Positions 1 through 64,000 of a DNA stretch of 64,000 nucleotides are shown one piece after another. Made by a program: the position numbers and the translations under genes. The notes under the pieces are model-generated. The model was not told the DNA's origin and ran no database searches. It worked only from the letters and a program-made list of their open reading frames with translations. The DNA comes from a virus (Duplodnaviria > Caudoviricetes). Location of the stretch: the IMG/VR virus record IMGVR_UViG_3300032177_000010, positions 1,135 to 65,134 of that record. One strand, given 5' to 3'. Position 1 is the stretch's first letter. Each line of letters starts with the position of its first letter.

Positions 1-2770
1 GCCAGTAATAATTTGAATTGTCACTTGTATGTAGGCCATAAAGATGCGAAGCACCATCTGCTACTACCTTTAATCCATACACATCTGAAACCATAATCTT
101 AGTCTTAGCCTGACCAGACGCTATTAATTTACGTATAAAGACTCTGGCCTGTGCCATAGGCCCAATATTAGTATCAGCTATCGGATAGGTTTGTTTTATA
201 TCAACATTTGCTTGCGCATATTGTAGCCAAATATCTTCCCCTGTCTCTTGCTGATATATAGTATAAGCCATACTAGTAGCAGATACGAATTTTGTCGGAT
301 AATTTTTACCTGTTGTAACAAGGCTATAATGATCTTTAATTCTTAGTTCAGATATAGGATGATTATAGATAACAAACTCATCTAGTTGAACTTCAGGTAT
401 TCTATTATTAGCTAAATTAAAGTAATGGTATCTTCCTGTCCAAGAGTATTTCACATAGGGGCTTATAACTGCGGATTCTGCTAGGACTCCATCTACATAC
501 AATGATAACGTCGATCCATCTGAAGATAGAGTAGCTACAACATGGTGCCATGCGTTTGTATCTACCGGACCAGACGTTTTAACATACTTAGTAGACCAAT
601 TACTAAAAGTTGGATCATAATGATTATAAGTAGCATAAATCCAGTTACCAGCGGCAGGGGTGGCGTTCCAATTTGGTATATTATTAGGAGGGGGATGGGC
701 AATCTCCCATCCTGTTAAGTCTCCAAGTCCTAGGTATATCGTTGCTCCATAAGCATCCCCATTATATAATCTAATAGCAAAATTACTAGAGGGATTATTA
801 GGTTTTATCCAGTATTCTAACGCCCACCCATTATCTCTTAGGGCCGTCCCATTTGTCGCACTACTATAATAATATCCACTAGTAGCAAATCTAATTCCCT
901 TTCCAATTGGGGCAACTGGTCCATCAACTTGAACGTTTCCTGCCGCCCCCGAGTTATAGGGGAGAGTATAAGCGCCCAATTTATCGATTAATGTAGCACT
1001 AGTAGGATTATCAAATGTATAGTAGGCTGATGGAGAATCATTAGCAACAATATTATCATATAGCATCCAGTTAGTATTAGCTATTGCAGCCCTAGCGCTG
1101 CCTAATTGTTTAGCTTCATTAATAGATGCAAATGCTTGTGCATAACTTTGATTACGTGGAGGATCGCCGCCGCCATAGGATAGTATCTGTGCTTGAGCCT
1201 GTCCTCGTCCCAAGTTAGCCGGTACTGTACCCATACCTGTAACAGAAATATTATCAATTTCTATTATTAATGGATTAGTGACATTACTGTTGTGATCTGC
1301 TTCAAAGTACCAATATATATGTCCGGGCTTATTATCTTCAATTCCAGTTAGTACATAAGTTACTTGCCATGCGGGAGGCTCACTGCCCGATAAAGCCCAA
1401 ACCTTAACATATACTGTGTTTCCTTGGGCTTTAATCCTATAGGCATTTACTACTTTAGTATCTATGGTAGGATATACGTAGGTAGAAGCTTGAGAGTGAT
1501 AAACAGAGTCTACTTCAAGTTGATTAGTCTGAGTACTAATCTCTGCTCCACTATTCCACCATTCATTCGCCGGTTGGTCCCTTACTATAATAGTATTGTA
1601 AAGCTCTGTTGTAGGATCGTCTACGGCAGACGACTTGATTTCAAAATATAGTTCGAATTCATATAAATTCTCTCCACCAAATTTGAATTCAATAGCATCC
1701 CACCAATCACCGGCTGCAATAGTGACTAAGCCCTTACCCCCACTTACAGAGTTTACAGTACTACCTTGACTAAGTATTGTATATCCGCTTCCAACATCGG
1801 GCTGTCCCCAGCCGTTGGATACAGTACGACTAAACGTATCTCTAAATAAATAGACTACCTCAGGAAGACCTAATGATACTCCTGCTTGGGCGTAGGCTTG
1901 TACATCGTAAACCAATACATGTGCTTGGGCTTGGCCAAACCAAGGCCAAATGGTTTCTCCTGTTTCTTGCTTATATACTGTCCAAGCAATTGCTCTCGCT
2001 TCTACCTTATTCTCAAATGACCATATATAAGAATCTGCTTGACCAGATGCTAAATATGAAGTAAGTATTTGGGCTTCGGCCTGAGAGTAGGATTTATTTA
2101 TTGCCCAAACAAAGATATACGCCTCTGCTTGCGCAAAGGGTTCAGGATTTTCAGGGTCGCCTATATCTCCATTGGGATAAGTATGTACTATTAGGGATTG
2201 TGCTTGACCGTCACCTTTATAGGAGGTCAGAATATTAGCTAATGATTGTCCGTAACCCTGAGGACTACTAAGAATCCAAGCCTCGCTTTGGGCTACTCCG
2301 CTAACTCCAATATAATACGTAGAATCAATCCAAGCTTCGGCTTGTGCCCACCAAGTACTTTTAACAATTAAGGCTTGAGATTGGGCATGAGAAAATGAAG
2401 CTCTATTATAGATAACTCGTACAAAGTTTCTAGTTAATTGTACGGACGGGAGAGTTGTTGTAACAATAGTTCTAACAAAGTTACTAGATACGTCTACAGG
2501 TACAGCAGTATTAGAAAATACTACTCGGGAATATATGTGGGAAACGGCAGCAGCGAGAATTGCTGTCTGTGCCTGTGCAGATACCCGTACTACGCTAGCA
2601 AATATAACAGCGCGCGACTGAGCATAGGCTCTGTATCTGGATAGGTTAGGATTATCTATATAGACTGAGGCTATACCAAACTGTATGTAATAATAGTAGT
2701 CAGAGGTACCTAGAACTATACCGCCAAGTTGAGAGTATGTTGTTCCCAATTGTCCGGTGGTATTAGCCAT
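1..2770 (-). CDS. Partial (runs off window) tail tip/fibre protein with YAQAQ-type repeats, a 'DTFSRTVSNGWG' domain and a LamG/ConA-like domain
   Basis: Not in the ORF track because no stop lies in the window. ATG at 2770 (MANTTGQLG...); manual translation appears open, spot-checked in frame at 1861-1980 and 121-240. Contains WHHVVAT...LYVDG...LDEFVIYN (LamG-like). Confidence 0.8.
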   Translation of the reverse strand, partial: MANTTGQLGTTYSQLGGIVLGTSDYYYYIQFGIASVYIDNPNLSRYRAYAQSRAVIFASVVRVSAQAQTAILAAAVSHIYSRVVFSNTAVPVDVSSNFVRTIVTTTLPSVQLTRNFVRVIYNRASFSHAQSQALIVKSTWWAQAEAWIDSTYYIGVSGVAQSEAWILSSPQGYGQSLANILTSYKGDGQAQSLIVHTYPNGDIGDPENPEPFAQAEAYIFVWAINKSYSQAEAQILTSYLASGQADSYIWSFENKVEARAIAWTVYKQETGETIWPWFGQAQAHVLVYDVQAYAQAGVSLGLPEVVYLFRDTFSRTVSNGWGQPDVGSGYTILSQGSTVNSVSGGKGLVTIAAGDWWDAIEFKFGGENLYEFELYFEIKSSAVDDPTTELYNTIIVRDQPANEWWNSGAEISTQTNQLEVDSVYHSQASTYVYPTIDTKVVNAYRIKAQGNTVYVKVWALSGSEPPAWQVTYVLTGIEDNKPGHIYWYFEADHNSNVTNPLIIEIDNISVTGMGTVPANLGRGQAQAQILSYGGGDPPRNQSYAQAFASINEAKQLGSARAAIANTNWMLYDNIVANDSPSAYYTFDNPTSATLIDKLGAYTLPYNSGAAGNVQVDGPVAPIGKGIRFATSGYYYSSATNGTALRDNGWALEYWIKPNNPSSNFAIRLYNGDAYGATIYLGLGDLTGWEIAHPPPNNIPNWNATPAAGNWIYATYNHYDPTFSNWSTKYVKTSGPVDTNAWHHVVATLSSDGSTLSLYVDGVLAESAVISPYVKYSWTGRYHYFNLANNRIPEVQLDEFVIYNHPISELRIKDHYSLVTTGKNYPTKFVSATSMAYTIYQQETGEDIWLQYAQANVDIKQTYPIADTNIGPMAQARVFIRKLIASGQAKTKIMVSDVYGLKVVADGASHLYGLHTSDNSNYYW

Positions 2771-2797
2771 TGTATTGACCTCTTTATTGTATTAAAA

Positions 2798-3706
2798 TTA
2801 TTCGAATACTACCGCTGCGGCCATTGTATAACCTGTTGCGGCAATTCCTCCTGCGGCTATAGGAAATATCGGTCCAGCCCAAGGAGAGGAGCCATAAGAT
2901 ATCAAAATTTGAGGAGTATTATTTCCTCCCGTGTGTTGAACATAAGCAGCCTGTGTAACATAACCGGGGTTAGTAAACTGTCCACCCGACGTAGTATCTA
3001 TCCAGATGGTTATTAACAGCCCTCCGGGGCTTCCCATAATAACCGGGGTCGTTTTAGTCGCATCTAGCCAATTAAAATCAACAAGTGTACCTACTCCTCT
3101 GAACACTGCTACAGCAGCGCATGAATCTGATCCTGAGCTATGCGTTAGAGTCCAAGTTCCGGGTTCAGTACTGGCAATTTTATACCAAATTCCTTGCCAC
3201 TCATTAGACGAGGTATCATATCTAACTAATTGGGTCCAAGAATTATCGTTCATTGGCCCATTAATATTTACTACAGAGTTGGTACACATTGCGGCCATAA
3301 TAAGCAAGTCCCCATCCACAACACTCCCCGGCTTAGTAAATGAGAATGGAGAAGCCCCCACAGCAGTAACGCTGCCTACTAATGTTGCCGTAGTTTCTGT
3401 TAGAAATATAGCCCTTAATGCCCCAGCAGTTAGTACATGATGTACTTCTGCGCCAGAATTATGTATGGATGCTTGCTGTACGCCTCTAATGGCCTCGCTA
3501 GCACGGATAATTGTAAAAGTATTACCAGAGACACCTGTAACCGTACAAATTTCATCTGGATATGAGGCTTCAGCCTTGATTAGAATTCTAAAGTTACCCG
3601 TAGTAGGAAATCCTGTTGTGCTAACTACTACAAGAGTAGTATCATCATCTAGGATACCTCCATCAAGAGAAGATTGCGCGCCATTTGTAAATTGTTCTTC
3701 TGGCAT
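2798..3706 (-). CDS. Minor tail/virion protein
   Basis: ORF 2798..3748, start moved to MPEEQF after GGGGTG RBS. 'TTGFPTTGNFRILI...EICTVT' N-terminus is typical of phage tail proteins; position in tail module. Confidence 0.65.
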   Translation of the reverse strand: MPEEQFTNGAQSSLDGGILDDDTTLVVVSTTGFPTTGNFRILIKAEASYPDEICTVTGVSGNTFTIIRASEAIRGVQQASIHNSGAEVHHVLTAGALRAIFLTETTATLVGSVTAVGASPFSFTKPGSVVDGDLLIMAAMCTNSVVNINGPMNDNSWTQLVRYDTSSNEWQGIWYKIASTEPGTWTLTHSSGSDSCAAVAVFRGVGTLVDFNWLDATKTTPVIMGSPGGLLITIWIDTTSGGQFTNPGYVTQAAYVQHTGGNNTPQILISYGSSPWAGPIFPIAAGGIAATGYTMAAAVVFE

Positions 3707-3716
3707 GTCATCACCC

Positions 3717-4808
3717 CTACGCCTGTAATTTAAATCCAAATTCCGCATTAGTATTTATGTCGTCTACTGTCCAAGGTAATCCAGTCGCAGGATTAATAGT
3801 CTCTATAAATGTGTAATTATTAAAGCTATTTGTTAAATTAACGTCACTTGCTGACCGTTCATAATCTATAGAGTTCTGTCTTTGCACAAGTCTTAGAGTT
3901 CTTGTTCCTGCATCAAGCTTTGCAGCCCTAACTCCATGCATAAGGCCATAGACTGCTATTGCATTAGTAGGTAAGTTAGTGTATTGATAAGTATCTATTG
4001 CGCCAATAGTTGCTGTTCTTACTAAATCTACATCCGAGGCTCCACCGGCCTCATCAATTAGGGGCCAATGCGCTGATCCAGCCGATGGCAGCCATCCTTG
4101 ATTATAGCCATCTGCATTAGGATAAAGATCAAGAACCCTAACATCCCCTAGATATGGATTAGTAAAGCCTCCTATTTGATCCCCTGTATTATCTAAGATA
4201 TAAAGATCATCGTAAGTTATACCCGGATTATAATCAGTATCCGAATAATTTAATATAAATAACTTAGCATAATTATTTGCGGTATTTACAGCATTCAATC
4301 CAGTAGTCATACTAAGAGCAACTACTCCATTTACTCTTAATTCTACATACGCAGAGTTACTAATAGATACCTTTCCATCTATCCAGTACCATTGGTTAGG
4401 AGATAAGGGCTGGCTTGTGGCCGTTGCTAAAATTGCCGCTGCCGTAGTGTTACAGTTATTAAGAGTTTTGCGGGCATATTGTAAATATCCTGTACTACTA
4501 ATGCAAATACCAGCTTGTGGTCCGGGGGCAGCATCAACGTTAGTATCGCAGAATGATAATAGCCACCAAGTTCTGGTTGAGTTCCAACCCCCTAATTTAA
4601 CCGCAAATCCGAACATAAATTCACTAATACTAGGTAAATTTGGTATATATGCATATGAGCTACCGTTATCCTGATTGGGAAAATATGCCCCTTGTCCACT
4701 TCCACTTACTCTAGAGTAGCCTGATGACCATGTTACATTTCCAGTATAGGGGCCATACATATTTCCAGAATCAAACCCATCAGCCCACCATATATCTCCT
4801 GCTGCCAT
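3717..4808 (-). CDS. Minor tail protein (DGFD N-terminus, ConA-like, C-terminal 'PxxD..W..IDE' domain)
   Basis: 363 aa, downstream of distal tail gene; resembles the N-terminal domain of 36989..41884. Confidence 0.65.
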   Translation of the reverse strand: MAAGDIWWADGFDSGNMYGPYTGNVTWSSGYSRVSGSGQGAYFPNQDNGSSYAYIPNLPSISEFMFGFAVKLGGWNSTRTWWLLSFCDTNVDAAPGPQAGICISSTGYLQYARKTLNNCNTTAAAILATATSQPLSPNQWYWIDGKVSISNSAYVELRVNGVVALSMTTGLNAVNTANNYAKLFILNYSDTDYNPGITYDDLYILDNTGDQIGGFTNPYLGDVRVLDLYPNADGYNQGWLPSAGSAHWPLIDEAGGASDVDLVRTATIGAIDTYQYTNLPTNAIAVYGLMHGVRAAKLDAGTRTLRLVQRQNSIDYERSASDVNLTNSFNNYTFIETINPATGLPWTVDDINTNAEFGFKLQA

Positions 4809-4820
4809 TTATATCGCCCC

Positions 4821-5579
4821 CTATATATACCAGCGGTCATAATAAGATATATCTACACTACCGCCTGTTACTGTAAAAGTTGTTTCTCCTGCGCCCGCGT
4901 ACATACGGTAGTCAGTATTCATTGAAGCATTCATATTAGTTACTCCTTCGATAGCGGTAAATGCCTCTGTATCTATTACAAGCCCACTTGCTGCTCCTGA
5001 TATCGTAATGGTTCCAGTAGGCTCTCCATTAGCTGTTACTCCTGTAATTGTCATGCCTGTTCCTGTAGCCGTTATAATAGTTGGAGTCCATGCACCATTA
5101 GCTAACGTCCTACCTGTAGTAGAAACAGTACCGCTGCCAGAGAATGTATGTAAGGTTTCTCCTACTAGCCACGGTTTACACTCAAACTCTACATTATAGT
5201 CCAAGGTTCTAATCGAAGATGGTACAGACTTGTTAGTGGAGATTGATTTAGCTAATGCTACATAATGTCTGTCCGTATATTGTACGTACAAATTTGTAAA
5301 TACTCTTGAACTTCTAATCATTGTTGCGGCCAATTCTATCTGGTCTTTACAGGTGAGGTAATCCTGCTCCCAAACTTTAAGCGTCAGAGATAGTACCTTG
5401 TTAGCTAGTCCAACATCTTCAGAGTTGGAGCCATCAATATACGCGCCATAGTGCTGAGCTATATTAAGGATTGAATCCATAGTTTCACTCTGTACATAAC
5501 CGGGCAATTGATAGCCGTTTTCAAAGTTTGTGCCGTTATAACTAGCTAAGTATTGCTGCGGTGGTCCTAGTGGGGACAT
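4821..5579 (-). CDS. Distal tail protein (Dit-like)
   Basis: 252 aa directly after tape measure; 'F-x-C-x-P-W' motif and C-terminal 'YYDRW'. Confidence 0.7.
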   Translation of the reverse strand: MSPLGPPQQYLASYNGTNFENGYQLPGYVQSETMDSILNIAQHYGAYIDGSNSEDVGLANKVLSLTLKVWEQDYLTCKDQIELAATMIRSSRVFTNLYVQYTDRHYVALAKSISTNKSVPSSIRTLDYNVEFECKPWLVGETLHTFSGSGTVSTTGRTLANGAWTPTIITATGTGMTITGVTANGEPTGTITISGAASGLVIDTEAFTAIEGVTNMNASMNTDYRMYAGAGETTFTVTGGSVDISYYDRWYI

Positions 5580-5591
5580 AATTATTCCTCC

Positions 5592-8500
5592 TTAAGTTAA
5601 CTTAGCCTTAATTGCTGCGGCCACTTTCTCTACCAGTTGATCCATTTGGGCGGGGGTAAGAAGTTGACCATTAACATCTATGTTAACGCTGATTGGTCCT
5701 TGTGAGTCTCCTATGCTGACACCAGACTTGCTATTCATAGGTACGTTAGCCAATGCTGCAAAGTCTCCTGCGCCCACTCGGATTCTACGAATCGTGTCTG
5801 CCTTGGAAAGTAGGTCGTTCTGCTTCTTTATTTCATCTGTTAGTAAACCTATTCCCTTATTAAGAACCTCTTGAGACAATCCTAGCTGTAGCCATATCCT
5901 CTTATTATCAAGCATAACAGCAACTAAGTCTTTAGCGTGTTCCTTATTCTCTCCGGGTATTGCGCTCTGATACTTCTTGGCCCAAGCAATAGCCCTCTGT
6001 AGATAAGCAGAAACATCGACGTTAGCTGTTTTCCATTCTTCGGGAATATCTATAACCCCTGTATCCTTTCCTGCACCGCCAGTCGATGGCGCTGCACCGG
6101 GCAATCCTCCAAGTTTGGGGAAAGGCGGTAACTCAGGCGTAGTATTCTTTGGTGCTGGATTATTTTTCTTAGCTTGTGCCATTGCCGCATCCCATCCGGC
6201 TTCATCGCTTGCTGCTCCCGTACCAAAATTATAGCGACGACCTCCATGTGCTTTAGCATATATCGACTGTGCATCTTCTATTATTCCTGCATCACCAGTT
6301 GATCCATAAAGATAATTCATTCTAATATTATAAGTTAATTCTTTAACAGTAGGTAGAGAGTTTATTACTAGCCCTACCCACTCTAATATCTTTCCCCAAT
6401 CTGCCGCACTTTGAGCACTAGTATTAGTATTAGTTCCTGTTAGAATAATCTTCCCTACTAAGTCTGTTATAGATAACTCAGCAGCATTAGCATATCCGGG
6501 GAGCTTAGAAATAGATTTTACAAAAGCATCCCATTGCTTATTATCTATATCAGATACCAATGAAGTACCGGGGGATTTTGTAAGTCCTGTTGATATTGCT
6601 TCTGATGAAGCCTTGTAATTCCTTACCCTTCCTTCCATCTCGGCATACTTACCCGCAGTAAGGTCGCCATTAATGAATTGATCATATAAACTAGCAGAAG
6701 TATCTGCAAGACTTTGATTTAAACTCTTCTGAGCATCTTCTAATTCTTTTGTTCTATCAGCAAGTAAGTCCGCGTCGGCGGCTGCTTGAACAGAACTCTT
6801 TCCAAGATATACTATATTTCCACCCAAATCTCGTATAGTATTTACTTGAGTACTCAAATCCATGTCTTTTAACCTTGGAATATACTTAGTTAAAAGTTCT
6901 ATTTGATCTGCCCAAGTACTTGATCCGGGTACCATTCTCTTAGAAGGGTCTTGAGTATCCAACATCATTTTCTCAAGTTGCTTTCTATCCCTTACAAATG
7001 GGGAGTCCCCTTGATCAACGGTACGTCGGCCAAATCTATCCGTACTAGGTATTCTACTTGTAACAGCTTGTGTCTCTACCTCTCCTAATATACTTTGTAA
7101 GAATCTATATTGATTCTCTGATGCTGTAACTTGTTCAGGGGAGAGTTTTCCTAACGCTTGTTTAGTATTAAGTATCGCCTCTAATTTTAGATACCCTTCA
7201 GCGGCTTGGGTTATATTATCTTGAGCATACCCTGCTGCTATTAATGCGTCTCGGTATCTCTCTGCTTCTACTGCATTTTCCTTACTTAGATTATTTATTC
7301 CTTCCCATAATATTGCGGAGGTCTGTAAATTTTTAGGGATTCCCTCTATTACTTTTAATCCTTCTGGCGTATCCTTAAATAAAGTTTTAAAATTATTTAT
7401 ATCGGCTCCAAAGCCCTTTATATCCATATAAGATATTTTTCCGGGTGTTTCACCTATACCGGGCGCCCACCCCGGCGCTGTTCTTCCAGTCTCAAACATT
7501 GTTGGTCCTGATCGCATAGGACTACCAAAGTTTAAGTCAAGTCCTCCCTTATCATTTACATCTAAATACTTCTCAGGATATTTTTGTTTTAAATATGCTA
7601 ATTCTAATTGTTTTTGAATAGCTATTGATGCTGCTTCCCCTATTGTACCTTGCTGTATAGCATTAATTATGCCTTGAGTTAAAGGTAGCCCAGTAGTTCC
7701 ACTAGTAGCTAGTGTCTTAGTTAATTCTACAAATGACGCATTTAATTCATAATTAGTTGTAACTAATTTAGCGGTCGTGTCTGCTAATTTAATCTTAGCA
7801 GCGTCACTAGCAAGTATAGAGTCTGTATCAGTCTTACCAGAAAGTTGTGCTATTTGTTTTACTAGACTTTCTTGTTGTGTTACTAGATTTTTTGTACTAG
7901 TTTTAGCAAGATTATAAGCAGTAGCGGCATTTAGAATAGCTTCTGAATTTGAATCTAATTCTTTAGTTGCTTCTTTAGCATCGCCCGAAATCATTTGTAG
8001 AACAGTTCCAACGCCCATTAAAGCTATACCAGCAATTAGAGCATGGGGAACAACCGCCCCTAGCCCGGTTGTTATGGCACCGGCCATTTGTAATCCCCCG
8101 CCAAGCATTTGTAGCGGGCTTCCTCCACCCATTGCAGCACCAGCAAGCCCAGCAACGCCTATAGCCGCCGCTGCCGCTCCTGCCTTTGGGGTGAGTTTAC
8201 TACTCATAAGTCCTTTTGCCCTTCCCCATGTTCCTACCCCTTGAATAGTACCGGAAGGAGTAGTAGAGGTCGGTATTGGTGCTAATTGTGTCCTTAGAGT
8301 TTTAGCTGCTGCAACCGCTCCCAATATACTAAATGTAAAAGCCTCCATAAATCCTATCATGGACCTTATGCCGACACTTATTAACTTAGATACTGCTAGA
8401 AATGCTGTAATTTGTAGTACTGTTGAGACTGCTCCGACAGAGATACCATCAAAGAATTTCAAAATACTATCTAATACTGTAGTTAAACTACCGAGAGTTT

Positions 8501-10640
8501 CTTTAAGTATCCCGGCAAATTTCTCAAAGGCTATTTCATCAAGTCTAACTTTTAACTGAGTTAACTTGGCGTTATTAGTATCAAGTATCTTGGCATTTGC
8601 TAGTAGCGCTTCGTTGGTGGCATTTATAGAAGTTTGCTCTACCTCAAATATAGAGTTAACATTAGAGAGTAATGCCGCCGCATCTGGCGCACGTCTAGGA
8701 CCGCCAGATATTCCTTTGATAACTTCCTTAACTCGTCCAGCAGGGATTGCTCCCGACTCTATAGCATCCTGAATCTCCTTATAAATAAGCAGGAAGTTCT
8801 TAGCATTTCCTTCGGCATCTCTAACTTGAATACCAAATTCATTTAGGATTTTAATTGATCCCGCAGAGTCAATTGATCCAACTAGGTTCTTGAATGCCGT
8901 AGCAACTTCAGAAGATGACTTAGATGTAACCTGAGATAATACCTGAACAGTAGCAATCTGTTGGTCAACAGTTAATCCTGCTGACTTTCCTGCTTCTGCC
9001 ATTACTGCTAATCCCTTGGTAATATCAGCAACCGCTTGTTGCTGTCCACCAGCTACGGCAGTTATCTTATTTAAGACCCCGACTAATTGATTTGTTTCTA
9101 CCCCTAGCTGCTTCATCATAGCAGTTAATTGTTCGGTAGCGCCTGTAGTATCTAGTCCAGAGATATTTGTAAGGATACCTACAGCGTTAGACATTTCTGT
9201 TATCCGTCTTGTCCAGTCCGCTGTAGTTTGTCCAGTACGTTTTGTGGACAGGGCCATATCGTCTGCTACCTTTACCATCTCATTAAGTGGAGTAGCGGTT
9301 TCGTAAGCAACCTTGGCTAAACTACCGAAGTATTGTCTTGTTTCCTGCGCTGTCATTTGGGCTGTAATAGCAAATCTTCGTAGTAACTTATCTACTTCAT
9401 TTATTTGTTTTACGGTACTTATTATTGCGCCCATTCCGCCAATAACAGCAGTAGTAGCTATAGTCCATTCAATAACTTTTACAAAGTCTCGCTGGATCAT
9501 CCGCAAGAATCCACTTAGGCCGGACATTTGCCCACCGAATCTAGTAATAACTCTACCGTTCTTATCTATTTCAGCACCAAATCTTACAAGTTGTGGTGAT
9601 CCGTCCTTTAATGTTTTAAAGAATTCTCCACTTACCTTAGTAGTCCCTCTTATTAAATCCATATAAGGAGCGCTAAAGTTAGCGCTTTGCATACTTTGAT
9701 TAAAGGCAGGAGTATTCATCTTAGCCCCGCCGCCTAATCCCGCTCTCATAAGCATTGATTGTAGTTGTGGGGAAGAATTAAGTGTAGCCATCACATTTGA
9801 AGGTGCTTGTGAAGGAGCATTCCATTCCTTTCTAACCTGTGCTCTAGCGGCACGTATTACCGCTTGTTGAGCAGCAACATTAGTGGCTAACGTTGATGCG
9901 GTGGCATCCCTAGCTGTACCAAGTCCCCCCGGACCACCTAAAGCCGCCGATACAGCATTACGCATACGAGTTGTAGCCCTAACTACGCCATCCGCATTTC
10001 TAGAAATAGCAGTTGTTACTCCACCTAACGATCTAGAAATTTCACTAGGAAGAGTATATCCAGCCCTTCTAAAATCTTCTTTAAGAGCTAATAATTGTGC
10101 TCTATTATCTTTTAGGGCTTTACCTATGTCATTTCTTCTACTTATATTTGCCAAATACGGTGCTTCTACGGTAGCGGTAGCACCGGCTATAGCAGAATCC
10201 GCCGCTGCTAATCTTGTGCGGCCTGTACGTCGCATATTAGCTAATTGGCCTTCTGCCTTTGTTAGATTGCCAACCGCCTTTGTCCATTCTTGAAGATTAC
10301 CTCTATTAAATGTGTCGTTGCCCATAGATATAAAGGTCTTTCCAATTCTCATTCCCATTTCGTTAGTAATACGCATGGTATTATTAAGGGAATCAAATGC
10401 AATTTTTGTTGATCTAACGGCTGGACCAAACTTACCTATACTACTATCTGGAAACGGTCCTCTACCAAGTCCCGATCCATGCTGCCCCAATCCACCAGAC
10501 AGGTTCCCGTACTGTGCCTTAAGGGTTCTTTCCATCTCCCTGTTTGTCTGTGCCATGAACGCATTAGTTTGGCTGCCTATAGCCGCCAAGATAGCGGGCA
10601 AGCCACCCAAATTTACAGCACGAAATCCTATATCTACCAC
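5592..10640 (-). CDS. Tail tape measure protein
   Basis: 1682 aa, Ala/Gly-rich and helical, TP901-like core (VLNKITAVA...VATAFKN...FGIQVRDAEGN), hydrophobic segment; follows tail chaperones. Confidence 0.9.
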   Translation of the reverse strand: MVDIGFRAVNLGGLPAILAAIGSQTNAFMAQTNREMERTLKAQYGNLSGGLGQHGSGLGRGPFPDSSIGKFGPAVRSTKIAFDSLNNTMRITNEMGMRIGKTFISMGNDTFNRGNLQEWTKAVGNLTKAEGQLANMRRTGRTRLAAADSAIAGATATVEAPYLANISRRNDIGKALKDNRAQLLALKEDFRRAGYTLPSEISRSLGGVTTAISRNADGVVRATTRMRNAVSAALGGPGGLGTARDATASTLATNVAAQQAVIRAARAQVRKEWNAPSQAPSNVMATLNSSPQLQSMLMRAGLGGGAKMNTPAFNQSMQSANFSAPYMDLIRGTTKVSGEFFKTLKDGSPQLVRFGAEIDKNGRVITRFGGQMSGLSGFLRMIQRDFVKVIEWTIATTAVIGGMGAIISTVKQINEVDKLLRRFAITAQMTAQETRQYFGSLAKVAYETATPLNEMVKVADDMALSTKRTGQTTADWTRRITEMSNAVGILTNISGLDTTGATEQLTAMMKQLGVETNQLVGVLNKITAVAGGQQQAVADITKGLAVMAEAGKSAGLTVDQQIATVQVLSQVTSKSSSEVATAFKNLVGSIDSAGSIKILNEFGIQVRDAEGNAKNFLLIYKEIQDAIESGAIPAGRVKEVIKGISGGPRRAPDAAALLSNVNSIFEVEQTSINATNEALLANAKILDTNNAKLTQLKVRLDEIAFEKFAGILKETLGSLTTVLDSILKFFDGISVGAVSTVLQITAFLAVSKLISVGIRSMIGFMEAFTFSILGAVAAAKTLRTQLAPIPTSTTPSGTIQGVGTWGRAKGLMSSKLTPKAGAAAAAIGVAGLAGAAMGGGSPLQMLGGGLQMAGAITTGLGAVVPHALIAGIALMGVGTVLQMISGDAKEATKELDSNSEAILNAATAYNLAKTSTKNLVTQQESLVKQIAQLSGKTDTDSILASDAAKIKLADTTAKLVTTNYELNASFVELTKTLATSGTTGLPLTQGIINAIQQGTIGEAASIAIQKQLELAYLKQKYPEKYLDVNDKGGLDLNFGSPMRSGPTMFETGRTAPGWAPGIGETPGKISYMDIKGFGADINNFKTLFKDTPEGLKVIEGIPKNLQTSAILWEGINNLSKENAVEAERYRDALIAAGYAQDNITQAAEGYLKLEAILNTKQALGKLSPEQVTASENQYRFLQSILGEVETQAVTSRIPSTDRFGRRTVDQGDSPFVRDRKQLEKMMLDTQDPSKRMVPGSSTWADQIELLTKYIPRLKDMDLSTQVNTIRDLGGNIVYLGKSSVQAAADADLLADRTKELEDAQKSLNQSLADTSASLYDQFINGDLTAGKYAEMEGRVRNYKASSEAISTGLTKSPGTSLVSDIDNKQWDAFVKSISKLPGYANAAELSITDLVGKIILTGTNTNTSAQSAADWGKILEWVGLVINSLPTVKELTYNIRMNYLYGSTGDAGIIEDAQSIYAKAHGGRRYNFGTGAASDEAGWDAAMAQAKKNNPAPKNTTPELPPFPKLGGLPGAAPSTGGAGKDTGVIDIPEEWKTANVDVSAYLQRAIAWAKKYQSAIPGENKEHAKDLVAVMLDNKRIWLQLGLSQEVLNKGIGLLTDEIKKQNDLLSKADTIRRIRVGAGDFAALANVPMNSKSGVSIGDSQGPISVNIDVNGQLLTPAQMDQLVEKVAAAIKAKLT

Positions 10641-10643
10641 GGG

Positions 10644-10913
10644 TTATTCCACCTCGTCTGGATCAAACTCTATTGTATTACTTCTATTTTTATCCTCATT
10701 ACCTATCTTAAATACTTCATTAAAGTAGGCTTTTAATTTATATGGTTTATCCCAAATACCTCTAGGGGGCTGCTTATCTTCCGATAGTTCATTAAAAGAA
10801 CTTAGTTTACTGGTATACATGATTAGAAAGGATAGTGTATGAGGTAGGTCTGCTGTTATCTCTACATCTTCTGCAAACGGTATACCAGTTTCCTTGTGGG
10901 TGGCTAACGCCAT
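10644..10913 (-). CDS. Tail assembly chaperone, frameshift extension (gpT-like)
   Basis: In the -1 frame relative to the upstream ORF, open from the slippery site at 10937-10943. Confidence 0.75.
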   Translation of the reverse strand: MALATHKETGIPFAEDVEITADLPHTLSFLIMYTSKLSSFNELSEDKQPPRGIWDKPYKLKAYFNEVFKIGNEDKNRSNTIEFDPDEVE

Positions 10914-10933
10914 TGTTATTGCGCCACCCTCTG

Positions 10934-11644
10934 CTAGTTTTTTAGTTCTTCTGGATTTAACTCCAATGATTGGTAGGCATTTCTTAGTTGGAACTTAACT
11001 GTAGAGTGTTGGTTCATATATTCGTCCTTATCTTTATAGGCACGAATCCTACATTCCTTATCTGTGTACGTTCCTCTAAATACTTTTTGATCTAGTATTT
11101 CCTCAATAAACGCACTCAATGCCCGTAGGTCTGTAAGAGCCTTACGAGCCTCTAATACTAACTGTTCTCTTTCTACAGTATTTAATCTTTCTTCTAGTTC
11201 TAGTTCCTTAGTTTCTGTAAATTCTTTTATCTTCTTCTGATAATCTAATTCAGATTGTAGTTCTGCCATATCTCTCTTCTCTTGTTCCTCAAGAGTAGGG
11301 GCGTCTGGATCAATAGCAAAATCCTCTGTCTTTGGGATATCTTCTCTATCAATTGCTGACTGGGCCTGAGCATAGAAATCACTTTGCAATGATTGTTTAA
11401 TTAATTCGATTAAATCCTCTTTGGCCCCATCTTCTATAACAGCAATCTCTGCGAAATACTCATCAGACTCAGTATCCCTTAATTCTTTTCTAGTCTTGGC
11501 AGATTCGATACGTCCATGTCTATAGGCTTCAGATAAGTCGTGATCGCCCAATACTCTAATCCATACTGTAGCAGCTACCTCGCCCTTATCGTCTTTAATA
11601 TCTACTTGCTTCTTATATTTAAATAAGTCCTGTATACTTGCCAT
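10934..11644 (-). CDS. Tail assembly chaperone (gpG-like)
   Basis: 236 aa acidic protein between tail tube and tape measure, ending in a slippery heptamer. Confidence 0.8.
   Translation of the reverse strand: MASIQDLFKYKKQVDIKDDKGEVAATVWIRVLGDHDLSEAYRHGRIESAKTRKELRDTESDEYFAEIAVIEDGAKEDLIELIKQSLQSDFYAQAQSAIDREDIPKTEDFAIDPDAPTLEEQEKRDMAELQSELDYQKKIKEFTETKELELEERLNTVEREQLVLEARKALTDLRALSAFIEEILDQKVFRGTYTDKECRIRAYKDKDEYMNQHSTVKFQLRNAYQSLELNPEELKN
10937..10943 (-). other. -1 programmed ribosomal frameshift site A AAA AAC
   Basis: CTA AAA AAC TAG at the end of the chaperone ORF; -1 frame reads ...KLAEGGAITMALATHK into ORF 10644..10913. Confidence 0.8.
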
Positions 11645-11661
11645 GCCTTTTCCTCCATGAA

Positions 11662-11700
11662 TAAATAAAAATGGGGAGGGGCGCGAACGCCCACTCCCCT
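11662..11700 (-). terminator. Intrinsic terminator after major tail gene
   Basis: GGGGAGTGGGCG-TTCG-CGCCCCTCCCC followed by ATTTTTATTT on minus strand. Confidence 0.8.
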
Positions 11701-11746
11701 TTAGAGTTTAATTGTAATTAAACTTCCCGATATGCGAAACTTAATC

Positions 11747-12937
11747 TCACCACGGTCCTGCGCCAGAAGCAATGTATAGGTCGCCTGTTGTTGACTCCCA
11801 TGCAAATGTTTCTGTCATTGACTGATTGACTGAAGACGAATCTCCTTCACTTGTAATTGTAATTGACGGTACGTAGTAAGTAAGAAGTACCTGAGCCGTA
11901 TTTCTTGGGTCTTTTAGTTGGACCTTAAGCGGCAGATTATTCTTAGCGTACTCCATATCTGTTTCATCGGCAGTTGTTGGCTGTCCTGTTAGGAGGTTAA
12001 CCAGATCGTTGTCTGTCTTTAGAACAGATACATCACCTGTTACGTTAGGTACTCCTAGTTCTGTTCCAACCGGCTTTCCTAGTCCACCCAGTTCATAGAT
12101 GTTCTCTACGTCATAGGCCAGTCTGATTGTCGCACTCTGCGCTCTAGGAATAGTGCTTACTGAAATAACTAGTGGTACATACTTGCCCTGAACGGCTGCT
12201 GGATCAACATCATTAAGCGCTTCGAAAGTCTTAGCGGTTGTACTTGTATATGTTACCCAAACCGTATCACCTGTAGATGTTCCTGCGCCCGTAAAGGTAA
12301 CGTTAGAACCAGTTACACTAAAGTCTACTCCCTCGTCTAGATAGACTGAAGAACCCGCAGAAGTTGTTCTGTAGGCACTTAGAACATATCCAGAAGTTAC
12401 TGGTAGCCATACTGGCGCTTGTGCAAGCGCTTGTACTTGATTTCCAGAGCCTAGTGTAAAGTTCTCATAGTAGACAGGATTTCTTAATTCCTTCTTACTA
12501 TTTGCTGTTACTGTATACGTTACTGTAGAATTATCTCGGACACCAAACGAAGCATCCATTCCTGTAATTGTTCCACGCTTTACATAGAGAGCATTAACAA
12601 TTCCAAGTGTGCTGGAATCTCTGATTTGTCCGATAACGTCAACACTCTTTAGTTCGGTAATAGAAATTCCCGAAGGTGTTGGAAATGTTGACGGAGTATA
12701 TCCTGTAAGATAAGAAATTGTTCGGTGCGAAACATCGAACGCCTCTACTGTTACAGTTACTTCTGGTGTTTGCTGTGTCTTGCCTACGTGTAACTTTCGA
12801 CCTAATTCATCGATAGTCTCTGTAGGTAGGTTTAGGGGCCAATCAAATCGCTGAACGCGTGCTACTGCAAGTAGTCCTTTAGGCGTAGCTAATTGCGGCT
12901 GAATGTCCCGACTGTGTACTCTTGGTCGTCGTGCCAT
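11747..12937 (-). CDS. Major tail tube protein
   Basis: 396 aa, Thr/Ser/Val-rich beta protein, strong RBS, followed by terminator and chaperones. Confidence 0.75.
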   Translation of the reverse strand: MARRPRVHSRDIQPQLATPKGLLAVARVQRFDWPLNLPTETIDELGRKLHVGKTQQTPEVTVTVEAFDVSHRTISYLTGYTPSTFPTPSGISITELKSVDVIGQIRDSSTLGIVNALYVKRGTITGMDASFGVRDNSTVTYTVTANSKKELRNPVYYENFTLGSGNQVQALAQAPVWLPVTSGYVLSAYRTTSAGSSVYLDEGVDFSVTGSNVTFTGAGTSTGDTVWVTYTSTTAKTFEALNDVDPAAVQGKYVPLVISVSTIPRAQSATIRLAYDVENIYELGGLGKPVGTELGVPNVTGDVSVLKTDNDLVNLLTGQPTTADETDMEYAKNNLPLKVQLKDPRNTAQVLLTYYVPSITITSEGDSSSVNQSMTETFAWESTTGDLYIASGAGPW

Positions 12938-13017
12938 TGTGACTCTTCCTCCTTTGTATAATTATAAAAGATTAAACCTTTTCCTTTCCTAAAGAGTCCG
13001 CCCGTATGTGTGTCGGA

Positions 13018-13467
13018 CTACTCATAATAATATGCATGATATGTAACTCTAATTATTGCCCGCCATCTAATAATCTTCGGTTTATTCATTATTGGGGGCA
13101 CGGTTTGCCAAGATATTGATGCAGAATCAGATGTAAGCGTACCTAATTCGGTACTATTTTGGTCCTTTATAGGTATTACTGTTAATTCTATAAACTCTGC
13201 TATCGCTTCCGAGATGGCATCTGCCCTTGGCTCACTTTCCATGTAACAGTCTATCTGTACTACTCGATTAATACTATTAGTATTATCGCGCCCTAACTGT
13301 AGCCCCTTGAAATTAGATGGTAGAAAGTGTGTAGCTACACACGGTACTACAATTGCTTCATCATGAAGAAATCCCTCTTCAAAATTTACGCCGTTCCAGC
13401 CTTGAGTGGCTAGATATGAAGCCAGTTCATTTCTAACTGATCGGCGCTCTAGATATATATTTGACAT
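13018..13467 (-). CDS. Putative tail terminator/completion protein
   Basis: 149 aa immediately upstream of tail tube; 'VQIDCY' strand; synteny. Confidence 0.6.
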   Translation of the reverse strand: MSNIYLERRSVRNELASYLATQGWNGVNFEEGFLHDEAIVVPCVATHFLPSNFKGLQLGRDNTNSINRVVQIDCYMESEPRADAISEAIAEFIELTVIPIKDQNSTELGTLTSDSASISWQTVPPIMNKPKIIRWRAIIRVTYHAYYYE

Positions 13468-13474
13468 ATTTTAC

Positions 13475-14176
13475 TTACCTCTTAGCCCACCGTTGCGGGA
13501 AGTGTGCCTTTGGATCACGAACATTATAGAACGCCTGACCACTAGGCTTAATTCCAAGACCTTGATCTGCCTTAATAACCGCCAACTGCATTGATGCTTC
13601 ATACAAGGCTTTTAGTTCTACTTGTGCCCTAAGGGATACTATCTCTGGAAGAGGAGTAGGATTAGAAACCGGCATACCACTGGAACCATTTACTAATACC
13701 CACCATTCGGGGGCCAGCATTCCCCAAGTTTCTATACGATCATAAAGAGTAGTATCGTATAAGAATGTTGGAGCAACGGTATCTTCCCAAAATGCTTCTC
13801 TTACTTTTTGCTCATTCCGAAGGTCTTGTCCTGCGTAGGGAAGTTCTATTCTTTCATTATTCACATCTATAGCATATCTATGGAATCCTTTAGCAAGATC
13901 AGCGTAAGTACCTAACATCGTAAGGTCTACTTCTACCCCACCAGAAATATCGCGTATGGGAGGATTAGCGGCAACAACCTCTAATAGATGATCTATATAT
14001 ATCTCTGGAAATCCCGGTCCAGCCGTTGGCCCAACTTCACGTATAGTTTCTAATAATATTTCCTGCAAAACAGTTTTAGCCTGAAGAAAGAATAAGGCTA
14101 TCGCAGCGTCACCTTCCCATACCATACGGTTTAAAAACATTTTAACATCAGAGAAATCGATTTGATACCCTATCAC
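13475..14176 (-). CDS. Putative neck/tail completion protein
   Basis: 233 aa; synteny only. Confidence 0.4.
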   Translation of the reverse strand: MIGYQIDFSDVKMFLNRMVWEGDAAIALFFLQAKTVLQEILLETIREVGPTAGPGFPEIYIDHLLEVVAANPPIRDISGGVEVDLTMLGTYADLAKGFHRYAIDVNNERIELPYAGQDLRNEQKVREAFWEDTVAPTFLYDTTLYDRIETWGMLAPEWWVLVNGSSGMPVSNPTPLPEIVSLRAQVELKALYEASMQLAVIKADQGLGIKPSGQAFYNVRDPKAHFPQRWAKR

Positions 14177-14188
14177 GACCGATCACCC

Positions 14189-14449
14189 CTACTCTACTTC
14201 TGTTCCGAACCCCATGATAGTATGAACATCGCGGATCATATCATTGAAATGATCTAGGACGATTTTCTTTATGGCCGGAAACTCTTTGGTATCGATACGC
14301 TTCTCTAGCATATCCAACATGAGTTTAATATATACTCTCTTTCTAGATTCTACGTCCTGCGCCGCCTGTACCAACGAAACCCCATTTACCTTATTATAAA
14401 TAAACTGTTGGTCGCAATGCGGGCAAACTACTATATTAGGTTGCTGCAT
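14189..14449 (-). CDS. Hypothetical protein (CPHC motif)
   Basis: 86 aa with RBS AGGAG. Confidence 0.6.
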   Translation of the reverse strand: MQQPNIVVCPHCDQQFIYNKVNGVSLVQAAQDVESRKRVYIKLMLDMLEKRIDTKEFPAIKKIVLDHFNDMIRDVHTIMGFGTEVE

Positions 14450-14469
14450 AATTTTCTCCTTACCTTATC

Positions 14470-14940
14470 CTAGGATTTATCTCCGTAACCTTTTAATATT
14501 ACTTTATATCTATTTATTTCTGCTGCGCCCTCTGGTATGATCTTTATGATTTGTAATTCATGCTCATCTATAATTACCTTGCCCGTCTCTCTGAATGCTG
14601 CCTCTGCTATGGGAAGATATTTATCTTCTATTGTAGCAGTTGCATCCCCGATATAATAGCGCCCACCGGGAGTAGCAGTAATTGCTTGGTCATTAGACCA
14701 TCTAACTCGCGCCAAAACTTCTGTACCTACCTGTGATTCAATCCAGTAGGAACCATTGCATGTGGGACAATTAAAATAGTAAGTGGTGTCATTTACCGTG
14801 TCATAGTATCCAGAGGCCGTACAGAGGCTACACGCCGCTCTGGTGGCAGAATAGAAGGTCACGTTACGTCCTATGCTGTCCCTGACAGAATCAATCTGTT
14901 TCTTGATCCACGTTCTGTTTACCTTAATAACCAATGGCAC
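14470..14940 (-). CDS. Putative head-tail connector/closure protein with Zn motif
   Basis: 156 aa, CxxC...CxxCxG, 'GRNVTF'; neck-module position. Confidence 0.55.
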   Translation of the reverse strand: MPLVIKVNRTWIKKQIDSVRDSIGRNVTFYSATRAACSLCTASGYYDTVNDTTYYFNCPTCNGSYWIESQVGTEVLARVRWSNDQAITATPGGRYYIGDATATIEDKYLPIAEAAFRETGKVIIDEHELQIIKIIPEGAAEINRYKVILKGYGDKS

Positions 14941-14941
14941 A

Positions 14942-15925
14942 TTACTCGCCTCTTATCTTTGCTAGCAAATCTTCAAACTTCTTCTTGCTTGGAGCATAGT
15001 CATAATTGTTCACTAGTTCATCGTATGCATACTCACAGATTATTTTAGTCTGATCAAAATAATTATCCAGAACCATCTGTGCTGCTTCCGTTGCCTCTTC
15101 GACTTGGAACGGCTTGAATGATAAGTCAGGATATAACTCTTCCTGTAGTTCTAATCTATTCGATCCCACAACTGGAATCTTAAAGAACGCTGCTTCTCCT
15201 TGTATCCTACCGGGCGTATTTCTGTCTGCCATACTTATGATGAGTTTGCATCTAGAAAGCCATTCCATGTACGAGTTCATAGTTTCTCGTTTATGAATAT
15301 AAACTCCTTCAAAGTTATCAGCCATATAGGTACAGTACGGCATTAGCTGATGCGGTATAGACAGAAATAGCCCGATAAGGTCTGGATTCTTCCTTCTTAA
15401 CTCTCTAAAGACCAAGAGGTTAGAAATAAAATTCCTGTCATTATCTGCCGCACCCACACCTATCCCTATAAATTCTCTCTTGGAGTCCCGTAGATGACCG
15501 TATTTAGTCTCATACTTTTCTACAGGAAAGGGTAGGCCAGCCTTGATTACAGGGATAGAAGGGACGGCGTTCTTATACCAACTCTCTTCCTCTGAGGTAA
15601 GAGCCATTAAGCCGTCCAAGTATTGTAAATCCTGAATGTAAGCAAGCTGTTTATCGGCTGGCAGCCGACTTATGTGTGTTGATAACGGATGGTCCGATAA
15701 CCCTATCTGTACCACTTCGGGATATCGTTGGCGAATTTCTTTGCTCCAACCAGTCGCATCAATCCACAACGTTCGGATGACAGTAACATAATCTTTTGCT
15801 TCTTCTATTTTTTGTATGAATGGTATGTCCAATAAATCCATCCAAATTCCATTATCATATTGTCCATCGTTCTTCTTGTCGCCATAAAATATTGCTAGAT
15901 CGCCTCTAGTCGGTACCTTTCCCAT
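14942..15925 (-). CDS. Glycosyltransferase, GT-B (GT4-like)
   Basis: C-terminal 'TPGRIQGEAAFFKIPVVGSN' matches the GT4 signature region (E-x7-E-A...PVV variant). Confidence 0.7.
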   Translation of the reverse strand: MGKVPTRGDLAIFYGDKKNDGQYDNGIWMDLLDIPFIQKIEEAKDYVTVIRTLWIDATGWSKEIRQRYPEVVQIGLSDHPLSTHISRLPADKQLAYIQDLQYLDGLMALTSEEESWYKNAVPSIPVIKAGLPFPVEKYETKYGHLRDSKREFIGIGVGAADNDRNFISNLLVFRELRRKNPDLIGLFLSIPHQLMPYCTYMADNFEGVYIHKRETMNSYMEWLSRCKLIISMADRNTPGRIQGEAAFFKIPVVGSNRLELQEELYPDLSFKPFQVEEATEAAQMVLDNYFDQTKIICEYAYDELVNNYDYAPSKKKFEDLLAKIRGE

Positions 15926-15937
15926 TCCCTTGCTCCT

Positions 15938-16588
15938 TTATATTTGTCCGGTAGCGAGTTTATCGCCCCACTTAGACATGAAGTACTCAAACTTATCATT
16001 ATGTATATTTAGTCTTCCCGAAGTTTGACTAACAAGATGTATGTATTCTGCCTTAGGAGAAGATATGATCTTGTATCCTGCTTCTCTTGCTCTAAAGCAG
16101 TAGTCAACCTCTTCACGATATCCCATACCAAAGTTTTCATCGAACACACCTATCTTGTCTATTACTTCTCTCTTTATATACATACATGAACCCTCTATGG
16201 ATTTTTGAATAATTGGTTCAGTAACCTGTTCCCTAAGCGACCTAAAATATTTATGTGCTGAATTACCATCGCTTCCAATATAGATTCCAAAATTATTTAT
16301 ATATTGCCCATCAGGAGATAGAGACTTACCACCAACAATTCCTATTGATGGATCAGAATATGCTAAAGTTTTCATCGCTTCTACAATATCTGTTAAAATA
16401 ATAGTATCATCATTTAATAAGATGATATCATCTGTAATCTTTAACATTAATTCGTTGCACGCTTTAAGCCAACCTATATCATTTTTATATATATATATCT
16501 TAGCATTAGCCACTCTTTCTAATATAGAGTTCATACAATTTACAACTAGCGGTGCTCCAAAGTACGTTGGAATTGCAATAGTTACCAT
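15938..16588 (-). CDS. Glycosyltransferase family 2
   Basis: 'IAIPTY', 'LLNDD', 'GVFDENFGMGYREEVDYCFRAREAG'. Confidence 0.9.
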   Translation of the reverse strand: MVTIAIPTYFGAPLVVNCMNSILERVANAKIYIYKNDIGWLKACNELMLKITDDIILLNDDTIILTDIVEAMKTLAYSDPSIGIVGGKSLSPDGQYINNFGIYIGSDGNSAHKYFRSLREQVTEPIIQKSIEGSCMYIKREVIDKIGVFDENFGMGYREEVDYCFRAREAGYKIISSPKAEYIHLVSQTSGRLNIHNDKFEYFMSKWGDKLATGQI

Positions 16589-16607
16589 ACCTTTACCTCG
16601 TTTAAAG

Positions 16608-17054
16608 TTACATTGTATATAAGAATGCTGAGTAACTTTCTGGATTAATTGAATTATTATATCCCCGTAGCGAAGCTGTCTTTGCTTTCGCTAATCTATA
16701 TATTGGCAGAAACCGTGCCAGTTCTTCAACATCTACTTGAATAGGGTTCTGTCTTCCTTGCTGTGGATCATACGAGAAATCCTGATCCTTAAATCCAGCC
16801 AACTGTAAGTTACCCATCTTGTAGATAATAGACGCCATTAGCACGATAGGACGCTTATCCTTGCTGGCTATAATCTGATCAACAGAGTAAGAATTAGGGG
16901 GAGTATGCCCGACTACATATGTTCTAGACCATCTAAACTGTAATGCTTCTATAGCATCAGCAATATAAGCGGCCAACGTAGAGTCAGTATCCTTTGCGTC
17001 TTGATACTGCCCAAGGTGCCTCTTAAATTGTGGTACTAACTCTAGTAGATTCAT
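16608..17054 (-). CDS. Putative head-tail adaptor
   Basis: 148 aa, 'DTDSTLAAYIADA' helix; synteny after capsid. Confidence 0.55.
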   Translation of the reverse strand: MNLLELVPQFKRHLGQYQDAKDTDSTLAAYIADAIEALQFRWSRTYVVGHTPPNSYSVDQIIASKDKRPIVLMASIIYKMGNLQLAGFKDQDFSYDPQQGRQNPIQVDVEELARFLPIYRLAKAKTASLRGYNNSINPESYSAFLYTM

Positions 17055-17059
17055 AGGGC

Positions 17060-17512
17060 TTAATCACTTCCAACTCCTTCTCCCTGCATTAGTATGGGAG
17101 AAACTTCTGCTAATCTTTCTTCAATCATCTCTAAAACTTTAGCGGAACGCTTCTGTTCCTTAGCAGCCTGATATAACTTTAGTAGGGCAGCATCAGATGA
17201 AATTTCTGTTAACCTCTTCTTAAGAACAAATACATTCTTAACGATTACCGCTGCCTGAGCGTCGTCTATAATATTAGCATTTTCGATATTTAGTTCGGGT
17301 TCTTCAGATTTAACTATTAAACCTTTCTCAATCGAGTACCTATTTGCTAATACAAAGTCTCTCATCTTATCTGTTTCTACGGCTACGTATGGGTAGGCAT
17401 TAGATAAAACCATGCCTACGTTATCCTGTATACTGAACCTTATGCCCACGTTAAATGGTACGTTCTTCTTGTAGTAATTTAATTCTACCATGTCAAAAGC
17501 TCCTTCTAGCAC
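17060..17512 (-). CDS. Hypothetical protein downstream of capsid gene
   Basis: 150 aa ORF (start may be a few codons downstream). Confidence 0.6.
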   Translation of the reverse strand: MLEGAFDMVELNYYKKNVPFNVGIRFSIQDNVGMVLSNAYPYVAVETDKMRDFVLANRYSIEKGLIVKSEEPELNIENANIIDDAQAAVIVKNVFVLKKRLTEISSDAALLKLYQAAKEQKRSAKVLEMIEERLAEVSPILMQGEGVGSD

Positions 17513-17554
17513 CCTAAAGATGCCGATAAATTTAGACGCCTATAGCGCCGCAAT

Positions 17555-17602
17555 ATAAAATAGATGGGGCCACCGGCCATTTGAAATGACCGAATGGCCC
17601 CA
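17555..17602 (-). terminator. Probable terminator after major capsid gene
   Basis: TGGGGCCA...TGGCCCCA long hairpin followed by a T-rich tract on minus strand. Confidence 0.6.
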
Positions 17603-17635
17603 CTTTATTAATATTCAGTTACCCTATACTATGGG

Positions 17636-18634
17636 TCACGGAACGCTCGATGTGCATTTAATCTTAGTAATACCACGCGCATTCCAGATCATCATACCAA
17701 ACTGAATCCATGTTTCATAGTTCCAGTATGGAGGAGTTGGTCGGTTGTCAATGTATTCCTTGAATTGAGGCCCACCGTATGTAATGAATTCTCCTACATT
17801 GTCTCCTACCACAAGAACAAAGTCTGATGGAAGTAGAGGCTTTGGAGGATATTCTGTATTGTCAAATATCTGCTTTAGTCTAATTATATTGCTTACGCCT
17901 CGATAATTCTCTACCGGCTTCGGAGCGTTTCCGAATGGTGATCGGTTATCAAATGTTCCTTCTGGTGTGCCATCTGTCTTTAATAGCCACTCAGTAGGAG
18001 ATGCTGTACCAGCAACAAGTTTATACTGACCAAAGGTTGAAAGTGGTGCTAGTGCTGCCTCGGTTCCGATTATAGCCTTAACTCCACCCGCCCAATAGTT
18101 TGTGTGATCGATAGCATTATCGAGTGCTGTAGATGTTATAGGTCCACTTGCATCGATAAAGTTAGAATAGGCAGAACCCGGAATTGTTAGAGCCGATGCG
18201 TTTGCTACGGTCCAGATATTTCCTAGCGCATTCCATGTTCGTAGCACTAGCTTTTCATTTAGTGCCTTCCCAATATCGCTTCGTACTGCTTCTGGCGTAA
18301 ACGCCGGTCCACCGTGTTCTAATTCTAGTGTGTTGTATTCAGCCTTTGCAGCAAGAATATCAAGGTTAATACTCATAGCCTTGTCTCTTACTGAAATCTG
18401 CTGACCTAGGGTGATCTGGCCGGGAACGATTTGCTGGACATTGTACTTGCCCTTAAATCGCTTTACCAGTATTTCACCAAAATTCATCTGTCTTGTATTC
18501 ATAAACTGACCTACAAGGTCAAATGAAAGATATACAGGATCAACATATTCTGTAATTACTTCTGCAAATGCGTTTCTATCCTTCTTTGCTAATTCAGCAA
18601 GCGCTGTTCGCAGTTCGGGTGTTAATTGCTTCAT
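17636..18634 (-). CDS. Major capsid protein
   Basis: 332 aa after protease/scaffold and decoration genes; strong RBS AAGGAGG; HK97-like C-terminal pattern; terminator downstream. Confidence 0.8.
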   Translation of the reverse strand: MKQLTPELRTALAELAKKDRNAFAEVITEYVDPVYLSFDLVGQFMNTRQMNFGEILVKRFKGKYNVQQIVPGQITLGQQISVRDKAMSINLDILAAKAEYNTLELEHGGPAFTPEAVRSDIGKALNEKLVLRTWNALGNIWTVANASALTIPGSAYSNFIDASGPITSTALDNAIDHTNYWAGGVKAIIGTEAALAPLSTFGQYKLVAGTASPTEWLLKTDGTPEGTFDNRSPFGNAPKPVENYRGVSNIIRLKQIFDNTEYPPKPLLPSDFVLVVGDNVGEFITYGGPQFKEYIDNRPTPPYWNYETWIQFGMMIWNARGITKIKCTSSVP

Positions 18635-18670
18635 CTCTAGTCGTCGCCTCCTTTATTTAGACTTATATCT

Positions 18671-19303
18671 TTATAGTAGTCCATCTACGCCTTTTAGCTT
18701 AACAGTTACAGTTAGGTCTCCAAAGACTTCCTTATCGTAAACTGTTCCGACAGAGCGAGTGCTACCCGGTTGATAGGATAGAACGCCTTCTGTTCCGGTA
18801 CCGAAATCTACATATACTGGTGATCCGATAACATAGTCTGAGAGAACTCCCATATATGCGCCGGAACCATATGTAAATACTCCACCGTCATATACCAAGC
18901 ACTTGTTACCAGATGTTACTGGAAGTCCATAGAGTGCTGGGGGAAGGTCATACTGCTTAATCGCTGCTGGCCAAGGTGTTGAATATGCTAGATCGGGGTC
19001 CATAGTGAATACAGACTCACCCTGATTCTTTGATCCATCACTAAATGGATAAAGTGTTTCTCCGTTTAGTCCCGGCCCATCAAAGTATGGAGCGGGGTTT
19101 AGTGGCTTAGGCCAATCTACCGGGAATACTGCCTTCTCTGATTCTGCCTGTGATCTAGGGAGAGTCATTCGGCCAGTAGTATCTCGGAATGCAAATCGAC
19201 CTCTTGGTGTTTCCTGACTAACTCGGCTACCATCAATATCATTATACTTATTAACTATGAATAATGTCTTAACGGGATTGCCTGTGTTGATTGCGTCTGC
19301 CAT
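18671..19303 (-). CDS. Putative capsid decoration/cement protein
   Basis: 210 aa between scaffold and capsid genes; Gly/Pro-rich beta protein. Confidence 0.55.
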   Translation of the reverse strand: MADAINTGNPVKTLFIVNKYNDIDGSRVSQETPRGRFAFRDTTGRMTLPRSQAESEKAVFPVDWPKPLNPAPYFDGPGLNGETLYPFSDGSKNQGESVFTMDPDLAYSTPWPAAIKQYDLPPALYGLPVTSGNKCLVYDGGVFTYGSGAYMGVLSDYVIGSPVYVDFGTGTEGVLSYQPGSTRSVGTVYDKEVFGDLTVTVKLKGVDGLL

Positions 19304-19331
19304 TTTATACTTCTACCTCCTTTATATAGAC

Positions 19332-19769
19332 TTATGATCGCGCTGCTTCTCTTAGCGCTACACGTAAATCATCCAATGTAATTTCCTTATCCTGATCCGT
19401 TAGATTCGGCTTTGGAATGTCTGTACCTTTACTTGAGGCAGACGCTTCGGCAGCGGGCTTAACAGCCTTTGCTGCAATAAGATCAGATAGATAAGATTCA
19501 AATGTGCTGTCTTCTAGGCTTGCTAAAAATTCTCGCTTCTCTGCGGCCTTTTCAGTATCCTCACTGAATGCAAATCCAGCCTCTACCCACTTTCTTGCTC
19601 TTTCTTCTACTCTCGCGTTCTTTTGAATGGATGTTAATTGTTCTTTAAGTGATCCATTTTCCTCAACGACCGAACTATTTTCTGTCTTTAATACTTCTAG
19701 TGCAGCTTTAGCATCGGCTAATTCTACTCTAACAGAATCTAATATTCTTTGAAGTTCTTCTAGTTCCAC
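19332..19769 (-). CDS. Putative nested scaffold protein from an internal in-frame GTG
   Basis: GGGAGGT-aataaa-GTG in frame at the protease/coiled-coil boundary. Confidence 0.6.
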   Translation of the reverse strand: MELEELQRILDSVRVELADAKAALEVLKTENSSVVEENGSLKEQLTSIQKNARVEERARKWVEAGFAFSEDTEKAAEKREFLASLEDSTFESYLSDLIAAKAVKPAAEASASSKGTDIPKPNLTDQDKEITLDDLRVALREAARS

Positions 19770-20363
19770 TTTATTACCTCCCGTATCTATAGAAGACGCC
19801 TTGGTAAGTTTTAGTAACTCCTCGTCTAATTCCTCGTCAGTTAATCTTTGGTCAGAAGCCAATGCAAGTAATGCTGTTCGCTTACCATACGCGGGATTTC
19901 TAACGAAGGTGGCTGCCTTTGTTATAATTCCTTTAAGCCACTCTATCCCATTCTTTACTATACTATCCGAATACGCTAATTCCCAAGATATACCGGGAGC
20001 GTTACCAGCCTGAAATGCATCTACCAAGTAACTAATTTCATCTGGATATTCGTCTGCATAAAGTGCCGCTGTACCTACTAATCTTTTAGCATCTATATTA
20101 TCTTCAATTTCCATTCCGACTATGTGCCCTATAGGAACAGACCCGGCGTGATTCCCAATCCCTTCCCCAAGATATTTCATCTTTACAGGCATATTAATCG
20201 CAGTAGCAGCAATAGCGGGAAAGTCTTCGAACTCTATTCCCATACCATTTTCGTTGCCTTTATCATCTGCGAAGATGAATTTAGCAATTGTGAGAAATGG
20301 ATTATCCTTCTGCGGCTGAACTTCAATTGAAGATAACACAATTTTTAATGCGGAATTTTTCAT
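19332..20363 (-). CDS. Prohead protease with C-terminal scaffold domain
   Basis: 'NENG', 'H...PIGHI', 'GISWEL', 'VRNPAY' protease-like motifs plus a C-terminal coiled coil. Confidence 0.8.
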   Translation of the reverse strand: MKNSALKIVLSSIEVQPQKDNPFLTIAKFIFADDKGNENGMGIEFEDFPAIAATAINMPVKMKYLGEGIGNHAGSVPIGHIVGMEIEDNIDAKRLVGTAALYADEYPDEISYLVDAFQAGNAPGISWELAYSDSIVKNGIEWLKGIITKAATFVRNPAYGKRTALLALASDQRLTDEELDEELLKLTKASSIDTGGNKVELEELQRILDSVRVELADAKAALEVLKTENSSVVEENGSLKEQLTSIQKNARVEERARKWVEAGFAFSEDTEKAAEKREFLASLEDSTFESYLSDLIAAKAVKPAAEASASSKGTDIPKPNLTDQDKEITLDDLRVALREAARS

Positions 20364-20373
20364 ATTGTCACCC

Positions 20374-20655
20374 CTAAGACAAATTACCTAGCTCTTTAAG
20401 TTTATGGGATTGCGCTACAGTTAGTGTCTCTAGCTCGTCAACCCTAACTCTTAGAGCGTCGATTATCTTGTCCCGTTCTTTAATATACTCTTCCAACTGA
20501 GCCATTTTCTTTTCTTGTGCATCTACAATCTCGGTAAGAGTTTGGACAAGTTTTTCTTGATTAGCGCCTATGCCTAATCTTGATGAACCATATAATCCTA
20601 TTGTGGCGATTAAGAGTGCCCCTAGGGTTCCTATTAATGCAACAACTATTTCCAT
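20374..20655 (-). CDS. Single-TM coiled-coil membrane protein (holin-like?)
   Basis: N-terminal hydrophobic helix followed by a coiled coil. Confidence 0.45.
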   Translation of the reverse strand: MEIVVALIGTLGALLIATIGLYGSSRLGIGANQEKLVQTLTEIVDAQEKKMAQLEEYIKERDKIIDALRVRVDELETLTVAQSHKLKELGNLS

Positions 20656-20729
20656 TGCGGCATCCCCTCCTAGGGCCGTATATAAATCCTATATTAATAT
20701 TTCTTATTATTTAGTAAATGTGGGCGCAC

Positions 20730-20996
20730 TTAGCGTAAAGACTTAAGTTTTAAACTACCAAATATCTTTCTATTAATAATAGTGCTCTTTAATATTACTG
20801 TATAACTAGCCTCATCCCTATCCTCGTATCGTTCAATATCGGACATAAGGATAAGCGCTTTATCGTCCTCCTTATATAAAATGCCCACCGATAAGGTAGG
20901 CATTACGAACGCATCGCTAGGTTTATGTATCATTTGGGAACGTTCAATGTGAATATGATCTTCCCAAAATACTGCTACTATTTTATAACTTTTCAT
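20730..20996 (-). CDS. Hypothetical phage protein (VxWED motif)
   Basis: 88 aa, start overlaps the portal stop codon. Confidence 0.6.
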   Translation of the reverse strand: MKSYKIVAVFWEDHIHIERSQMIHKPSDAFVMPTLSVGILYKEDDKALILMSDIERYEDRDEASYTVILKSTIINRKIFGSLKLKSLR

Positions 20997-22669
20997 TAAT
21001 ACTCTAATATTCCGCCAATTTGTTCTAATTTCTCTTCCGTAATCTCGATCCCTGTAGACTCGGCTATCCTATTTATTAGGTTTAGTACTTCCTCATCTTC
21101 CATTAGTTCAGCCTTCACTCTAGATAAAGGCTGCTGTCCCGTTGGCTTAACCCCCGTATTACGGTTGTTAACAGGAACATTCTGAGAACCTTGCGGCCTA
21201 CCGTTGTCACCCATGCCCGGTGGTAACGGGCTGTACGGCATTGGTGGGAAGGCGGGCATACCTTTCATGACTACTAGTTCGTCTTTCATTAACTCTACTT
21301 CAGCATTAAAGTCCAGACCCAGCATATCATTTCTGGTAGTTCTACTTAAGTTTCCTTCCTTGAATGCTTGTGCAAATACTGCCGCAGTCTTTACAGCATC
21401 CTGTAATTTTAGGGGCTTAAAGTTAGGAACAGGGATATTTCTAAATCCATTCATTTCTCCCAGCTTTTCATATTGTACAGATACCCAGTCAATTAATTCC
21501 GTCCTTACTTGCTCCATCATCGGTTGGATAGCCCAAGTAGAGACTTCCGCGCTACCCCCGGAACCAGCCTTTGCGGAGCCTGTGATCAATACCTGAGAGA
21601 ATCCTAATCCTTCTCCTAGTTCCTCGTTCACCTGTCGATACTTATCTTGGTCCAACATCGCTGCTACATCAGGAGTTATCCATTGTAACTGTGTAGTATG
21701 GTTAGAGAATAGTATGAACAGCCTTTCCATTAGTCTAGGATTATTAGCCCGCGCCAAAATCTGCGCCTTTAACTCATCAAGATTTTCTCTTGTCTCTTCT
21801 GTAAGGGGAAAATTATCCGATCCTTCCTGAACAAGAAGAATGGCATTGATTACTCTGGATGCAACAGCAAAGTCCATCCGTCGTAACTGCTGCTTGAATG
21901 TTAGCGGCTCTAGTACGTTATAAAGATAGGGGGTTGGATAGGGACTATATGAAGTTTCTTTTCTCATAATATAATCGGGATCAGGAATGACAATCTTATC
22001 AGCGCCATTTCTAATGTCCTCTACATATTGGGGGAAGTTCGTCTCATAAAGTTTAAGTTTTAATTGCTGCTCTTTTATGGTCTTACCTGATTTATTTCTA
22101 ATTAATCTGATATCTGAAGAGGGTACCTTTAAGTAAAATCTTCTCTTACCCCAACCTACCCACTCTATATGAGTAAGTAGAGGAGGATACCAATCAAATA
22201 CTGGCCACTTATATACTTTATTGGGCCGTAAATCGCTAGAAATATCTCTTCCACGTACTTCTATAAATTCTACCCTAGGTATTAATAATCCAGATAGGTA
22301 GTATTCTAATACTCCATTACCTAGGAATCTCATTAGTTTGGAGGGATTCCTATGTAATATCATACTAAAGAAAGTATTAGCCTCGTCCGTAGTTTTCTTC
22401 TGGCCGTTTCTAATATCAGTAATTGTAAACTCTTGTAATCGATTGATTACTGTTCCAACTACCCCGCCTCTTTGGTAGAAGTCATAACACATCTTTACAA
22501 CTTGGTGATAGTTTCTAGGTATGATTAGCTTTTCTGGTGACAGTCCCATTATCTGGTACTGCTCATCTAGTCCCCCTCCCCCTTGCGGGAAATAGAAAGA
22601 CCCCGCTCCATCGAACGGGGAAGTCGCTCCATCATATACTGATGCTTTAGCTAATTTAATTTCATTCAC
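20996..22669 (-). CDS. Portal protein
   Basis: 557 aa directly after large terminase; Pro-rich C-terminal tail. Confidence 0.8.
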   Translation of the reverse strand: MNEIKLAKASVYDGATSPFDGAGSFYFPQGGGGLDEQYQIMGLSPEKLIIPRNYHQVVKMCYDFYQRGGVVGTVINRLQEFTITDIRNGQKKTTDEANTFFSMILHRNPSKLMRFLGNGVLEYYLSGLLIPRVEFIEVRGRDISSDLRPNKVYKWPVFDWYPPLLTHIEWVGWGKRRFYLKVPSSDIRLIRNKSGKTIKEQQLKLKLYETNFPQYVEDIRNGADKIVIPDPDYIMRKETSYSPYPTPYLYNVLEPLTFKQQLRRMDFAVASRVINAILLVQEGSDNFPLTEETRENLDELKAQILARANNPRLMERLFILFSNHTTQLQWITPDVAAMLDQDKYRQVNEELGEGLGFSQVLITGSAKAGSGGSAEVSTWAIQPMMEQVRTELIDWVSVQYEKLGEMNGFRNIPVPNFKPLKLQDAVKTAAVFAQAFKEGNLSRTTRNDMLGLDFNAEVELMKDELVVMKGMPAFPPMPYSPLPPGMGDNGRPQGSQNVPVNNRNTGVKPTGQQPLSRVKAELMEDEEVLNLINRIAESTGIEITEEKLEQIGGILEY

Positions 22670-24264
22670 TAGTTATACACTCCTACACCTTTAGGCGTCA
22701 ACCATTTTGCTGATACCAACTTAATTTGAATCTCTTCCTTTAGTTTAACTACAGGAACTCCATAGGTGTTTTCATATGCCATAATGGCGCACATCATTGC
22801 CGCCATCTGGTGATCGTCATCTGTAAAGTAAACCGGCTCTCCGGTAATAGTCCGACGAAATTTAGTTCTTTCTAATTCAGACATTAAATTATCGTCATCT
22901 TTGGAGAAGATAAAACTTCTATCTTGTTGCGCCCATCGAGATAGTGTCTCTACTGAGTGCTTCTTCATTTGTTCTTTCTTCTCATTACCCTCTTCGTCTA
23001 CTGCAACTGTAATAAACGAACCGAACTCTACAGGATAAAGTCTTTGTATGTAGTTATATTTCTCATATTGCGTTAGATCGCCAGCAAGGTCTTGATACTG
23101 AACCTTTCCCGGTCCTCCCATATCAATACCAATAAAATCAAATTTATATATTCTATCAAGCCACGTTAGAACTTCCCTCTGTAATGCATACTCTACACGC
23201 TGCATTACTATCCGGGTAAGGCATCTCCATTTACCCGTCTGTAAATCTTCATACATGATAAAGAATACACCGGGATCAGGTGAGTAGCCTACGTCATATC
23301 CGCATCCTAGCCTTGGCGCAACGCCCTTGTACGTCTCTACGGGAGGCGGTGCAAGGATTTCCTCTAGATGATAACGGGAGACTCCATCAGAGTCCCTTCG
23401 TTTGCACCCATCAAACATGTGTTGCGTTAAGACAATTAACTGTACTTCGTACTCCTCTGTTAAGAATCTTGTTCTATCAAATACAGAGAAGGTAGGTACT
23501 CCATGCTGACCTAGTACGTAATGCTTATAATCTTCGGAGTCCTCTTGAACTGCGAAGTATTCCCTTCTTCTAGTATATTCTAATTCAGGTGTCCACCAAC
23601 TCATAATAGTTTGAGGGGTACTAAATTTTATATACTTCTCATCTAACTGGTCTGTTATATATAGAACATTCTCTCGGCGCTCCCCATTAGGAACCCCGGA
23701 AGTAAACATCTGGTAGTTCTCAATCTCTACCTTTAAGCAGTTCTGTAAGGATAGCCACGTTCTCCAAGGCAAGTCCTGAGCCTCGTCTACCCATATCCTA
23801 TAGGTATGGAGTCCGATAACGTTTGATTCCGATCCTGCCGCACCAGCAATTCTCATTAATAATTGGAAACCATTACTAAAGTCTACCTTTCCCTCGGTAA
23901 CATTCATCGAAGGATTATACTGTTTAATTAACCAATGGGTTAAACATGCTGACCTGATCCTAAAGAATGCTAAATCTTTCTGCGCTTTATTAGGAACAAG
24001 AACAAACAAGCCCGGATCACCGGGAATAAATAACCTATTAATCATCCAGTAATATAGCATTTCAATCATTGTTGTAGTCTTGTGTACTGAACGTCCACAA
24101 CACATTGATATATAACTTCCCGTACAGGTAGACCACGCTCTCTCATGTATCTCTAATCCGTTCCAGTTAGGATCGCCTTGATTTATGAACTCTCTAAATA
24201 GAACTGGATGCTGTAGAATTTGGCTCAATGCCCACTCTTGTTCAAATACTTTCTCTTCTATCAT
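22669..24264 (-). CDS. terL: Terminase large subunit
   Basis: Walker A-like GRSVHKTT, Walker B IWVDEAQD, motif III SGVPNG, RNase H-like GYDVG and C-terminal DDDH. Confidence 0.85.
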   Translation of the reverse strand: MIEEKVFEQEWALSQILQHPVLFREFINQGDPNWNGLEIHERAWSTCTGSYISMCCGRSVHKTTTMIEMLYYWMINRLFIPGDPGLFVLVPNKAQKDLAFFRIRSACLTHWLIKQYNPSMNVTEGKVDFSNGFQLLMRIAGAAGSESNVIGLHTYRIWVDEAQDLPWRTWLSLQNCLKVEIENYQMFTSGVPNGERRENVLYITDQLDEKYIKFSTPQTIMSWWTPELEYTRRREYFAVQEDSEDYKHYVLGQHGVPTFSVFDRTRFLTEEYEVQLIVLTQHMFDGCKRRDSDGVSRYHLEEILAPPPVETYKGVAPRLGCGYDVGYSPDPGVFFIMYEDLQTGKWRCLTRIVMQRVEYALQREVLTWLDRIYKFDFIGIDMGGPGKVQYQDLAGDLTQYEKYNYIQRLYPVEFGSFITVAVDEEGNEKKEQMKKHSVETLSRWAQQDRSFIFSKDDDNLMSELERTKFRRTITGEPVYFTDDDHQMAAMMCAIMAYENTYGVPVVKLKEEIQIKLVSAKWLTPKGVGVYN

Positions 24265-24920
24265 TCGACGTATAGCACCTGTTCTCTACATTTCCAACAA
24301 ACAAATTTAGCTTCTATGCTATGCTCCATATCTGGAAAGTTATTCCAAAATCTTGCTAGCTCTATTAAGCAACCGGGACATGTTATTGGTGTAGTTGACC
24401 TATTCCAGAATTCTTGCGCCCTACTTCTTATGGAGTCAATATACTGGGGAATATCATCTACTTGCTTTTCCTTTCTAGCCTTTCTAGTAATACCCAACCT
24501 ATCCTGTAATTCATTAATAGACATTGTAAGGCTTCTTTGGATATCCCCATAAGCCTTTACTGTTCTCGACAGAGAGAGTGGATCGGCCTTCAAGGTTTCC
24601 TTAACAGCCCTGATTTCTAAATCCGTATCCTCTTGTTGAATTAGATAACGTACTAATTGCTTAAGCGCTTCTGCATCATTGGAGTCATTCATATCAACTC
24701 CATACTCTTTCTGTAGACCGGATAATTTCTGCTCAAATCTTTTATCAGGTTTAACAACACCATCAGCCATAGCGATTAGTTGTTGCTCTTCTCTAACTTT
24801 TTCTTTACGCAAAACTATCTGTAATAATTCGTAATCTGAAAAGTCTTTAAATCTAGGGATATTTCTAAGCCGCTTAATTTTTCCCTTATATTCTTCAGGA
24901 ATCTCTTTCTCGTCTTCCAT
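24261..24920 (-). CDS. Putative terminase small subunit
   Basis: Helical protein with 'LQDRLGITRKARK' and C-terminal CxxC...CxxC; overlaps terL start; ATG at 24920 preferred. Confidence 0.6.
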   Translation of the reverse strand: MEDEKEIPEEYKGKIKRLRNIPRFKDFSDYELLQIVLRKEKVREEQQLIAMADGVVKPDKRFEQKLSGLQKEYGVDMNDSNDAEALKQLVRYLIQQEDTDLEIRAVKETLKADPLSLSRTVKAYGDIQRSLTMSINELQDRLGITRKARKEKQVDDIPQYIDSIRSRAQEFWNRSTTPITCPGCLIELARFWNNFPDMEHSIEAKFVCWKCREQVLYVE

Positions 24921-24938
24921 CTTTAACTCCAAATAGTA

Positions 24939-24964
24939 AAGCCCCGATTTCTCGGGGCTTGTTT
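24939..24964. terminator. Hairpin/possible terminator
   Basis: AAGCCCCGA-TTTC-TCGGGGCTT with T-rich flanks on both strands. Confidence 0.55.
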
Positions 24965-25221
24965 TACCAGCCGTTTTGTATTACCCTTCTCTCTAGATAA
25001 GCATAGTCTTGATCATCTAAGGCTCGTCGCCAATCAAATCTTGGTCTAATATAACTAGGTCCGCTACACCCCATGCAGCTACAATCAGTAAAGTGATGCT
25101 TGACATACCAATTATCGGGAACATCTGGTCCGCAGTACCAACTTGCTATCCAGCTATTCTTCCTCTTCTTTATTATGCGACTTCTTTGAAATCTTGTCAT
25201 CTCTCTGCTGTGCCTTAGCAT
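24964..25221 (-). CDS. Hypothetical basic protein (H..CSCxxC)
   Basis: 85 aa ORF. Confidence 0.55.
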   Translation of the reverse strand: MLRHSREMTRFQRSRIIKKRKNSWIASWYCGPDVPDNWYVKHHFTDCSCMGCSGPSYIRPRFDWRRALDDQDYAYLERRVIQNGW

Positions 25222-25501
25222 TTTTATCTACCCTCTTAATTATATAAGAACCAAAGTTAGCAAATAGTAGCCAGATTAACGTTAGAGCGAGAAATCCTAG
25301 CCACAGTTGGGGATATAATAGTTCGTGTATAACTTCTAATGTGTATAAAATTAATGTGCCTATAAGAGATATTATAAATACTATCCAAAGAGAAAATGCT
25401 AAAGGAAAGTATTTAGTATGTGATATTAATCCATATCCGAATCCAAAGATCATAATGGCTACTACAGCACCAATACCTAATACTAACTCCAAATAAATCA
25501 C
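25154..25501 (-). CDS. Hypothetical membrane protein (3 TM)
   Basis: 115 aa, three hydrophobic helices. Confidence 0.6.
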   Translation of the reverse strand: MIYLELVLGIGAVVAIMIFGFGYGLISHTKYFPLAFSLWIVFIISLIGTLILYTLEVIHELLYPQLWLGFLALTLIWLLFANFGSYIIKRVDKNAKAQQRDDKISKKSHNKEEEE

Positions 25502-25515
25502 TTCCTAAAAAGATT

Positions 25516-25590
25516 TGGTTGCGGGCCTGAGAATCGAACTCAGTTATCCTGCTTATGAGACAGATAGAATAACCATACCCACCGCCCGCA
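25516..25590 (-). tRNA. tRNA-Met (CAT; Ile2 not excluded)
   Basis: TGCGGGC/GCCCGCA acceptor, loop CT-CAT-AA, TTCGATT T-loop, CCA; weak D-arm. Confidence 0.8.
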
Positions 25591-25591
25591 A

Positions 25592-25680
25592 TGGTGGAGA
25601 TGATGGGGAGTCGAACCCCATGTTTATATTCTGTAAGCATCAACCTAATGAGTGCCGCAAATACTCGTCCACGCATCCCC
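25592..25680 (-). ncRNA. Non-canonical tRNA-Ala-like / tmRNA-TLD-like RNA (89 nt)
   Basis: GGGGATG/CATCTCC-A-CCA acceptor with G3:U70, T-arm ATGGGG-TTCGACT-CCCCAT, no D-stem, hairpin with UGC in a 7-nt loop. Confidence 0.7.
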
Positions 25681-25682
25681 AA

Positions 25683-25767
25683 TGGTGGACCGGATAGGAT
25701 TCGAACCTACATGCCTTTCAGACCTGATCTACAGTCAGGCGGGCCAGCCAATTTGCCCAACCGATCC
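25683..25767 (-). tRNA. tRNA-Tyr (GTA)
   Basis: Cloverleaf, loop CT-GTA-GA, long variable arm, CCA. Confidence 0.9.
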
Positions 25768-25769
25768 AT

Positions 25770-25846
25770 TGGCGCCTCTGGCAAGGGTCGAACTCGCAAG
25801 CCTTTTGGTTCGAAGCCAAATGTGCTATCCATTACACCACAGAGGC
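25770..25846 (-). tRNA. tRNA-Arg (TCG)
   Basis: Cloverleaf, loop CT-TCG-AA, CCA. Confidence 0.9.
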
Positions 25847-26236
25847 GCGATTATGTGTTCTTACTCTATGACAATTAGAACACACTAAATCACATTTTTT
25901 TATTTCTATTAAACATTTCTTAAGCATTCCTAGCGCAACTAGTCTAGACACTTCAAAGAGCTTATCTTCCCTATGATCAAAATCCATAACATAGTATGGA
26001 AAATAGTTTCCACAATCTGCGCATGGACTAGCCTCTTTTAGATTTCTAATAAGTTCTCTTGTTGCGGCTTTTTGCTTAGTAGCCTTATCTATATAAGACT
26101 TTGTATTATTCTTATAATGATTTCGTATAGCTATATTCTGGCAATCTTTACAATGTGATTGAAACTTACCTAAAGACTTATTCTTAAAACTAAATTTATC
26201 TTCACTTTTATCTTGTTTACATTTAGTACATACCAT
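25832..26236 (-). CDS. HNH homing endonuclease-like protein
   Basis: CxxC pairs, 'DFDH', 'CSNCH'. Confidence 0.85.
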   Translation of the reverse strand: MVCTKCKQDKSEDKFSFKNKSLGKFQSHCKDCQNIAIRNHYKNNTKSYIDKATKQKAATRELIRNLKEASPCADCGNYFPYYVMDFDHREDKLFEVSRLVALGMLKKCLIEIKKCDLVCSNCHRVRTHNRASVV

Positions 26237-26342
26237 ATATATCCTAACCTGAAACAGATTCCCAACTATACTTGTATAGAGTAAGACTTCCTACCACTAC
26301 AAGTATTAAAAATACTAACAACTTTAACATAACTCCTCTTGT

Positions 26343-26416
26343 TGGCTGACATACTAAGAATCGAACTTAGACCTATGGGGCCAGAACCCATCGTGCTACC
26401 ATTAAACTATATGCCA
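26343..26416 (-). tRNA. tRNA-Gln (CTG)
   Basis: Loop TT-CTG-GC, T-arm, CCA. Confidence 0.88.
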
Positions 26417-26419
26417 AGG

Positions 26420-26495
26420 TGGTCCCTCCACGGAGAATTGAACTCCGATTTACTGCCTGAGAAACAGTCGTCCTAAGCCATTAGACGATGGAGAG
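26420..26495 (-). tRNA. tRNA-Glu (CTC)
   Basis: Loop TT-CTC-AG, T-arm, CCA. Confidence 0.88.
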
Positions 26496-26571
26496 TGGTA
26501 GCCCTACATGGAATCGAACCATGTTCTCCGTGTTATCAGCGCGGCGATCTAAACCGTTAATCGATAGGGCT
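26496..26571 (-). tRNA. tRNA-Ile (GAT)
   Basis: Loop CT-GAT-AA, T-arm, CCA. Confidence 0.88.
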
Positions 26572-26573
26572 AT

Positions 26574-26647
26574 TGGCGGAACATACGGGGGTCGAACCCG
26601 TCCCTTCTGATCGACAGTCAGGTATACTACCGATATACTAATGCTCC
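26574..26647 (-). tRNA. tRNA-Asp (GTC)
   Basis: Loop CT-GTC-GA, T-arm, CCA. Confidence 0.9.
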
Positions 26648-26648
26648 T

Positions 26649-26723
26649 TGGTCGCGGTACTACGGTTATGATCCGTTCCTCGCTGCTCCACAGGCAACTG
26701 TGCTGCCACTACACTAAACCGCG
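26649..26723 (-). tRNA. tRNA-His (GTG), atypical
   Basis: Loop CT-GTG-GA, D-arm intact; T-loop ATCATAA, A73, no G-1. Confidence 0.7.
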
Positions 26724-26725
26724 AT

Positions 26726-26801
26726 TGGTGAGCCACCTAGGACTTGAACCTAGAACATTCAGATTAAGAGTCTGCTACTCTAACCATTGAGTTAGTGGCC
26801 C
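26726..26801 (-). tRNA. tRNA-Lys (CTT)
   Basis: Loop CT-CTT-AA, T-arm, CCA. Confidence 0.9.
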
Positions 26802-27092
26802 TAAACTGGAATTATTATTGCTCTAACTACTTGCTTATACGAAGGAGGATTGTCTGTAATCTGCCACGGATTTTGATTCCCAACAGCAATATCCTGCATG
26901 ACTAATTCGGCCAAATAACGCTCTATGGGACCAAATGTATCGAAAGTATTATCTTCGAACATCATCCAAATTCTAACCAATACTATCCCCCCAAGTCTGA
27001 TGCCTCCCCTAGCGTTACTGCAAGAAAATCAAATAATGCGATTACCATTAAACAGACCACTAGAACTTCCATCTTTATCACCTTATGACTGT

Positions 27093-27167
27093 TGGTGAGT
27101 GCGGCAGGAGTCGAACCCGCAACCTATGGATTAAAAGTCCCTTACTCTACCATTGAGTTACGCACCC
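27093..27167 (-). tRNA. tRNA-Lys (TTT)
   Basis: Loop CT-TTT-AA, T-arm, CCA. Confidence 0.9.
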
Positions 27168-27173
27168 ACGATG

Positions 27174-27488
27174 TTACTTTATTACTTCTACCTCATAATC
27201 CGGTGGAGGACTATCTGTAACTTTTACTCTTGAGCTACACTTAGGACAGGTAGCCACCTGATCTATTTGCCCCCAAAACACTCCCTTACATCGGGGCTTC
27301 GGGCAAAATATCTGGTACATATAAACAGTATTTGTATACGACCAACTTACTGTATTTGTCATTGGGTAGTTATGATACCACCAATCTCCTGTATAAGTTG
27401 CGGTATCTGTAGTATTAATTACTGATTTATACTCTGGTTTATAGGAGTCCTTAATTACATAATTAAACTCATAATCTTTTGCTACCAT
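27174..27488 (-). CDS. Hypothetical Zn-ribbon protein
   Basis: CPKPRC...CPKC; start moved to MVAKDY (GGAGG/AAGG RBS) so as not to overlap tRNA-Phe. Confidence 0.6.
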   Translation of the reverse strand: MVAKDYEFNYVIKDSYKPEYKSVINTTDTATYTGDWWYHNYPMTNTVSWSYTNTVYMYQIFCPKPRCKGVFWGQIDQVATCPKCSSRVKVTDSPPPDYEVEVIK

Positions 27489-27509
27489 TTCCTTTACCTC
27501 CGATTGTTT

Positions 27510-27586
27510 TGGTGCCACGAAACGGATTTGAACCGCTGACACACTGGGCTTCAACCAACTGCTCTACCGGGCTGAGCTATCGTGGC
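27510..27586 (-). tRNA. tRNA-Phe (GAA)
   Basis: Loop TT-GAA-GC, T-arm, CCA. Confidence 0.88.
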
Positions 27587-27595
27587 ATAATAAAT

Positions 27596-27671
27596 TGGCG
27601 AGGCCGGAAAGATTTGAACTTTCATCTTCCAGTTTTGGAGACTAGCATTTTGCCAATTAAACTACGTCCTC
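27596..27671 (-). tRNA. tRNA-Trp (CCA)
   Basis: Loop CT-CCA-AA, T-arm, CCA. Confidence 0.9.
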
Positions 27672-27848
27672 GCGTTATATTAACAGGACTAGAACTATAG
27701 TGAATAAAATTTCTACTCCTATCAAACCTGATACAAATACTTTAAACCGTTTTCGGGTTATTGCTGCACTCTCCATAAAATCTGCAAGCAACAGCCGCTC
27801 TCTATCGCACATTACTAACATCTCCTAGTATTAGCGGCTGGATTGATT

Positions 27849-27925
27849 TGGTACTGCGACGGAGATTCGAACTCCGACGTTCAGTTTGGAAGACTGACAT
27901 GCTAGCCGTTGAACATCACCGCAGT
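27849..27925 (-). tRNA. tRNA-Gly (TCC)
   Basis: Loop CT-TCC-AA, T-arm, CCA. Confidence 0.9.
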
Positions 27926-27930
27926 TTAAT

Positions 27931-28260
27931 CTAGTTGTCTTGCGCCCGATTCTTGGGTAACACCCACTCCTTTCCGAACGCTATTTCATTCTCCGTTGCA
28001 AAGAAAGCCCATGCTATGGGTAATTTATCTTCTTTAGCAATATTACACGGATTACAACTTGGAGTTGTATACGTACCTTCCAAACTCTTAGGGTATATGT
28101 GATCCCTAGTTATAAATTCTATGGTAAAGAAATTACCACAATAAGAACATTGAATCTGATTAGTCCGTTCGTGCCGAATAAAATGAAAGTCGAAGGGAAA
28201 GTTACCTGTTCTTCTTGCAGCGAACAACCACGAAGTTCGTAATCTTCGCTTCTTTCCCAT
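27931..28260 (-). CDS. HNH endonuclease
   Basis: CSYCG...TRDHIYPKSLEG...SCNPCNIAK. Confidence 0.85.
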   Translation of the reverse strand: MGKKRRLRTSWLFAARRTGNFPFDFHFIRHERTNQIQCSYCGNFFTIEFITRDHIYPKSLEGTYTTPSCNPCNIAKEDKLPIAWAFFATENEIAFGKEWVLPKNRAQDN

Positions 28261-28328
28261 ATCTATTAATGCTGAATTATCTCTAATTAGGGCGAAATTC
28301 AGCGACTTACCTCCTTAATATTAAAATT

Positions 28329-28406
28329 TGGTCGGGGTAAAAGGATTCGAACCTTCGACCTATTGCTCCCAAAGCAAGCGCTCTAACCAAGCTGAGCTAC
28401 ACCCCG
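28329..28406 (-). tRNA. tRNA-Pro (TGG)
   Basis: CGGGGTG acceptor, loop TT-TGG-GA, CCA. Confidence 0.92.
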
Positions 28407-28407
28407 A

Positions 28408-28623
28408 TTAAATATATGCCTGAATCTGCTTATAATCTGCTGTCCAATAGTCTGAAAGTTTCTTACAGACACATCCGCGAGCATCTTTATGTGGGTCCAA
28501 TCCAAAGTGTTTTAGTACACCGAACTTTTCGACGTATCCTGTAACACCTGTACCAGATACTACAGAAATTTTCAATCTACATCCGCACTCAGGACAACAA
28601 GGCCATGTATTAAACTTTATCAT
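28408..28623 (-). CDS. Hypothetical Cys-rich protein
   Basis: 71 aa, CPECG motif. Confidence 0.55.
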   Translation of the reverse strand: MIKFNTWPCCPECGCRLKISVVSGTGVTGYVEKFGVLKHFGLDPHKDARGCVCKKLSDYWTADYKQIQAYI

Positions 28624-28788
28624 CTATACACCTATTCTATACTTCTTCTTGATTTGCTGTGCCAAACCAGCCTTAACTAATCTTTGGTAGGCTTTTCCAA
28701 AAACTCTCTCAGTATCAGAATCGTTAACTTTACATTCTCTGAGTACCTTAACCGTTGCTTCATATTTATCTATTAGTTGGTTATCCAT
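28624..28788 (-). CDS. Hypothetical small protein
   Basis: Start moved to MDNQLI (AGGAG RBS), outside the tRNA. Confidence 0.55.
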   Translation of the reverse strand: MDNQLIDKYEATVKVLRECKVNDSDTERVFGKAYQRLVKAGLAQQIKKKYRIGV

Positions 28789-28805
28789 AATAACTCCTAA
28801 AGTGT

Positions 28806-28881
28806 TGGCACCCCCGGTAGGAATCGAACCTAACATCTACGGCTTAGAAGTCCGAGGCTTTATCCATTAAGCTACGGGGGC
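28806..28881 (-). tRNA. tRNA-Arg (TCT)
   Basis: Loop CT-TCT-AA, T-arm, CCA. Confidence 0.88.
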
Positions 28882-29580
28882 GTAGATCATTCGTCTATAA
28901 CTATTCTTAAATTCTAGGACTTCCTTCTCAGATAGATAGGTATCCCTAGAATATCTCATATTTTCTTTAACGATAGAAAGTCTCTTAATTAAATATTTTC
29001 CTACTACAGCAAGCCTTTCATCTCCTAATAAAGTATCTATATAATTAGACCTATAGTTTGAATACCCCATAGATGCATCGATAGCTAATGGAGACTTAGA
29101 AAAATCTTTAGCGGCATAAGAATTAGCAAATTTTAGTTCATATTCAATAGCCTCTAATTTAGAGATTTTTTCAGGAAGTTTGATATCCATACTTCTAATA
29201 ACTTCAGACTTCCATTTACCTAAGTAGTATTGCATATAGTTTTGCATGTAACTCATAGAGTTACCCGGAAAATCCTCAAACGATCTTACTATAAAAGTAG
29301 TATCAGTTATCTCTATCGTATCTTGAAAGAACCAAAATTCATCCAGATCAGTATTCTTTACTATGCTAGTAAGTGCTCCAATTTCACGTAGATCGGATTC
29401 TATTAGTATTACGTTTACATATTTATTAAGTTCCTCTATCCAATCTTTGGGGGCATTTTTATAGTCATTTATAACTACGTATATAGGGTATTTACCGTAT
29501 ATAGGCTCTAGACTATTAAGGCATAGCCAAGTCCAGTCCTTGCCCCCACTCCATGTACAAACTACTATACCTTGATTCAT
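28867..29580 (-). CDS. Putative GT-A-like glycosyltransferase, paralog 1
   Basis: IVVCTWSGG / EIGAL / DEFWFFQDTIEI / YLGKW; motifs shared with 30638 and 47988 ORFs. Confidence 0.55.
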   Translation of the reverse strand: MNQGIVVCTWSGGKDWTWLCLNSLEPIYGKYPIYVVINDYKNAPKDWIEELNKYVNVILIESDLREIGALTSIVKNTDLDEFWFFQDTIEITDTTFIVRSFEDFPGNSMSYMQNYMQYYLGKWKSEVIRSMDIKLPEKISKLEAIEYELKFANSYAAKDFSKSPLAIDASMGYSNYRSNYIDTLLGDERLAVVGKYLIKRLSIVKENMRYSRDTYLSEKEVLEFKNSYRRMIYAPVA

Positions 29581-29587
29581 CTAATAC

Positions 29588-29959
29588 CTACTCTATTAAA
29601 CTTGCGCCTACCGAATACCTTGCTTCAGCGCTACCTACTGGTGCTACTGTTACACTCCAATCATACGGTAGAACTGTACTAAGTGCAACATTAGCCTGTG
29701 TTGTTATTCCGGGGTAAACTGTTAAGTTAGTTACACCGCTAGCAGATACAGAAGAAGAACTTAACAGATAGTACTGTTGTCCCGAAAGCCTGTCTACACC
29801 ATTAAGGTGCATACCTATATCACCTGAAATAGTTGCTACAAATAAAGTTAACTTAACTCCCTTGAATCCTTTGTTTACCTGAACAGGGCTAGTTACAGCA
29901 CTTGTTCTAGTCTCCATAGGGAGTACATAAACATACTCATTAAAACCCACATAACTCAT
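29588..29959 (-). CDS. Putative small virion structural protein (beta-sandwich)
   Basis: 123 aa, Ser/Thr/Val-rich, 'VYPGI...LPYDW'. Confidence 0.5.
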   Translation of the reverse strand: MSYVGFNEYVYVLPMETRTSAVTSPVQVNKGFKGVKLTLFVATISGDIGMHLNGVDRLSGQQYYLLSSSSVSASGVTNLTVYPGITTQANVALSTVLPYDWSVTVAPVGSAEARYSVGASLIE

Positions 29960-29972
29960 CTCCTAAAAATTT

Positions 29973-30049
29973 TGGTGGCCTCGGAGAGATTCGAACTCTC
30001 AACCTCTTGGTCCTAAGCCAAGCGCCTCTACCAATTGGGCTACGAGGCC
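29973..30049 (-). tRNA. tRNA-Leu (TAG), short variable loop
   Basis: Loop CT-TAG-GA, 5-nt variable loop, A73, CCA. Confidence 0.88.
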
Positions 30050-30058
30050 AAAATTTGT

Positions 30059-30529
30059 TTACCAATCAAATACATCCATTAATAATCTTATCGCTCTAAA
30101 TATGCGATATGTAAAAATTGTTAGAACTAATAGTGTTAAGGAGAAGATGACTCCTAATATTATTAGGGACTCTATTAATTGGTTATTAACTTCAATAAGA
30201 GCAGCATTCTCATTAATTAATTCTGTATTATTAATTATTAATTCTTTTATAGCTAAATCTAGTTCTTCATCTGTAGGTATAGATGGCTCTGGTGTGGGTA
30301 CGGCTGTTGGTATAGCAGTAGGTATTACCGTTGGTATAACCGTAGGCTCTGGCGTCACTATAACTGTCGGCTCAGGAGTAACCGGAGCAGGAGTTACAAT
30401 AGGTTCAGGAGTAAAGTACGGTGTTTCTACTGGTGGCCCGCCTACATCAGCAAGCACGTTACTAAGAAAGAAGAATCCTACTAGGATACCTATTACAAAG
30501 AATATTGCTAATCTGGTTGACTTTTTCAT
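30059..30529 (-). CDS. Membrane-anchored Pro/Thr-repeat surface protein
   Basis: Signal/TM segment, TPEP/PTVI repeats, coiled coil, C-terminal TM. Confidence 0.7.
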   Translation of the reverse strand: MKKSTRLAIFFVIGILVGFFFLSNVLADVGGPPVETPYFTPEPIVTPAPVTPEPTVIVTPEPTVIPTVIPTAIPTAVPTPEPSIPTDEELDLAIKELIINNTELINENAALIEVNNQLIESLIILGVIFSLTLLVLTIFTYRIFRAIRLLMDVFDW

Positions 30530-30553
30530 ATGGTCCCCCTACATCGTTATTTT

Positions 30554-30630
30554 TGGTCCCCCCGGTCAGATTTGAACTGACACGTTATCGGGTTTGAGCC
30601 GATAGCCTCTACCAATTGGGCTACGGAGGG
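30554..30630 (-). tRNA. tRNA-Leu (CAA), short variable loop
   Basis: Loop CT-CAA-AC, short variable loop, CCA. Confidence 0.88.
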
Positions 30631-30637
30631 GTTGACA

Positions 30638-31306
30638 TTATTCAGAAAGAACTGCCGACCACCTAAGGTTGGGTAGTATAGGACAGTAAATTTCGTACTC
30701 TAGAGACTTCCTTTTAACTATATACGGATTACCTAGAACTAAATTCTTCCTATTAAATTTATAATCATATGTATTAGTTGGATTAGCATTACCCCAATTC
30801 TCAAATAATACCTTGACTGGTTGGCCCTCAAGTATTTCAGCAACTTTATTATACATTCTAGGCAGGGTTATTAATTCATGATAGATAGCATCTATCTTAT
30901 TGAGACAAACTGGAAGAGTAATCTGGTTTAATACTTCTCTTCTATATTTACCAAGATAGCAATGCCATCCCGGTCCAAATGAAACGCTCTTACCATAACT
31001 ATTAAACATACTATCAAAGATAGTAATGTCTTTAATCTCTAGTGTATCTTGAATTAGAATCCACTCATCAAAATCAGTTAAAGCCATCATGGCTTCCAAG
31101 CCCCCGACTTCCCATCGGTTTCCCTGTACTGGAAGCGTAAAATAATTATTTACCAACCACTTGAGAGTATCCACATCCTCAGATGCTTCTACTTCATTTA
31201 TAATAACTACTACTTGTTTACTATAATCTTTAAGAGATGTTTCTAGTAACTCTTTAGCTAGATGTATTGTTCCTGCCCAAGTTACTAGGGCTATTGCTTG
31301 TTTCAT
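30638..31306 (-). CDS. Putative GT-A-like glycosyltransferase, paralog 2
   Basis: Start MKQAIA (GGAG RBS); IALVTWAG / WEVGGL / DEWILIQDTLEI / YLGKY. Confidence 0.55.
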   Translation of the reverse strand: MKQAIALVTWAGTIHLAKELLETSLKDYSKQVVVIINEVEASEDVDTLKWLVNNYFTLPVQGNRWEVGGLEAMMALTDFDEWILIQDTLEIKDITIFDSMFNSYGKSVSFGPGWHCYLGKYRREVLNQITLPVCLNKIDAIYHELITLPRMYNKVAEILEGQPVKVLFENWGNANPTNTYDYKFNRKNLVLGNPYIVKRKSLEYEIYCPILPNLRWSAVLSE

Positions 31307-31323
31307 ATTAACTCCAAAAGATT

Positions 31324-31407
31324 TGGTAGCGGTGGAGAGATTCGAACTCTCATGCCCGAAGGCAGTTGATTTTAAGTCAACCGTGTATGCCATTCCACCA
31401 CGCCGCC
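31324..31407 (-). tRNA. tRNA-Leu (TAA)
   Basis: Loop CT-TAA-AA, long variable arm GCC-TTCG-GGC, CCA. Confidence 0.92.
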
Positions 31408-31410
31408 ATT

Positions 31411-31449
31411 GTGTGGGAAGCAGGAAGTACCACTAGCTGCCTCCCACAC
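31411..31449 (-). ncRNA. 13-bp hairpin at the likely 5' end of the tRNA-cluster transcript; loop carries the Y-like RNA motifs
   Basis: GUGUGGGAGGCAG-CUAGUGGUACUUC-CUGCUUCCCACAC; fully paired only on minus strand (G-U). Confidence 0.55.
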
Positions 31450-31453
31450 ACAT

Positions 31454-31483
31454 ACTATAACATATTCATATAGGGAAGTTCAA
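31454..31483 (-). promoter_or_regulatory. Sigma70-like promoter for tRNA cluster
   Basis: TTGAAC-N18-TATAGT with extended TG. Confidence 0.55.
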
Positions 31484-31494
31484 CTCTCCTTTAA

Positions 31495-31788
31495 TTAATA
31501 TACTCTATCTATAACTTCAAAGCCTTTGGTCTGTGCAATTTCTCGCCCCGAACCATCGGCTCCCCAAGCCTCGTACTCATACCATCCGATTATAGGGGGT
31601 CGATATATATAGTATTGATATCCAGAAGCAGTAATCAAATCTGCCCCCGAATATGTTACGATATTTCCTACCGGGTCTTTTATACTTAATCTAGATTGAT
31701 ATGGATTCATTGGCAAATTATTCTGATCATAAAATTCTAAGCGTAACTCAGGAGTTCCGCCTAGGACGTAAACGTTCGGATTTGTCAT
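31495..31788 (-). CDS. Small Ig-like protein, possible fibre adaptor
   Basis: 97 aa all-beta pattern ('KDPVG', 'GWYEYE') immediately after the fibre genes. Confidence 0.5.
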   Translation of the reverse strand: MTNPNVYVLGGTPELRLEFYDQNNLPMNPYQSRLSIKDPVGNIVTYSGADLITASGYQYYIYRPPIIGWYEYEAWGADGSGREIAQTKGFEVIDRVY

Positions 31789-31799
31789 ATACTCACCCC

Positions 31800-34700
31800 C
31801 TAATAATTTCGGTCGCTAAGTACGAGTAACAGACCTCGATCTGAAACTCTTAAATTAAATTCTATTATATCATCTGTTATATCTGGCTCTATTAATGTGT
31901 CATCAATTATTTCTTCTATTGAATCTCTATCGCTTAGTACCAGCCCTAGAGAGTGATCGCTTATTATTAATGTCTTTAGGGTATGTAGGAAGATTGTAAA
32001 TACTTGAGCCTGTCCATATCCAGCAGACTTTAGGATTAATGCTTCTGCCTGTGCCTGACTACTATAAGTAGCTAGGATAATTGTAGTAGCTTGTGCATAA
32101 ACTTGATTACCAGCAGTTGTAATTAATACTTCTGCTTGCGCGAATTGCTGTAGACCCGAAAGAATAATATTTGCTTCGGCCTGTGCATATACACTAACCG
32201 TTGTCTTGATCCAACCTTGGGCAGTAGCGTACTGTTGATTTACATATAGTCCTAGAATTTGTGCTTGTGATTGAGCATAACTATTATAAGTTTGCTTTAT
32301 TAATACAAGTGCGTTTGCAAATCCTTGACCAACTATGTAGATTTGTGCAATCGATTGTGCAGATACTAGATAACTGTGTAATATCTGTGCAAGAGACTGT
32401 GCATATACCTGATAAGTTGTCTTGATAGATGTTTGTGCTTGTGCTACTGGTAAATATACTTGCTTTACTTGGGCCTGTGCTTGACCGTAAACTCTGGTAC
32501 TTACCTTAATAAGTGCTTGTGCTTGTCCTATTTGAGTGCTTGTAATCTTAATCTGCGCCCAAACCTGAGCATAAGATTGTACGTTATAAGCAAGAATTCT
32601 TGTTTGTGCTTGCGCTAATTGTAAGGCTGATCCTGCCATCCATACAGTAGCCTGAGCATACTGTTTAATAGCGTAAACATTTAATTTAACTTGCGCTTGA
32701 GCCGAGACTATATATACTTGCTTAATAGAAGTCGTTGCGTGTGCAGTAACGGTACTAGTTTGTAGGGTTGCTGTCATTGCAAGACCGTAAACTTGGTTAG
32801 TAGTTCTAATTATTGTTTGTGCTTGAGCAGATACGGCACTTATTGACTTGATACCTGTCTTAGCCTGAGCAACCGCTTGATACGAAGTAAGAATGCGTGT
32901 TATTGCCTGTGCATGTACAACTTGTGTAGTCTTAACTATAACTGCCGCTTGCCCATAAGTCTGAATGCCAAAGGCGTTGATCTTTGCTTGGGCCTGTGCG
33001 AATACAACAGAGCTACCAGCTATCCAAGTAGCGGCTTGAGCATACTGATTACTTACAGCTTTGATCTGTGTCTGTGCTTGAGCGTATACTTTTATACCAG
33101 ATATAATATAAGCACTTGCTTGAGCGTATACCTGTAATCCAGATAGTATAATATATGCATTTCCTTGCGCCCATACAAGGTAGGTAGTTTTAATGTTCGC
33201 CTGTGCCTGAGCAGCAACTACATAGGATTGCTCGATAGTTGCTTGAACCTGTGCTACTGATAGGTAGCTTTGCTTTACTTGCGACTGAGCGGTAGCATAT
33301 ACTCGATATGTCTGCTTAATCTGTGCTTGCCCTTGGGCATATGCGTTAACCTTGAATGCATAAATTCTAGTCTGTGCCTGAGCAAATACTACGAATGACC
33401 CGGCTATCCAAACTGAAGCCTGTCCATAGACCCGTACACCAAATGCAATAAATCTTGCTTGTGCCTGAGCATATACTTGATAGGTCTGCCTAATCTGTAC
33501 CTGAGCCTGTGAAACTGCTTGATAAGAATTAAGAATACGCGTTATTGACTGTGCGTGTACTAAGTATGTAGTCTTAATTATAGCTGCGGCTTGTCCATAT
33601 TGCCGTGTACCAAAGGCATTGATCTTCGCTTGTGCTTGTCCTGAAGGTACAAATGATCCTTCGATCCATACACTTGCCTGAGCATACTGCTGAGTACCGA
33701 AAGCATTAATCTTTGCTTGTGTCTGTCCATATACCAGATACGTTTGCTTGATTTGTGCTTGTGACTGAGCATAGGAATTAATACCGACTATCTTGATATA
33801 GGCGTTGGCTTGAGCATATGCATTATAAGTGGTCTTAATAGCGGCTAACGCTTGTCCGTATACTTTTAATGCAGAGAGTATTATCTTAGTATTAGCCTGA
33901 GCGTATGCTTGATATGTTTGCTTTATCTGTGATTGTGCTTGTGCGAATATTTGTTGCCCCGAAAGTATAATCTTTCCTTGTGCCTGAGCATAGCCCTGCT
34001 CTGTTCGTCTGATCTGTGCTTGTGCTTGTCCATACTGTCTTACTGTCTGTATTGGTACAAAGATAAATGCTTGTGCTTGAGCATATTGTCTAACTTTCTT
34101 TGATCCAGAACCAGAAGGTACTTGGAACTCTACCCAAGATACTAATGCTTTACCATTCTGTGCTTCAAACTCTATAGCAAGTGCAGAATAATCTGTAATC
34201 GCAGCAATTTGAAGTGAAGTTAATTCATATATATAGGTCTGGAAGGAAGTAGATATATCAGGATTATATTCGAAAATAAGAGTAGTATCTTGGTATAGGT
34301 GAATTGTAAAGGCACCATTATCACTACCGGCTGTTCGTGCAGCCCTGAATCGTAAGATATGGTCTATAGGCCAATCGGGTGCGATAAGACTACTTAATTG
34401 AACCCTTGCCATACTTGATCCAGCAACTACTAGCGGTGAAACTATATAATCGTTATCATCTGCTACTACTTCATCTATATAACTATATAGGTTATCTATT
34501 CTTCCTACTTGCCCCAAAGCCTGTGCGTATCCAGCTTTTAATAGGCTTTCAATATATACCTGAGCCTGTGCATATTGGCTACTAGAAGTCTTTATAGTTG
34601 CTTGTGCTTGCGCGAAAGTTGGTCCTTGTACGGCTGTACCAGAAATTGCTAAGAAGTCATCTACTTCACCATCGTTACCAAGAGTTCTAAATATAATTCC

Positions 34701-36989
34701 TACTGGGGTAGGTACTGCACTTTGATTCTCTGCACGATTATCACTAGTATCGATATCCCAAGTATCCGGCTCTAATCCTGATGTTTCCCAAGCCTTAACC
34801 TTTATGTAGGTTGGACTAGATCCTTGTACATTAACTCTTAGCCTTATTTCAGTATCGAGAGTCCAAATACCTGATTTATCTATATTACCTGTACCTACAT
34901 CCATGTGAGAAGCAGAAGTATTACTATACCATAAACTTATCTTCTGCCTTGGTGTTCCAAAGTCATCGTGATTTCTAGCCACTGCTGCATAATAGATAGC
35001 TGGATTACTTCCAAGTATCCTAAGTATAACTCCTGAGCGCTCTGATCCGGCTTTTATAGTAAGATATATATCCCCATCCGAAAAGTTGGTAGAAGGAAGA
35101 TAGTAATATGCATTATCTTGGTTAATAGTTTTAACTGTGTCTGTAGATCGATCTATATTAACGGAATATTCATCATGATGTATAGACCACGTTCCGCCAA
35201 TCTCTGCTGTATGTGTATTTAGATTAACAAGTCCTGTACCAGATTCAGTAAAGGAATCCTGTGCAACTACTGTTGCCCCGCCACCAAATGGATAGGTTTG
35301 TTTTATCCAAACAGAGGCTTGAGCATATGCTAGAGGATAGATTTCAATCCAAGTCTGTACCTGTGCAGTAACCATACTAATTTGTAGGGTTGCTGTCATC
35401 GCTTGACCATAAGATAGGTACGTAGCATTGATATGCGCCTGAGATTGGGCATAAGAAGTTATACCAGTTACTTTAATCCAAGCATTACCTTGTGCATAGA
35501 CTTGTTCTGTTCTCTTTATATGGGTATTACCTTGCGCCCATGCTTGATAGGCTTGCTTAATTGTTGTTTGAGTTTGACCATAAATTAATTCTGTGTGTTT
35601 AATCCAAGACTGTGCTTGAGCATAATCTTGTTCTGTTCTTACGATGGCTGCTTGACCCTGAGCATAGACACTATAGGTTGTAACAGGTGGTGCTATTTCT
35701 ACCTGTGCTTGTCCAAACTCTCTTTCTGTAGTTTTAATACCTACTTCCGCTTGCGCCCAAACTTGGTTATCAGTATGCTTAATATGGGTTTGTGCCTGAG
35801 CAAAAACTTTATCAAAACTATGGCTTACTACAGAGAAAGCAACTAATCCATTATCTTCTACTCTACCTGTTGTTCCTGCTACTTGTCTCCAATCCCAGTT
35901 AATAGCCCTTGCTGCGCCCGAGTCTAATTGGTGCAACTTGAATATTGAGAACGCTGTCTCATCTGTTATATCCCATTGATCTATACTTGGGGCGGTAGAA
36001 GCAAAGGCAGGATCGCTTACTAGTCCCCCACCATCAGGATTAACTTGAAGTCTAGCTTCCCAGTCTGTTGTTATTTCGTTAACATCTTGGTTAGAGAATG
36101 CAAGATAAACCCAATCACCAGTAACGGCAGGAGTTGGGGAAACAGTTGCAACATTTGTATAGGTTGGTGTAGTTGCCGGATCGATTTCACCAGCAGCGAA
36201 TACATAAGAAACTTGGGTAAATAGTTTAGTAAGATTAAGTGCCAACGTTCTAGCAGAGAACATAGTAGCGTCAGCAGTCGTTGCCTGTGCTGGACGTACA
36301 GCAATTGTTCTAGCTGCGTTTGTAGGTACGCCTACCCAATACTGGTTAGCACCTAATTGATCGGCAGTATCCTCGCCCTCTTGTGAAGTTCTATTTAATA
36401 CTCCTGCTACTGAGTCGTATAGTTCAAAGCTGATCTGAGTTGTAAGCGTTGTATTAACACCATGAATCAAGTTGGAAGCGTATAGCCAAACGTCTGTGCC
36501 ATTTGGAGTGAACGATGCAGAGGTTGCTTTAGCAGTTGGTGTTGTTGTGTAGGTATAATCAACGGTATCTTGAGTCCAGATATAATCTGTGCCACTAGTC
36601 CAATCGGTTATATCAATTGCAATAATCTGAGATAATCTGTTGGTAATCGTTGACCCAGTAGTATTACTACTGATCTGAATCTTAACTAGGTCAGGAGTAG
36701 CCGGTTGAGCATAGGTATACATCCACGATACTTCGTGTTCCTGTGTAGTCAGCGTACCTTCATACTGTAATGTAGCGTCGGTAAATGCTGTAGGAGTTGT
36801 ACCGTAAACTAACCTTGCCCGTGTATAGTTAGTAGAGTTATCGTGAATAGATACTTGATTAGCAAGAATAAGATAGGTTCTGCCCCCGGTGAAACTTCCG
36901 GCAGCAATAGTTGCAAGGTCTACCCATGCTGTAGTAGCAGCAGTTGTTCCAGCAACGGTTTCATTGTATAGGACTTGTATATCAGCCAT
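31800..36989 (-). CDS. Giant fibre-like virion protein with 14-15 aa YAQAQ repeats and inserted globular domains
   Basis: ORF 31800..37013; likely start MADIQV at 36989 (TAATG overlap with upstream stop). Confidence 0.75.
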   Translation of the reverse strand: MADIQVLYNETVAGTTAATTAWVDLATIAAGSFTGGRTYLILANQVSIHDNSTNYTRARLVYGTTPTAFTDATLQYEGTLTTQEHEVSWMYTYAQPATPDLVKIQISSNTTGSTITNRLSQIIAIDITDWTSGTDYIWTQDTVDYTYTTTPTAKATSASFTPNGTDVWLYASNLIHGVNTTLTTQISFELYDSVAGVLNRTSQEGEDTADQLGANQYWVGVPTNAARTIAVRPAQATTADATMFSARTLALNLTKLFTQVSYVFAAGEIDPATTPTYTNVATVSPTPAVTGDWVYLAFSNQDVNEITTDWEARLQVNPDGGGLVSDPAFASTAPSIDQWDITDETAFSIFKLHQLDSGAARAINWDWRQVAGTTGRVEDNGLVAFSVVSHSFDKVFAQAQTHIKHTDNQVWAQAEVGIKTTEREFGQAQVEIAPPVTTYSVYAQGQAAIVRTEQDYAQAQSWIKHTELIYGQTQTTIKQAYQAWAQGNTHIKRTEQVYAQGNAWIKVTGITSYAQSQAHINATYLSYGQAMTATLQISMVTAQVQTWIEIYPLAYAQASVWIKQTYPFGGGATVVAQDSFTESGTGLVNLNTHTAEIGGTWSIHHDEYSVNIDRSTDTVKTINQDNAYYYLPSTNFSDGDIYLTIKAGSERSGVILRILGSNPAIYYAAVARNHDDFGTPRQKISLWYSNTSASHMDVGTGNIDKSGIWTLDTEIRLRVNVQGSSPTYIKVKAWETSGLEPDTWDIDTSDNRAENQSAVPTPVGIIFRTLGNDGEVDDFLAISGTAVQGPTFAQAQATIKTSSSQYAQAQVYIESLLKAGYAQALGQVGRIDNLYSYIDEVVADDNDYIVSPLVVAGSSMARVQLSSLIAPDWPIDHILRFRAARTAGSDNGAFTIHLYQDTTLIFEYNPDISTSFQTYIYELTSLQIAAITDYSALAIEFEAQNGKALVSWVEFQVPSGSGSKKVRQYAQAQAFIFVPIQTVRQYGQAQAQIRRTEQGYAQAQGKIILSGQQIFAQAQSQIKQTYQAYAQANTKIILSALKVYGQALAAIKTTYNAYAQANAYIKIVGINSYAQSQAQIKQTYLVYGQTQAKINAFGTQQYAQASVWIEGSFVPSGQAQAKINAFGTRQYGQAAAIIKTTYLVHAQSITRILNSYQAVSQAQVQIRQTYQVYAQAQARFIAFGVRVYGQASVWIAGSFVVFAQAQTRIYAFKVNAYAQGQAQIKQTYRVYATAQSQVKQSYLSVAQVQATIEQSYVVAAQAQANIKTTYLVWAQGNAYIILSGLQVYAQASAYIISGIKVYAQAQTQIKAVSNQYAQAATWIAGSSVVFAQAQAKINAFGIQTYGQAAVIVKTTQVVHAQAITRILTSYQAVAQAKTGIKSISAVSAQAQTIIRTTNQVYGLAMTATLQTSTVTAHATTSIKQVYIVSAQAQVKLNVYAIKQYAQATVWMAGSALQLAQAQTRILAYNVQSYAQVWAQIKITSTQIGQAQALIKVSTRVYGQAQAQVKQVYLPVAQAQTSIKTTYQVYAQSLAQILHSYLVSAQSIAQIYIVGQGFANALVLIKQTYNSYAQSQAQILGLYVNQQYATAQGWIKTTVSVYAQAEANIILSGLQQFAQAEVLITTAGNQVYAQATTIILATYSSQAQAEALILKSAGYGQAQVFTIFLHTLKTLIISDHSLGLVLSDRDSIEEIIDDTLIEPDITDDIIEFNLRVSDRGLLLVLSDRNY

Positions 36990-39900
36990 TAGTCTCTCAC
37001 CGTCCCGACCCAATTACCATCGTTGCTTATATCTGCTATTGGTCTAGCTATTTGTGGTATATAAATCCATACTTCTGCTTGTGAGTAACCTTGACCTATA
37101 GCTCTTATTGTTGCGCCCGCTTGTGCGTATGCTTCTATATCCCTGACAGCAATGTAAGATTGCGCCTGAGCATAGCCACGATATGACGCTAGGATTACTC
37201 CCTGCGCTTGTGCATAAACTAAGTAAGTAGTTTTAATCTGTGTTTGTGCTTGCGCGAATGTTACATTACCAGTAACTTTGACATAAGTATTTGCTTGTGC
37301 AAATACTTGATAGGTTGCTTTGATCTGCGTCTGTGTTTGGGCATAAACAGACAAACCGATCATAATAATACGAGCGTTTGCTTGGGCATAAACTACATAA
37401 GAAGTCTTAACCTGAGTCTGCGCTTGTCCGTATACCTGTAAAGCCGAAAGTATTATCTTGGATTGTGCTTGCGCATAAGCCTGATAAGTAGTTTTAATTT
37501 GTGCTTGAGATTGTCCGTATACCTGATAGGCAGACTTAATCTGCGCTTGGCTTTGGGCGCAAGAAAGATACGTTGACTTAATTTGCGTTTGGGCCTGTGC
37601 AAACGTTGCATATGATGCCTTAACCCAAACCTGTGATTGTCCATACGCTTTAACAGCAAACGCATTTAATTTCGCTTGTGATTGAGCAAATTGTGTAAAT
37701 GCTCCTTCCAGCCATACCATTGCTTGCGCATAGGTTTGAATATTAAATGCGTTTAGTTTAGCTTGTGCCTGACCGTATACTTGGTAAGTAGTTTTAATTC
37801 TAACTTGTGCTTGGCCGTATACTTGCAATCCTGATAAGCGTATATAAGCATTTGCTTGCGCCCAGCCTGTATAAGTTTGCTTGATCTGCGCTTGAGACTG
37901 AGCATATACTTGTAATCCAGTAGTCTTAATGTAGGTATTCGCTTGAGCATTGACTAGATAAGTAGTTTTGATTTGCGCCAAGGATTGAGCGTAAACCCTA
38001 TAGATTTGCTTTATCTGAGTCTGTGCTTGCCCATAAGATTGATAAGAAGTTTTAATCCATACTTGAGCCTGTGCATATTGTGAGAATGAGCCTTCTAACC
38101 AAACAGATGCTTGAGCATATTGTTGTATATTAAACGCATTAATCTTTGCTTGCGCTTGACCATATATTTGATAAGTCTGTATAATTTTACTTTGTGCCTG
38201 AGCGTATACAAGGGTAGTTACCTTGATAGTTACCTGAGATTGAGCATAACTTCGATATACTTGCTTAACCTGAGATTGTGCTTGAGCATAGCCATTAATA
38301 CCTACTATCTTAATATAGGAATTAGCTTGTCCATATATTCTATAGGTGGTCTTAATGTCTGCTTGCGCTTGTCCATATGCTTGAAGGTTAGATAGAACTA
38401 TCTTGGCGCTCGCTTGCGCCCAAACTTGGTAAGATTGCTCTACCCATGTTTGCGCTTGCCCATAGCCTTGATAAATAGATTTAATTCTTGCTAGTGCCTG
38501 AGCGTAGACTATAATACCAGAAAGGATTATCTTGACATTAGTTTGCCCGTATGCCTGATACGTCTGTTTAATATTTGCTAGCGCCTGTGCATAGCCCCTA
38601 TATGTTTGCTCGATCCAAGTAGCTACCTGTGCGTAGCCTTGATATGATTGTTCGACCCAAGTTTGTGCTTGAGCATATACTTGATATACAGCCTTAACTC
38701 GTCCTTGGGCTTGAGCATAAGCAAGAAGTCCTGATAGAATAATCTTCGATTGTGCCTGTGCATATACCTGATATGCAGTCTTTATTTGAACTTGTGCCTG
38801 TCCATATACCCGTAGATTTGATAGTATTATCTTAGCAGTTGCTTGGGCATAAGCTAGATAAATCTGCTCTATCTGTGCTTGGCTCTGCGCATAGACTCTA
38901 TATGTAGTCTTGATCTGGCCCTGCGTTTGGGCATAAGAAAGCGTTGTTGCTTTAACCTGAGTTTGGGCTTGCGCGTATACTCTTACAGTTACTATGATAG
39001 GTATAGATACTTGTGTCTGAGCCTGAGCGAATGTTGGACCTTGGACTCCACTACCAATTTCGGTAACTAGATAATCGTCAGCACTATAGTCTGCCGATGT
39101 GTCTAGACGACCCCAAATACCAAAGGCTCCTGCCGCTATCTGATTTCCTGCTGTGTTATCTGTAGTATTGATAGCCCATGTTTCCGGCTCCGCGCCAGAT
39201 TGATCCCAATACCTAACCTTAAGAGAGGTCGAACTAACCCCGCTAACAGATATGCGAACTCGTGTATCTGTTCCAGCAAGGGGATCAATATTATAAGACG
39301 CGAGAACAGTAAGTACCCCAGCCGTCCTTCGATATAAAGTGGAGTCCACTTCGGCGCGGTAGCCAAAATCTAAACAATAAAAGTTATTTCCGCCTGTACC
39401 TCTAAGCCAAAGACCACCGTACCCGTTAGCAGTTATGTCCCATGTCAAGAGATGATCGGTATCTCCGTCCGTCCCCGTACCTACCCTGTAGTAAGAGCGT
39501 CCAGCACCGGAAGCACTATTTCTTAGATGACCACTCAGACTTCTAAGAACTGTTCCCGATGAATCGTTATAATAGACAGAATAATTACCACCAATATCTG
39601 CCGGATTACCATTAAGATTGGCGTAGTCGGGCGAGAAATCGTCCTGTGCTAAGATTGCGCCCCCGCCCCCAAACGGATAAGTTTGCTTTATTTGTGCTAG
39701 GGATTGTCCATAGGCTGTTATACCAATTGCCTTTATGTAGGCATTACTCTGCGCCCAAACTTGATTTGTTAGTCTAATATGAGCCAAAGATTGTGCATAA
39801 GATTGTTTAGTAGTAATAATCTTAGCCTGCGCTTGGGCATAACTTCGATACGTTGTCTTTATCTGGCTTTGTGCTTGTGCCGAAGGGGTACTATACCATT

Positions 39901-41884
39901 TTGATAATAGAAGATTATCAAGAGTAGCAATAAGAGTTGCAGTACCCGAGGTAAACAGGAAGCTAGCATGGCCGGGGACATAAGCTATGCTATTTATCCT
40001 AGTTACACTAGCATTATATTTAGTATTAGGAGTAGATAAATTCCAAACAGTTACGTTAGAAACTATATCATTTCCACTACGACTTACATAAGACTCGTAA
40101 GCCCAAGTTTGTCCTGCACTATAGGTTGCCCCTAAACTAGCTGTTGTATTAAAGGTTCTATGATAGGAACGTATACTTAAATTTCCATTTTCATCTATTA
40201 TTAATCCGGTTCCTTCTTGGGACCAGCCAGAAGATATGGCGCCAATATAAGATGATCCTCTACCAGACTGAAGCGCTATATAGAGGCTATCCGCCGCATT
40301 AGGTAGGACATTTAAACTGAACTCGTAATATATCTTCCACTGTTGAGGAAGTACTAAATTACCTAGAGATATTCTTTCTCCATAGTTAGCGACTTGCGCG
40401 CTAGACCCGTTTGTAGAGAAAACTCCTACGGCTGAATCACTCATAGTCCAGCCGCCAGCATTATCGGATGTTCCCCAACCATCTGCTACCGTTCTAGTAA
40501 AACTATCATATACAGAACTATATTGGGGGGTAGAATATATTAATGCTGCTGCTAGTCCATATGATTGAACATTAATCGCTTTTATCTTAGTATTAGATTG
40601 TGCATAAGACTTATATGTAGTAACAGCACCAGCAGCTATAGTTGCTTGTGCTTGAGCATAAGACTTATTTGCTAGGACTTTTATTTGGGCCAAAGATTGT
40701 CCGTATGCTTGAACAGCAATTCCTTTTATCTTAGCATTTGATTGGGCATAACCACTATTAGTTCTTGCAGGAGTCCACGCGACGTAGATCCCCATGAAGC
40801 AGACGGACGCCACGCGGGATGCTGTCTCGGGGCGCGTCACGCGCATATACGGCTGATAGTCGTATGCCCCAGCGGGGACAGGAGAGGCGATCGCATCACG
40901 CCGCTCGTTCCAGTAGTCCGTCCCGGTCGAGTAGGTGCCGAGCGCGCCGCTGCCGTGCCCGGTGGACACGTCGATGCTTAACTCGCCCACCGTGAGGGCC
41001 TCGGTGCTGTAATACGACCCGTAGGACAGAAGCTTCGCCCCGGTGGCGCTGTCCTCGCCCCACACGACGACGGATCGGGCCGCAATGGTGGTATCCGCCT
41101 CGTTGATGCCCGCATCCGCCCATGTGGTCATGTAGGCTTCGTACTTGTCGGTCGCGCCACCCGCGCCGCCCGCGTGCTCGATCTGCGTCGTGTCGCTCTC
41201 GGTGGCCGACCCTACCGGCGGGCAGTTGTTGACCGCGTCGTACAGGTTCGTCGTACCGCCGCTACCGCCGGTCCAGAGGGTGTCCCGGTACTTGTCGCTG
41301 ATCGGCAGGAGCAGGGCTACTTTGGAGGGGGCGAGGGAGGTGGTGAACTCAGCGATGATCACATCGTCGATGTAGATATCCATGGCGGATGACTCTGTGC
41401 CAGAAGCACCGAGTAACACGGTCCCCGCACTTTGCCCTTGCAGACCCACCGCTCCATTTGCCGTGGCAACGCCGTCCACCTCGATGACGTTGTCATAATA
41501 GATTGGGGCGCCCCCGAGAATGAACGACACCCAATACCACTGGCCGGTGTTTAGAGCGGCACTTGTTGTCGCTGCCAGCGTGGTCCGATCGTAAATCTGT
41601 AGCGTGCCGGTCGATGTCAGTCGAAGGTTGTTCGCGGCCACACTCCCACCGATAATCCGAGTCAAAGAGGGGAGCGTGGCTATATACAACCCGAAACCGG
41701 CCCAGTACGGCGCACTGGGTACGGAGAACGAGAAATATCCGCTCGCAGCCGACGCCGGATTGCAGCGGATCGAGCGCGTGCCTGTCCGGGCCTGAGTCGT
41801 GGAATACGCAGCCGTACCCGTCAGCGTGATGTTGTCTACCTTCTCGGCGGCAGACTCAAATCCAGTTAAGAATATTACAGCCAT
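36989..41884 (-). CDS. Giant fibre-like virion protein (1631 aa) with high-GC N-terminal domain, YAQAQ repeats and two inserted domains
   Basis: ORF track; long repeat shaft; N-terminal 'TGFE' ConA-like domain. Confidence 0.75.
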   Translation of the reverse strand: MAVIFLTGFESAAEKVDNITLTGTAAYSTTQARTGTRSIRCNPASAASGYFSFSVPSAPYWAGFGLYIATLPSLTRIIGGSVAANNLRLTSTGTLQIYDRTTLAATTSAALNTGQWYWVSFILGGAPIYYDNVIEVDGVATANGAVGLQGQSAGTVLLGASGTESSAMDIYIDDVIIAEFTTSLAPSKVALLLPISDKYRDTLWTGGSGGTTNLYDAVNNCPPVGSATESDTTQIEHAGGAGGATDKYEAYMTTWADAGINEADTTIAARSVVVWGEDSATGAKLLSYGSYYSTEALTVGELSIDVSTGHGSGALGTYSTGTDYWNERRDAIASPVPAGAYDYQPYMRVTRPETASRVASVCFMGIYVAWTPARTNSGYAQSNAKIKGIAVQAYGQSLAQIKVLANKSYAQAQATIAAGAVTTYKSYAQSNTKIKAINVQSYGLAAALIYSTPQYSSVYDSFTRTVADGWGTSDNAGGWTMSDSAVGVFSTNGSSAQVANYGERISLGNLVLPQQWKIYYEFSLNVLPNAADSLYIALQSGRGSSYIGAISSGWSQEGTGLIIDENGNLSIRSYHRTFNTTASLGATYSAGQTWAYESYVSRSGNDIVSNVTVWNLSTPNTKYNASVTRINSIAYVPGHASFLFTSGTATLIATLDNLLLSKWYSTPSAQAQSQIKTTYRSYAQAQAKIITTKQSYAQSLAHIRLTNQVWAQSNAYIKAIGITAYGQSLAQIKQTYPFGGGGAILAQDDFSPDYANLNGNPADIGGNYSVYYNDSSGTVLRSLSGHLRNSASGAGRSYYRVGTGTDGDTDHLLTWDITANGYGGLWLRGTGGNNFYCLDFGYRAEVDSTLYRRTAGVLTVLASYNIDPLAGTDTRVRISVSGVSSTSLKVRYWDQSGAEPETWAINTTDNTAGNQIAAGAFGIWGRLDTSADYSADDYLVTEIGSGVQGPTFAQAQTQVSIPIIVTVRVYAQAQTQVKATTLSYAQTQGQIKTTYRVYAQSQAQIEQIYLAYAQATAKIILSNLRVYGQAQVQIKTAYQVYAQAQSKIILSGLLAYAQAQGRVKAVYQVYAQAQTWVEQSYQGYAQVATWIEQTYRGYAQALANIKQTYQAYGQTNVKIILSGIIVYAQALARIKSIYQGYGQAQTWVEQSYQVWAQASAKIVLSNLQAYGQAQADIKTTYRIYGQANSYIKIVGINGYAQAQSQVKQVYRSYAQSQVTIKVTTLVYAQAQSKIIQTYQIYGQAQAKINAFNIQQYAQASVWLEGSFSQYAQAQVWIKTSYQSYGQAQTQIKQIYRVYAQSLAQIKTTYLVNAQANTYIKTTGLQVYAQSQAQIKQTYTGWAQANAYIRLSGLQVYGQAQVRIKTTYQVYGQAQAKLNAFNIQTYAQAMVWLEGAFTQFAQSQAKLNAFAVKAYGQSQVWVKASYATFAQAQTQIKSTYLSCAQSQAQIKSAYQVYGQSQAQIKTTYQAYAQAQSKIILSALQVYGQAQTQVKTSYVVYAQANARIIMIGLSVYAQTQTQIKATYQVFAQANTYVKVTGNVTFAQAQTQIKTTYLVYAQAQGVILASYRGYAQAQSYIAVRDIEAYAQAGATIRAIGQGYSQAEVWIYIPQIARPIADISNDGNWVGTVRD

Positions 41885-41920
41885 TTATCTTTCACCCCCA
41901 AATCTTTGGACGTAAAAGAC

Positions 41921-41963
41921 AAAAAAATAACCGAAGCAGAGATTTTAAACTCTACTTCGGTTA
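41921..41963 (-). terminator. Intrinsic terminator
   Basis: TAACCGAAGTAGAG...CTCTGCTTCGGTTA followed by T7. Confidence 0.75.
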
Positions 41964-42042
41964 CTATTCTGTTCAACTAGATCATCCCCTTGTATGGGTA
42001 AAAGTATTGAATTACTTCTTCTTTAAATATCCTTATATTATA

Positions 42043-42390
42043 TTATACTATTGGCCAAGGTTCAATACCTGTTTGTGCCATTTCCACGGCCAACTTTTCT
42101 AAGTAATGACCGGCCACGGTACCGCTACCAATAAATGCCCCGACTTCTGTACATAGTGTAATAAATCCTGCCAGCGTGCAGCCGGGAGCGTCCATTACAA
42201 GAATGCGGCAGAGTGGGCAGGATAACTCATCTCCGGGGAATGTACCAACCGGAGCAGTAGCCCAATTCTTCATGCCCGCATTCCAATACTTTCGGCCCTC
42301 ATTCTTTAAGGCTATGGGTAGAGTCGCTGCATTAATGCTGCCCGCAATCTGAGCCGCGTCCTCTGGTTCAAAGAAAATTGCAAATGTCAT
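42043..42390 (-). CDS. Hypothetical protein
   Basis: 115 aa ORF, co-oriented with neighbours. Confidence 0.6.
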   Translation of the reverse strand: MTFAIFFEPEDAAQIAGSINAATLPIALKNEGRKYWNAGMKNWATAPVGTFPGDELSCPLCRILVMDAPGCTLAGFITLCTEVGAFIGSGTVAGHYLEKLAVEMAQTGIEPWPIV

Positions 42391-42392
42391 AT

Positions 42393-42806
42393 TTATCCAA
42401 CCCTCATTCCATTATAATTAAATGTAGGATCAATTTCATGCGCGATTGCTTCAATCGCCTGTTTACCAGTCATTCCTGCACTTAGCACATTATTGATTCC
42501 ATAGTTATCTAGATAGTTATTAAATACATTTGCCTGTGGTGCAGTAAGAACAGATTCCTCTGTTAAACCAGCGGGGAATACTCTTATTGCCCCATCTGCT
42601 TCTGCGGCTGCTGTTTGTGTAGCATCTCCACCGAAATATACTAGCGCCCAACTTTCCTTGGGAGTACCATCAGTATTCCCCGGTATAAGCGCAGCGTGAG
42701 GTCCGTAGTCTCCCACAGCGGCCCTGTATGGCCCTGTAGTGGCTTCCGATCCCTCTACTATCTCTGAGGTACCGTTACCTATAATTGGACTTATTACCCA
42801 TCTCAT
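42393..42806 (-). CDS. Hypothetical protein
   Basis: 137 aa ORF with RBS. Confidence 0.65.
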   Translation of the reverse strand: MRWVISPIIGNGTSEIVEGSEATTGPYRAAVGDYGPHAALIPGNTDGTPKESWALVYFGGDATQTAAAEADGAIRVFPAGLTEESVLTAPQANVFNNYLDNYGINNVLSAGMTGKQAIEAIAHEIDPTFNYNGMRVG

Positions 42807-42814
42807 GTAATCAC

Positions 42815-43288
42815 CTAGTCTATTCCTAGTGCGCCCGTATCAAATATAGAAATCATCTTCTTAATATTCTTTCCACCAAATTCCTTGGGCATTGTTGTCT
42901 GCGCCCCGATAATCTTGGTGGCAATAGCGTTAGTCATTCTGGTAAACCAGATCGGCCTCCATACTAGGGGAGTAAACGTATTTTGTACCCAGCCTTGTTC
43001 ATCCGGTTCCGAAGATTCCATATGGGATAGAAGTCCAACAATAGTTGTTTCATCACAAATATATATAACAGACTTTGGATTATAAAGCTGTACATCGTTA
43101 TTAACGATTTCCCAGTTATCGTAGTCTATTATTAATACTCCATTAAGTAAATCTACAGCTATCTTGTGCCCAAAATCTTCTTGAAGAATAAATAATAAAT
43201 TACCTTCCTCACCCGCTTGTACTGGTCTTCCGTGGGGCGCGTCCTCTCTTAGTACTTCGTACTGCTTGTTGATTGCTACCCAGCCCAT
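42815..43288 (-). CDS. Hypothetical protein
   Basis: 157 aa ORF with GGAGGAG RBS. Confidence 0.65.
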   Translation of the reverse strand: MGWVAINKQYEVLREDAPHGRPVQAGEEGNLLFILQEDFGHKIAVDLLNGVLIIDYDNWEIVNNDVQLYNPKSVIYICDETTIVGLLSHMESSEPDEQGWVQNTFTPLVWRPIWFTRMTNAIATKIIGAQTTMPKEFGGKNIKKMISIFDTGALGID

Positions 43289-44747
43289 CCTTCTCCTCCA
43301 CTTTTACTTCTTCTACTACTTCTTCTTTAGGCGCTATTACTTCAGGCTCTTTATTCCAAATTCTTTGTTCTGGTGATCCCCAAATAAAATCAAATTCAGG
43401 GGGCTTTACATTCTCGGACGCCTTCTGTATATCTTTTTCTATTTCATCTGGTGTAAGTGATCTTTCATTTATTTCTGGATAAATAGCCATAGGTATCCAG
43501 TAAGGGACCATAGGCGGTGCCTTATAATTATCAGGTGTAATATTCTCAAGTACGTTATGCTTGTTCTTAATAGCTCTAAGTTGTATAGTCCAATTTAAAG
43601 CATTAGGCTCTCCAAACGGATTTCCTTCCTCAATTTGAATATCCTCAAAGCAATTAAGACTTTCTACTAAAGCCTTTAGTGTGTTAGGGGTAAATCCCAT
43701 CGCGTGAAAATTCTTAGGGTAATCCTGTTCTCCATACAAAGTCCATAGATCGGTACCTATTATTCTATCCATAGCTAATCTATATCCTACATGGCGTAGG
43801 TTGGGTACCGCTAAACGAAGTTCTCCACCAACTTTAAGTATTCGAACCCATTCCTTTAGAATTTGTTGAACATTATTAATGCCAAAATGCTCTAAAGTAT
43901 GTGAACTATATACTATATCAAATATTTGTTCAGGTACAGGTATACTCCTAAGATCACAAACTACGCTTGGCTTAACCTCTTCTCGGATATCGAAGGTTAC
44001 TATCTTTCCCTCATCTCTCATATAGGTACTTACGCCACCAGAGCCTAGGTCAGCAATTAATTTGCCCCCTTCTGGTCTAATTTCCCAATCAGGATGCGCC
44101 TGTGGGGCATTATGTGGCATCCCATATAACATTTTTCCGAACTTGTCATAATGAAGGGCTTGAATAGAAGTGTCTGCCCATACCTTATATCCTAATTTCT
44201 TAGCTTTCCAATAGAAGTATAAGTCCTCTGTATTATTATGTGCCTTATCGGGAACTATTCCGGGGAATGACCCATAATCAACAGAGTACCAAGGACCACC
44301 TAATTCTTTTTGCATCTTACGATAAACATCTGTCTTTACTAAAGTTAGTCCGCTTCCTGCGGCATCTATCTCTATAAAATCTCCAACGTGCCAATCCCAG
44401 TATGGTCCTTCAAGATGGCCTCTAAATAATAGAGGCATAGGTGGATTAGATTTAGCCCAATATACTCCGTTGATTATATCCCTATTCTGATAGTACATCT
44501 TTAGAAAAGAATCTGGTGGAGCAATTACATCATCATCCAGCCAATAGATATAGTGCGCTCCTTGTTGTAGAGCGTACTCAACTATTTCATTTCTAGCGTC
44601 TGCTATAGGCTTATTTAAAACAATCTTATCAACTGCACTAGAAACCAGTGGAAATTGTTGAGATAATCTAGCTTGCATAAAGTAGGTGGATACCATCCCG
44701 AAAGATGGTATCCCCACTACTACGTTAACTCCCTTAACCTTATCCAT
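43209..44747 (-). CDS. Glycosyltransferase (GT2-like) - SAM-dependent methyltransferase fusion
   Basis: N-terminal 'ARNEIV..WLDDD..GSGLTLVK..TEDLYF'; C-terminal 'DLGSG..YSSHTLEH..RILKVGG'. Confidence 0.85.
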   Translation of the reverse strand: MDKVKGVNVVVGIPSFGMVSTYFMQARLSQQFPLVSSAVDKIVLNKPIADARNEIVEYALQQGAHYIYWLDDDVIAPPDSFLKMYYQNRDIINGVYWAKSNPPMPLLFRGHLEGPYWDWHVGDFIEIDAAGSGLTLVKTDVYRKMQKELGGPWYSVDYGSFPGIVPDKAHNNTEDLYFYWKAKKLGYKVWADTSIQALHYDKFGKMLYGMPHNAPQAHPDWEIRPEGGKLIADLGSGGVSTYMRDEGKIVTFDIREEVKPSVVCDLRSIPVPEQIFDIVYSSHTLEHFGINNVQQILKEWVRILKVGGELRLAVPNLRHVGYRLAMDRIIGTDLWTLYGEQDYPKNFHAMGFTPNTLKALVESLNCFEDIQIEEGNPFGEPNALNWTIQLRAIKNKHNVLENITPDNYKAPPMVPYWIPMAIYPEINERSLTPDEIEKDIQKASENVKPPEFDFIWGSPEQRIWNKEPEVIAPKEEVVEEVKVEEKDGLGSNQQAVRSTKRGRAPRKTSTSG

Positions 44748-44758
44748 TAATTACTCCC

Positions 44759-45169
44759 TTAGACTACTGGTGGTTCTTCTGGAATTGGTTCTGGCTCTGG
44801 TTCTGGATCAGGAACAGGAACAGGATTAGGAATATCTTCGATTCCTTCTACTGTAACTCCAATCTCTCCAACTAGTTCCTGTAGTGCTAGTACCTGTGCA
44901 GGGTCAACCTGTCCAGCGACTAACTCATCAATTCTTACTGTTAGTTCTGCAATCTGTGCCTTTAGGAAAGCAAAGTCTTCTGCTACTCTGGCAACTACTG
45001 CTGCTGAGTCCAACTTTAAATCTTCAAGTGCTACTGCTAGTGTGTCTAGTACTCCCATGATTTCATCCATCCTCCGATCTAATTTTTTAAGTTTCTTTAA
45101 TGTTTTATAGTTTGTTTCGATAAAAATATCTAATCTACGTGACTTACCTTCATGGCCCCACAAATACAT
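44759..45169 (-). CDS. Coiled-coil protein with Pro/Glu-rich tail
   Basis: 136 aa, PDPEPEPEP C-terminus. Confidence 0.6.
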   Translation of the reverse strand: MYLWGHEGKSRRLDIFIETNYKTLKKLKKLDRRMDEIMGVLDTLAVALEDLKLDSAAVVARVAEDFAFLKAQIAELTVRIDELVAGQVDPAQVLALQELVGEIGVTVEGIEDIPNPVPVPDPEPEPEPIPEEPPVV

Positions 45170-45187
45170 CAGCCCCCTAACTAGGTT

Positions 45188-45298
45188 TTATTTCTTCTTC
45201 TTGCATCCTGCGGTTGCATGTGAAGTACTTCCACAATTCGCGCATCTCATTCCTTTCTTGTCATCCTTACCAAAGGGTGCTGACTTCTTAGTTACCAT
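45188..45298 (-). CDS. 36-aa basic peptide with CCHC zinc knuckle
   Basis: MVTKKSAPFGKDDKKGMRCANCGSTSHATAGCKKKK; C-x2-C-x4-H-x4-C; AAGGTG RBS. Confidence 0.6.
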   Translation of the reverse strand: MVTKKSAPFGKDDKKGMRCANCGSTSHATAGCKKKK

Positions 45299-45326
45299 TA
45301 TAGCACCTTCTTTATATGAGGGTCAA
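45297..45326 (-). promoter_or_regulatory. Sigma70-like promoter
   Basis: TTGACC-N18-TATAAT with extended TG. Confidence 0.65.
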
Positions 45327-45327
45327 A

Positions 45328-45888
45328 TTACATTTCGTCGTATTGTAGAGTAAATCCGAAATATCCACTTGTTCCAGCAGGAGCAGCAGCATTAGCACTT
45401 AACTGCAAGCATAGGAACGTTGGCATTACATATGAGTTAGCGGCTCCACCAAAGGTTGCTGTCATATTTGTTAGAGCGTTTGTTGGAGATGCTGTTGAGG
45501 CTGTGTGAGGAACTAGAGAAACGTTAGAAGCATATGCTGCTCCCGTAGGTGTTCCACTCGCCATAGAGTACTGTGTATTGCTTGTAGCAAAGATTGTAAA
45601 CGATGCTGTATTCGCAGAAGAAGCTGCTGGGTTAAACTGCCAGAACTTGACTGCTGAAATTGTATATCCTACACCGTTTGTCCAGTAGCCTTTTAGCCAT
45701 ACTGGATAAGAGTTTGATCCCGCACTTACGGGATTTGCTGTATAGGACGCAGTACCGGGACCATCTAGTGTCTCAAAGTCCCAAGACATTGAGTTTGAAG
45801 ACGATGTTGGTGTCAAACTGTATGTACTAGGAGTTGAAGAGGCTGCGTTAGAACCTGTGTACTGTGCCCAGCTAAATGTTGCTGCCAT
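45328..45888 (-). CDS. Ser/Thr/Ala-rich probable virion protein
   Basis: Start MAATF after GGAGG; beta-rich, ends 'LQYDEM'. Confidence 0.55.
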   Translation of the reverse strand: MAATFSWAQYTGSNAASSTPSTYSLTPTSSSNSMSWDFETLDGPGTASYTANPVSAGSNSYPVWLKGYWTNGVGYTISAVKFWQFNPAASSANTASFTIFATSNTQYSMASGTPTGAAYASNVSLVPHTASTASPTNALTNMTATFGGAANSYVMPTFLCLQLSANAAAPAGTSGYFGFTLQYDEM

Positions 45889-45946
45889 GTTTATACCTCC
45901 TGAAAGTATAATTGTCTTATGCCATAGTATTGAATTACTTTCAGGC

Positions 45947-45975
45947 AAAATAAAAACACCTATGTTATTAGGTGT
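45947..45975 (-). terminator. Probable intrinsic terminator
   Basis: ACACCTA...TAGGTGT followed by TTTTATTTT. Confidence 0.55.
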
Positions 45976-45990
45976 CTACTATAATACTGT

Positions 45991-46578
45991 TTATTTATCT
46001 AATTTTCGGGCAATTATTCCGTAATTCCATTGGGCGTACCCATTAACGTCCCATATATTATCTAATTTAAACTCTGGTATGTTAGCAAAATACTTTATAA
46101 TCAAAGGAACTGAGAATCCTGTTCGATGATACTCTCCCTCATGCTCTTGAGTACCAAATATCATGTCCATATCATAGCCATTAGATTGCTTCTCTACCCA
46201 CTCTAGGAAAGCATGTATTAAGTTAGGTACTATTATTCCTGCTAATCCGCCCGGTTTTAATATTCGGGCAAATTCCTTAAGCGTTGGTTGCACATTAAAT
46301 TTAGATACGTGTTCTAATGCAGAGAAACAAGTTAGTAAGTCTATACTATTATCTTCGAAGGGAGTATCCCACATATATGCTTTAACATTAACTTCGGGAC
46401 AATCTATATAAGGATCAACGCCTATAAAGGCTGAATGGATTTTCTTATCCCCACATCCCATATCCACAAATATTCCGCCCTTTAGGAAGGCTTCTTCTAT
46501 GGGGTCTTCAAATTCCTTATTAGCGGGATAGCGAGGCTCAAGAAATAATTTATTTGGATCAGTACTATAATATGTCAT
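45991..46578 (-). CDS. Class I SAM-dependent methyltransferase
   Basis: 'DMGCG', 'LEH', 'RILKPGG'; paralogous to the MTase domain of 43209..44747. Confidence 0.85.
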   Translation of the reverse strand: MTYYSTDPNKLFLEPRYPANKEFEDPIEEAFLKGGIFVDMGCGDKKIHSAFIGVDPYIDCPEVNVKAYMWDTPFEDNSIDLLTCFSALEHVSKFNVQPTLKEFARILKPGGLAGIIVPNLIHAFLEWVEKQSNGYDMDMIFGTQEHEGEYHRTGFSVPLIIKYFANIPEFKLDNIWDVNGYAQWNYGIIARKLDK

Positions 46579-46597
46579 TATCCTTCCTTAAAAAATT

Positions 46598-46675
46598 TGG
46601 GGCCGGTGAAAGGAGTCGAACCCTCAACCGTCGCATTACAAGTGCGCTGCTCTACCAGATTAAAGCTACACCGGC
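46598..46675 (-). tRNA. tRNA-Thr (TGT)
   Basis: Loop CT-TGT-AA, T-arm, CCA. Confidence 0.9.
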
Positions 46676-46684
46676 TTAAAGTGT

Positions 46685-46761
46685 TGGTAGCCCCTGTGGG
46701 AGTCGAACCCACCAAAATCTGTTTATAAGACAGACGCCTACAACCAGTTGGCCTAGGGGCT
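46685..46761 (-). tRNA. tRNA-Ile (TAT)
   Basis: TCTGT-CT-TAT-AA-ACAGA anticodon arm; AGCCCCT acceptor resembling tRNA-Ile(GAT); CCA. Confidence 0.88.
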
Positions 46762-46766
46762 ACGGA

Positions 46767-47036
46767 TTACATTTTGATATACTGCGCTCCGAAACTTAGC
46801 GTATGGAAATGGTCGCACTCTGTACAGTATTCACCATCATGTCCTTTACCTTGTTCCTCACACGGGCATACAGCGTTGGCTGTCTTATAGGGCTTATCTA
46901 GAGTAATTTTATTAATTTCTATTATTTCGCCCGATAATGTGGTCCTCGTTAAGTTACTCAGCATATTCGGCTGTATTTTGGGCGATTTTAATCTTTTTCT
47001 GAAGAAATTAAACCTTGGCATCCTATCGCCCCACAA
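46767..47036 (-). CDS. Hypothetical Cys/His protein
   Basis: 89 aa ORF; start uncertain. Confidence 0.45.
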   Translation of the reverse strand: MWGDRMPRFNFFRKRLKSPKIQPNMLSNLTRTTLSGEIIEINKITLDKPYKTANAVCPCEEQGKGHDGEYCTECDHFHTLSFGAQYIKM

Positions 47037-47173
47037 TCCTCTTCACAATAGCAGTCATCTAAGGTTCCTTCATTAAAGTCACACCAACTACAATACTCAC
47101 TAAAGTACCCTGCTGCGCTTTCAAACTTCTCAGCCTCCTCCTTAGTCCAAGGAGTGGCTTTCCACTCTCCCAT
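46988..47173 (-). CDS. Hypothetical acidic Cys-rich protein
   Basis: 61 aa ORF. Confidence 0.5.
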   Translation of the reverse strand: MGEWKATPWTKEEAEKFESAAGYFSEYCSWCDFNEGTLDDCYCEEDCGAIGCQGLISSEKD

Positions 47174-47196
47174 TAAATTTCATCTCTCCTAAGTAT

Positions 47197-47270
47197 TGGT
47201 ACCGAATAGAGGAATCGAACCTCTTCTGTCTGCGTGTAAAGCAGAATCGCTTCCGTTACAACAATTCGGC
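47197..47270 (-). tRNA. tRNA-Val (TAC)
   Basis: Loop TT-TAC-AC, T-arm, CCA. Confidence 0.88.
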
Positions 47271-47953
47271 TAGGGGGCAATACGTCCGTTATCAATCCAC
47301 GCTTTGTAGGTCATAGGCATAATGGCATCAAACATAGGTTCAATGGCCTTGGCATACATCTGTATCTCCCATTGGGCGTCCTCTCCTGTGCGAAGACTTA
47401 GAAAGTTCATCAATGACCTCGCGTTCACAGACCAGTAGTATTCAGTGTATAGATTAAGTGGTAATACCATGCGCGCCATTTCTTTAGCTAGGTCTTGCTT
47501 TAATAGAAATACGTACTCATCATACGCCATTTGGGACCACTTGATAAAACCTTCCTTTAGCCACTCAGCAGCCTTGGGATCATCTACTGGCTCTGATCCC
47601 TGCTTATTTGTAGCGCCCGACTTACGAAATCCGTTGGGAATATAGAATTCAGGTTCGAACTCTGTATACCTTCCAGACTTCTCGTTGTAACTTCCTATCC
47701 TATGTCTCTGCCATTCTCGCGCCACAAAGATAGGAACCTTTACATAGAACGTAAACAGGTTATGCTCAAATGGTGTTCCGTGACGATGCTTCATAAGATA
47801 ATTAATTAACTTCTGGTCCTGTTCCTCACCTTTGGACGCTTCCTCCGGTCCTAGGCCGTTGCTGACGCGTGCAGCGGCAACCACGGAGATATCTCCACCG
47901 TATACGTTTATTAATTTAACGAAGCCTTTGTCTAGAACCGTCTCTTCCCTCAT
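47270..47953 (-). CDS. thyX: Flavin-dependent thymidylate synthase
   Basis: 'AARVS', 'HGTPFEH', ThyX motif RHRIGSYNEKSGRY, 'AQWEI'. Confidence 0.95.
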   Translation of the reverse strand: MREETVLDKGFVKLINVYGGDISVVAAARVSNGLGPEEASKGEEQDQKLINYLMKHRHGTPFEHNLFTFYVKVPIFVAREWQRHRIGSYNEKSGRYTEFEPEFYIPNGFRKSGATNKQGSEPVDDPKAAEWLKEGFIKWSQMAYDEYVFLLKQDLAKEMARMVLPLNLYTEYYWSVNARSLMNFLSLRTGEDAQWEIQMYAKAIEPMFDAIMPMTYKAWIDNGRIAP

Positions 47954-47987
47954 ATCTTACCATATTCCTCTGACTAAGTTCAACAAC

Positions 47988-48596
47988 CTATAATTGACTT
48001 GCAGCATCCCAAGTACCTTTCCTCTTTATTATATACTCATCTTCTAAGACAAGATTCTTACGCCCCCAACGCTCTTCATAATTACCGTAGAAATTCTGAT
48101 CTACGAAAGCATGATTAAAGATTGCTACCGGCTCTATTGCCCTATAGGCTTTAGTAAATATATCTTCCTGTCTGACAGCATCTACCTTATTATTTACCTC
48201 TGGAAAAGATATCTTATTTAGTGCTATCCGTCTAAATTTTCCAAAATACATCTGGAAGTGCGGATTATATGCTACACTTTGATTAGGATAATCTTCAAAT
48301 AATTTTCTAAATATATCTGCATTCTTAATTTCAAATGTATCTTGAAGAAAGATAAATTCGTCCCAATTTGTAAAGTCTAAGATAGCTCCGATAGCGCCTA
48401 TCTCATAATGATCACCAGTTAGTTTTATAAAATAATCTCTACCACTTTCGATCCAAGTATTTGTCCACTCTGCATTAAATCCATCATTTACTATAACTAT
48501 AATTGGATAACTTATATCTGGAATAGAATTTCTAAGTGTCGTGAAAGCCTCTTCGCCGCCCGACCAAGTTACAATGGCTATACCTTGCTTTACCAT
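47988..48596 (-). CDS. Putative GT-A-like glycosyltransferase, paralog 3
   Basis: IAIVTWSGG / YEIGAI / DEFIFLQDTFEI / YFGKF. Confidence 0.55.
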   Translation of the reverse strand: MVKQGIAIVTWSGGEEAFTTLRNSIPDISYPIIVIVNDGFNAEWTNTWIESGRDYFIKLTGDHYEIGAIGAILDFTNWDEFIFLQDTFEIKNADIFRKLFEDYPNQSVAYNPHFQMYFGKFRRIALNKISFPEVNNKVDAVRQEDIFTKAYRAIEPVAIFNHAFVDQNFYGNYEERWGRKNLVLEDEYIIKRKGTWDAASQL

Positions 48597-49288
48597 CTTG
48601 TTCTATTCTCACCGTACTTCCTATTAAAATATTGACGATCTAGTTCAATCTGCTTTTCTAGTTCATCTTGTATAAGTTTAAATGATGCGCCCTGATAATG
48701 GTCTACTGGAAGGCCAATAAGTTTAGCAATTTTAAGGCCGAGTTTTCCAATCTCTTTAACTAGATCATCGTCCCCATACCACCAACGAAGATTCCAATCT
48801 ACCCTAATAGGTAGATGGCCCTTGACCATAAACGCAAATCCTGCCAAGCCCCCATGACCGTAGGTACTATCTGTATACTCTAAAGTTATATCTCCCTCTC
48901 TTAGAAAGGTGGGCCTATAGTAATCTGGACATATAGCGCCAATATCATCATTTTGCTCAAGATATTGAGATAATTTACTCAATGTACCGGGCAAGAAGTA
49001 GATATCGTCATTTAATATTGCTATATTAACCTTTGGTCCAAAGTCCTTAATAGCGGCATCCCAGCCAAGATTCCACATTTGATAGATTGATAGTTCGGGG
49101 CAATGGATAATTGTTGCATCCCTTATGGTAGAATTGGATAGTAACTCTTGCTGTAAGTAGGAAAGCCTATCCGAATCTAGCCCATTATCCATGATATATA
49201 ACATTTCTATATCGCCTAAGGATGGTAACAGCCTCAGAAGATAAGTTGTATCAAATCTAGTAGGGACCACGGCAACTATGGGAGTCAT
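48590..49288 (-). CDS. Glycosyltransferase family 2
   Basis: 'VVPTR', 'MDNG', 'WNLG', 'ILNDD', 'WWYGDDD'. Confidence 0.85.
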   Translation of the reverse strand: MTPIVAVVPTRFDTTYLLRLLPSLGDIEMLYIMDNGLDSDRLSYLQQELLSNSTIRDATIIHCPELSIYQMWNLGWDAAIKDFGPKVNIAILNDDIYFLPGTLSKLSQYLEQNDDIGAICPDYYRPTFLREGDITLEYTDSTYGHGGLAGFAFMVKGHLPIRVDWNLRWWYGDDDLVKEIGKLGLKIAKLIGLPVDHYQGASFKLIQDELEKQIELDRQYFNRKYGENRTRW

Positions 49289-49719
49289 GACTGTAGTATT
49301 CTCCGCTTTAGTTCCGTAGTAGAAATACCTTTGGTATAGGGTACGTATGCTAGAGTAATATTTTTATCGTCTAGCCATTTTTGTGTAAATTGCATCTGAG
49401 CGTAATAGTCTTTACATGCCCAATCATCTCCAACAACTATGATGCTAGGTTTTATTATCTCGATTGCGGGCTTAGAGTCTGCCCCACCAATATTAGGATA
49501 GACAAAGAATACATACCTACACGCTTGTAAAATAGCGCTACGATCTTCATAACTATAAATCGGGGGCTTACCTTTATATCCCTCTACAAATTCATCTGTA
49601 TTAAGGCATACTACTACTTGGCCGCGTTCCCCAGCAATCTCCTTACATTGACGAAGAAAGTTAACATGCCCTGCATGGAACAAATCAAATGTCCCTCCGG
49701 TATAAACTACCTTAGCCAT
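49285..49719 (-). CDS. Cytidylyltransferase (TagD/glycerol-3-phosphate CTase-like)
   Basis: 'GGTFDLFHAGH', 'VVGDDW', 'YTKGISTT'. Confidence 0.9.
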   Translation of the reverse strand: MAKVVYTGGTFDLFHAGHVNFLRQCKEIAGERGQVVVCLNTDEFVEGYKGKPPIYSYEDRSAILQACRYVFFVYPNIGGADSKPAIEIIKPSIIVVGDDWACKDYYAQMQFTQKWLDDKNITLAYVPYTKGISTTELKRRILQS

Positions 49720-50383
49720 GTGGTACCAACCCGAACTCTTTCACAAAGTAGTGAAAGCCGATACAACGATCAATCCATTCCTGCGTTACCTTTCCCTCGC
49801 TCAGTAGACGCTTATAGGTTTCTATGTATTCATTCTCTCGCAGGATTTGCTTGCTACTGGTCTTTCTATGGGTAATCTTCCAACCGAAGTTTGCTCCCTG
49901 CCCAATAAAGTCATCGTCTTCATGTACAGAGTTGGAGAATCGAACGGAATCCGCTCTAAACAGTCGGCACTTTAGGAAGGTGCGTAACGGCCCCTTTCCG
50001 TCGATATACTCATCAAGGGTAAACCAGACATGTGTAGATAGATCGCCTGACTGAACAAACTCTACGATCTTATGCATAGTTGCCTCATCTATCCGCTCAT
50101 CCGCGTCTAGCATCAGAACCCAAGTATTAGAGCCAATGGTATAGCGAATATAGTCTACACCAATCTTCTTAATAGATTCTGGAAGTCCTGTATGATCATT
50201 ATAGAGAACGTCTATAATACGATCATTGTTCGCCTTGCCCCAAGCGTATACCGTATCTACCGTATCGTCGGTGCTTCCGTCATCCGAAACTACAATATCC
50301 TGCACGTAATCTGCAACAGTAGTAAGTAAGTTCTCAACTTCTGCGGATTCGTTATACGTAGCAACTAGAAATACTAGGTTCAT
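49712..50383 (-). CDS. Glycosyltransferase family 2
   Basis: 'TYNE', 'DDGSTDDT', 'LDADE', 'VHE'. Confidence 0.9.
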   Translation of the reverse strand: MNLVFLVATYNESAEVENLLTTVADYVQDIVVSDDGSTDDTVDTVYAWGKANNDRIIDVLYNDHTGLPESIKKIGVDYIRYTIGSNTWVLMLDADERIDEATMHKIVEFVQSGDLSTHVWFTLDEYIDGKGPLRTFLKCRLFRADSVRFSNSVHEDDDFIGQGANFGWKITHRKTSSKQILRENEYIETYKRLLSEGKVTQEWIDRCIGFHYFVKEFGLVPHG

Positions 50384-50571
50384 GATAACTGCTCAACCCC
50401 TATTCCTACAACTAAGGTAACAATTATAAGTGTTACCACAAAGACTGCTGCCATTGCGAATCCGGGTACTAATACATTAATCCCTGCAACTATTAATACT
50501 ACTGTTAATAGTGGGAGCATGATATAAAGACCTAATCTAAAGTAATGTAAAAGCTCTCGTAGAGCCTCCAT
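50380..50571 (-). CDS. Small 2-TM membrane protein
   Basis: 63 aa hydrophobic; AGGAGG RBS. Confidence 0.65.
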   Translation of the reverse strand: MEALRELLHYFRLGLYIMLPLLTVVLIVAGINVLVPGFAMAAVFVVTLIIVTLVVGIGVEQLS

Positions 50572-50585
50572 TTAAATTTCCTCCT

Positions 50586-50614
50586 AAAATAAAAAGGAAC
50601 GGGCAACGGCCCGT
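50586..50614 (-). terminator. Probable terminator after the RNA array
   Basis: ACGGGC-CGTT-GCCCGT then TCCTTTTTATTTT. Confidence 0.55.
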
Positions 50615-50625
50615 AATTATAGAGT

Positions 50626-50701
50626 TGGCAGGGGAGATAGGATTCGAACCTATACTCGACTGATCCAAAGTCAGCCGCATTGCCAATTATGCTACTCCCC
50701 T
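50626..50701 (-). tRNA. tRNA-Gln (TTG)
   Basis: Loop CT-TTG-GA, T-arm, CCA. Confidence 0.9.
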
Positions 50702-50705
50702 AAGT

Positions 50706-50781
50706 TGGCTCCCGCGATAGGGATCGAACCTATAACATACTGGTTAACAGCCAAATCGTTCTACCATTGAACTACACGGGA
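50706..50781 (-). tRNA. tRNA-Asn (GTT)
   Basis: TCCCGTG acceptor, loop CT-GTT-AA, CCA. Confidence 0.9.
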
Positions 50782-50786
50782 AAGTA

Positions 50787-50905
50787 ATAAGGAGAATTAA
50801 TCAACCTCAGACGAATTTGCAGGTTTTCCCGCCCTGCTGCCCCGAAGGGTTAGTGGAAGTAAGATTTTTCAAGAATCGAAGTATCTGAAGTCTGCACTAC
50901 CTTAT
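50787..50905 (-). ncRNA. Y-RNA-like element 1 (multi-hairpin payload)
   Basis: P1 AUAAGG/CCUUAU, UAGUG, P2 ACUUCAGA/UCUGAGGU, UACUUC, UUCU. Confidence 0.8.
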
Positions 50906-50922
50906 CCAAGTATTAAATTATA

Positions 50923-51057
50923 TTAGGGAGAATTTAGGCGTATCAGTCTTTATATATAACTTCACCCTAACAAGTAAGGTGATAGGATTCGAACCTATAA
51001 TCTCAAAAGTATTAATTCTGTGTTTTACCGAAGTAACTGATACTGTCACTACCCTAA
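50923..51057 (-). ncRNA. Y-RNA-like element 2 (T-arm plus capped acceptor stem; YrlA-like)
   Basis: P1 UUAGGG/CCCUAA, P2 GUAUCAGU/ACUGAUAC; payload AUAGG-UUCGAAU-CCUAU then CACCUUA-loop-UAGGGUG. Confidence 0.85.
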
Positions 51058-51073
51058 CAAAACGTTAGGTTTT

Positions 51074-51149
51074 TGGTAGCCCTACGGCGAATCGAACGCC
51101 GATTGGCAGAGTGAAAATCTGCTGTCCTAAACCGTTAGACGATAGGGCC
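51074..51149 (-). tRNA. tRNA-Glu (TTC)
   Basis: Loop TT-TTC-AC, T-arm, CCA. Confidence 0.9.
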
Positions 51150-51154
51150 AAATT

Positions 51155-51295
51155 ATTAGGAGAAAAGATCGCATAGACCCTCTGTACTGGTGCTTTAACA
51201 TTAAGCTACTCTCAACTGATTAGAGAAGAGAGGGAGGAATTGAACCTCCGATATCCCGTTCCCAAGCGAAGTATGTCTATACTGCACTACCTAAT
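51155..51295 (-). ncRNA. Y-RNA-like element 3 (full circularly permuted tRNA module; YrlA-like)
   Basis: P1 AUUAGG/CCUAAU, P2 GUAUAGAC/GUCUAUGC; T-arm GGAGG-UUCAAUU-CCUCC, stem CUCUC/GAGAG, D-arm UA-GCUU-AAUGUUA-AAGC. Confidence 0.88.
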
Positions 51296-51310
51296 ATTAA
51301 TGTACTTATT

Positions 51311-51394
51311 TTCTAGGAGAATTGGGCGTGTAGGCTCAAAAATGTAATTGTTTGGAATTATTTTAGAAGAAATCCTACACTACACTACCTAGAA
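51311..51394 (-). ncRNA. Y-RNA-like element 4 (AU-rich unstructured payload)
   Basis: P1 UUCUAGG/CCUAGAA, UAGUG, P2 GUGUAGG/CCUACAC, UUCUUC. Confidence 0.8.
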
Positions 51395-51408
51395 TATTTA
51401 GTTTTAAA

Positions 51409-51483
51409 TTAATCGGAGAATTAGGCGAATCCGGTGCTTGTTTCTGAATCTTAGAAGTAACCGAATCCTTCACTACCGATTAA
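51409..51483 (-). ncRNA. Y-RNA-like element 5 (minimal, 18-nt payload)
   Basis: P1 UUAAUCGG/CCGAUUAA, P2 GGAUUCGGU/ACCGGAUUC, UACUUC; begins 3 nt after the Ro60 stop. Confidence 0.8.
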
Positions 51484-51486
51484 AAT

Positions 51487-53067
51487 TTACCACTTACTGA
51501 TTTGTGCGGCCATATTAGCGCCCTCAACGAGAGCCATATAGTCAATAATTTTATCCGACCATCCGTTAAGCAGAACGGTATTCTTACTAGTAGAAGGTGT
51601 TTGACGTGTACCGTATGCAGACAAGTCTAGGGAGTATAGATATACATTTCTATTTATCTTGGCCCGATATTCTTTTAACTCCGTATTTACGAAGGAGTCA
51701 GTGTACCAAGAGAATGTTGAACCGTAATAATCCTTCTGACTTCCTGCTCCCCTTCCTGTAGTATCGTAGCATTGCATATCAGAGATAAGCACGATACGAT
51801 CTACCTTGATCTTACTATCAAGTAGTAACTTAAATGCTAGGCCAGCATTCGTAGAGTGCCCAACATCTGTACGGACAATCTTCTCAATGTTGTTGATCAT
51901 CGTGTCATCAGGGTTTAATTTAATAACTTGTGCTGTCTGTCCAAACCCAATAACGATGGAATTAGCAGCCTTCTTAGTTGCAATCGCTCCTAGAACAGCC
52001 GCAACCTCTGCATTTGTCATCTTAGACTTAGCCGACACATTTGCGCCCGTCATGGACCCCGAAAGGTCCACTAGAACTGCTGTAGTACCGTCTAGGACTA
52101 CGTTAGAGATTGACTTCTCAAATGCTTGAGCAATTGCTCTATTAATCTTTTGATTGTCTACTTCCTTATAAGCAGAGAAGAATCGATACGGTAACTGCTT
52201 GGAATTCTTGATTAGCCGCTCATCGGTAATCTTGGCAAGAACGGGATCAAGATCGACCCCGGACTTGTCAAAGTTACGCAAGTTGCGTAGCAATGCCATG
52301 TAGCCCATCTTTGGAAAGATGGCATTCCATGTTTCCTTGCTGGAACCAAACTTGGAAATAATATTTTCCCAAGTTGCGCCCGATTTCTCAAGCAATTCCA
52401 GATCAAGAGTATCCTTTGCAAGCAACTGCTTTAGTGCTGCAATCTTTGGCAAGGCTTCCTCATCAACAATATCATTGATAAGGTAATTTCGCATTGCCTT
52501 GGAAACTGGATAGCCCTCTCTACGATAGATAAGATGTAGAACATCTCCTAGGGAGACGCCCTTCTTATCAGAGTCATACTTATTTAATTGGTATTCATCG
52601 AATGCCGCGAAAGCAGCAGCCAGTCCCTTCTTCAAAGAGTTAGGAATAGGCTTCCCGTGCGCAGACAACTGGTACGCAATAACGTCAGCCAATTCGTCGG
52701 CACGCTTAACGATCTTAGGAGTATACTCCCTCACGAAAGGCTTGCACGCTTCGATATTTGCGGCTTCCACAAGTAGAACCTGTGGAGTCGTTCTTAGATA
52801 GATTTCGTTTCTAGCGTATGCCGCTAGCTGTAGGACAAACTTAGGGTCGCTCTTTGCGACTTCCTTAATGTCCTTAACGATTTCATTGGCGATCTTGTCA
52901 CCACTCTTATAGAACGTATTCTCGCTCCAAAATGCACCAAGAACACGCTCAATTAAACGATCCTTTGCTGGCAGCTTCCACGCTACCGCAGCCTCTTCAT
53001 TAAGAGTCATGTTTTCAGGATCAAGAGTTTCCAAACTTGTAACTGTCTTTGTATTTAACTTAACCAT
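51487..53067 (-). CDS. rsr: Ro60/Rsr TROVE-domain RNA-binding protein
   Basis: 'YARNEIYLR', 'RADE', 'FDEYQLNKY', 'TWE', 'MGYMALLRNLRN', 'SKQLPYRFFSAY', vWA MIDAS 'DLSGSM...T...SD'. Confidence 0.95.
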   Translation of the reverse strand: MVKLNTKTVTSLETLDPENMTLNEEAAVAWKLPAKDRLIERVLGAFWSENTFYKSGDKIANEIVKDIKEVAKSDPKFVLQLAAYARNEIYLRTTPQVLLVEAANIEACKPFVREYTPKIVKRADELADVIAYQLSAHGKPIPNSLKKGLAAAFAAFDEYQLNKYDSDKKGVSLGDVLHLIYRREGYPVSKAMRNYLINDIVDEEALPKIAALKQLLAKDTLDLELLEKSGATWENIISKFGSSKETWNAIFPKMGYMALLRNLRNFDKSGVDLDPVLAKITDERLIKNSKQLPYRFFSAYKEVDNQKINRAIAQAFEKSISNVVLDGTTAVLVDLSGSMTGANVSAKSKMTNAEVAAVLGAIATKKAANSIVIGFGQTAQVIKLNPDDTMINNIEKIVRTDVGHSTNAGLAFKLLLDSKIKVDRIVLISDMQCYDTTGRGAGSQKDYYGSTFSWYTDSFVNTELKEYRAKINRNVYLYSLDLSAYGTRQTPSTSKNTVLLNGWSDKIIDYMALVEGANMAAQISKW

Positions 53068-53361
53068 TTCCTTACCTCAATTCTGCCTATAACAGATAAA
53101 TTTTGGTGGTAGATATCTCTAGTCACCCCTGAACGCGCAAACTTACTCACCATGAACGAAACCAAGAAACGGGTCTTTGTTGATATCCTTTACCGGGTGA
53201 TCGACCACCTATTCTATTCAGTTGTCTCTTTAGAGGGATAGCGGCCTTTCTTCTTAAGTGAAGTTGGCTTTGGAACTGCGCGAGGAAGGGCTAATGGTTT
53301 ATCCCAATTCTTCGCTATGCGTTCCCCTGCTTCCTTTGAGGTCTTGTCCCTCGTTTCGTCC

Positions 53362-53391
53362 ATTGTAGCACCTTTCGTAGCCGAACTTCAA
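53362..53391 (-). promoter_or_regulatory. Sigma70-like promoter upstream of Ro60 locus
   Basis: TTGAAG-N18-TACAAT with extended TG; shares AAGGTGCTAYAATG with the 45297 promoter. Confidence 0.55.
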
Positions 53392-53405
53392 CTCGATTTT
53401 ATATT

Positions 53406-53479
53406 TGGTGGAGGAACGGGGAATTGAACCCCGATCTATTCGGTGCAAGCGAATCGTTCTTCCGTTAAACTATACCCCC
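53406..53479 (-). tRNA. tRNA-Ala (TGC)
   Basis: GGGGG acceptor with G3:U70, loop CT-TGC-AC, CCA. Confidence 0.9.
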
Positions 53480-53480
53480 G

Positions 53481-53556
53481 TGGAGGTTCCTGTCAGAATC
53501 GAACTGACAAATAAGCGGTCTGCAACCGCCCCCTTTAACCATTCAGGCAAGGAACC
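53481..53556 (-). tRNA. tRNA-Cys (GCA)
   Basis: Loop TT-GCA-GA, U73, CCA. Confidence 0.9.
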
Positions 53557-53765
53557 TTAATCTGGCTTATTTACCTCTTCTAGAACAGATAAATCAAACG
53601 ATCCTACAATCATGTCCCCTGATACTAGTACATAGCTGGGGGGACCGACACATGAGCATGTCTTACAGTGATAAGACTTGGGTATTCCTTCGTATTTTAC
53701 GATTGATTCTTTACCATTTGTAGTTCGTACTCGATAATACTTTCCTACCTCTACAGAAGTAGGTT
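53557..53765 (-). other. Open frame between tRNAs lacking an obvious start outside tRNA-Ser (possible gene remnant)
   Basis: ORF 53557..53835 starts inside the tRNA; the downstream part contains HCKTCSC. Confidence 0.3.
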
Positions 53766-53848
53766 TGGCGGAAGGTGCGGGGGTCGAACCCGCAACAGAT
53801 TTCTGCGCCTGTTTAGCAAACAAGTTCCTCACCATTCGGATACCTTCC
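53766..53848 (-). tRNA. tRNA-Ser (GCT)
   Basis: Loop TT-GCT-AA, long variable arm, G73, CCA. Confidence 0.9.
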
Positions 53849-55010
53849 GTGTCATACTTTTAACAATATCGTAAGCATTTTCTATACCCTGCTTACGTAA
53901 ATATACTTGAAGCGTCTCAGCATAAATTGTCCAATCTTTCTCTAGCGCATTTTGCATGGTATTAGCATCGGGGTTAGTGCGAGACATACCTGTTATGGTA
54001 CTATTATAAGAAACTAAACAATATCCTAGTAATGTGCCTATATTACGCATAATTGTACTATTTGATAAATCTCTTTGTAATCTAGATATATAAAGTTTAT
54101 CTATCATTGTTTGTGCTAGTCCGTTAGCCAGCGTTAGGTTGCCTTCGGCATTCTCAAAATCAATTGGATTAACCTTCTGAGGCATTGTGCTTGAGCCAAC
54201 CTCAAATTCAACATCCTTTAATTTAACCCAGCCATCGCTAATATAGCGCCACATATCTTGTACAAAATCTAATAGAATACCGTTTATCCTCTGTAAATTC
54301 TGGAACAGTATAACTATATCTTCAAAGGGATTGATCTGCGTGGTCACTAAATTTGGAGTCAAGTTAAATGACAGTACTAATTCTCGTGATAGCCTATCCC
54401 AATCAACATCAGGATAAGCAAATTTTAATGCGTAGAAATTGCCTACCGACCCATTAAACTTTCCAGTTAAAGATGCTACGGAGTGCGCAAGGTTTACTAT
54501 CTCTTTGTATAGTCTTATCTTAAATACACGCATTTCGTGCTCCCATGTTGTAGGAGCCGCTGGCTGTCCATGAGTACGAGCAAGCATTGGTATATTAGAT
54601 AAATCAAAAGTATCATTTATTTCATAAAGTTTAGGTACAATAACCTTCGTTACTGCATCTGTAAGTATTAATCGGTAAGCGATATTATTAATATCTTCCG
54701 ATGTAATTCCTAAATGAACGAACTCACGCACATCGTTTGGTACTAGTTGACGGAGATATAGTTCAACCGCCTTTACATCATGGCGAGTAATTTTCTCTAT
54801 CTCTTTTATCTTGATTGCTTCTTCCATAGAAAAATTTTCTAATATGCTATCAAGGTATTTAACGGGAGCTATAATTTTATACTCTATTAGAGATTTAAGG
54901 TATTTAATCTCTATCTCTAATCTCTTCTTTATAAGAGCATATTCACTGACGTATGGGGCTAACTCAGTTAAATCGTATCTTCCATCTAGGGGAGTTATAG
55001 CATTGAGCAC
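53829..55010 (-). CDS. purB: Adenylosuccinate lyase (short C-terminus)
   Basis: 'PLDGRY', 'HDVKAVE', 'ARTHGQPA', 'GSSTMPQKVNPIDFENAEGN', 'SRLQRDL'. Confidence 0.93.
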   Translation of the reverse strand: MLNAITPLDGRYDLTELAPYVSEYALIKKRLEIEIKYLKSLIEYKIIAPVKYLDSILENFSMEEAIKIKEIEKITRHDVKAVELYLRQLVPNDVREFVHLGITSEDINNIAYRLILTDAVTKVIVPKLYEINDTFDLSNIPMLARTHGQPAAPTTWEHEMRVFKIRLYKEIVNLAHSVASLTGKFNGSVGNFYALKFAYPDVDWDRLSRELVLSFNLTPNLVTTQINPFEDIVILFQNLQRINGILLDFVQDMWRYISDGWVKLKDVEFEVGSSTMPQKVNPIDFENAEGNLTLANGLAQTMIDKLYISRLQRDLSNSTIMRNIGTLLGYCLVSYNSTITGMSRTNPDANTMQNALEKDWTIYAETLQVYLRKQGIENAYDIVKSMTRKVSEW

Positions 55011-56197
55011 ATTTCATTCCTTTTCTCTCCGGTAGAGACAAGATCAATTGGTACACCAACTTGCTGTTCAACTTCTTCTAAGTATTTTATAGCGTTATTC
55101 GGCAGATTCTTATAGCTAGTTACTCCTCTACTATTCTTCCAACCCTGTAGTACTTTATAAACAGGTTTACCCTCATCATAATGAGTACAGAGAGCAATTT
55201 CAGGAATTCCATCAAGTACATCAAGTTTTGTTATTATTAGACTAGTAAAGCCATTTAGTTTAGCTGCAAATCTAACCATCTCTGCATCAAACCAGCCAAC
55301 CCTTCTTCGTCGCCCCGTAGTCGTTCCAAACTCCTTACCGTTATTAACCAATAATTCATCGATAGGAGAATTAGCGATAACCTCAGTAGGAAATGGTCCT
55401 GCCCCTACTCTTGTAGTATACGCCTTTGCAACTCCAATTATACTAGTAATAGAAAGTGGAGAAATACCCGCGCCCGCAGTTATTGAGCCTGATACAACAC
55501 TAGAAGCTGTTACATAAGGATAGGTTCCCCAATCATTATCCAAGAATACCCCATGTGCTCCTTCGGCTAAAATACGTTTATTTCCTTCTATATATTGATA
55601 TATCAAATCAAAGCTATCGTAAATATATGGTTTAATTTGATTAAAGAGGTTATAATAAGTTTCCTCAATCTCGGATTGCTTAATGCTTAGGTCTTTAATT
55701 CTAAGTTGTATCTCTAGTTTTTGATTAAACTGTTTTCTATCAAACAGGTCGCCTAGTCTGATTCCGTTATAGCTTACCTTATCAGCATAGGCAGGGCCGA
55801 TACCCCTTCCGGTTGTGCCTATCTTACTCTCCCCCCTTGCTTCTTCGTATACCTTATCAAGTATCTTATGATAAGGCATAACTAAATGACAACGGGGCGA
55901 GATAAGAAGCCTATTCTCAATATCTATGCCAGATTCTTTAAGAAGATTAATCTCATTAATAAGACACTCTAGATCAAGAACTACCCCATTTGCTATAACA
56001 GCAATAACTTTAGGATTAAAGATACCTGATGGTATAAGATGCATGGGAAATTTGCCGTACTGATTAATTACAGTATGGCCAGCATTATTTCCCCCGTGGT
56101 ATCTAATTACCATGTCAGAAAATTCTGCTAAGTAATCAATAACCTTTCCTTTTCCCTCGTCCCCCCATTGAGAGCCGATTACCATATCAACAGACAT
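54995..56197 (-). CDS. purA: Adenylosuccinate synthetase
   Basis: 'QWGDEGKGK', 'GGNNAGHT', 'GTYPYVT', 'EFGTTTGRRRRVGWFD', 'TKLD'. Confidence 0.95.
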   Translation of the reverse strand: MSVDMVIGSQWGDEGKGKVIDYLAEFSDMVIRYHGGNNAGHTVINQYGKFPMHLIPSGIFNPKVIAVIANGVVLDLECLINEINLLKESGIDIENRLLISPRCHLVMPYHKILDKVYEEARGESKIGTTGRGIGPAYADKVSYNGIRLGDLFDRKQFNQKLEIQLRIKDLSIKQSEIEETYYNLFNQIKPYIYDSFDLIYQYIEGNKRILAEGAHGVFLDNDWGTYPYVTASSVVSGSITAGAGISPLSITSIIGVAKAYTTRVGAGPFPTEVIANSPIDELLVNNGKEFGTTTGRRRRVGWFDAEMVRFAAKLNGFTSLIITKLDVLDGIPEIALCTHYDEGKPVYKVLQGWKNSRGVTSYKNLPNNAIKYLEEVEQQVGVPIDLVSTGEKRNEMCSML

Positions 56198-56213
56198 TTA
56201 TAACTCCTAAATT

Positions 56214-56298
56214 TGGCGGATGGTAAAGGATTCGAACCCTTGTAGCTTTCGCCTCGCCAGTTTTCAAGACTGGTGCCTTACCACTCGGCCAACCATCC
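56214..56298 (-). tRNA. tRNA-Ser (TGA)
   Basis: Loop CT-TGA-AA, long variable arm, G73, CCA. Confidence 0.92.
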
Positions 56299-56309
56299 GT
56301 GGCATTATA

Positions 56310-56675
56310 TTAAATCTCTTCATATTCATGATATGGGACATTCATTTTATCCGCCCACATAATCGTGTTAGCAGTACCGCCCTGCTTGAATCTGCCCTTG
56401 GCATAGAAAGCCAAGATAAGATCACTGTTTTCTACTATATCACGGTTGCGGATAAAGGCGGCACCCTTACCGTAGGTCGCGTAATTAGGATAGATAACCC
56501 TGATTTCCATTCCGGTATCCTTTGCGAATCGTTGGGCCATAGAATCTGCTCCAACTGCACCGCCCGATACAAGAATATCTCCCATTCTAATAATAGTTTC
56601 AAGTTCTTTGGTAAGTTGTTGATAACTTCCAAAAGTTCGGCTACCGACAACTCCGATACGTCGTCCACTAAGCAT
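56310..56675 (-). CDS. SLOG-superfamily protein (YspA/DprA-like)
   Basis: 'VVGSR', 'VSGGAVGAD', 'IRNRDIV', 'GGT'. Confidence 0.85.
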   Translation of the reverse strand: MLSGRRIGVVGSRTFGSYQQLTKELETIIRMGDILVSGGAVGADSMAQRFAKDTGMEIRVIYPNYATYGKGAAFIRNRDIVENSDLILAFYAKGRFKQGGTANTIMWADKMNVPYHEYEEI

Positions 56676-56959
56676 TATCCCCTTCGCTTTCGCTTCATCT
56701 TGTTCTCAATAATAGTATCAACTTGGGCTTTGGTCATTTCGCCCATAAGTATTACATCTTGAAATGTCTTTGATCCATACTGCATCTTCTCCGTGTCTGT
56801 AAACACGTAAATCTCTGTTAGAATTTTCTGTACCTGATAGGTAGGTAGTGTATCTTTCTGTATTGGATACGCCTCCATATCGGGTGCTGATAAACCGTCG
56901 GCTGGGAGCCAATCCGCTTTATCAATAATATTACGTATCGAATCATGTATGTCGCTCAA
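56675..56959 (-). CDS. Hypothetical protein
   Basis: 94 aa, co-oriented, stop overlaps the next start. Confidence 0.55.
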   Translation of the reverse strand: MSDIHDSIRNIIDKADWLPADGLSAPDMEAYPIQKDTLPTYQVQKILTEIYVFTDTEKMQYGSKTFQDVILMGEMTKAQVDTIIENKMKRKRRG

Positions 56960-56970
56960 TGTTCATGCAC

Positions 56971-58737
56971 CTAGTCCTTCTTCCAAATATCTGCTACAAT
57001 TGCGTCAGCCTTAACGGGAACTGACTTCAGTAGAGTTTTCGCTGCGTTAATCATCGAAGCCTCTACCACATCTTTAACAGTTTCCGCAGACCGTTCGTGG
57101 GCAAGGACTACAATCTCATCATGAACCTGTAGAATAATATTAGCACGAAGGTCGTATAAGTTCAACTCATCGTAAATATCGATCATTGCCAGTTTGGTAA
57201 TGTCAGCGTTTGTGCCTTGGATTACGGAGTTAGCAGCCTGTCTCCTGATCGATGCTGCCTCCCTATCATAATCTGGCCCTGCTTCTGGCTTTACGAAATA
57301 CCTTCTGCGCCCAAGCATGGTTTCGGAATAGTCGCGGGCAAATCCTGCATTTCCCGCATAATTTAACCACTCGATAGCTTTCTTGTAAATTTTCTTATAC
57401 CGGAACAGTAGACTCTTGCTATCTTCGATAGAGAGTTGGTTATCCCTGTCCCGAGTGACGTTAAGCATGTCCCGCAACTTAGTATAACCCATTCCATAGG
57501 CTAGTCCAAAGTTAATGGTCTTGGCAATAAAGCGTTGCTCCTTATTAACTTCCTCGATAGGCATGTTAAACATCTGCGCGGCTGTCGCCTTGTGAGGATC
57601 GTCGCCCATATCAAATGCTTGTGTAAGAGCAGGATCGCCACTAATCTCTGCAAGGATGCGCAACTCGATCTGAGAATAGTCTGCAACTACGATCTTGCGG
57701 CCCTTAAGAGTTACGCAATGGCGAAACTCTTCAGGCATTTGCTGCATATTAGGCTCTTTGCAGGAGAATCTTCCTGTATGGGTGCCTATCTGCTGAAAGT
57801 CTGCATGAATGCGCTGTGTAAATGGGTGGATAGCCCCTGTAAAGGTATCTCCATACGCAGACAAGATTTTCTGCAACCTACGGTAGTTCAATAACTCTCT
57901 AGCCGCAGGATGGTCTATCAATGCCAACTCTCGCTCATTGGTAGCCTTAGTCTTGATCCCAATCTTATGAAAAGCCTCTAGAATTTGCTTCGGACTATTA
58001 AGATTAATAGAATCTCTCTCAAATAGAGCGGTTTGCTCCCAAACCTTGCCGTCATCAAAGATAATTTCATGCATCTTTAGTCTGGACTCTTCGTGCTGCC
58101 TCTCATAATCTCTCAACTTGCTGCTCCACAAGTCAAGATTGATCGGCACGCCCTCCAACTCCATAGCTGCCACGACACGAACCAAGTCAAATTCTAGTTC
58201 AGCAACCCGACTTAGATTAAACTCTTCGATGATCTTCTTCTGTGCGCCCCAAATTGGGAACAGGATTTGAGCATCCTTAGCAGCATAATCCAACTGTTCC
58301 GTAGTAAAGTCTGTGCCCTTGGACTCAAAGAACGATGTACGGATAGACTTGTCAAGTACAACTCCCGTGTACTTCTGTGCCACGGTCAGTAGTGAGGAGT
58401 ACACGTTGGCCGTAACCAACTGTTCCGCTAGGAAGGTATCATAAACGCCACAAATATCTATATTATAAAAATACTTAATGAATTTGGCCTCAAACTTAGC
58501 ATTATGGATAAGTTTAAGCCACTTTCTATTTTCTAGATATGGGCGAAGAAATTCCAAGTCATTCTCAAATACATTCAGAATATATACAGTATCGTCTGGA
58601 AACCCAATCTGCGCTAACAAGATACGAGAATCGTATGGATTTAGACCTGTGGTTTCCAAGTCGATTGAAAATGTGTTGAACGCACCAAACCTTGAAAGAA
58701 GGTCTGCATCGTCTGATTGGACAAGTTTCCAAGCCAC
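56971..58737 (-). CDS. polA: Family A DNA polymerase with 3'-5' exonuclease
   Basis: 'DLET', 'HNAKFE', 'YAAKD'; motifs A DYSQIELR, B KTINFGLAYG, C VHDE. Confidence 0.95.
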   Translation of the reverse strand: MAWKLVQSDDADLLSRFGAFNTFSIDLETTGLNPYDSRILLAQIGFPDDTVYILNVFENDLEFLRPYLENRKWLKLIHNAKFEAKFIKYFYNIDICGVYDTFLAEQLVTANVYSSLLTVAQKYTGVVLDKSIRTSFFESKGTDFTTEQLDYAAKDAQILFPIWGAQKKIIEEFNLSRVAELEFDLVRVVAAMELEGVPINLDLWSSKLRDYERQHEESRLKMHEIIFDDGKVWEQTALFERDSINLNSPKQILEAFHKIGIKTKATNERELALIDHPAARELLNYRRLQKILSAYGDTFTGAIHPFTQRIHADFQQIGTHTGRFSCKEPNMQQMPEEFRHCVTLKGRKIVVADYSQIELRILAEISGDPALTQAFDMGDDPHKATAAQMFNMPIEEVNKEQRFIAKTINFGLAYGMGYTKLRDMLNVTRDRDNQLSIEDSKSLLFRYKKIYKKAIEWLNYAGNAGFARDYSETMLGRRRYFVKPEAGPDYDREAASIRRQAANSVIQGTNADITKLAMIDIYDELNLYDLRANIILQVHDEIVVLAHERSAETVKDVVEASMINAAKTLLKSVPVKADAIVADIWKKD

Positions 58738-59723
58738 GGTAGTTGCTCCTTAACTATTTCTGCAAATTGTTTCTCGGAGCCTTCACGCTCCGCTAATTTA
58801 GAGATATCTAATTTTTCCTCTCCCTCTCTAAGAGAGGAGTAGTCCAAGATAAAGGTCTTATCATTGCCTATCTTACTCTTAAGTGTATCAGCAGCCTTAA
58901 GGCCAATACCACTAGGATCATAATCTGGCACGATAACTACCGCCTTATCCTTAATTGATGCTATATTAGCCCTAGATATATTTGTACCCCCTGCGGTTAC
59001 AGCAGGATACCCCCATTGCTTAAGAGCCAACCAATCAAACTGCCCCTCTACTAGAAATATTATAGGAGATGCCTGTACCGAAGATAGTCCAATAATCGGC
59101 TTGGGCATTCTTAGCCCTAGGTATTTGACCTTATTGTTAACAACTGTTCTGCCCACCATAAAATCGGCCATCATAGTTCCACTTAACAGATTCGGGATTG
59201 TAATTCTGTGGGCCATGCTCTCAACCCCGTCTTTGTCGATAAGTCCTATCTCTGCTCCTAAAGCAGCCTCATGAGAGGTCGTAATATTAAGAACAAAGCC
59301 GTCTGTATATCCTACCAGATAGTTTTTAATAGTATCTATAGTAAGTCCACGTCTTAATAAGTATTCTAACGCACCACGATTTGCCATAAGATTCTGGTTA
59401 TACTGATCCGCTACTATCCACAAGAAGCGCCAAGTTTCGGATACGTTCTTAACCTTGATAACACCAGACGCCTTCTCTCTAAAGTACCAGCCTCCTGTAT
59501 ACTCGATTGCTTCTCGTTCAGACATTCCCTTATAGTCTACAAGAAATTTGACGGGATTTCCCCATGCTCCACAACCGAAGCAATAATAAGTATCGCCGGG
59601 ATAGATAGTAAAGGAGGGAGTATGGTCGCCCGTATGAAACGGGCATCGACCAATCTTCCTCCCACCAGTACTTTCTTTTGTTACTATGTTATTTTCTGCC
59701 AGTACGTCTAGCAAACTCTTCAT
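58641..59723 (-). CDS. dnaG: DNA primase (CHC2 zinc finger + TOPRIM)
   Basis: 'CPFH..HTPSF..YCFGC', 'VEGQFD', 'DYD'. Confidence 0.92.
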   Translation of the reverse strand: MKSLLDVLAENNIVTKESTGGRKIGRCPFHTGDHTPSFTIYPGDTYYCFGCGAWGNPVKFLVDYKGMSEREAIEYTGGWYFREKASGVIKVKNVSETWRFLWIVADQYNQNLMANRGALEYLLRRGLTIDTIKNYLVGYTDGFVLNITTSHEAALGAEIGLIDKDGVESMAHRITIPNLLSGTMMADFMVGRTVVNNKVKYLGLRMPKPIIGLSSVQASPIIFLVEGQFDWLALKQWGYPAVTAGGTNISRANIASIKDKAVVIVPDYDPSGIGLKAADTLKSKIGNDKTFILDYSSLREGEEKLDISKLAEREGSEKQFAEIVKEQLPWLGNLSNQTMQTFFQGLVRSTHFQSTWKPQV

Positions 59724-59964
59724 CTACCCAACCTTCAGGCATTATTCCTGATGCCGTAATAAAGTTACCCATAGGATTTATAGGCCAATTAGGGGGTCTT
59801 AAGACAAGTGTATGCTTGACTTCGCCGCCACGAACACACTTTAAGTAACTAAATCTTTCAAACCCCCAAAAATCGGGACGGCCCCAATCCCATCCTAGAA
59901 CTCTCTTAAAATAAGCCCCGCCTTGCCAATTATGTTCATGCTGCTTAGGTCTACCGGGTCGCAT
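59689..59964 (-). CDS. Hypothetical protein
   Basis: 91 aa filling the RNR-primase gap. Confidence 0.5.
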   Translation of the reverse strand: MRPGRPKQHEHNWQGGAYFKRVLGWDWGRPDFWGFERFSYLKCVRGGEVKHTLVLRPPNWPINPMGNFITASGIMPEGWVDEEFARRTGRK

Positions 59965-59965
59965 A

Positions 59966-61837
59966 TCACACCAAAACTATTTGCTCTTCTCTAAGTATAT
60001 CTATTGTAAATTCTAATGCTCCCTTATCAGGAATCTGTCTATCTCGCATATCACACATACCATCGGGACAATCTAGGCTACTTTGCTCGTCAATTGTCGA
60101 ATCAGTATGGACTTCGTGCTTTCTTTCTGCTACCAGCCTTCTCGCCTCATCCAGCGGGATCGCCTCTAGAGGCTCCTGCCCGCGTGAGCCAGCCCTGTAG
60201 AACGTGGTGCCCTTCAGGTCTGGTAGGTATTCTAGCCAAAGGTCGCTGAGAGATTCAACAGGAAAGTTTGCCTCTAAATTGATTGTCTTTGATACAGCGT
60301 TATCGATGTGCTGTTGGCATACTCGCTGTACATCAAAGTGAGTTTCGGGCTTAATATCATATGCTCCCTCAAGAACACTTACATCATCGACAGAATCCCA
60401 TAACGGGTCGATAACTAATTCTTTATCAAGTTTTCTACTTCCATCATCAGTTGGTCGATAGAATCTGCGCCAGTACGCAGGAGCGAAGAGAGGTTCAATT
60501 CCTGTAGATACGTTTGAAACCATTCCAGTTGTTCCTGTTGGAGCAATAGTGAGAATTGCTGCATTTCTAATACCATTCTTACGGATTCTAGAGCGTATTG
60601 AAGTCGAAAGAGCGCGGCGTGCAAATCCTGAGTCGAGGAACCGCTCGTCAAATCCTCCAAACGAACCTTTATCAATAGCGAGGTCGATGCTAGCATTGTA
60701 GGCTGTCTCCTTTATGAATATCATTAATTCTTCAATAAATGTTAAGGAATCTGAATATTTGCGCCCCATCTTTATCAACATGGAATGCAAGCCCATGATA
60801 CCTAGTCCCAGCCGCCTGACATAGTTATTATTATCCCTTATGGAATTAAGAGGATACTCATTAACGGACAAGACATTATCTAAAAATCTAACGGATGTAG
60901 TAATCGTAGAACGAAGCCCATCCCAATCAACAAAACCAAGGTCGGTAACAAAGCGAGGAAGAACAAGAGCACCGAGGTCACAACTACCAAACTCTTCCAA
61001 CCAAATCTCACCACAGGGGTTAGTAGATATAAGGGGCTTATAATACCAGATGTTTGATTCCTTGTTTGCCAAGTCTCCATTTAATACTCCCGGCTCTCCG
61101 CTTGTCCAAGCGTTAGCAACTATCTTTTCCCAAATTTCCTTGGCGTTAGCCTTGCCCGCCTTTGTTCCTCCGAACATTAGGTCAAAGTCTTCACCTTTTC
61201 TAACCTTCTTTATGAAGGACTCCGCAGGGAGCCTCTTATCAATGATAACTGAGACATTTGCGTTTGTCAGTTCTTTCTGATCTAACTTCTTATCCAGAAA
61301 CTCTATTATGTCTGGATGCGTAATATTTAAGTCTAACATCAACGCTAATCGTCTTCCGCCCCCGCCAACGAGAACGTCGCCAACAGCATTGATCATTTGC
61401 ATTAAAGAAACAGCGCCAGTAGCGATGCCACCAGTCCCGCTAATCCTTGAACCGCGAGGACGAATAGGACTACAATTAATACCCACACCACCGCCCATGC
61501 CAGATATAACGATAACATCATGGATCGTAGTGCCCCACCCCTCACGGCTATCATTTGTAGGAACCACAAAGCAATTAAGCAACTGACCGCGAGGGCGACC
61601 ACTTCCATACCAAATCCTCCCACCGGGCATAAATCTATTTTCTACTATCTCTTCGTAGAATGCTTCTTCTACGATTGGCCTATTTCCATTAACCTCTGCC
61701 GAAGCTACGTGCTTCGATAATCTTCTTGAAGCCTCTTCCCATGTCTCCTCTGGATGTATTGTATACCTTTCCTTAAATATTGTCTCCGATAATCCCACTG
61801 GTTGGTACGGCACTAATCTCACTCCTTTCGCTATCAT
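59966..61837 (-). CDS. nrdJ: Ribonucleotide reductase, probably class II (adenosylcobalamin-dependent)
   Basis: 'LLNCFV', 'TNPCGE', 'APTGT', 'AVSKTIN', C-terminal CPDGMC; no beta subunit adjacent. Confidence 0.85.
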   Translation of the reverse strand: MIAKGVRLVPYQPVGLSETIFKERYTIHPEETWEEASRRLSKHVASAEVNGNRPIVEEAFYEEIVENRFMPGGRIWYGSGRPRGQLLNCFVVPTNDSREGWGTTIHDVIVISGMGGGVGINCSPIRPRGSRISGTGGIATGAVSLMQMINAVGDVLVGGGGRRLALMLDLNITHPDIIEFLDKKLDQKELTNANVSVIIDKRLPAESFIKKVRKGEDFDLMFGGTKAGKANAKEIWEKIVANAWTSGEPGVLNGDLANKESNIWYYKPLISTNPCGEIWLEEFGSCDLGALVLPRFVTDLGFVDWDGLRSTITTSVRFLDNVLSVNEYPLNSIRDNNNYVRRLGLGIMGLHSMLIKMGRKYSDSLTFIEELMIFIKETAYNASIDLAIDKGSFGGFDERFLDSGFARRALSTSIRSRIRKNGIRNAAILTIAPTGTTGMVSNVSTGIEPLFAPAYWRRFYRPTDDGSRKLDKELVIDPLWDSVDDVSVLEGAYDIKPETHFDVQRVCQQHIDNAVSKTINLEANFPVESLSDLWLEYLPDLKGTTFYRAGSRGQEPLEAIPLDEARRLVAERKHEVHTDSTIDEQSSLDCPDGMCDMRDRQIPDKGALEFTIDILREEQIVLV

Positions 61838-62261
61838 TATTTAAAAAATTCCAAAAATGGGAGCATTTATAGATATCGCCTTCAATTTGATTTGAACATA
61901 TGTAAGGTAAATAAATCTTGTGTTGCTTGATGATGGGTGCCCGAATCATCTTCCAACAAGGCTTTTGGTACTTACAAGCCATATAGGTTCTCGATATCTT
62001 GTTTGATCGCCTGTATGGTGCTTCCCCAAGTTGTAACACTTTATACCCATGATTAACAGAAACAATCTCAAGATTGTCGGGCCTATTATCCTGCGCATTC
62101 CCATTGATGTGTCTAACGTCTTCGTCTATTGATAGAGGTCGCCCAAGAACCTTCTCAGCGACCAGTATTTGTTCTGGAACATACCCAGCCTCTACTGCCC
62201 TGTCATGAGAAGGCTGGTAAACCAGTATATAATAATCATAAATTTTGGGCCTCATTTGCAT
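61773..62261 (-). CDS. HNH-domain protein (degenerate homing endonuclease)
   Basis: 'VAEKVLGRPL..EDVRHINGNAQDNRPDNL'. Confidence 0.75.
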   Translation of the reverse strand: MQMRPKIYDYYILVYQPSHDRAVEAGYVPEQILVAEKVLGRPLSIDEDVRHINGNAQDNRPDNLEIVSVNHGYKVLQLGEAPYRRSNKISRTYMACKYQKPCWKMIRAPIIKQHKIYLPYICSNQIEGDIYKCSHFWNFLNNDSERSEISAVPTSGIIGDNI

Positions 62262-62331
62262 ACCTCTTACTCTACTGTGAAGCCTTGTTACGGGCCTCCT
62301 GACTTGATTAAGGAATCTTAATTTTCGGAAG

Positions 62332-62360
62332 TTGACCTTCCCGCCCCAAGCCGCTACAAT
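62332..62360 (+). promoter_or_regulatory. Sigma70-like promoter for the divergent plus-strand unit
   Basis: TTGACC-N17-TACAAT. Confidence 0.65.
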
Positions 62361-62421
62361 GAGACTTGCGAGGGGGAGGGTGCATATACTAATAACACTA
62401 TACTGTACAGAGTAGGTAACT

Positions 62422-62619
62422 ATGTTAGATTATAACTTTAGAAGCAAGTGTTGCTTTGCTCCTATTAGACTAGGAAGAAAAACTATAAAGAAAACAAATC
62501 AGAAAACTTTAATCTGGATTTGCTGTAAGTGTGGAACTAGGGACGTAGATATCATACCAAAGGACACCACGATAGATCAACGTCCTAAAATTGGGCCATT
62601 TTCAGATGAGGAACGATAA
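62422..62619 (+). CDS. Small Zn-binding hypothetical protein
   Basis: 'SKCC...CCKCG'; AGGT RBS. Confidence 0.65.
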   Translation: MLDYNFRSKCCFAPIRLGRKTIKKTNQKTLIWICCKCGTRDVDIIPKDTTIDQRPKIGPFSDEER

Positions 62620-62641
62620 ACCGTAACACGGAGGTCGAGTT

Positions 62642-63175
62642 ATGAAAGGAAACGTGCTAGCCTGTGCGCTAGTTTTAACTATAGTTTGTTCTAACACCAT
62701 TATAGGTTGTTATAGTGCAAGCGCTGTAAAACCAGCAAGTCAAGAATTTTTACACGATTATGAGTTAAAACCAATTATTTTACCGACAATTGAACCCATT
62801 CAGGATATAGTACTATTAAAACAATCAGAAGTACTAATAACGCCCGAGCCTACGGCTGAACCTACAGCAAAACCCAAACCTAAACCAAAACAACAATTTA
62901 CATTCTATAAAACTAGATATGGAAAGGCCACAACTTATGGACCCGGATACGGGGGCTATCTAGCCCTACCAGAAGGGGGTGGCATCCTTGTTGAAGTTTG
63001 TGGTCCTGTTGGGTGTATACTAAGGCGCAGCAACGATGCTGGGCCTAGTCCTGCCAGTCAAAGGGCTGGAAGAGTGGTTGATCTAAATATAAGGGATTTT
63101 GAAATTATATGTGGTTGTCAATGGAATATAATTGGAGTTATCAAGAACGTCCGAGTGAGGTACATTAGTGAATGA
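62642..63175 (+). CDS. Secreted RlpA/expansin-like double-psi beta-barrel protein with Pro/Thr/Lys linker
   Basis: Signal peptide, PTAEPTAKPKPKPK linker, 'GKATTY...NDAGP...RVVDL'. Confidence 0.7.
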   Translation: MKGNVLACALVLTIVCSNTIIGCYSASAVKPASQEFLHDYELKPIILPTIEPIQDIVLLKQSEVLITPEPTAEPTAKPKPKPKQQFTFYKTRYGKATTYGPGYGGYLALPEGGGILVEVCGPVGCILRRSNDAGPSPASQRAGRVVDLNIRDFEIICGCQWNIIGVIKNVRVRYISE

Positions 63176-63321
63176 TTTATGTAGATAAGACCGATATAGC
63201 GTGGGCAGCAGGATTTTTTGATGGGGAGGGATGTATTAGAATAAATAAGACTAAGAATCAATATATACTACAGATTTTTACATTTCATAAAATGAAGGTC
63301 TTAAAATGGCAAAGATATTAG
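63172..63321 (+). pseudogene. Truncated LAGLIDADG homing endonuclease (49 aa)
   Basis: MIYVDKTDIAWAAGFFDGEGCIRI..., stop after 49 codons. Confidence 0.75.
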
Positions 63322-64000
63322 AAGGTGGTATGCGCCTCACATTCGATGATGTTCTCTTGGTCCCCGGTTATTCTGATATTAATTCTAGGGAAGACATTTC
63401 GCTGGAACAGGAATTTTTGGGAGTAAAATTAAGAGTTCCTATCATCTCTGCTAACATGGATTTAGTCACAGGCGCTAACATGGCTGTGGCGATGAATATT
63501 GCAGGGGGCTTAGGCATACTGCATAGGTTCTATTCTTCGTGGGCAGATGAAGAAGAGGATATTACAGCAGTCTATAATAGTGCTGTAGACCCGCTAGCAA
63601 TCTCTATCGGGATTAGGGATTTTACGGAGATTAAACATAAACTGACTTTTATTGAAGAAGAGTTAGATATGAGGAATCATCCGTTTATTGTTACTATTGA
63701 TGTTGCTCATGGCCACCATAAACGGGTTGAAGAGGTAATTGTCTTTATAAAAGACGAATATCCTCAAGTCAAGATTATAGCAGGAAACGTGTCAACTTGG
63801 GACGGCTATCTATTTCTTGCCCAAGCAGGAGCCGACGCAGTTAAAGTTGGAATTGGTCCGGGGTCTGCCTGTACTACAAGAATCGTAACAGGGTTCGGAT
63901 ACCCGCAGCTTTCAGCTATTGTGGATATAAATAATAGAAGAACTAATATGACAAAAAACTGGACCAACTACCCAGCAATTATAGCCGATGGTGGGATTCG
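63306..64000 (+). CDS. IMP dehydrogenase/GMP reductase family protein, CBS-less, partial (runs off window)
   Basis: '[10 protein letters not shown]', 'SANMD', 'GGLGILHR', 'IDVAHG', '[13 protein letters not shown]', 'IIADGGI'. Confidence 0.93.

Follow-up and report, generated by a model that had tools for sequence, protein, structure and literature searches.

What is encoded by an 89-nt gene without a D-arm that lies in the tRNA array of a sediment phage, and how might the phage use its RNA? The DNA analysed here (the window) is a 64 kb stretch with ~40% G+C from an uncultured sediment phage, whose IMG/VR record comprises 65,134 bases and is estimated to be 54% complete. The 28 tRNA genes of the window are all located on the minus strand, upstream of portal- and large-terminase-family genes. 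Within this array, a sequence-only reading had singled out the element as an alanine-acceptor RNA resembling the tRNA-like domain (TLD) of a tmRNA without the mRNA part. The best explanation overall, which we consider moderately probable, is that of a tag-less phage mini-tmRNA that competes with the trans-translation of the host.

The letters reported for the 89-nt element, including G3:U70 and A73, were confirmed by reading the minus strand. From position 25680 to 25592 the order is GGGGAUG, CGUGGAC, GAGUA-UUUGCGG-CACUC, 28 nt including UAGGU/GCUUA, AUGGGG-UUCGACU-CCCCAU, CAUCUCC, A and CCA (Table 1). The same direct reading bore out that the seven nucleotides CGUGGAC replace the D-arm and that there is no D stem. 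The spacers of 1-2 nt on both sides of the element are of the size found between the true tRNAs of the array. Folded as a whole, the RNA shows no exceptional stability (z = -1.20), with 21 of 200 shuffled sequences being equally stable.

Table 1. Positions of the element, its parts and the tRNA genes used for comparison in the window. RNA 1 of the window copy is position 25680 and RNA 89 is position 25592.
Feature	Position	Strand	Basis or remark
Whole mini-tmRNA (tRNA-like-domain-only) gene, 89 nt, CCA encoded	25592..25680	-	Sequence; slot counterparts in L012 and L013
Acceptor stem, 5' strand GGGGAUG (RNA 1-7), holds G3 of G3:U70	25674..25680	-	
Shortened D-loop analogue CGUGGAC (RNA 8-14), without D stem	25667..25673	-	
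Fast-evolving interior (RNA 15-55), including the 'anticodon arm' of the sequence-only reading (RNA 15-31)	25626..25666	-	
Candidate interior hairpin, RNA 25-32 with 39-45; excludes the overlapping RNA 34-38/43-47	25636..25656	-	Window copy and L012 only
AAAC linker ahead of the T stem (RNA 56-59)	25622..25625	-	
T arm (RNA 60-78), 6-bp stem AUGGGG/CCCCAU and 7-nt loop UUCGACU	25603..25621	-	Direct reading
Acceptor stem, 3' strand CAUCUCC (RNA 79-85), holds U70 of G3:U70	25596..25602	-	
Discriminator A73 and encoded CCA (RNA 86-89)	25592..25595	-	Identical in all three variants
Upstream neighbour tRNA-Tyr(GUA)	25683..25767	-	2-nt spacer to the element
Downstream neighbour tRNA-Met(CAU)	25516..25590	-	1-nt spacer
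Ordinary tRNA-Ala(UGC) of the same phage, for comparison, outside the element	53406..53479	-	64 bits with RF00005

Standard gene finding passes over the element. ARAGORN called the 28 tRNA genes of the window, among them the separate normal tRNA-Ala(UGC) that had been noticed earlier and is indeed present at 53406; it did not call the element and found no tmRNA in the window. No Rfam family matched the element at its gathering score. The tRNA model RF00005, likewise without a match, scored it lower than the tmRNA model RF00023, which is the best match of the element within the tRNA clan. The RF00023 score was 19.9 bits when 151 nt around the element were searched and 28.4 bits on the phage's own record, both below the gathering cut-off of 47 bits. 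Scoring as tmRNA, a check that the sequence-only reading had proposed, was therefore favourable as to the best model of the clan, but not as to the cut-off or the silent ARAGORN. Over the 151 nt, the RF00023 alignment covers the acceptor stem and T arm only, and the sixth pair of the T stem is aligned as inserts to a consensus stem of five pairs. As a point of reference for the 28.4 bits, the same model gives the phage's own tRNA-Ala 22.7 bits, only 5.7 bits less. At E <= 0.001, RF00023 also passed over the counterpart of the element in L013.

Above the cut-off, RF00023 found nothing in the phage's own record or in five related records, three of which are 98-100% complete. Short RF00023 matches in these five related records were considered as tmRNA candidates, and turned out on inspection to be tRNA-Ala and other tRNAs. 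SmpB was found in none of the three phage records searched, so any SmpB partner of the RNA must be that of the host.

Some further observations concern the array as such. Between tRNA-Glu and tRNA-Asn, a partial tRNA-like stretch (50982-51038, minus strand) matches RF00005 with 32.3 bits over model positions 9-63 only. It has no acceptor stem and no CCA, its anticodon-loop letters are UUAAUAC, and ARAGORN is silent on it; possibly, this is a tRNA gene in decay. In related phages there is a tRNA with a CUA anticodon, labelled 'tRNA-Pyl' by ARAGORN (L014:1881-1954, L025:7994-8067 and L026:3548-3623). It is a possible amber suppressor, and the window has none. Furthermore, an HNH endonuclease ORF (25832-26236; phrog_2255, E = 2.2e-27) occupies most of the region 25770-26236 on the minus strand, between tRNA-Arg(UCG) and tRNA-Gln(CUG). 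In the near-identical L009, only ~100 nt are found at this site, together with a different tRNA-Arg(UCG) allele, which suggests that a homing endonuclease was inserted here and the flanking tRNA exchanged along with it.

A search based on TerL retrieved 20 related viral loci, and the closest of them fill the slot between tRNA-Tyr and tRNA-Met. The copy is identical in L009 and L011 (100% TerL identity to the window). An 88-nt counterpart occupies the slot in L012 (87% TerL identity), and an 84-nt counterpart in L013, which is the same as L027 and the metagenome locus L146 (86%). In relatives with 60-71% TerL identity, neither two pattern-matching scripts nor a covariance model found a copy at distances of up to 10 kb from TerL. 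This model, R1, was built from the window and L012 copies and run over 31 sources; in these relatives it matched ordinary tRNAs only. Because they lack a copy within 10 kb of TerL, the gene is dispensable for the wider clade.

Additional searches mostly led back to known loci. An exact 17-mer search retrieved only a near-identical contig, searches with T-arm patterns re-found L009/L075 and L077/L088 and nothing further, and the one metagenome scan, with a Tyr-junction pattern, re-found the L013 phage and nothing else. A pattern for the 5' interior gave 11 new loci, none of them with a tRNA-like gene at the match (~130 nt around each). Four DNA sequencing runs, searched as contigs only, contained no new variant of the element. 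In run X3, window positions 25516-25695 are represented by one 283-nt strain contig with a depth of ~4. This contig differs from the window at five positions in tRNA-Met (25546, 25564, 25567, 25580 and 25590) and at none in the mini-tmRNA gene.

The three variants (window, L012 and L013) all keep GGGG/CUCC, G3:U70, A73 and CCA. Acceptor positions 5-6 read AU, UC and UU, respectively, each with matching partners. Between the window copy and L012, both partners are exchanged in pairs 5:81 and 6:80, and the acceptor stem of L013 is GGGGUUG/CAACUCC. All 13 acceptor and T pairs are kept in the window copy and L012, two of them via both-sided changes. A 6-bp T stem with a 7-nt loop is present in all three variants; its outer two pairs are AU/UA in the window copy and L012 versus UA/CG in L013, whose T arm consists of the stem UCGGGG/CCCCGA and the loop GGCAGCG. 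As the linker ahead of the T stem, L012 has UAAC and L013 has AAAC. The window copy and L012 are 93% identical in the T arm and acceptor 3' strand and 70% in the interior, and interior identity to L013 is ~50%; the flanking tRNAs are 69-86% identical.

The homologue search and covariation check thus yielded counterparts in the same slot of L012 and L013, with acceptor and T helices that keep pairing by compensatory changes. Because the slot is filled in diverged sister phages and the changes are compensatory, the comparison of sequences confirms that the element is a real gene and more than a chance arrangement. With three variants, of which two (window and L012) have alignable interiors, the covariation evidence is thin, and shuffle controls on two or three sequences were not significant (125 of 500 and 29 of 500). 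It is the pattern of changes, and not a statistic, that indicates selection on the helices and the alanine identity set, and none on the interior.

These results also bear on the idea that the element is a decaying relic, a broken tRNA-Ala or tmRNA gene which remains in the array and serves at most as a processing site. Decay would fit the missing copies in more distant relatives, the rapid divergence of the interior and the low family scores. It would not explain why 13 of 13 helix pairs are kept in every variant by both-sided compensation, or why none of the three has lost CCA or an identity nucleotide. Moreover, both TLD types obey the pairing rule between D-loop analogue and T loop described below, and the X3 strain contig, a single contig of low depth, has five differences in tRNA-Met versus none in the element. 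We therefore consider a relic very unlikely.

The interior is where the sequence-only reading had seen an alanine anticodon in a 7-nt loop, and here our analysis disagrees. In the window copy, the supporting stem GAGUA/CACUC has four standard pairs and an A.C mismatch beside the loop. Two other pairs of this stem fail in L012, so three of the five pairs break in one sequence or the other. Taken together, 7 of 10 cells pair in the two copies and no change is compensatory, and L013 has no alignable counterpart of the arm. As far as these sequences tell, no conserved anticodon loop surrounds the UGC triplet.

A decoding tRNA-Ala(UGC) with a new, D-armless architecture is for these reasons extremely improbable. 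The window copy does have UUUGCGG between GAGUA and CACUC, and UUGCGG is unchanged in L012; an identical run of 6 nt is unremarkable, however, at 70% interior identity. The failing stem in L012, the unalignable interior of L013 and its T loop GGCAGCG all speak against decoding, as do the silence of ARAGORN, the tRNA model scoring below the tmRNA model, and the presence of a normal tRNA-Ala(UGC) in the same phage. The comparison of homologues revealed neither a D arm nor a conserved anticodon arm, and the suggestion of a new tRNA architecture found no support here.

Three models compete for the fold of the interior. The hairpin UAGGU/GCUUA (RNA 34-38/43-47), pointed out earlier, is present in its letters and pairs in 10 of 10 cells of the window copy and L012, but its changes are one-sided only and a rival hairpin overlaps it. 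This rival (RNA 25-32/39-45), with which it is mutually exclusive, pairs in 13 of 14 cells of the same two copies and has both-sided changes at 27:43 and 32:39. A P2-like helix of the minimum-energy fold (17-22/50-55) was not kept, with 58% of cells pairing in these copies. The interior of L013 folds differently again.

The window copy and L012 also share a frame of three codons and a stop, GGC ACU CAU UAG (GTH*) in the former and GGU ACA CGA UAA (GTR*) in the latter. The two 12-nt stretches differ at five positions, four of which are third codon positions, and both end with a stop (UAG and UAA, respectively). The element could be the smallest complete template for trans-translation, with translation resuming, once alanine has been transferred, on GGY at RNA 25-27, reading three codons and stopping at RNA 34-36, to give the tags A-G-T-H (window) and A-G-T-R (L012) and release without proteolysis. 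We rate such a use as highly improbable. Two of the differences are equally explained by compensation in the hairpin, L013 has no counterpart of the frame, and the interior of a similar-looking short form in another contig, L119, has no stop in any frame by our own reading.

If the element is not a tRNA, how closely does it resemble a tmRNA? A pattern of the shared 3' part gave at least 115 stretches in viral contigs, of which 114 matches were analysed, and a genome scan added 20 (loci L030-L143 and L159-L178). From these, our own patterns picked 52 distinct candidates for full-size tmRNAs, 296-441 nt in length. In all 52, the D-loop analogue is 12-14 nt long and ends with (U/A)UUCGAC, versus 7 nt in the window copy. 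The CGUGGAC of the latter can be read as the canonical ...GG(U/A)UUCGAC minus five letters. Two Dehalococcoidia tmRNAs begin with the first 12 letters of the element and then have five extra letters before AC.

A rule links the D-loop analogue with the T loop of the full-size tmRNAs: GG goes with U at loop position 2 (29 of 29, in 19 of which the T loop was fixed by the search pattern) and AG goes with G at that position (23 of 23). Both types of slot occupant obey it, the window copy and L012 with GG and UUCGACU, and L013 with AG and GGCAGCG. The GUGGAC of the element follows the rule, yet sits in 7 nt instead of 12-14, and RNAalifold pairs part of the analogue. G at T-loop position 2, as in the L013 copy, occurs in 23 of the 52 full-size tmRNAs and is not known from ordinary tRNAs.

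As an observation on tmRNAs in general, the covariation between D-loop analogue and T-loop position 2 is perfect across the 52 full-size molecules. It is probably the tmRNA counterpart of the contact between G18 and psi55 in tRNA.

The sequence-only reading had also stressed the arm of 7+6 = 13 bp rather than 12. The count is true, but the arm is no special feature, because full-size tmRNAs from viral contigs and Chloroflexota genomes have a 6-bp T stem too. A genome scan with the T arm and acceptor of the element gave 20 loci, mostly in Chloroflexota, 19 of which have a full-size tmRNA. For the phage, this is a weak lead towards a Chloroflexota host and not a host assignment, since the pattern fixes most of the letters.

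Other short forms of 57-92 nt, all of them also matched by R1, are found in unrelated viral contigs (L066, L119, L102, L100, L125 and L136). L066 and L119 resemble the window element in their 7-8 nt analogue, the AAAC linker and the 6-bp T stem; in most full-size tmRNAs the linker is GGAC.

Two further size classes were noticed among viral loci. Genes of 107 nt (L060:642-748, L082:6226-6332 and L093:3086-3192) are tRNA-like, with A3:U70 (GGAGACG...CGUCUCCACCA) and a 6-bp T stem, and sit in tRNA arrays of unrelated viral contigs, where ARAGORN is silent on them. Between the short and full-size forms are tmRNA-like genes of 142-147 nt, in L068:9399-9540 and on the reverse strands of L086 and L032, which might carry very short tags.

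For a tmRNA body there is no room in the element. The 45 nt of its interior include no pseudoknot ring, no conserved P2 and no conserved tag frame. What is left is a phage-borne tRNA-like domain of tmRNA type, shorter than ~120 nt and free of a tag frame, which are the features of a TLD-only form. We read it as a tag-less tmRNA and not as a D-armless tRNA-Ala because of the lacking D stem, the cut analogue, the 7+6 arm and the GGCAGCG loop of L013, and consider its derivation from a tmRNA very probable. Of the original description, the tmRNA tRNA-like domain without an mRNA part, possibly a tag-less tmRNA/SmpB decoy, is thus supported, and has a published precedent in phage DS6A; the features that would make it a tRNA, such as the alanine anticodon arm, are not.

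How could such an RNA act? In our proposal, the tRNA-like domain is kept, and the pseudoknot ring and tag frame are replaced by ~45 fast-evolving nucleotides. From the spacers of 1-2 nt and the encoded CCA, we infer that the RNA would be co-transcribed with the neighbouring tRNAs and excised by tRNA-processing enzymes. Via the conserved G3:U70 and A73, it would presumably be charged with alanine by the alanyl-tRNA synthetase of the host. Charged or not, it may then compete with the host tmRNA for SmpB, EF-Tu and stalled ribosomes, as the analogy with DS6A suggests. As an outcome, the rescue-and-tag system of the host (trans-translation) would be damped during infection. By this analogy, we give an inhibitory mechanism roughly even chances. 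Other uses brought forward by the sequence-only reading, as an alanine donor in RqcH-type tailing or outside the ribosome, gained no support here.

The structural evidence for a chargeable tRNA-like domain fits equally well with rescue without degradation. The alanine-charged RNA and SmpB would enter a stalled ribosome and donate a single alanine, after which another factor (Arf-type, release-factor-like, or drop-off with peptidyl-tRNA hydrolase) would release the chain, so that ribosomes are freed and no proteolysis tag is added. The 28 tRNA genes of the window, a heavy investment of the phage in translation, would agree with this. So would the argument, in the passages of PMC11915505 cited here, on mitochondrial tag-less tmRNAs retained together with SmpB. 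On the other hand, no stop codon has been shown to be used, and according to the cited parts of PMC4131195 and PMC11915505, the sole published test of such a molecule resulted in inhibition and not rescue. Rescue thus appears unlikely to us.

Conservation that is limited to the acceptor and T arm, with the rest free to vary, would also be expected of a decoy in phage defence, a look-alike that soaks up a nuclease, sensor or modifying toxin of the host (e.g. SmpB-like-domain systems or RNase R). SmpB-like domains have been predicted in defence systems, as stated in the cited part of PMC11090510, and that of PMC11662646 describes fragments of tmRNA as acting together with an anti-CRISPR from a phage and as binding to RNase R. 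The connection is one of analogy alone, as the locus is not tied to a defence or anti-defence gene, and the intact alanine identity set and CCA would be left unexplained. We therefore take a decoy of this kind to be quite unlikely, and retain competition with host trans-translation as the preferred reading.

Several points follow for the detection and the biology of these RNAs. Standard annotation misses tag-less mini-tmRNAs, as both ARAGORN and the Rfam cut-offs fail here. In print, as far as the cited passages go, the kind rests on one phage example and one experiment; the present case extends it to the large tRNA arrays of uncultured ~120 kb sediment phages. It further suggests that a tRNA-like domain can make do with a D-loop analogue shortened to 7 nt. 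Among the sister phages, one and the same slot holds two TLD types, GG with UUCGACU and AG with GGCAGCG. Since each of them obeys the pairing rule of full-size tmRNAs, this hints that the mimic tracks the tmRNA of its host. If it is common for phages to switch off or rewire the rescue of ribosomes, this would be a general point of conflict between phage and host, and the RNA, if the proposal is true, would be a compact natural inhibitor of trans-translation.

How does the element compare with known systems? With bacterial and phage tRNA-Ala(UGC), it shares G3:U70, A73, CCA and a T loop of UUCGA type. It differs in having no D arm and no conserved anticodon arm, in its 6-bp T stem, and in a sister copy with a GGCAGCG loop. 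With the standard tmRNA (RF00023), it has in common the acceptor, the alanine identity set, the 7-nt T loop, a D-loop analogue with its covariation and, as in Chloroflexota and others, the 6-bp T stem. In contrast to the standard form, it is 89 nt long instead of 296-441, lacks pseudoknots and a conserved tag frame, has an analogue shorter by 5 nt and AAAC in place of GGAC, and stays below the family cut-off.

Tag-less tmRNAs are also described from organelles in the passages of PMC11915505 cited here, next to tags of two amino acids. Tag-less mitochondrial tmRNAs, retained with SmpB, are argued there to be still helpful on incomplete mRNAs. Going by these descriptions, the mitochondrial forms and the ~65-bp plastid form of Mallomonadaceae resemble the window element in consisting of a conserved tRNA-like part only. 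Unlike the organellar forms, which are served by a nucleus-encoded SmpB, the window element is viral and would need the SmpB of the host.

The closest known system is that of Mycobacterium phage DS6A, by which tag-less mini-tmRNAs are already known as a kind, with the window copy being a new and somewhat odd case. In the cited part of PMC4131195, the entry 'Mycobacterium phage DS6A (TLD only)' appears in a list of ssrA-carrying phages, with reference to Mao et al. 2009. According to that of PMC11915505, the DS6A RNA is reported to inhibit, in E. coli, the cell's endogenous tmRNA. In our literature search on short tag-less tmRNAs, PMC11915505 was the sole relevant match for phage forms. We located the DS6A gene at JN698994.1: 28478-28560; it has 83 nt and scores 43.2 bits with RF00023, below the cut-off. 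Both elements are phage-encoded RNAs of ~85 nt with a G3:U70 acceptor and without D stem, pseudoknots or tag frame, and both remain under the RF00023 cut-off. They differ in the analogue, which in DS6A comprises 14 nt with GGUCGAC at its end versus 7 nt in the window element, and in the P2 helix, which is clear and 5 bp long in DS6A but not conserved in the window element. The T stem has 5 bp in DS6A and 6 bp here, and the 3' end reads CTA there, whereas CCA is encoded by the window element, which is placed inside a tRNA array.

Follow-up and report, generated by a model that had tools for sequence, protein, structure and literature searches.

Of the two halves of the Ro60 particle the Y RNAs are the less well understood, and only a handful of bacterial ones have, to our knowledge, been examined at the bench. 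The general model laid out in Chen 2014 (PMC4201824) has one protein working with interchangeable RNA adaptors, and the same paper describes two Y RNAs for each characterised species, canonical YrlA in mycobacteriophages and, for D. radiodurans, five small RNAs encoded upstream of rsr. It also describes the vertebrate sets, in which several RNAs carry one Ro60-binding stem and differing loops that are proposed to recruit different proteins. YrlA and YrlB of M. smegmatis are described as cut from a single precursor. For the Thermus phage phiLo, experiments have shown Ro60 to bind two phage-encoded Yrl RNAs and to form a ternary complex with host PNPase (PMC12135203), and a preprint describes a Ro60-like protein of phage Bas63 that counters the Ppl defence system.

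We analysed a window of 64,000 bases (the whole stretch of viral DNA at hand), in which a Ro60 homologue gene is followed, 4–700 nt downstream and on the same minus strand, by five elements that we call E1–E5 (Table 1). The 526-residue product matches TROVE (2e-35), DUF7788 (2.5e-8) and vWA_Ro60 (2.5e-6) in Pfam, the first and last above their cut-offs, and so has both the TROVE HEAT-repeat ring and a vWA domain with a MIDAS motif, whose residues D334, S336, S338, T406 and D430 are invariant among nine homologues. The closest solved structure is phiLo Ro60 (PDB IDs: 9kop/9l5y; E 4.8e-33), and Deinococcus Rsr (PDB ID: 2nvo) is matched at E 3.4e-6. Since the protein scores 40.4 bits against the NCBIfam Rsr equivalog (NF041674), which has a cut-off of 900, we class it as a remote Ro60 rather than as an orthologue of Rsr. 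A PurZ/Z-genome assignment was considered for the neighbouring purA-like gene and rejected: that gene scores 498 bits with PurA (cut-off 402) and 138 with PurZ (cut-off 300).

Table 1. Features of the Ro60 locus, numbered from the first base of the window.
Feature	Position	Strand	Evidence and parts
Ro60 homologue gene, 526 aa	51487..53067	(-)	ORF; TROVE domain and vWA domain with intact MIDAS motif
E1, predicted Y RNA, 19-nt unstructured payload	51410..51482	(-)	R2 71.6 bits, E 1.7e-17; 4 nt past Ro60 stop codon; P1 51482-51476 / 51416-51410; UAGUG 51475-51471; P2 51468-51461 / 51434-51427; UUACUUC 51460-51454
E2, predicted Y RNA, 30-nt AU-rich payload	51311..51394	(-)	R2 66.2 bits; UAGUG 51387-51383; P2 51380-51373 / 51335-51328; UUUCUUC 51372-51366
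E3, predicted YrlA-type Y RNA, 89-nt payload	51154..51296	(-)	R2 54.4 bits; Rfam YrlA partial match; T arm 51249-51233; tRNA-like core 51256-51189
tRNA-Glu(UUC)	51074..51149	(-)	ARAGORN; Rfam tRNA 57.2 bits; 4 nt 3' of E3
E4, predicted Y RNA, 83-nt payload	50922..51058	(-)	R2 52.6 bits; Rfam tRNA partial match, 32.3 bits, model 9-63; T arm end 50982; capped hairpin 50982-50962
E5, predicted Y RNA, 67-nt multi-hairpin payload, not tRNA-like	50786..50906	(-)	R2 54.7 bits
tRNA-Asn(GUU)	50781-50706	(-)	Begins 4 nt past E5
tRNA-Gln(UUG)	50701-50626	(-)	After tRNA-Asn
Terminator-like GC hairpin and T tract	50589..50614	(-)	Consensus scan only

All five copies have a common scaffold, or handle, consisting of P1 (7 bp), UAGUG-NN, P2 (8 bp), (U/A)U(A/U)CUUC, the payload, P2', N6-UUCU and P1'. 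The compound motif TAGTG-N9-13-T[AT]CTTC occurs five times in the window, always on the minus strand between 50899 and 51475, and a scan of the virus's own record gave five reverse matches, no forward ones and none in a backwards control. A covariance model, R2, whose build set excluded E3 and E5, was run on both strands of the window with filters off and returned exactly E1–E5 (52.6–71.6 bits; E 1e-12 to 1e-17, from a shortened calibration) and nothing beyond them at E<=0.1. The five minus-strand elements of one layout that a preliminary description had placed behind the TROVE/vWA gene are thus recovered, with limits within 1 nt of the low ends it gave. Its statement that the sequences of P1 and P2 change from copy to copy while their pairing is kept is borne out by 26 sequences aligned by fitting to the model, in which 95.1% of cells are paired compared to 54.5% in shuffles (0 of 500 as high) and all 15 pairs of P1 and P2 have changed on both sides; shifting the 3' partners by 1–3 columns leaves a pairing of 36–46%. 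The 75 stem cells of the five copies comprise 66 Watson-Crick pairs, 7 G-U, no A-C and 2 others, and because G-U pairs occur where A-C pairs do not, the RNAs belong to the same strand as the Ro60 gene; that G-U pairs fix the strand had also been claimed. The G-U versus A-C count was made over 33 elements, leaving out L005_5598, L005_5783, L006_6024 and one L007 duplicate, whose closures were set by eye and agree with the R2 coordinates. In searches of individual loci, R2 hits lay on the Ro60 strand in 40/40 and 42/42 cases.

The scaffold is also tied to its neighbour. Three whole-record searches with R2, each of five records and together covering 12 different phage records and ~1.9 Mb (crAss001 was searched twice), placed every hit at E<=0.01 within ~4 kb of a TROVE gene (10/10, 6/6 and 20/20); the record of phage Alone3 gave no R2 hit. 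The earlier proposal of Y-like RNAs tied to Ro60, with one covarying scaffold and differing payloads, is strengthened by this, as the scaffold was seen solely beside TROVE genes. These observations bear directly on the idea that the elements are degenerate tRNA genes, or a repeat that has multiplied without any link to Ro60, which could draw on the resemblance of the 7-bp P1 and UAG to an acceptor stem and tRNA positions 8–10, on the T arms in several payloads and on the setting within a tRNA cluster. Such an origin is highly improbable: helices that differ in each copy and still pair reflect covariation and not repeat identity, no TROVE-free occurrence of the scaffold appears in the whole phage records, and the other 25 tRNA genes of the window have no such element nearby. 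The 5-mer, by comparison with the variable P1 and P2, is near-constant within a phage, being UGGCG in 8/8 copies of CcrColossus, UUGCG in 6/6 of a Rhizobium phage and UAGUG in 5/5 here, a pattern that fits a single genome-encoded reader.

What the handle encloses differs from copy to copy, and the payloads are much as previously described. E1 and E2 present loops of 26 and 37 nt with UACUUC included, and these two and E5 are without a tRNA-like domain; for E5, Rfam gives no match at E<=10. The payload of E3 is a permuted tRNA-like domain of T arm, capped acceptor-like hairpin and D arm. That of E4 combines a UACUUCGGUA mini-hairpin, a T arm and a capped hairpin, with no convincing D arm. An anticodon-arm-like hairpin in E4 is an addition to the earlier account. 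The UACUUCGGUWA payload class, of the E4 type, was found again in seven phage arrays, and the UACUUCGGUA cargo class is kept across phages with very different hosts. Calls of T and D arms by regular expression were crude, with several false D arms, and served for T-arm position alone.

Comparison with Rfam YrlA (RF02553) gave no end-to-end match to any element, the best being E3 at 24.1 bits against a gathering threshold of 69, over model positions 24–84 of 114, which is the tRNA-like core only. At gathering thresholds the whole window yields tRNAs and no YrlA, and at E<=10 the credible matches are limited to the partial YrlA in E3 and a partial tRNA in E4. The literal YrlA motif GNCGAAN0-1G is absent from all five copies; the equivalent site reads G-UAGUG-N-(A/C)-(G/A) in each, with only a G-Y-G-N-A-G skeleton in common. 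The permuted tRNA-like domain is found in E3 only, E4 having the T arm and capped hairpin. Several features of a Y RNA in the broad sense are present, namely ends that pair in a stem with a conserved internal loop, a variable distal module, and a same-strand location no more than a few kb from a Ro60/TROVE gene.

Against YrlA as described in Chen 2014 (PMC4201824), the locus is alike in adjoining Ro60 on the same strand and in pairing of the 5' and 3' ends, followed by an asymmetric internal loop, a second helix, a YUAY-type motif and, in E3, the permuted T / capped-acceptor / D domain. It differs in having (U/C)AGUG-NA-G where YrlA has GNCGAAN0-1G, in the far stronger conservation of UACUUC and UUCU, and in carrying the tRNA-like domain in one copy of five (two if E4 is counted). 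E1 and E2 would fit the companion Y RNAs that share a locus in Salmonella, M. smegmatis and D. radiodurans (YrlB or Yrn2-type), except that their loops are not the small pyrimidine-rich loop of that class. Unlike the sets of Chen 2014, the five RNAs have one strict handle in common. phiLo likewise encodes both a Ro60 and adjoining Y-like RNAs; its two RNAs, however, have a CGAA motif and lie upstream of the gene, and R2 misses Yrl1 and Yrl2. Vertebrate Y RNAs are more distant, being separate RNA polymerase III genes with GGUCCGA in a bulged helix and no tRNA-like domain.

Two results place the elements in register with published Y RNAs. R2 re-finds the YrlA coordinates of Chen 2014 in CcrColossus (108824-108959) and phage G (405189-405352), and in the supplementary alignments of that paper GNCGAA, N2-3, P2 and GUUAC line up with G-UAGUG, NN, P2 and UUACUUC, with GUG where the published layout (GNCGAA, P2, YUAY) has GCG. 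We therefore take the five elements to be Y RNA genes, partners of the adjacent phage Ro60 with a shared handle and differing modules, and put the probability of this reading at roughly 0.75. The locus is a real, divergent case of the known Ro60/Y RNA partnership.

Arrays of this kind extend well beyond the window. In the seven distinct relatives with Ro60 at 52–78% identity there are 4–7 copies in every case, and relatives at 32–44% identity have 2–3. Because every related viral contig has rows of 2–8 copies beside Ro60, as do 11 of 17 cultured phages (a chosen sample, crAss001 included), an array of five is usual, and the earlier view that one or a few Y RNAs per locus is the norm is not supported, though we found no description in print of a five-copy array of such Y RNAs. 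When the region was compared with GenBank phages by blastn, matches were limited to tRNA genes. A scan of bacterial genomes, aimed at arrays beside rsr genes, gave only two loci. R2 detected nothing in mycobacteriophage Myrna and gave a single weak hit in phiLo (downstream, E 0.0099), so the experimentally validated handles differ from the UAGUG handle. The handle, missed by the Rfam YrlA model, marks rows of 2–8 Y RNAs in a wide range of phages, including cultured, tractable ones such as crAss001, CcrColossus, Bacillus phage G and actinophages. crAss001, which grows on Bacteroides intestinalis, has the UAGUG handle and expresses its TROVE gene early; the host of CcrColossus is Caulobacter. 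With a predicted docking motif and defined cargo classes, that of UACUUCGGUA among them, the function of phage Ro60 becomes testable.

The arrangement of the locus suggests how the RNAs might be made. From the Ro60 stop codon through E1, E2, E3, tRNA-Glu, E4 and E5 to tRNA-Asn the gaps are 4, 15, 14, 4, 15, 15 and 4 nt, and the first GC-rich terminator-like hairpin comes only after tRNA-Gln. For these reasons we suggest that the Ro60 mRNA, the Y RNAs and three tRNAs are probably transcribed together into a single precursor, from which they are then excised, the hairpin probably being the end of the unit. In a consensus scan of the minus strand from the Ro60 stop to this hairpin there was no other T-tract stem of equal GC richness, the remaining matches being the E3 T arm and the E4 capped hairpin. 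RNase P, in forming the 5' ends of tRNA-Glu and tRNA-Asn, would cleave 4 nt past E3 and E5 and leave short trailers.

The same compactness could instead point to cis-acting elements of a 3'-UTR or operon that stabilise or autoregulate the Ro60 mRNA, or serve as RNase punctuation of the tRNA operon, without stable trans-acting RNAs. E1 begins so close to the stop codon that there is no space for a promoter of its own, the 14–15 nt spacers are regular, and a promoter-like scan found 8 matches, no excess over a shuffle mean of 7.3. However, arrays lie upstream of Ro60 in CcrColossus, phage G, Tenjo, Kikimora and Rhizobium TM39, which rules out a 3'-UTR role for the arrays as a whole, and unpaired motifs and payload classes conserved across distant phages (UACUUCGGUWA in its seven arrays) argue for functions in trans. 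We consider a purely cis-acting role very unlikely.

A different picture emerges if the enclosed RNA is the client of Ro60 and not its adaptor, the handle being a leader-trailer duplex that recruits Ro60 as chaperone, protector or quality control for tRNA-like cargo. Some relatives' payloads are whole cloverleaves that ARAGORN calls tRNA-Lys(CUU), tRNA-Lys(UUU), tRNA-Tyr(GUA) or a UCA-anticodon RNA; in phage csAssE-Sib two annotated tRNA genes fall within R2 hits; and true tRNA genes are interspersed in the arrays without exception. This alternative, to which we give little credence, has to contend with the 17–40 nt enclosed by E1, E2 and ~10 related copies, which offer no fold to protect, with the weak or AU-only acceptor stems of the embedded cloverleaves, and with the window itself, where none of the five payloads is a complete tRNA. 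Some "tRNA" annotations next to phage Ro60 are, on the adaptor reading, Y RNA cargo and not tRNAs.

If the elements are indeed Y RNAs, we infer that they are expressed, processed and bound by Ro60, with P1, the asymmetric internal loop (5' UAGUG-NN, 3' N6-UUCU), P2 and UACUUC as the likely docking site and with each RNA showing a different module to other factors. The single-stranded AU-rich loops of E1 and E2 may tether PNPase or another exonuclease, by analogy with the Deinococcus and phiLo RYPER complexes; E3 and E4 would offer tRNA-like domains to their partners, and E5 a module without known relatives. That one Ro60 works with interchangeable adaptors can reasonably be inferred by analogy, and the concept itself is not new. 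A bolder version, which we regard as doubtful, is a private handle code in which each phage lineage uses one 5-mer (for instance UAGUG, UGGCG, UUGCG or AAGCG) to load 3–8 genome-encoded adaptor RNAs, some of them with cargo that mimics a tRNA wholly or in part and bears anticodon-type loops (Lys- or Tyr-like in relatives). These would serve Ro60 as decoys or tethers, soaking up anticodon nucleases or other RNA-directed defences of the host or drawing an exonuclease onto them, as a multi-target counter-defence module in phage tRNA islands. A role of the array against tRNA-targeting defence is speculative, the relevant data being the Lys- and Tyr-type cloverleaf payloads of relatives and the Bas63 preprint. 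Clustering of payloads by blastn-short linked them mostly via their T loops and gave one clear class, a 124-nt payload in three relatives.

The five Y-like RNA elements that follow the Ro60 (TROVE/vWA) gene of the window, here E1 to E5, share one minus-strand layout of P1 (7 bp), UAGUG, NN, P2 (8 bp), (U/A)U(A/U)CUUC, a variable payload, P2′, N6-UUCU and P1′, and the array noted in the preliminary description is thus confirmed. The compound 5′ motif of the shared scaffold, or handle, occurs five times in the 64 kb, always at the Ro60 array and on one strand only. R2, a covariance model of the handle, was run unfiltered over both strands of the window and finds exactly E1 to E5, with E3 and E5 recovered although outside its training set; no other match appears at E<=0.1. 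As had been proposed, G-U pairs fix the strand (7 G-U compared to 0 A-C pairs in the stems), and both P1 and P2 appear in the minimum-free-energy fold of each of the five elements. That P1 and P2 differ between copies yet remain paired holds in an alignment of 26 matches, which was fitted to the model and hence is biased toward structure, though the margin is large: 95.1% of stem cells are paired compared to 54.5% in shuffles (0/500 as high), and changes on both sides are seen in 15 of 15 stem pairs. Sliding the 3′ partners by 1-3 columns drops pairing to 36-46%. Another handle model, R1, whose training set was six short-payload copies (two of the window and four of relatives), matched further copies outside that set next to Ro60 in each of the related contigs.

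Coordinates of features in the window (a 65-kb viral contig, estimated as about half of the phage genome, is its source) and in related loci (L numbers)
Feature	Position	Strand	Details
Ro60 homologue ORF	51487-53067	-	526 aa; TROVE E 2e-35, Ro60-type vWA domain
E1	51482-51410	-	payload 19 nt
E2	51394-51311	-	payload 30 nt
E3	51296-51154	-	payload 89 nt
E4	51058-50922	-	payload 83 nt
E5	50906-50786	-	payload 67 nt
First GC-rich terminator-like hairpin of region	50614-50599		3′ of tRNA-Gln
purB-like and purA-like genes	53829-56197	-	just upstream of Ro60 cluster
1631-aa ORF	36989-41884	-	no Pfam match at E<=0.01
~124-nt payload copies	L005:5973-6149, L006:6024-6197, L007:5833-6008		no Rfam match
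Conserved inter-copy RNA	L005:6300-6385, L006:6368-6535, L007:6295-6385, L007:6020-6145		no Rfam match; absent from window

On sequence grounds the protein is a distant Ro60, so graded because it scores 40 bits against an NCBIfam Rsr cut-off of 900. Among solved structures it comes closest to Ro60 from Thermus phage phiLo (E 4.8e-33), followed by Deinococcus Rsr, and its MIDAS residues (D334, S336, S338, T406 and D430) are invariant across nine homologues. All 28 tRNA genes of the window lie on the minus strand. The purA-like gene was considered as a marker of a Z-base genome and rejected: its protein exceeds the NCBIfam PurA cut-off and falls below that of PurZ, and it is therefore taken as an auxiliary purine-metabolism gene.

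The preliminary description held that novelty would fall if all five elements matched known models end to end. For YrlA (Rfam RF02553), the tRNA-like bacterial and phage Y RNA family, this is excluded: only the E3 payload aligned to the tRNA-like core (model positions 24-84), at 24 bits compared to a threshold of 69 that none of the five reaches. The literal GNCGAA of the published motif (GNCGAAN0-1G) is absent from all five as well, and for these two reasons we keep E1 to E5 outside RF02553; their placement as a variant of Y RNAs is well supported by sequence comparison. The seed alignments in supplementary texts 1-2 of Chen 2014 (PMC4201824) run GNCGAA, 2-3 nt, P2, GUUAC, and the window runs G-UAGUG, 2 nt, P2, UUACUUC, so that the handles correspond position for position, with GUG in place of GCG. 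Other phages have UGGCG, UGGUG, UUGCG, AAGCG or AUGCG at the 5-mer position. Supplementary Table S2 of the same paper gives YrlA coordinates for CcrColossus and phage G, and R2 matches in both coincide with them.

The payloads are much as first described. E1 and E2 are hairpins with single-stranded loops of 26 and 37 nt, resembling YrlB; E3 holds a permuted tRNA mimic; E4 comprises a UACUUCGGUA mini-hairpin, an anticodon-arm-like hairpin, a T arm and a capped hairpin; and E5 forms several hairpins for which Rfam has no relatives. Payloads of one class can be found in different phages. For instance, in seven lineages, CcrColossus, Kikimora and Streptomyces phage Alone3 among them, each array has a single copy of a UACUUCGGUWA class, and a YrlA-type copy lies immediately 5′ of tRNA-Glu in three arrays, that of the window among them, a position taken by a short-payload copy in three other relatives. 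The ~124-nt payload is 94-96% identical in three relatives, far above every other payload, the Ro60 proteins of its carriers being 57-58% identical to that of the window. Between the Y RNA copies of three relatives lies a further conserved, structured-looking RNA with common ends GUCAUCGCUCA... and ...CUACCGGAUGCGCGACGGCGCA. Some relatives carry, as payload, a complete cloverleaf in normal order, called by ARAGORN as tRNA-Lys(CUU), tRNA-Lys(UUU), tRNA-Tyr(GUA) or a UCA-anticodon RNA; none of the window's five payloads contains a complete tRNA. Two such cloverleaves in csAssE-Sib (L035:2593-2870) are annotated as tRNA-Tyr and tRNA-Lys genes; both fall within R2 matches, their acceptor stems are weak or AU-only, and they are probably Y RNA cargo rather than functional tRNAs.

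Five copies had been thought unusual against one or a few Y RNAs per locus, a view that did not hold. Ro60 is found at 41-78% identity in ten viral contigs and at 32% in an eleventh; distinct related contigs carry 4-7 copies beside it (6, 7, 6, 4, 4 and 5), and more distant relatives 2-3. GenBank has 111 phages that encode a Ro60 homologue; of 17 taken from these for diversity rather than at random, all with identity below 33%, 11 have at least two R2 copies beside Ro60: CcrColossus (8), Rhizobium TM39 (7), Atuin (6), Bacillus phage G and Kikimora (5 each), Tenjo and Alone3 (4 each), crAss001 (3 by R2, 5 by eye), csAssE-Sib (3), and Mvi-JY20 and Rabbitrun (2 each). phiLo has one weak match, and HGTV-1, SRB7757, pv27, Mx1 and Myrna none. 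All 82 R2 locus matches lie on the Ro60 strand; the shortened calibration makes their E-values approximate, and the weakest, at E 0.01-0.1, may be wrong. Searches of whole records, in three sets of five (12 different phage records, crAss001 twice), placed every match at E<=0.01 no more than about 4 kb from the TROVE gene (10/10, 6/6 and 20/20), with no match in Alone3. Given these multi-copy rows, the five-copy array is a typical instance of a pattern under-described in print, not a rarity. Chen 2014 (PMC4201824) reports two or more Y RNAs for each characterised species, with more expected, and lists one YrlA per phage in the 22 rows of Table S2; neither multi-copy phage arrays nor a handle of the window's type is described in the literature searched, which covers Y RNA reviews incompletely and Table S1 of Chen 2014 for "phage" entries only.

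The Ro60, Y RNA and tRNA region is probably transcribed as a single precursor, which the tRNA-processing machinery would then cut, since the gaps are short (Ro60 stop codon to E1 4 nt, then 15 and 14, E3 to tRNA-Glu 4, then 15 and 15, and E5 to tRNA-Asn 4) and the first terminator-like hairpin comes only after tRNA-Gln. A parallel is found in M. smegmatis, where YrlA and YrlB come from a single precursor (PMC4201824). P1 and P2 vary among the copies of a genome but the 5-mer is nearly constant there, which suggests that the internal loop of the handle is read by the phage's own Ro60. The payloads would then be adaptors, as in the tether model established for Deinococcus (PMC4201824) and demonstrated in vitro with phiLo Ro60 and host PNPase (PMC12135203). 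One Ro60 with interchangeable adaptors is a plausible reading, inherited from known models, as one handle with several different modules is a published concept in animals and bacteria (PMC4201824). An anti-defence role is speculative; the sole functional hint toward it in the sources covered is a preprint reporting that phage Bas63 counters the Ppl defence system by means of a Ro60-like protein; its authors speculate that the "tRNA" genes nearby encode Y RNAs.

A 7.8-kb Flavobacteriaceae MAG contig (L044) has three scaffold copies and encodes a Ro60 with 60% identity to that of the window, which, together with the UAGUG handle common to crAss001 and the window, hints at a Bacteroidota host for the window's phage. 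In crAss001, the TROVE gene gp96 is followed by a 900-nt gap free of annotation (L028:4516-5235), where five or more RNAs bear the scaffold with the window's UAGUG handle: three matched by R2, another at about 4985-5090 with a T arm in its 3′ internal loop, and a tRNA-like fifth (4692-4836) whose anticodon arm is swapped for a ~70-nt insert with UACUUC. The weak phiLo match (L040:4685-4766, E 0.0099) has a GUACUUC motif, lies downstream of Ro60 and overlaps the annotated CDS phiLo_25; in addition to Yrl1 and Yrl2, which are published, it could represent a third Y-like RNA. In Alone3, a near-threshold manA RNA match (L029:4967-5199; 47.8 bits compared to 55.2) sits downstream of Ro60, between two tRNA-Lys genes.
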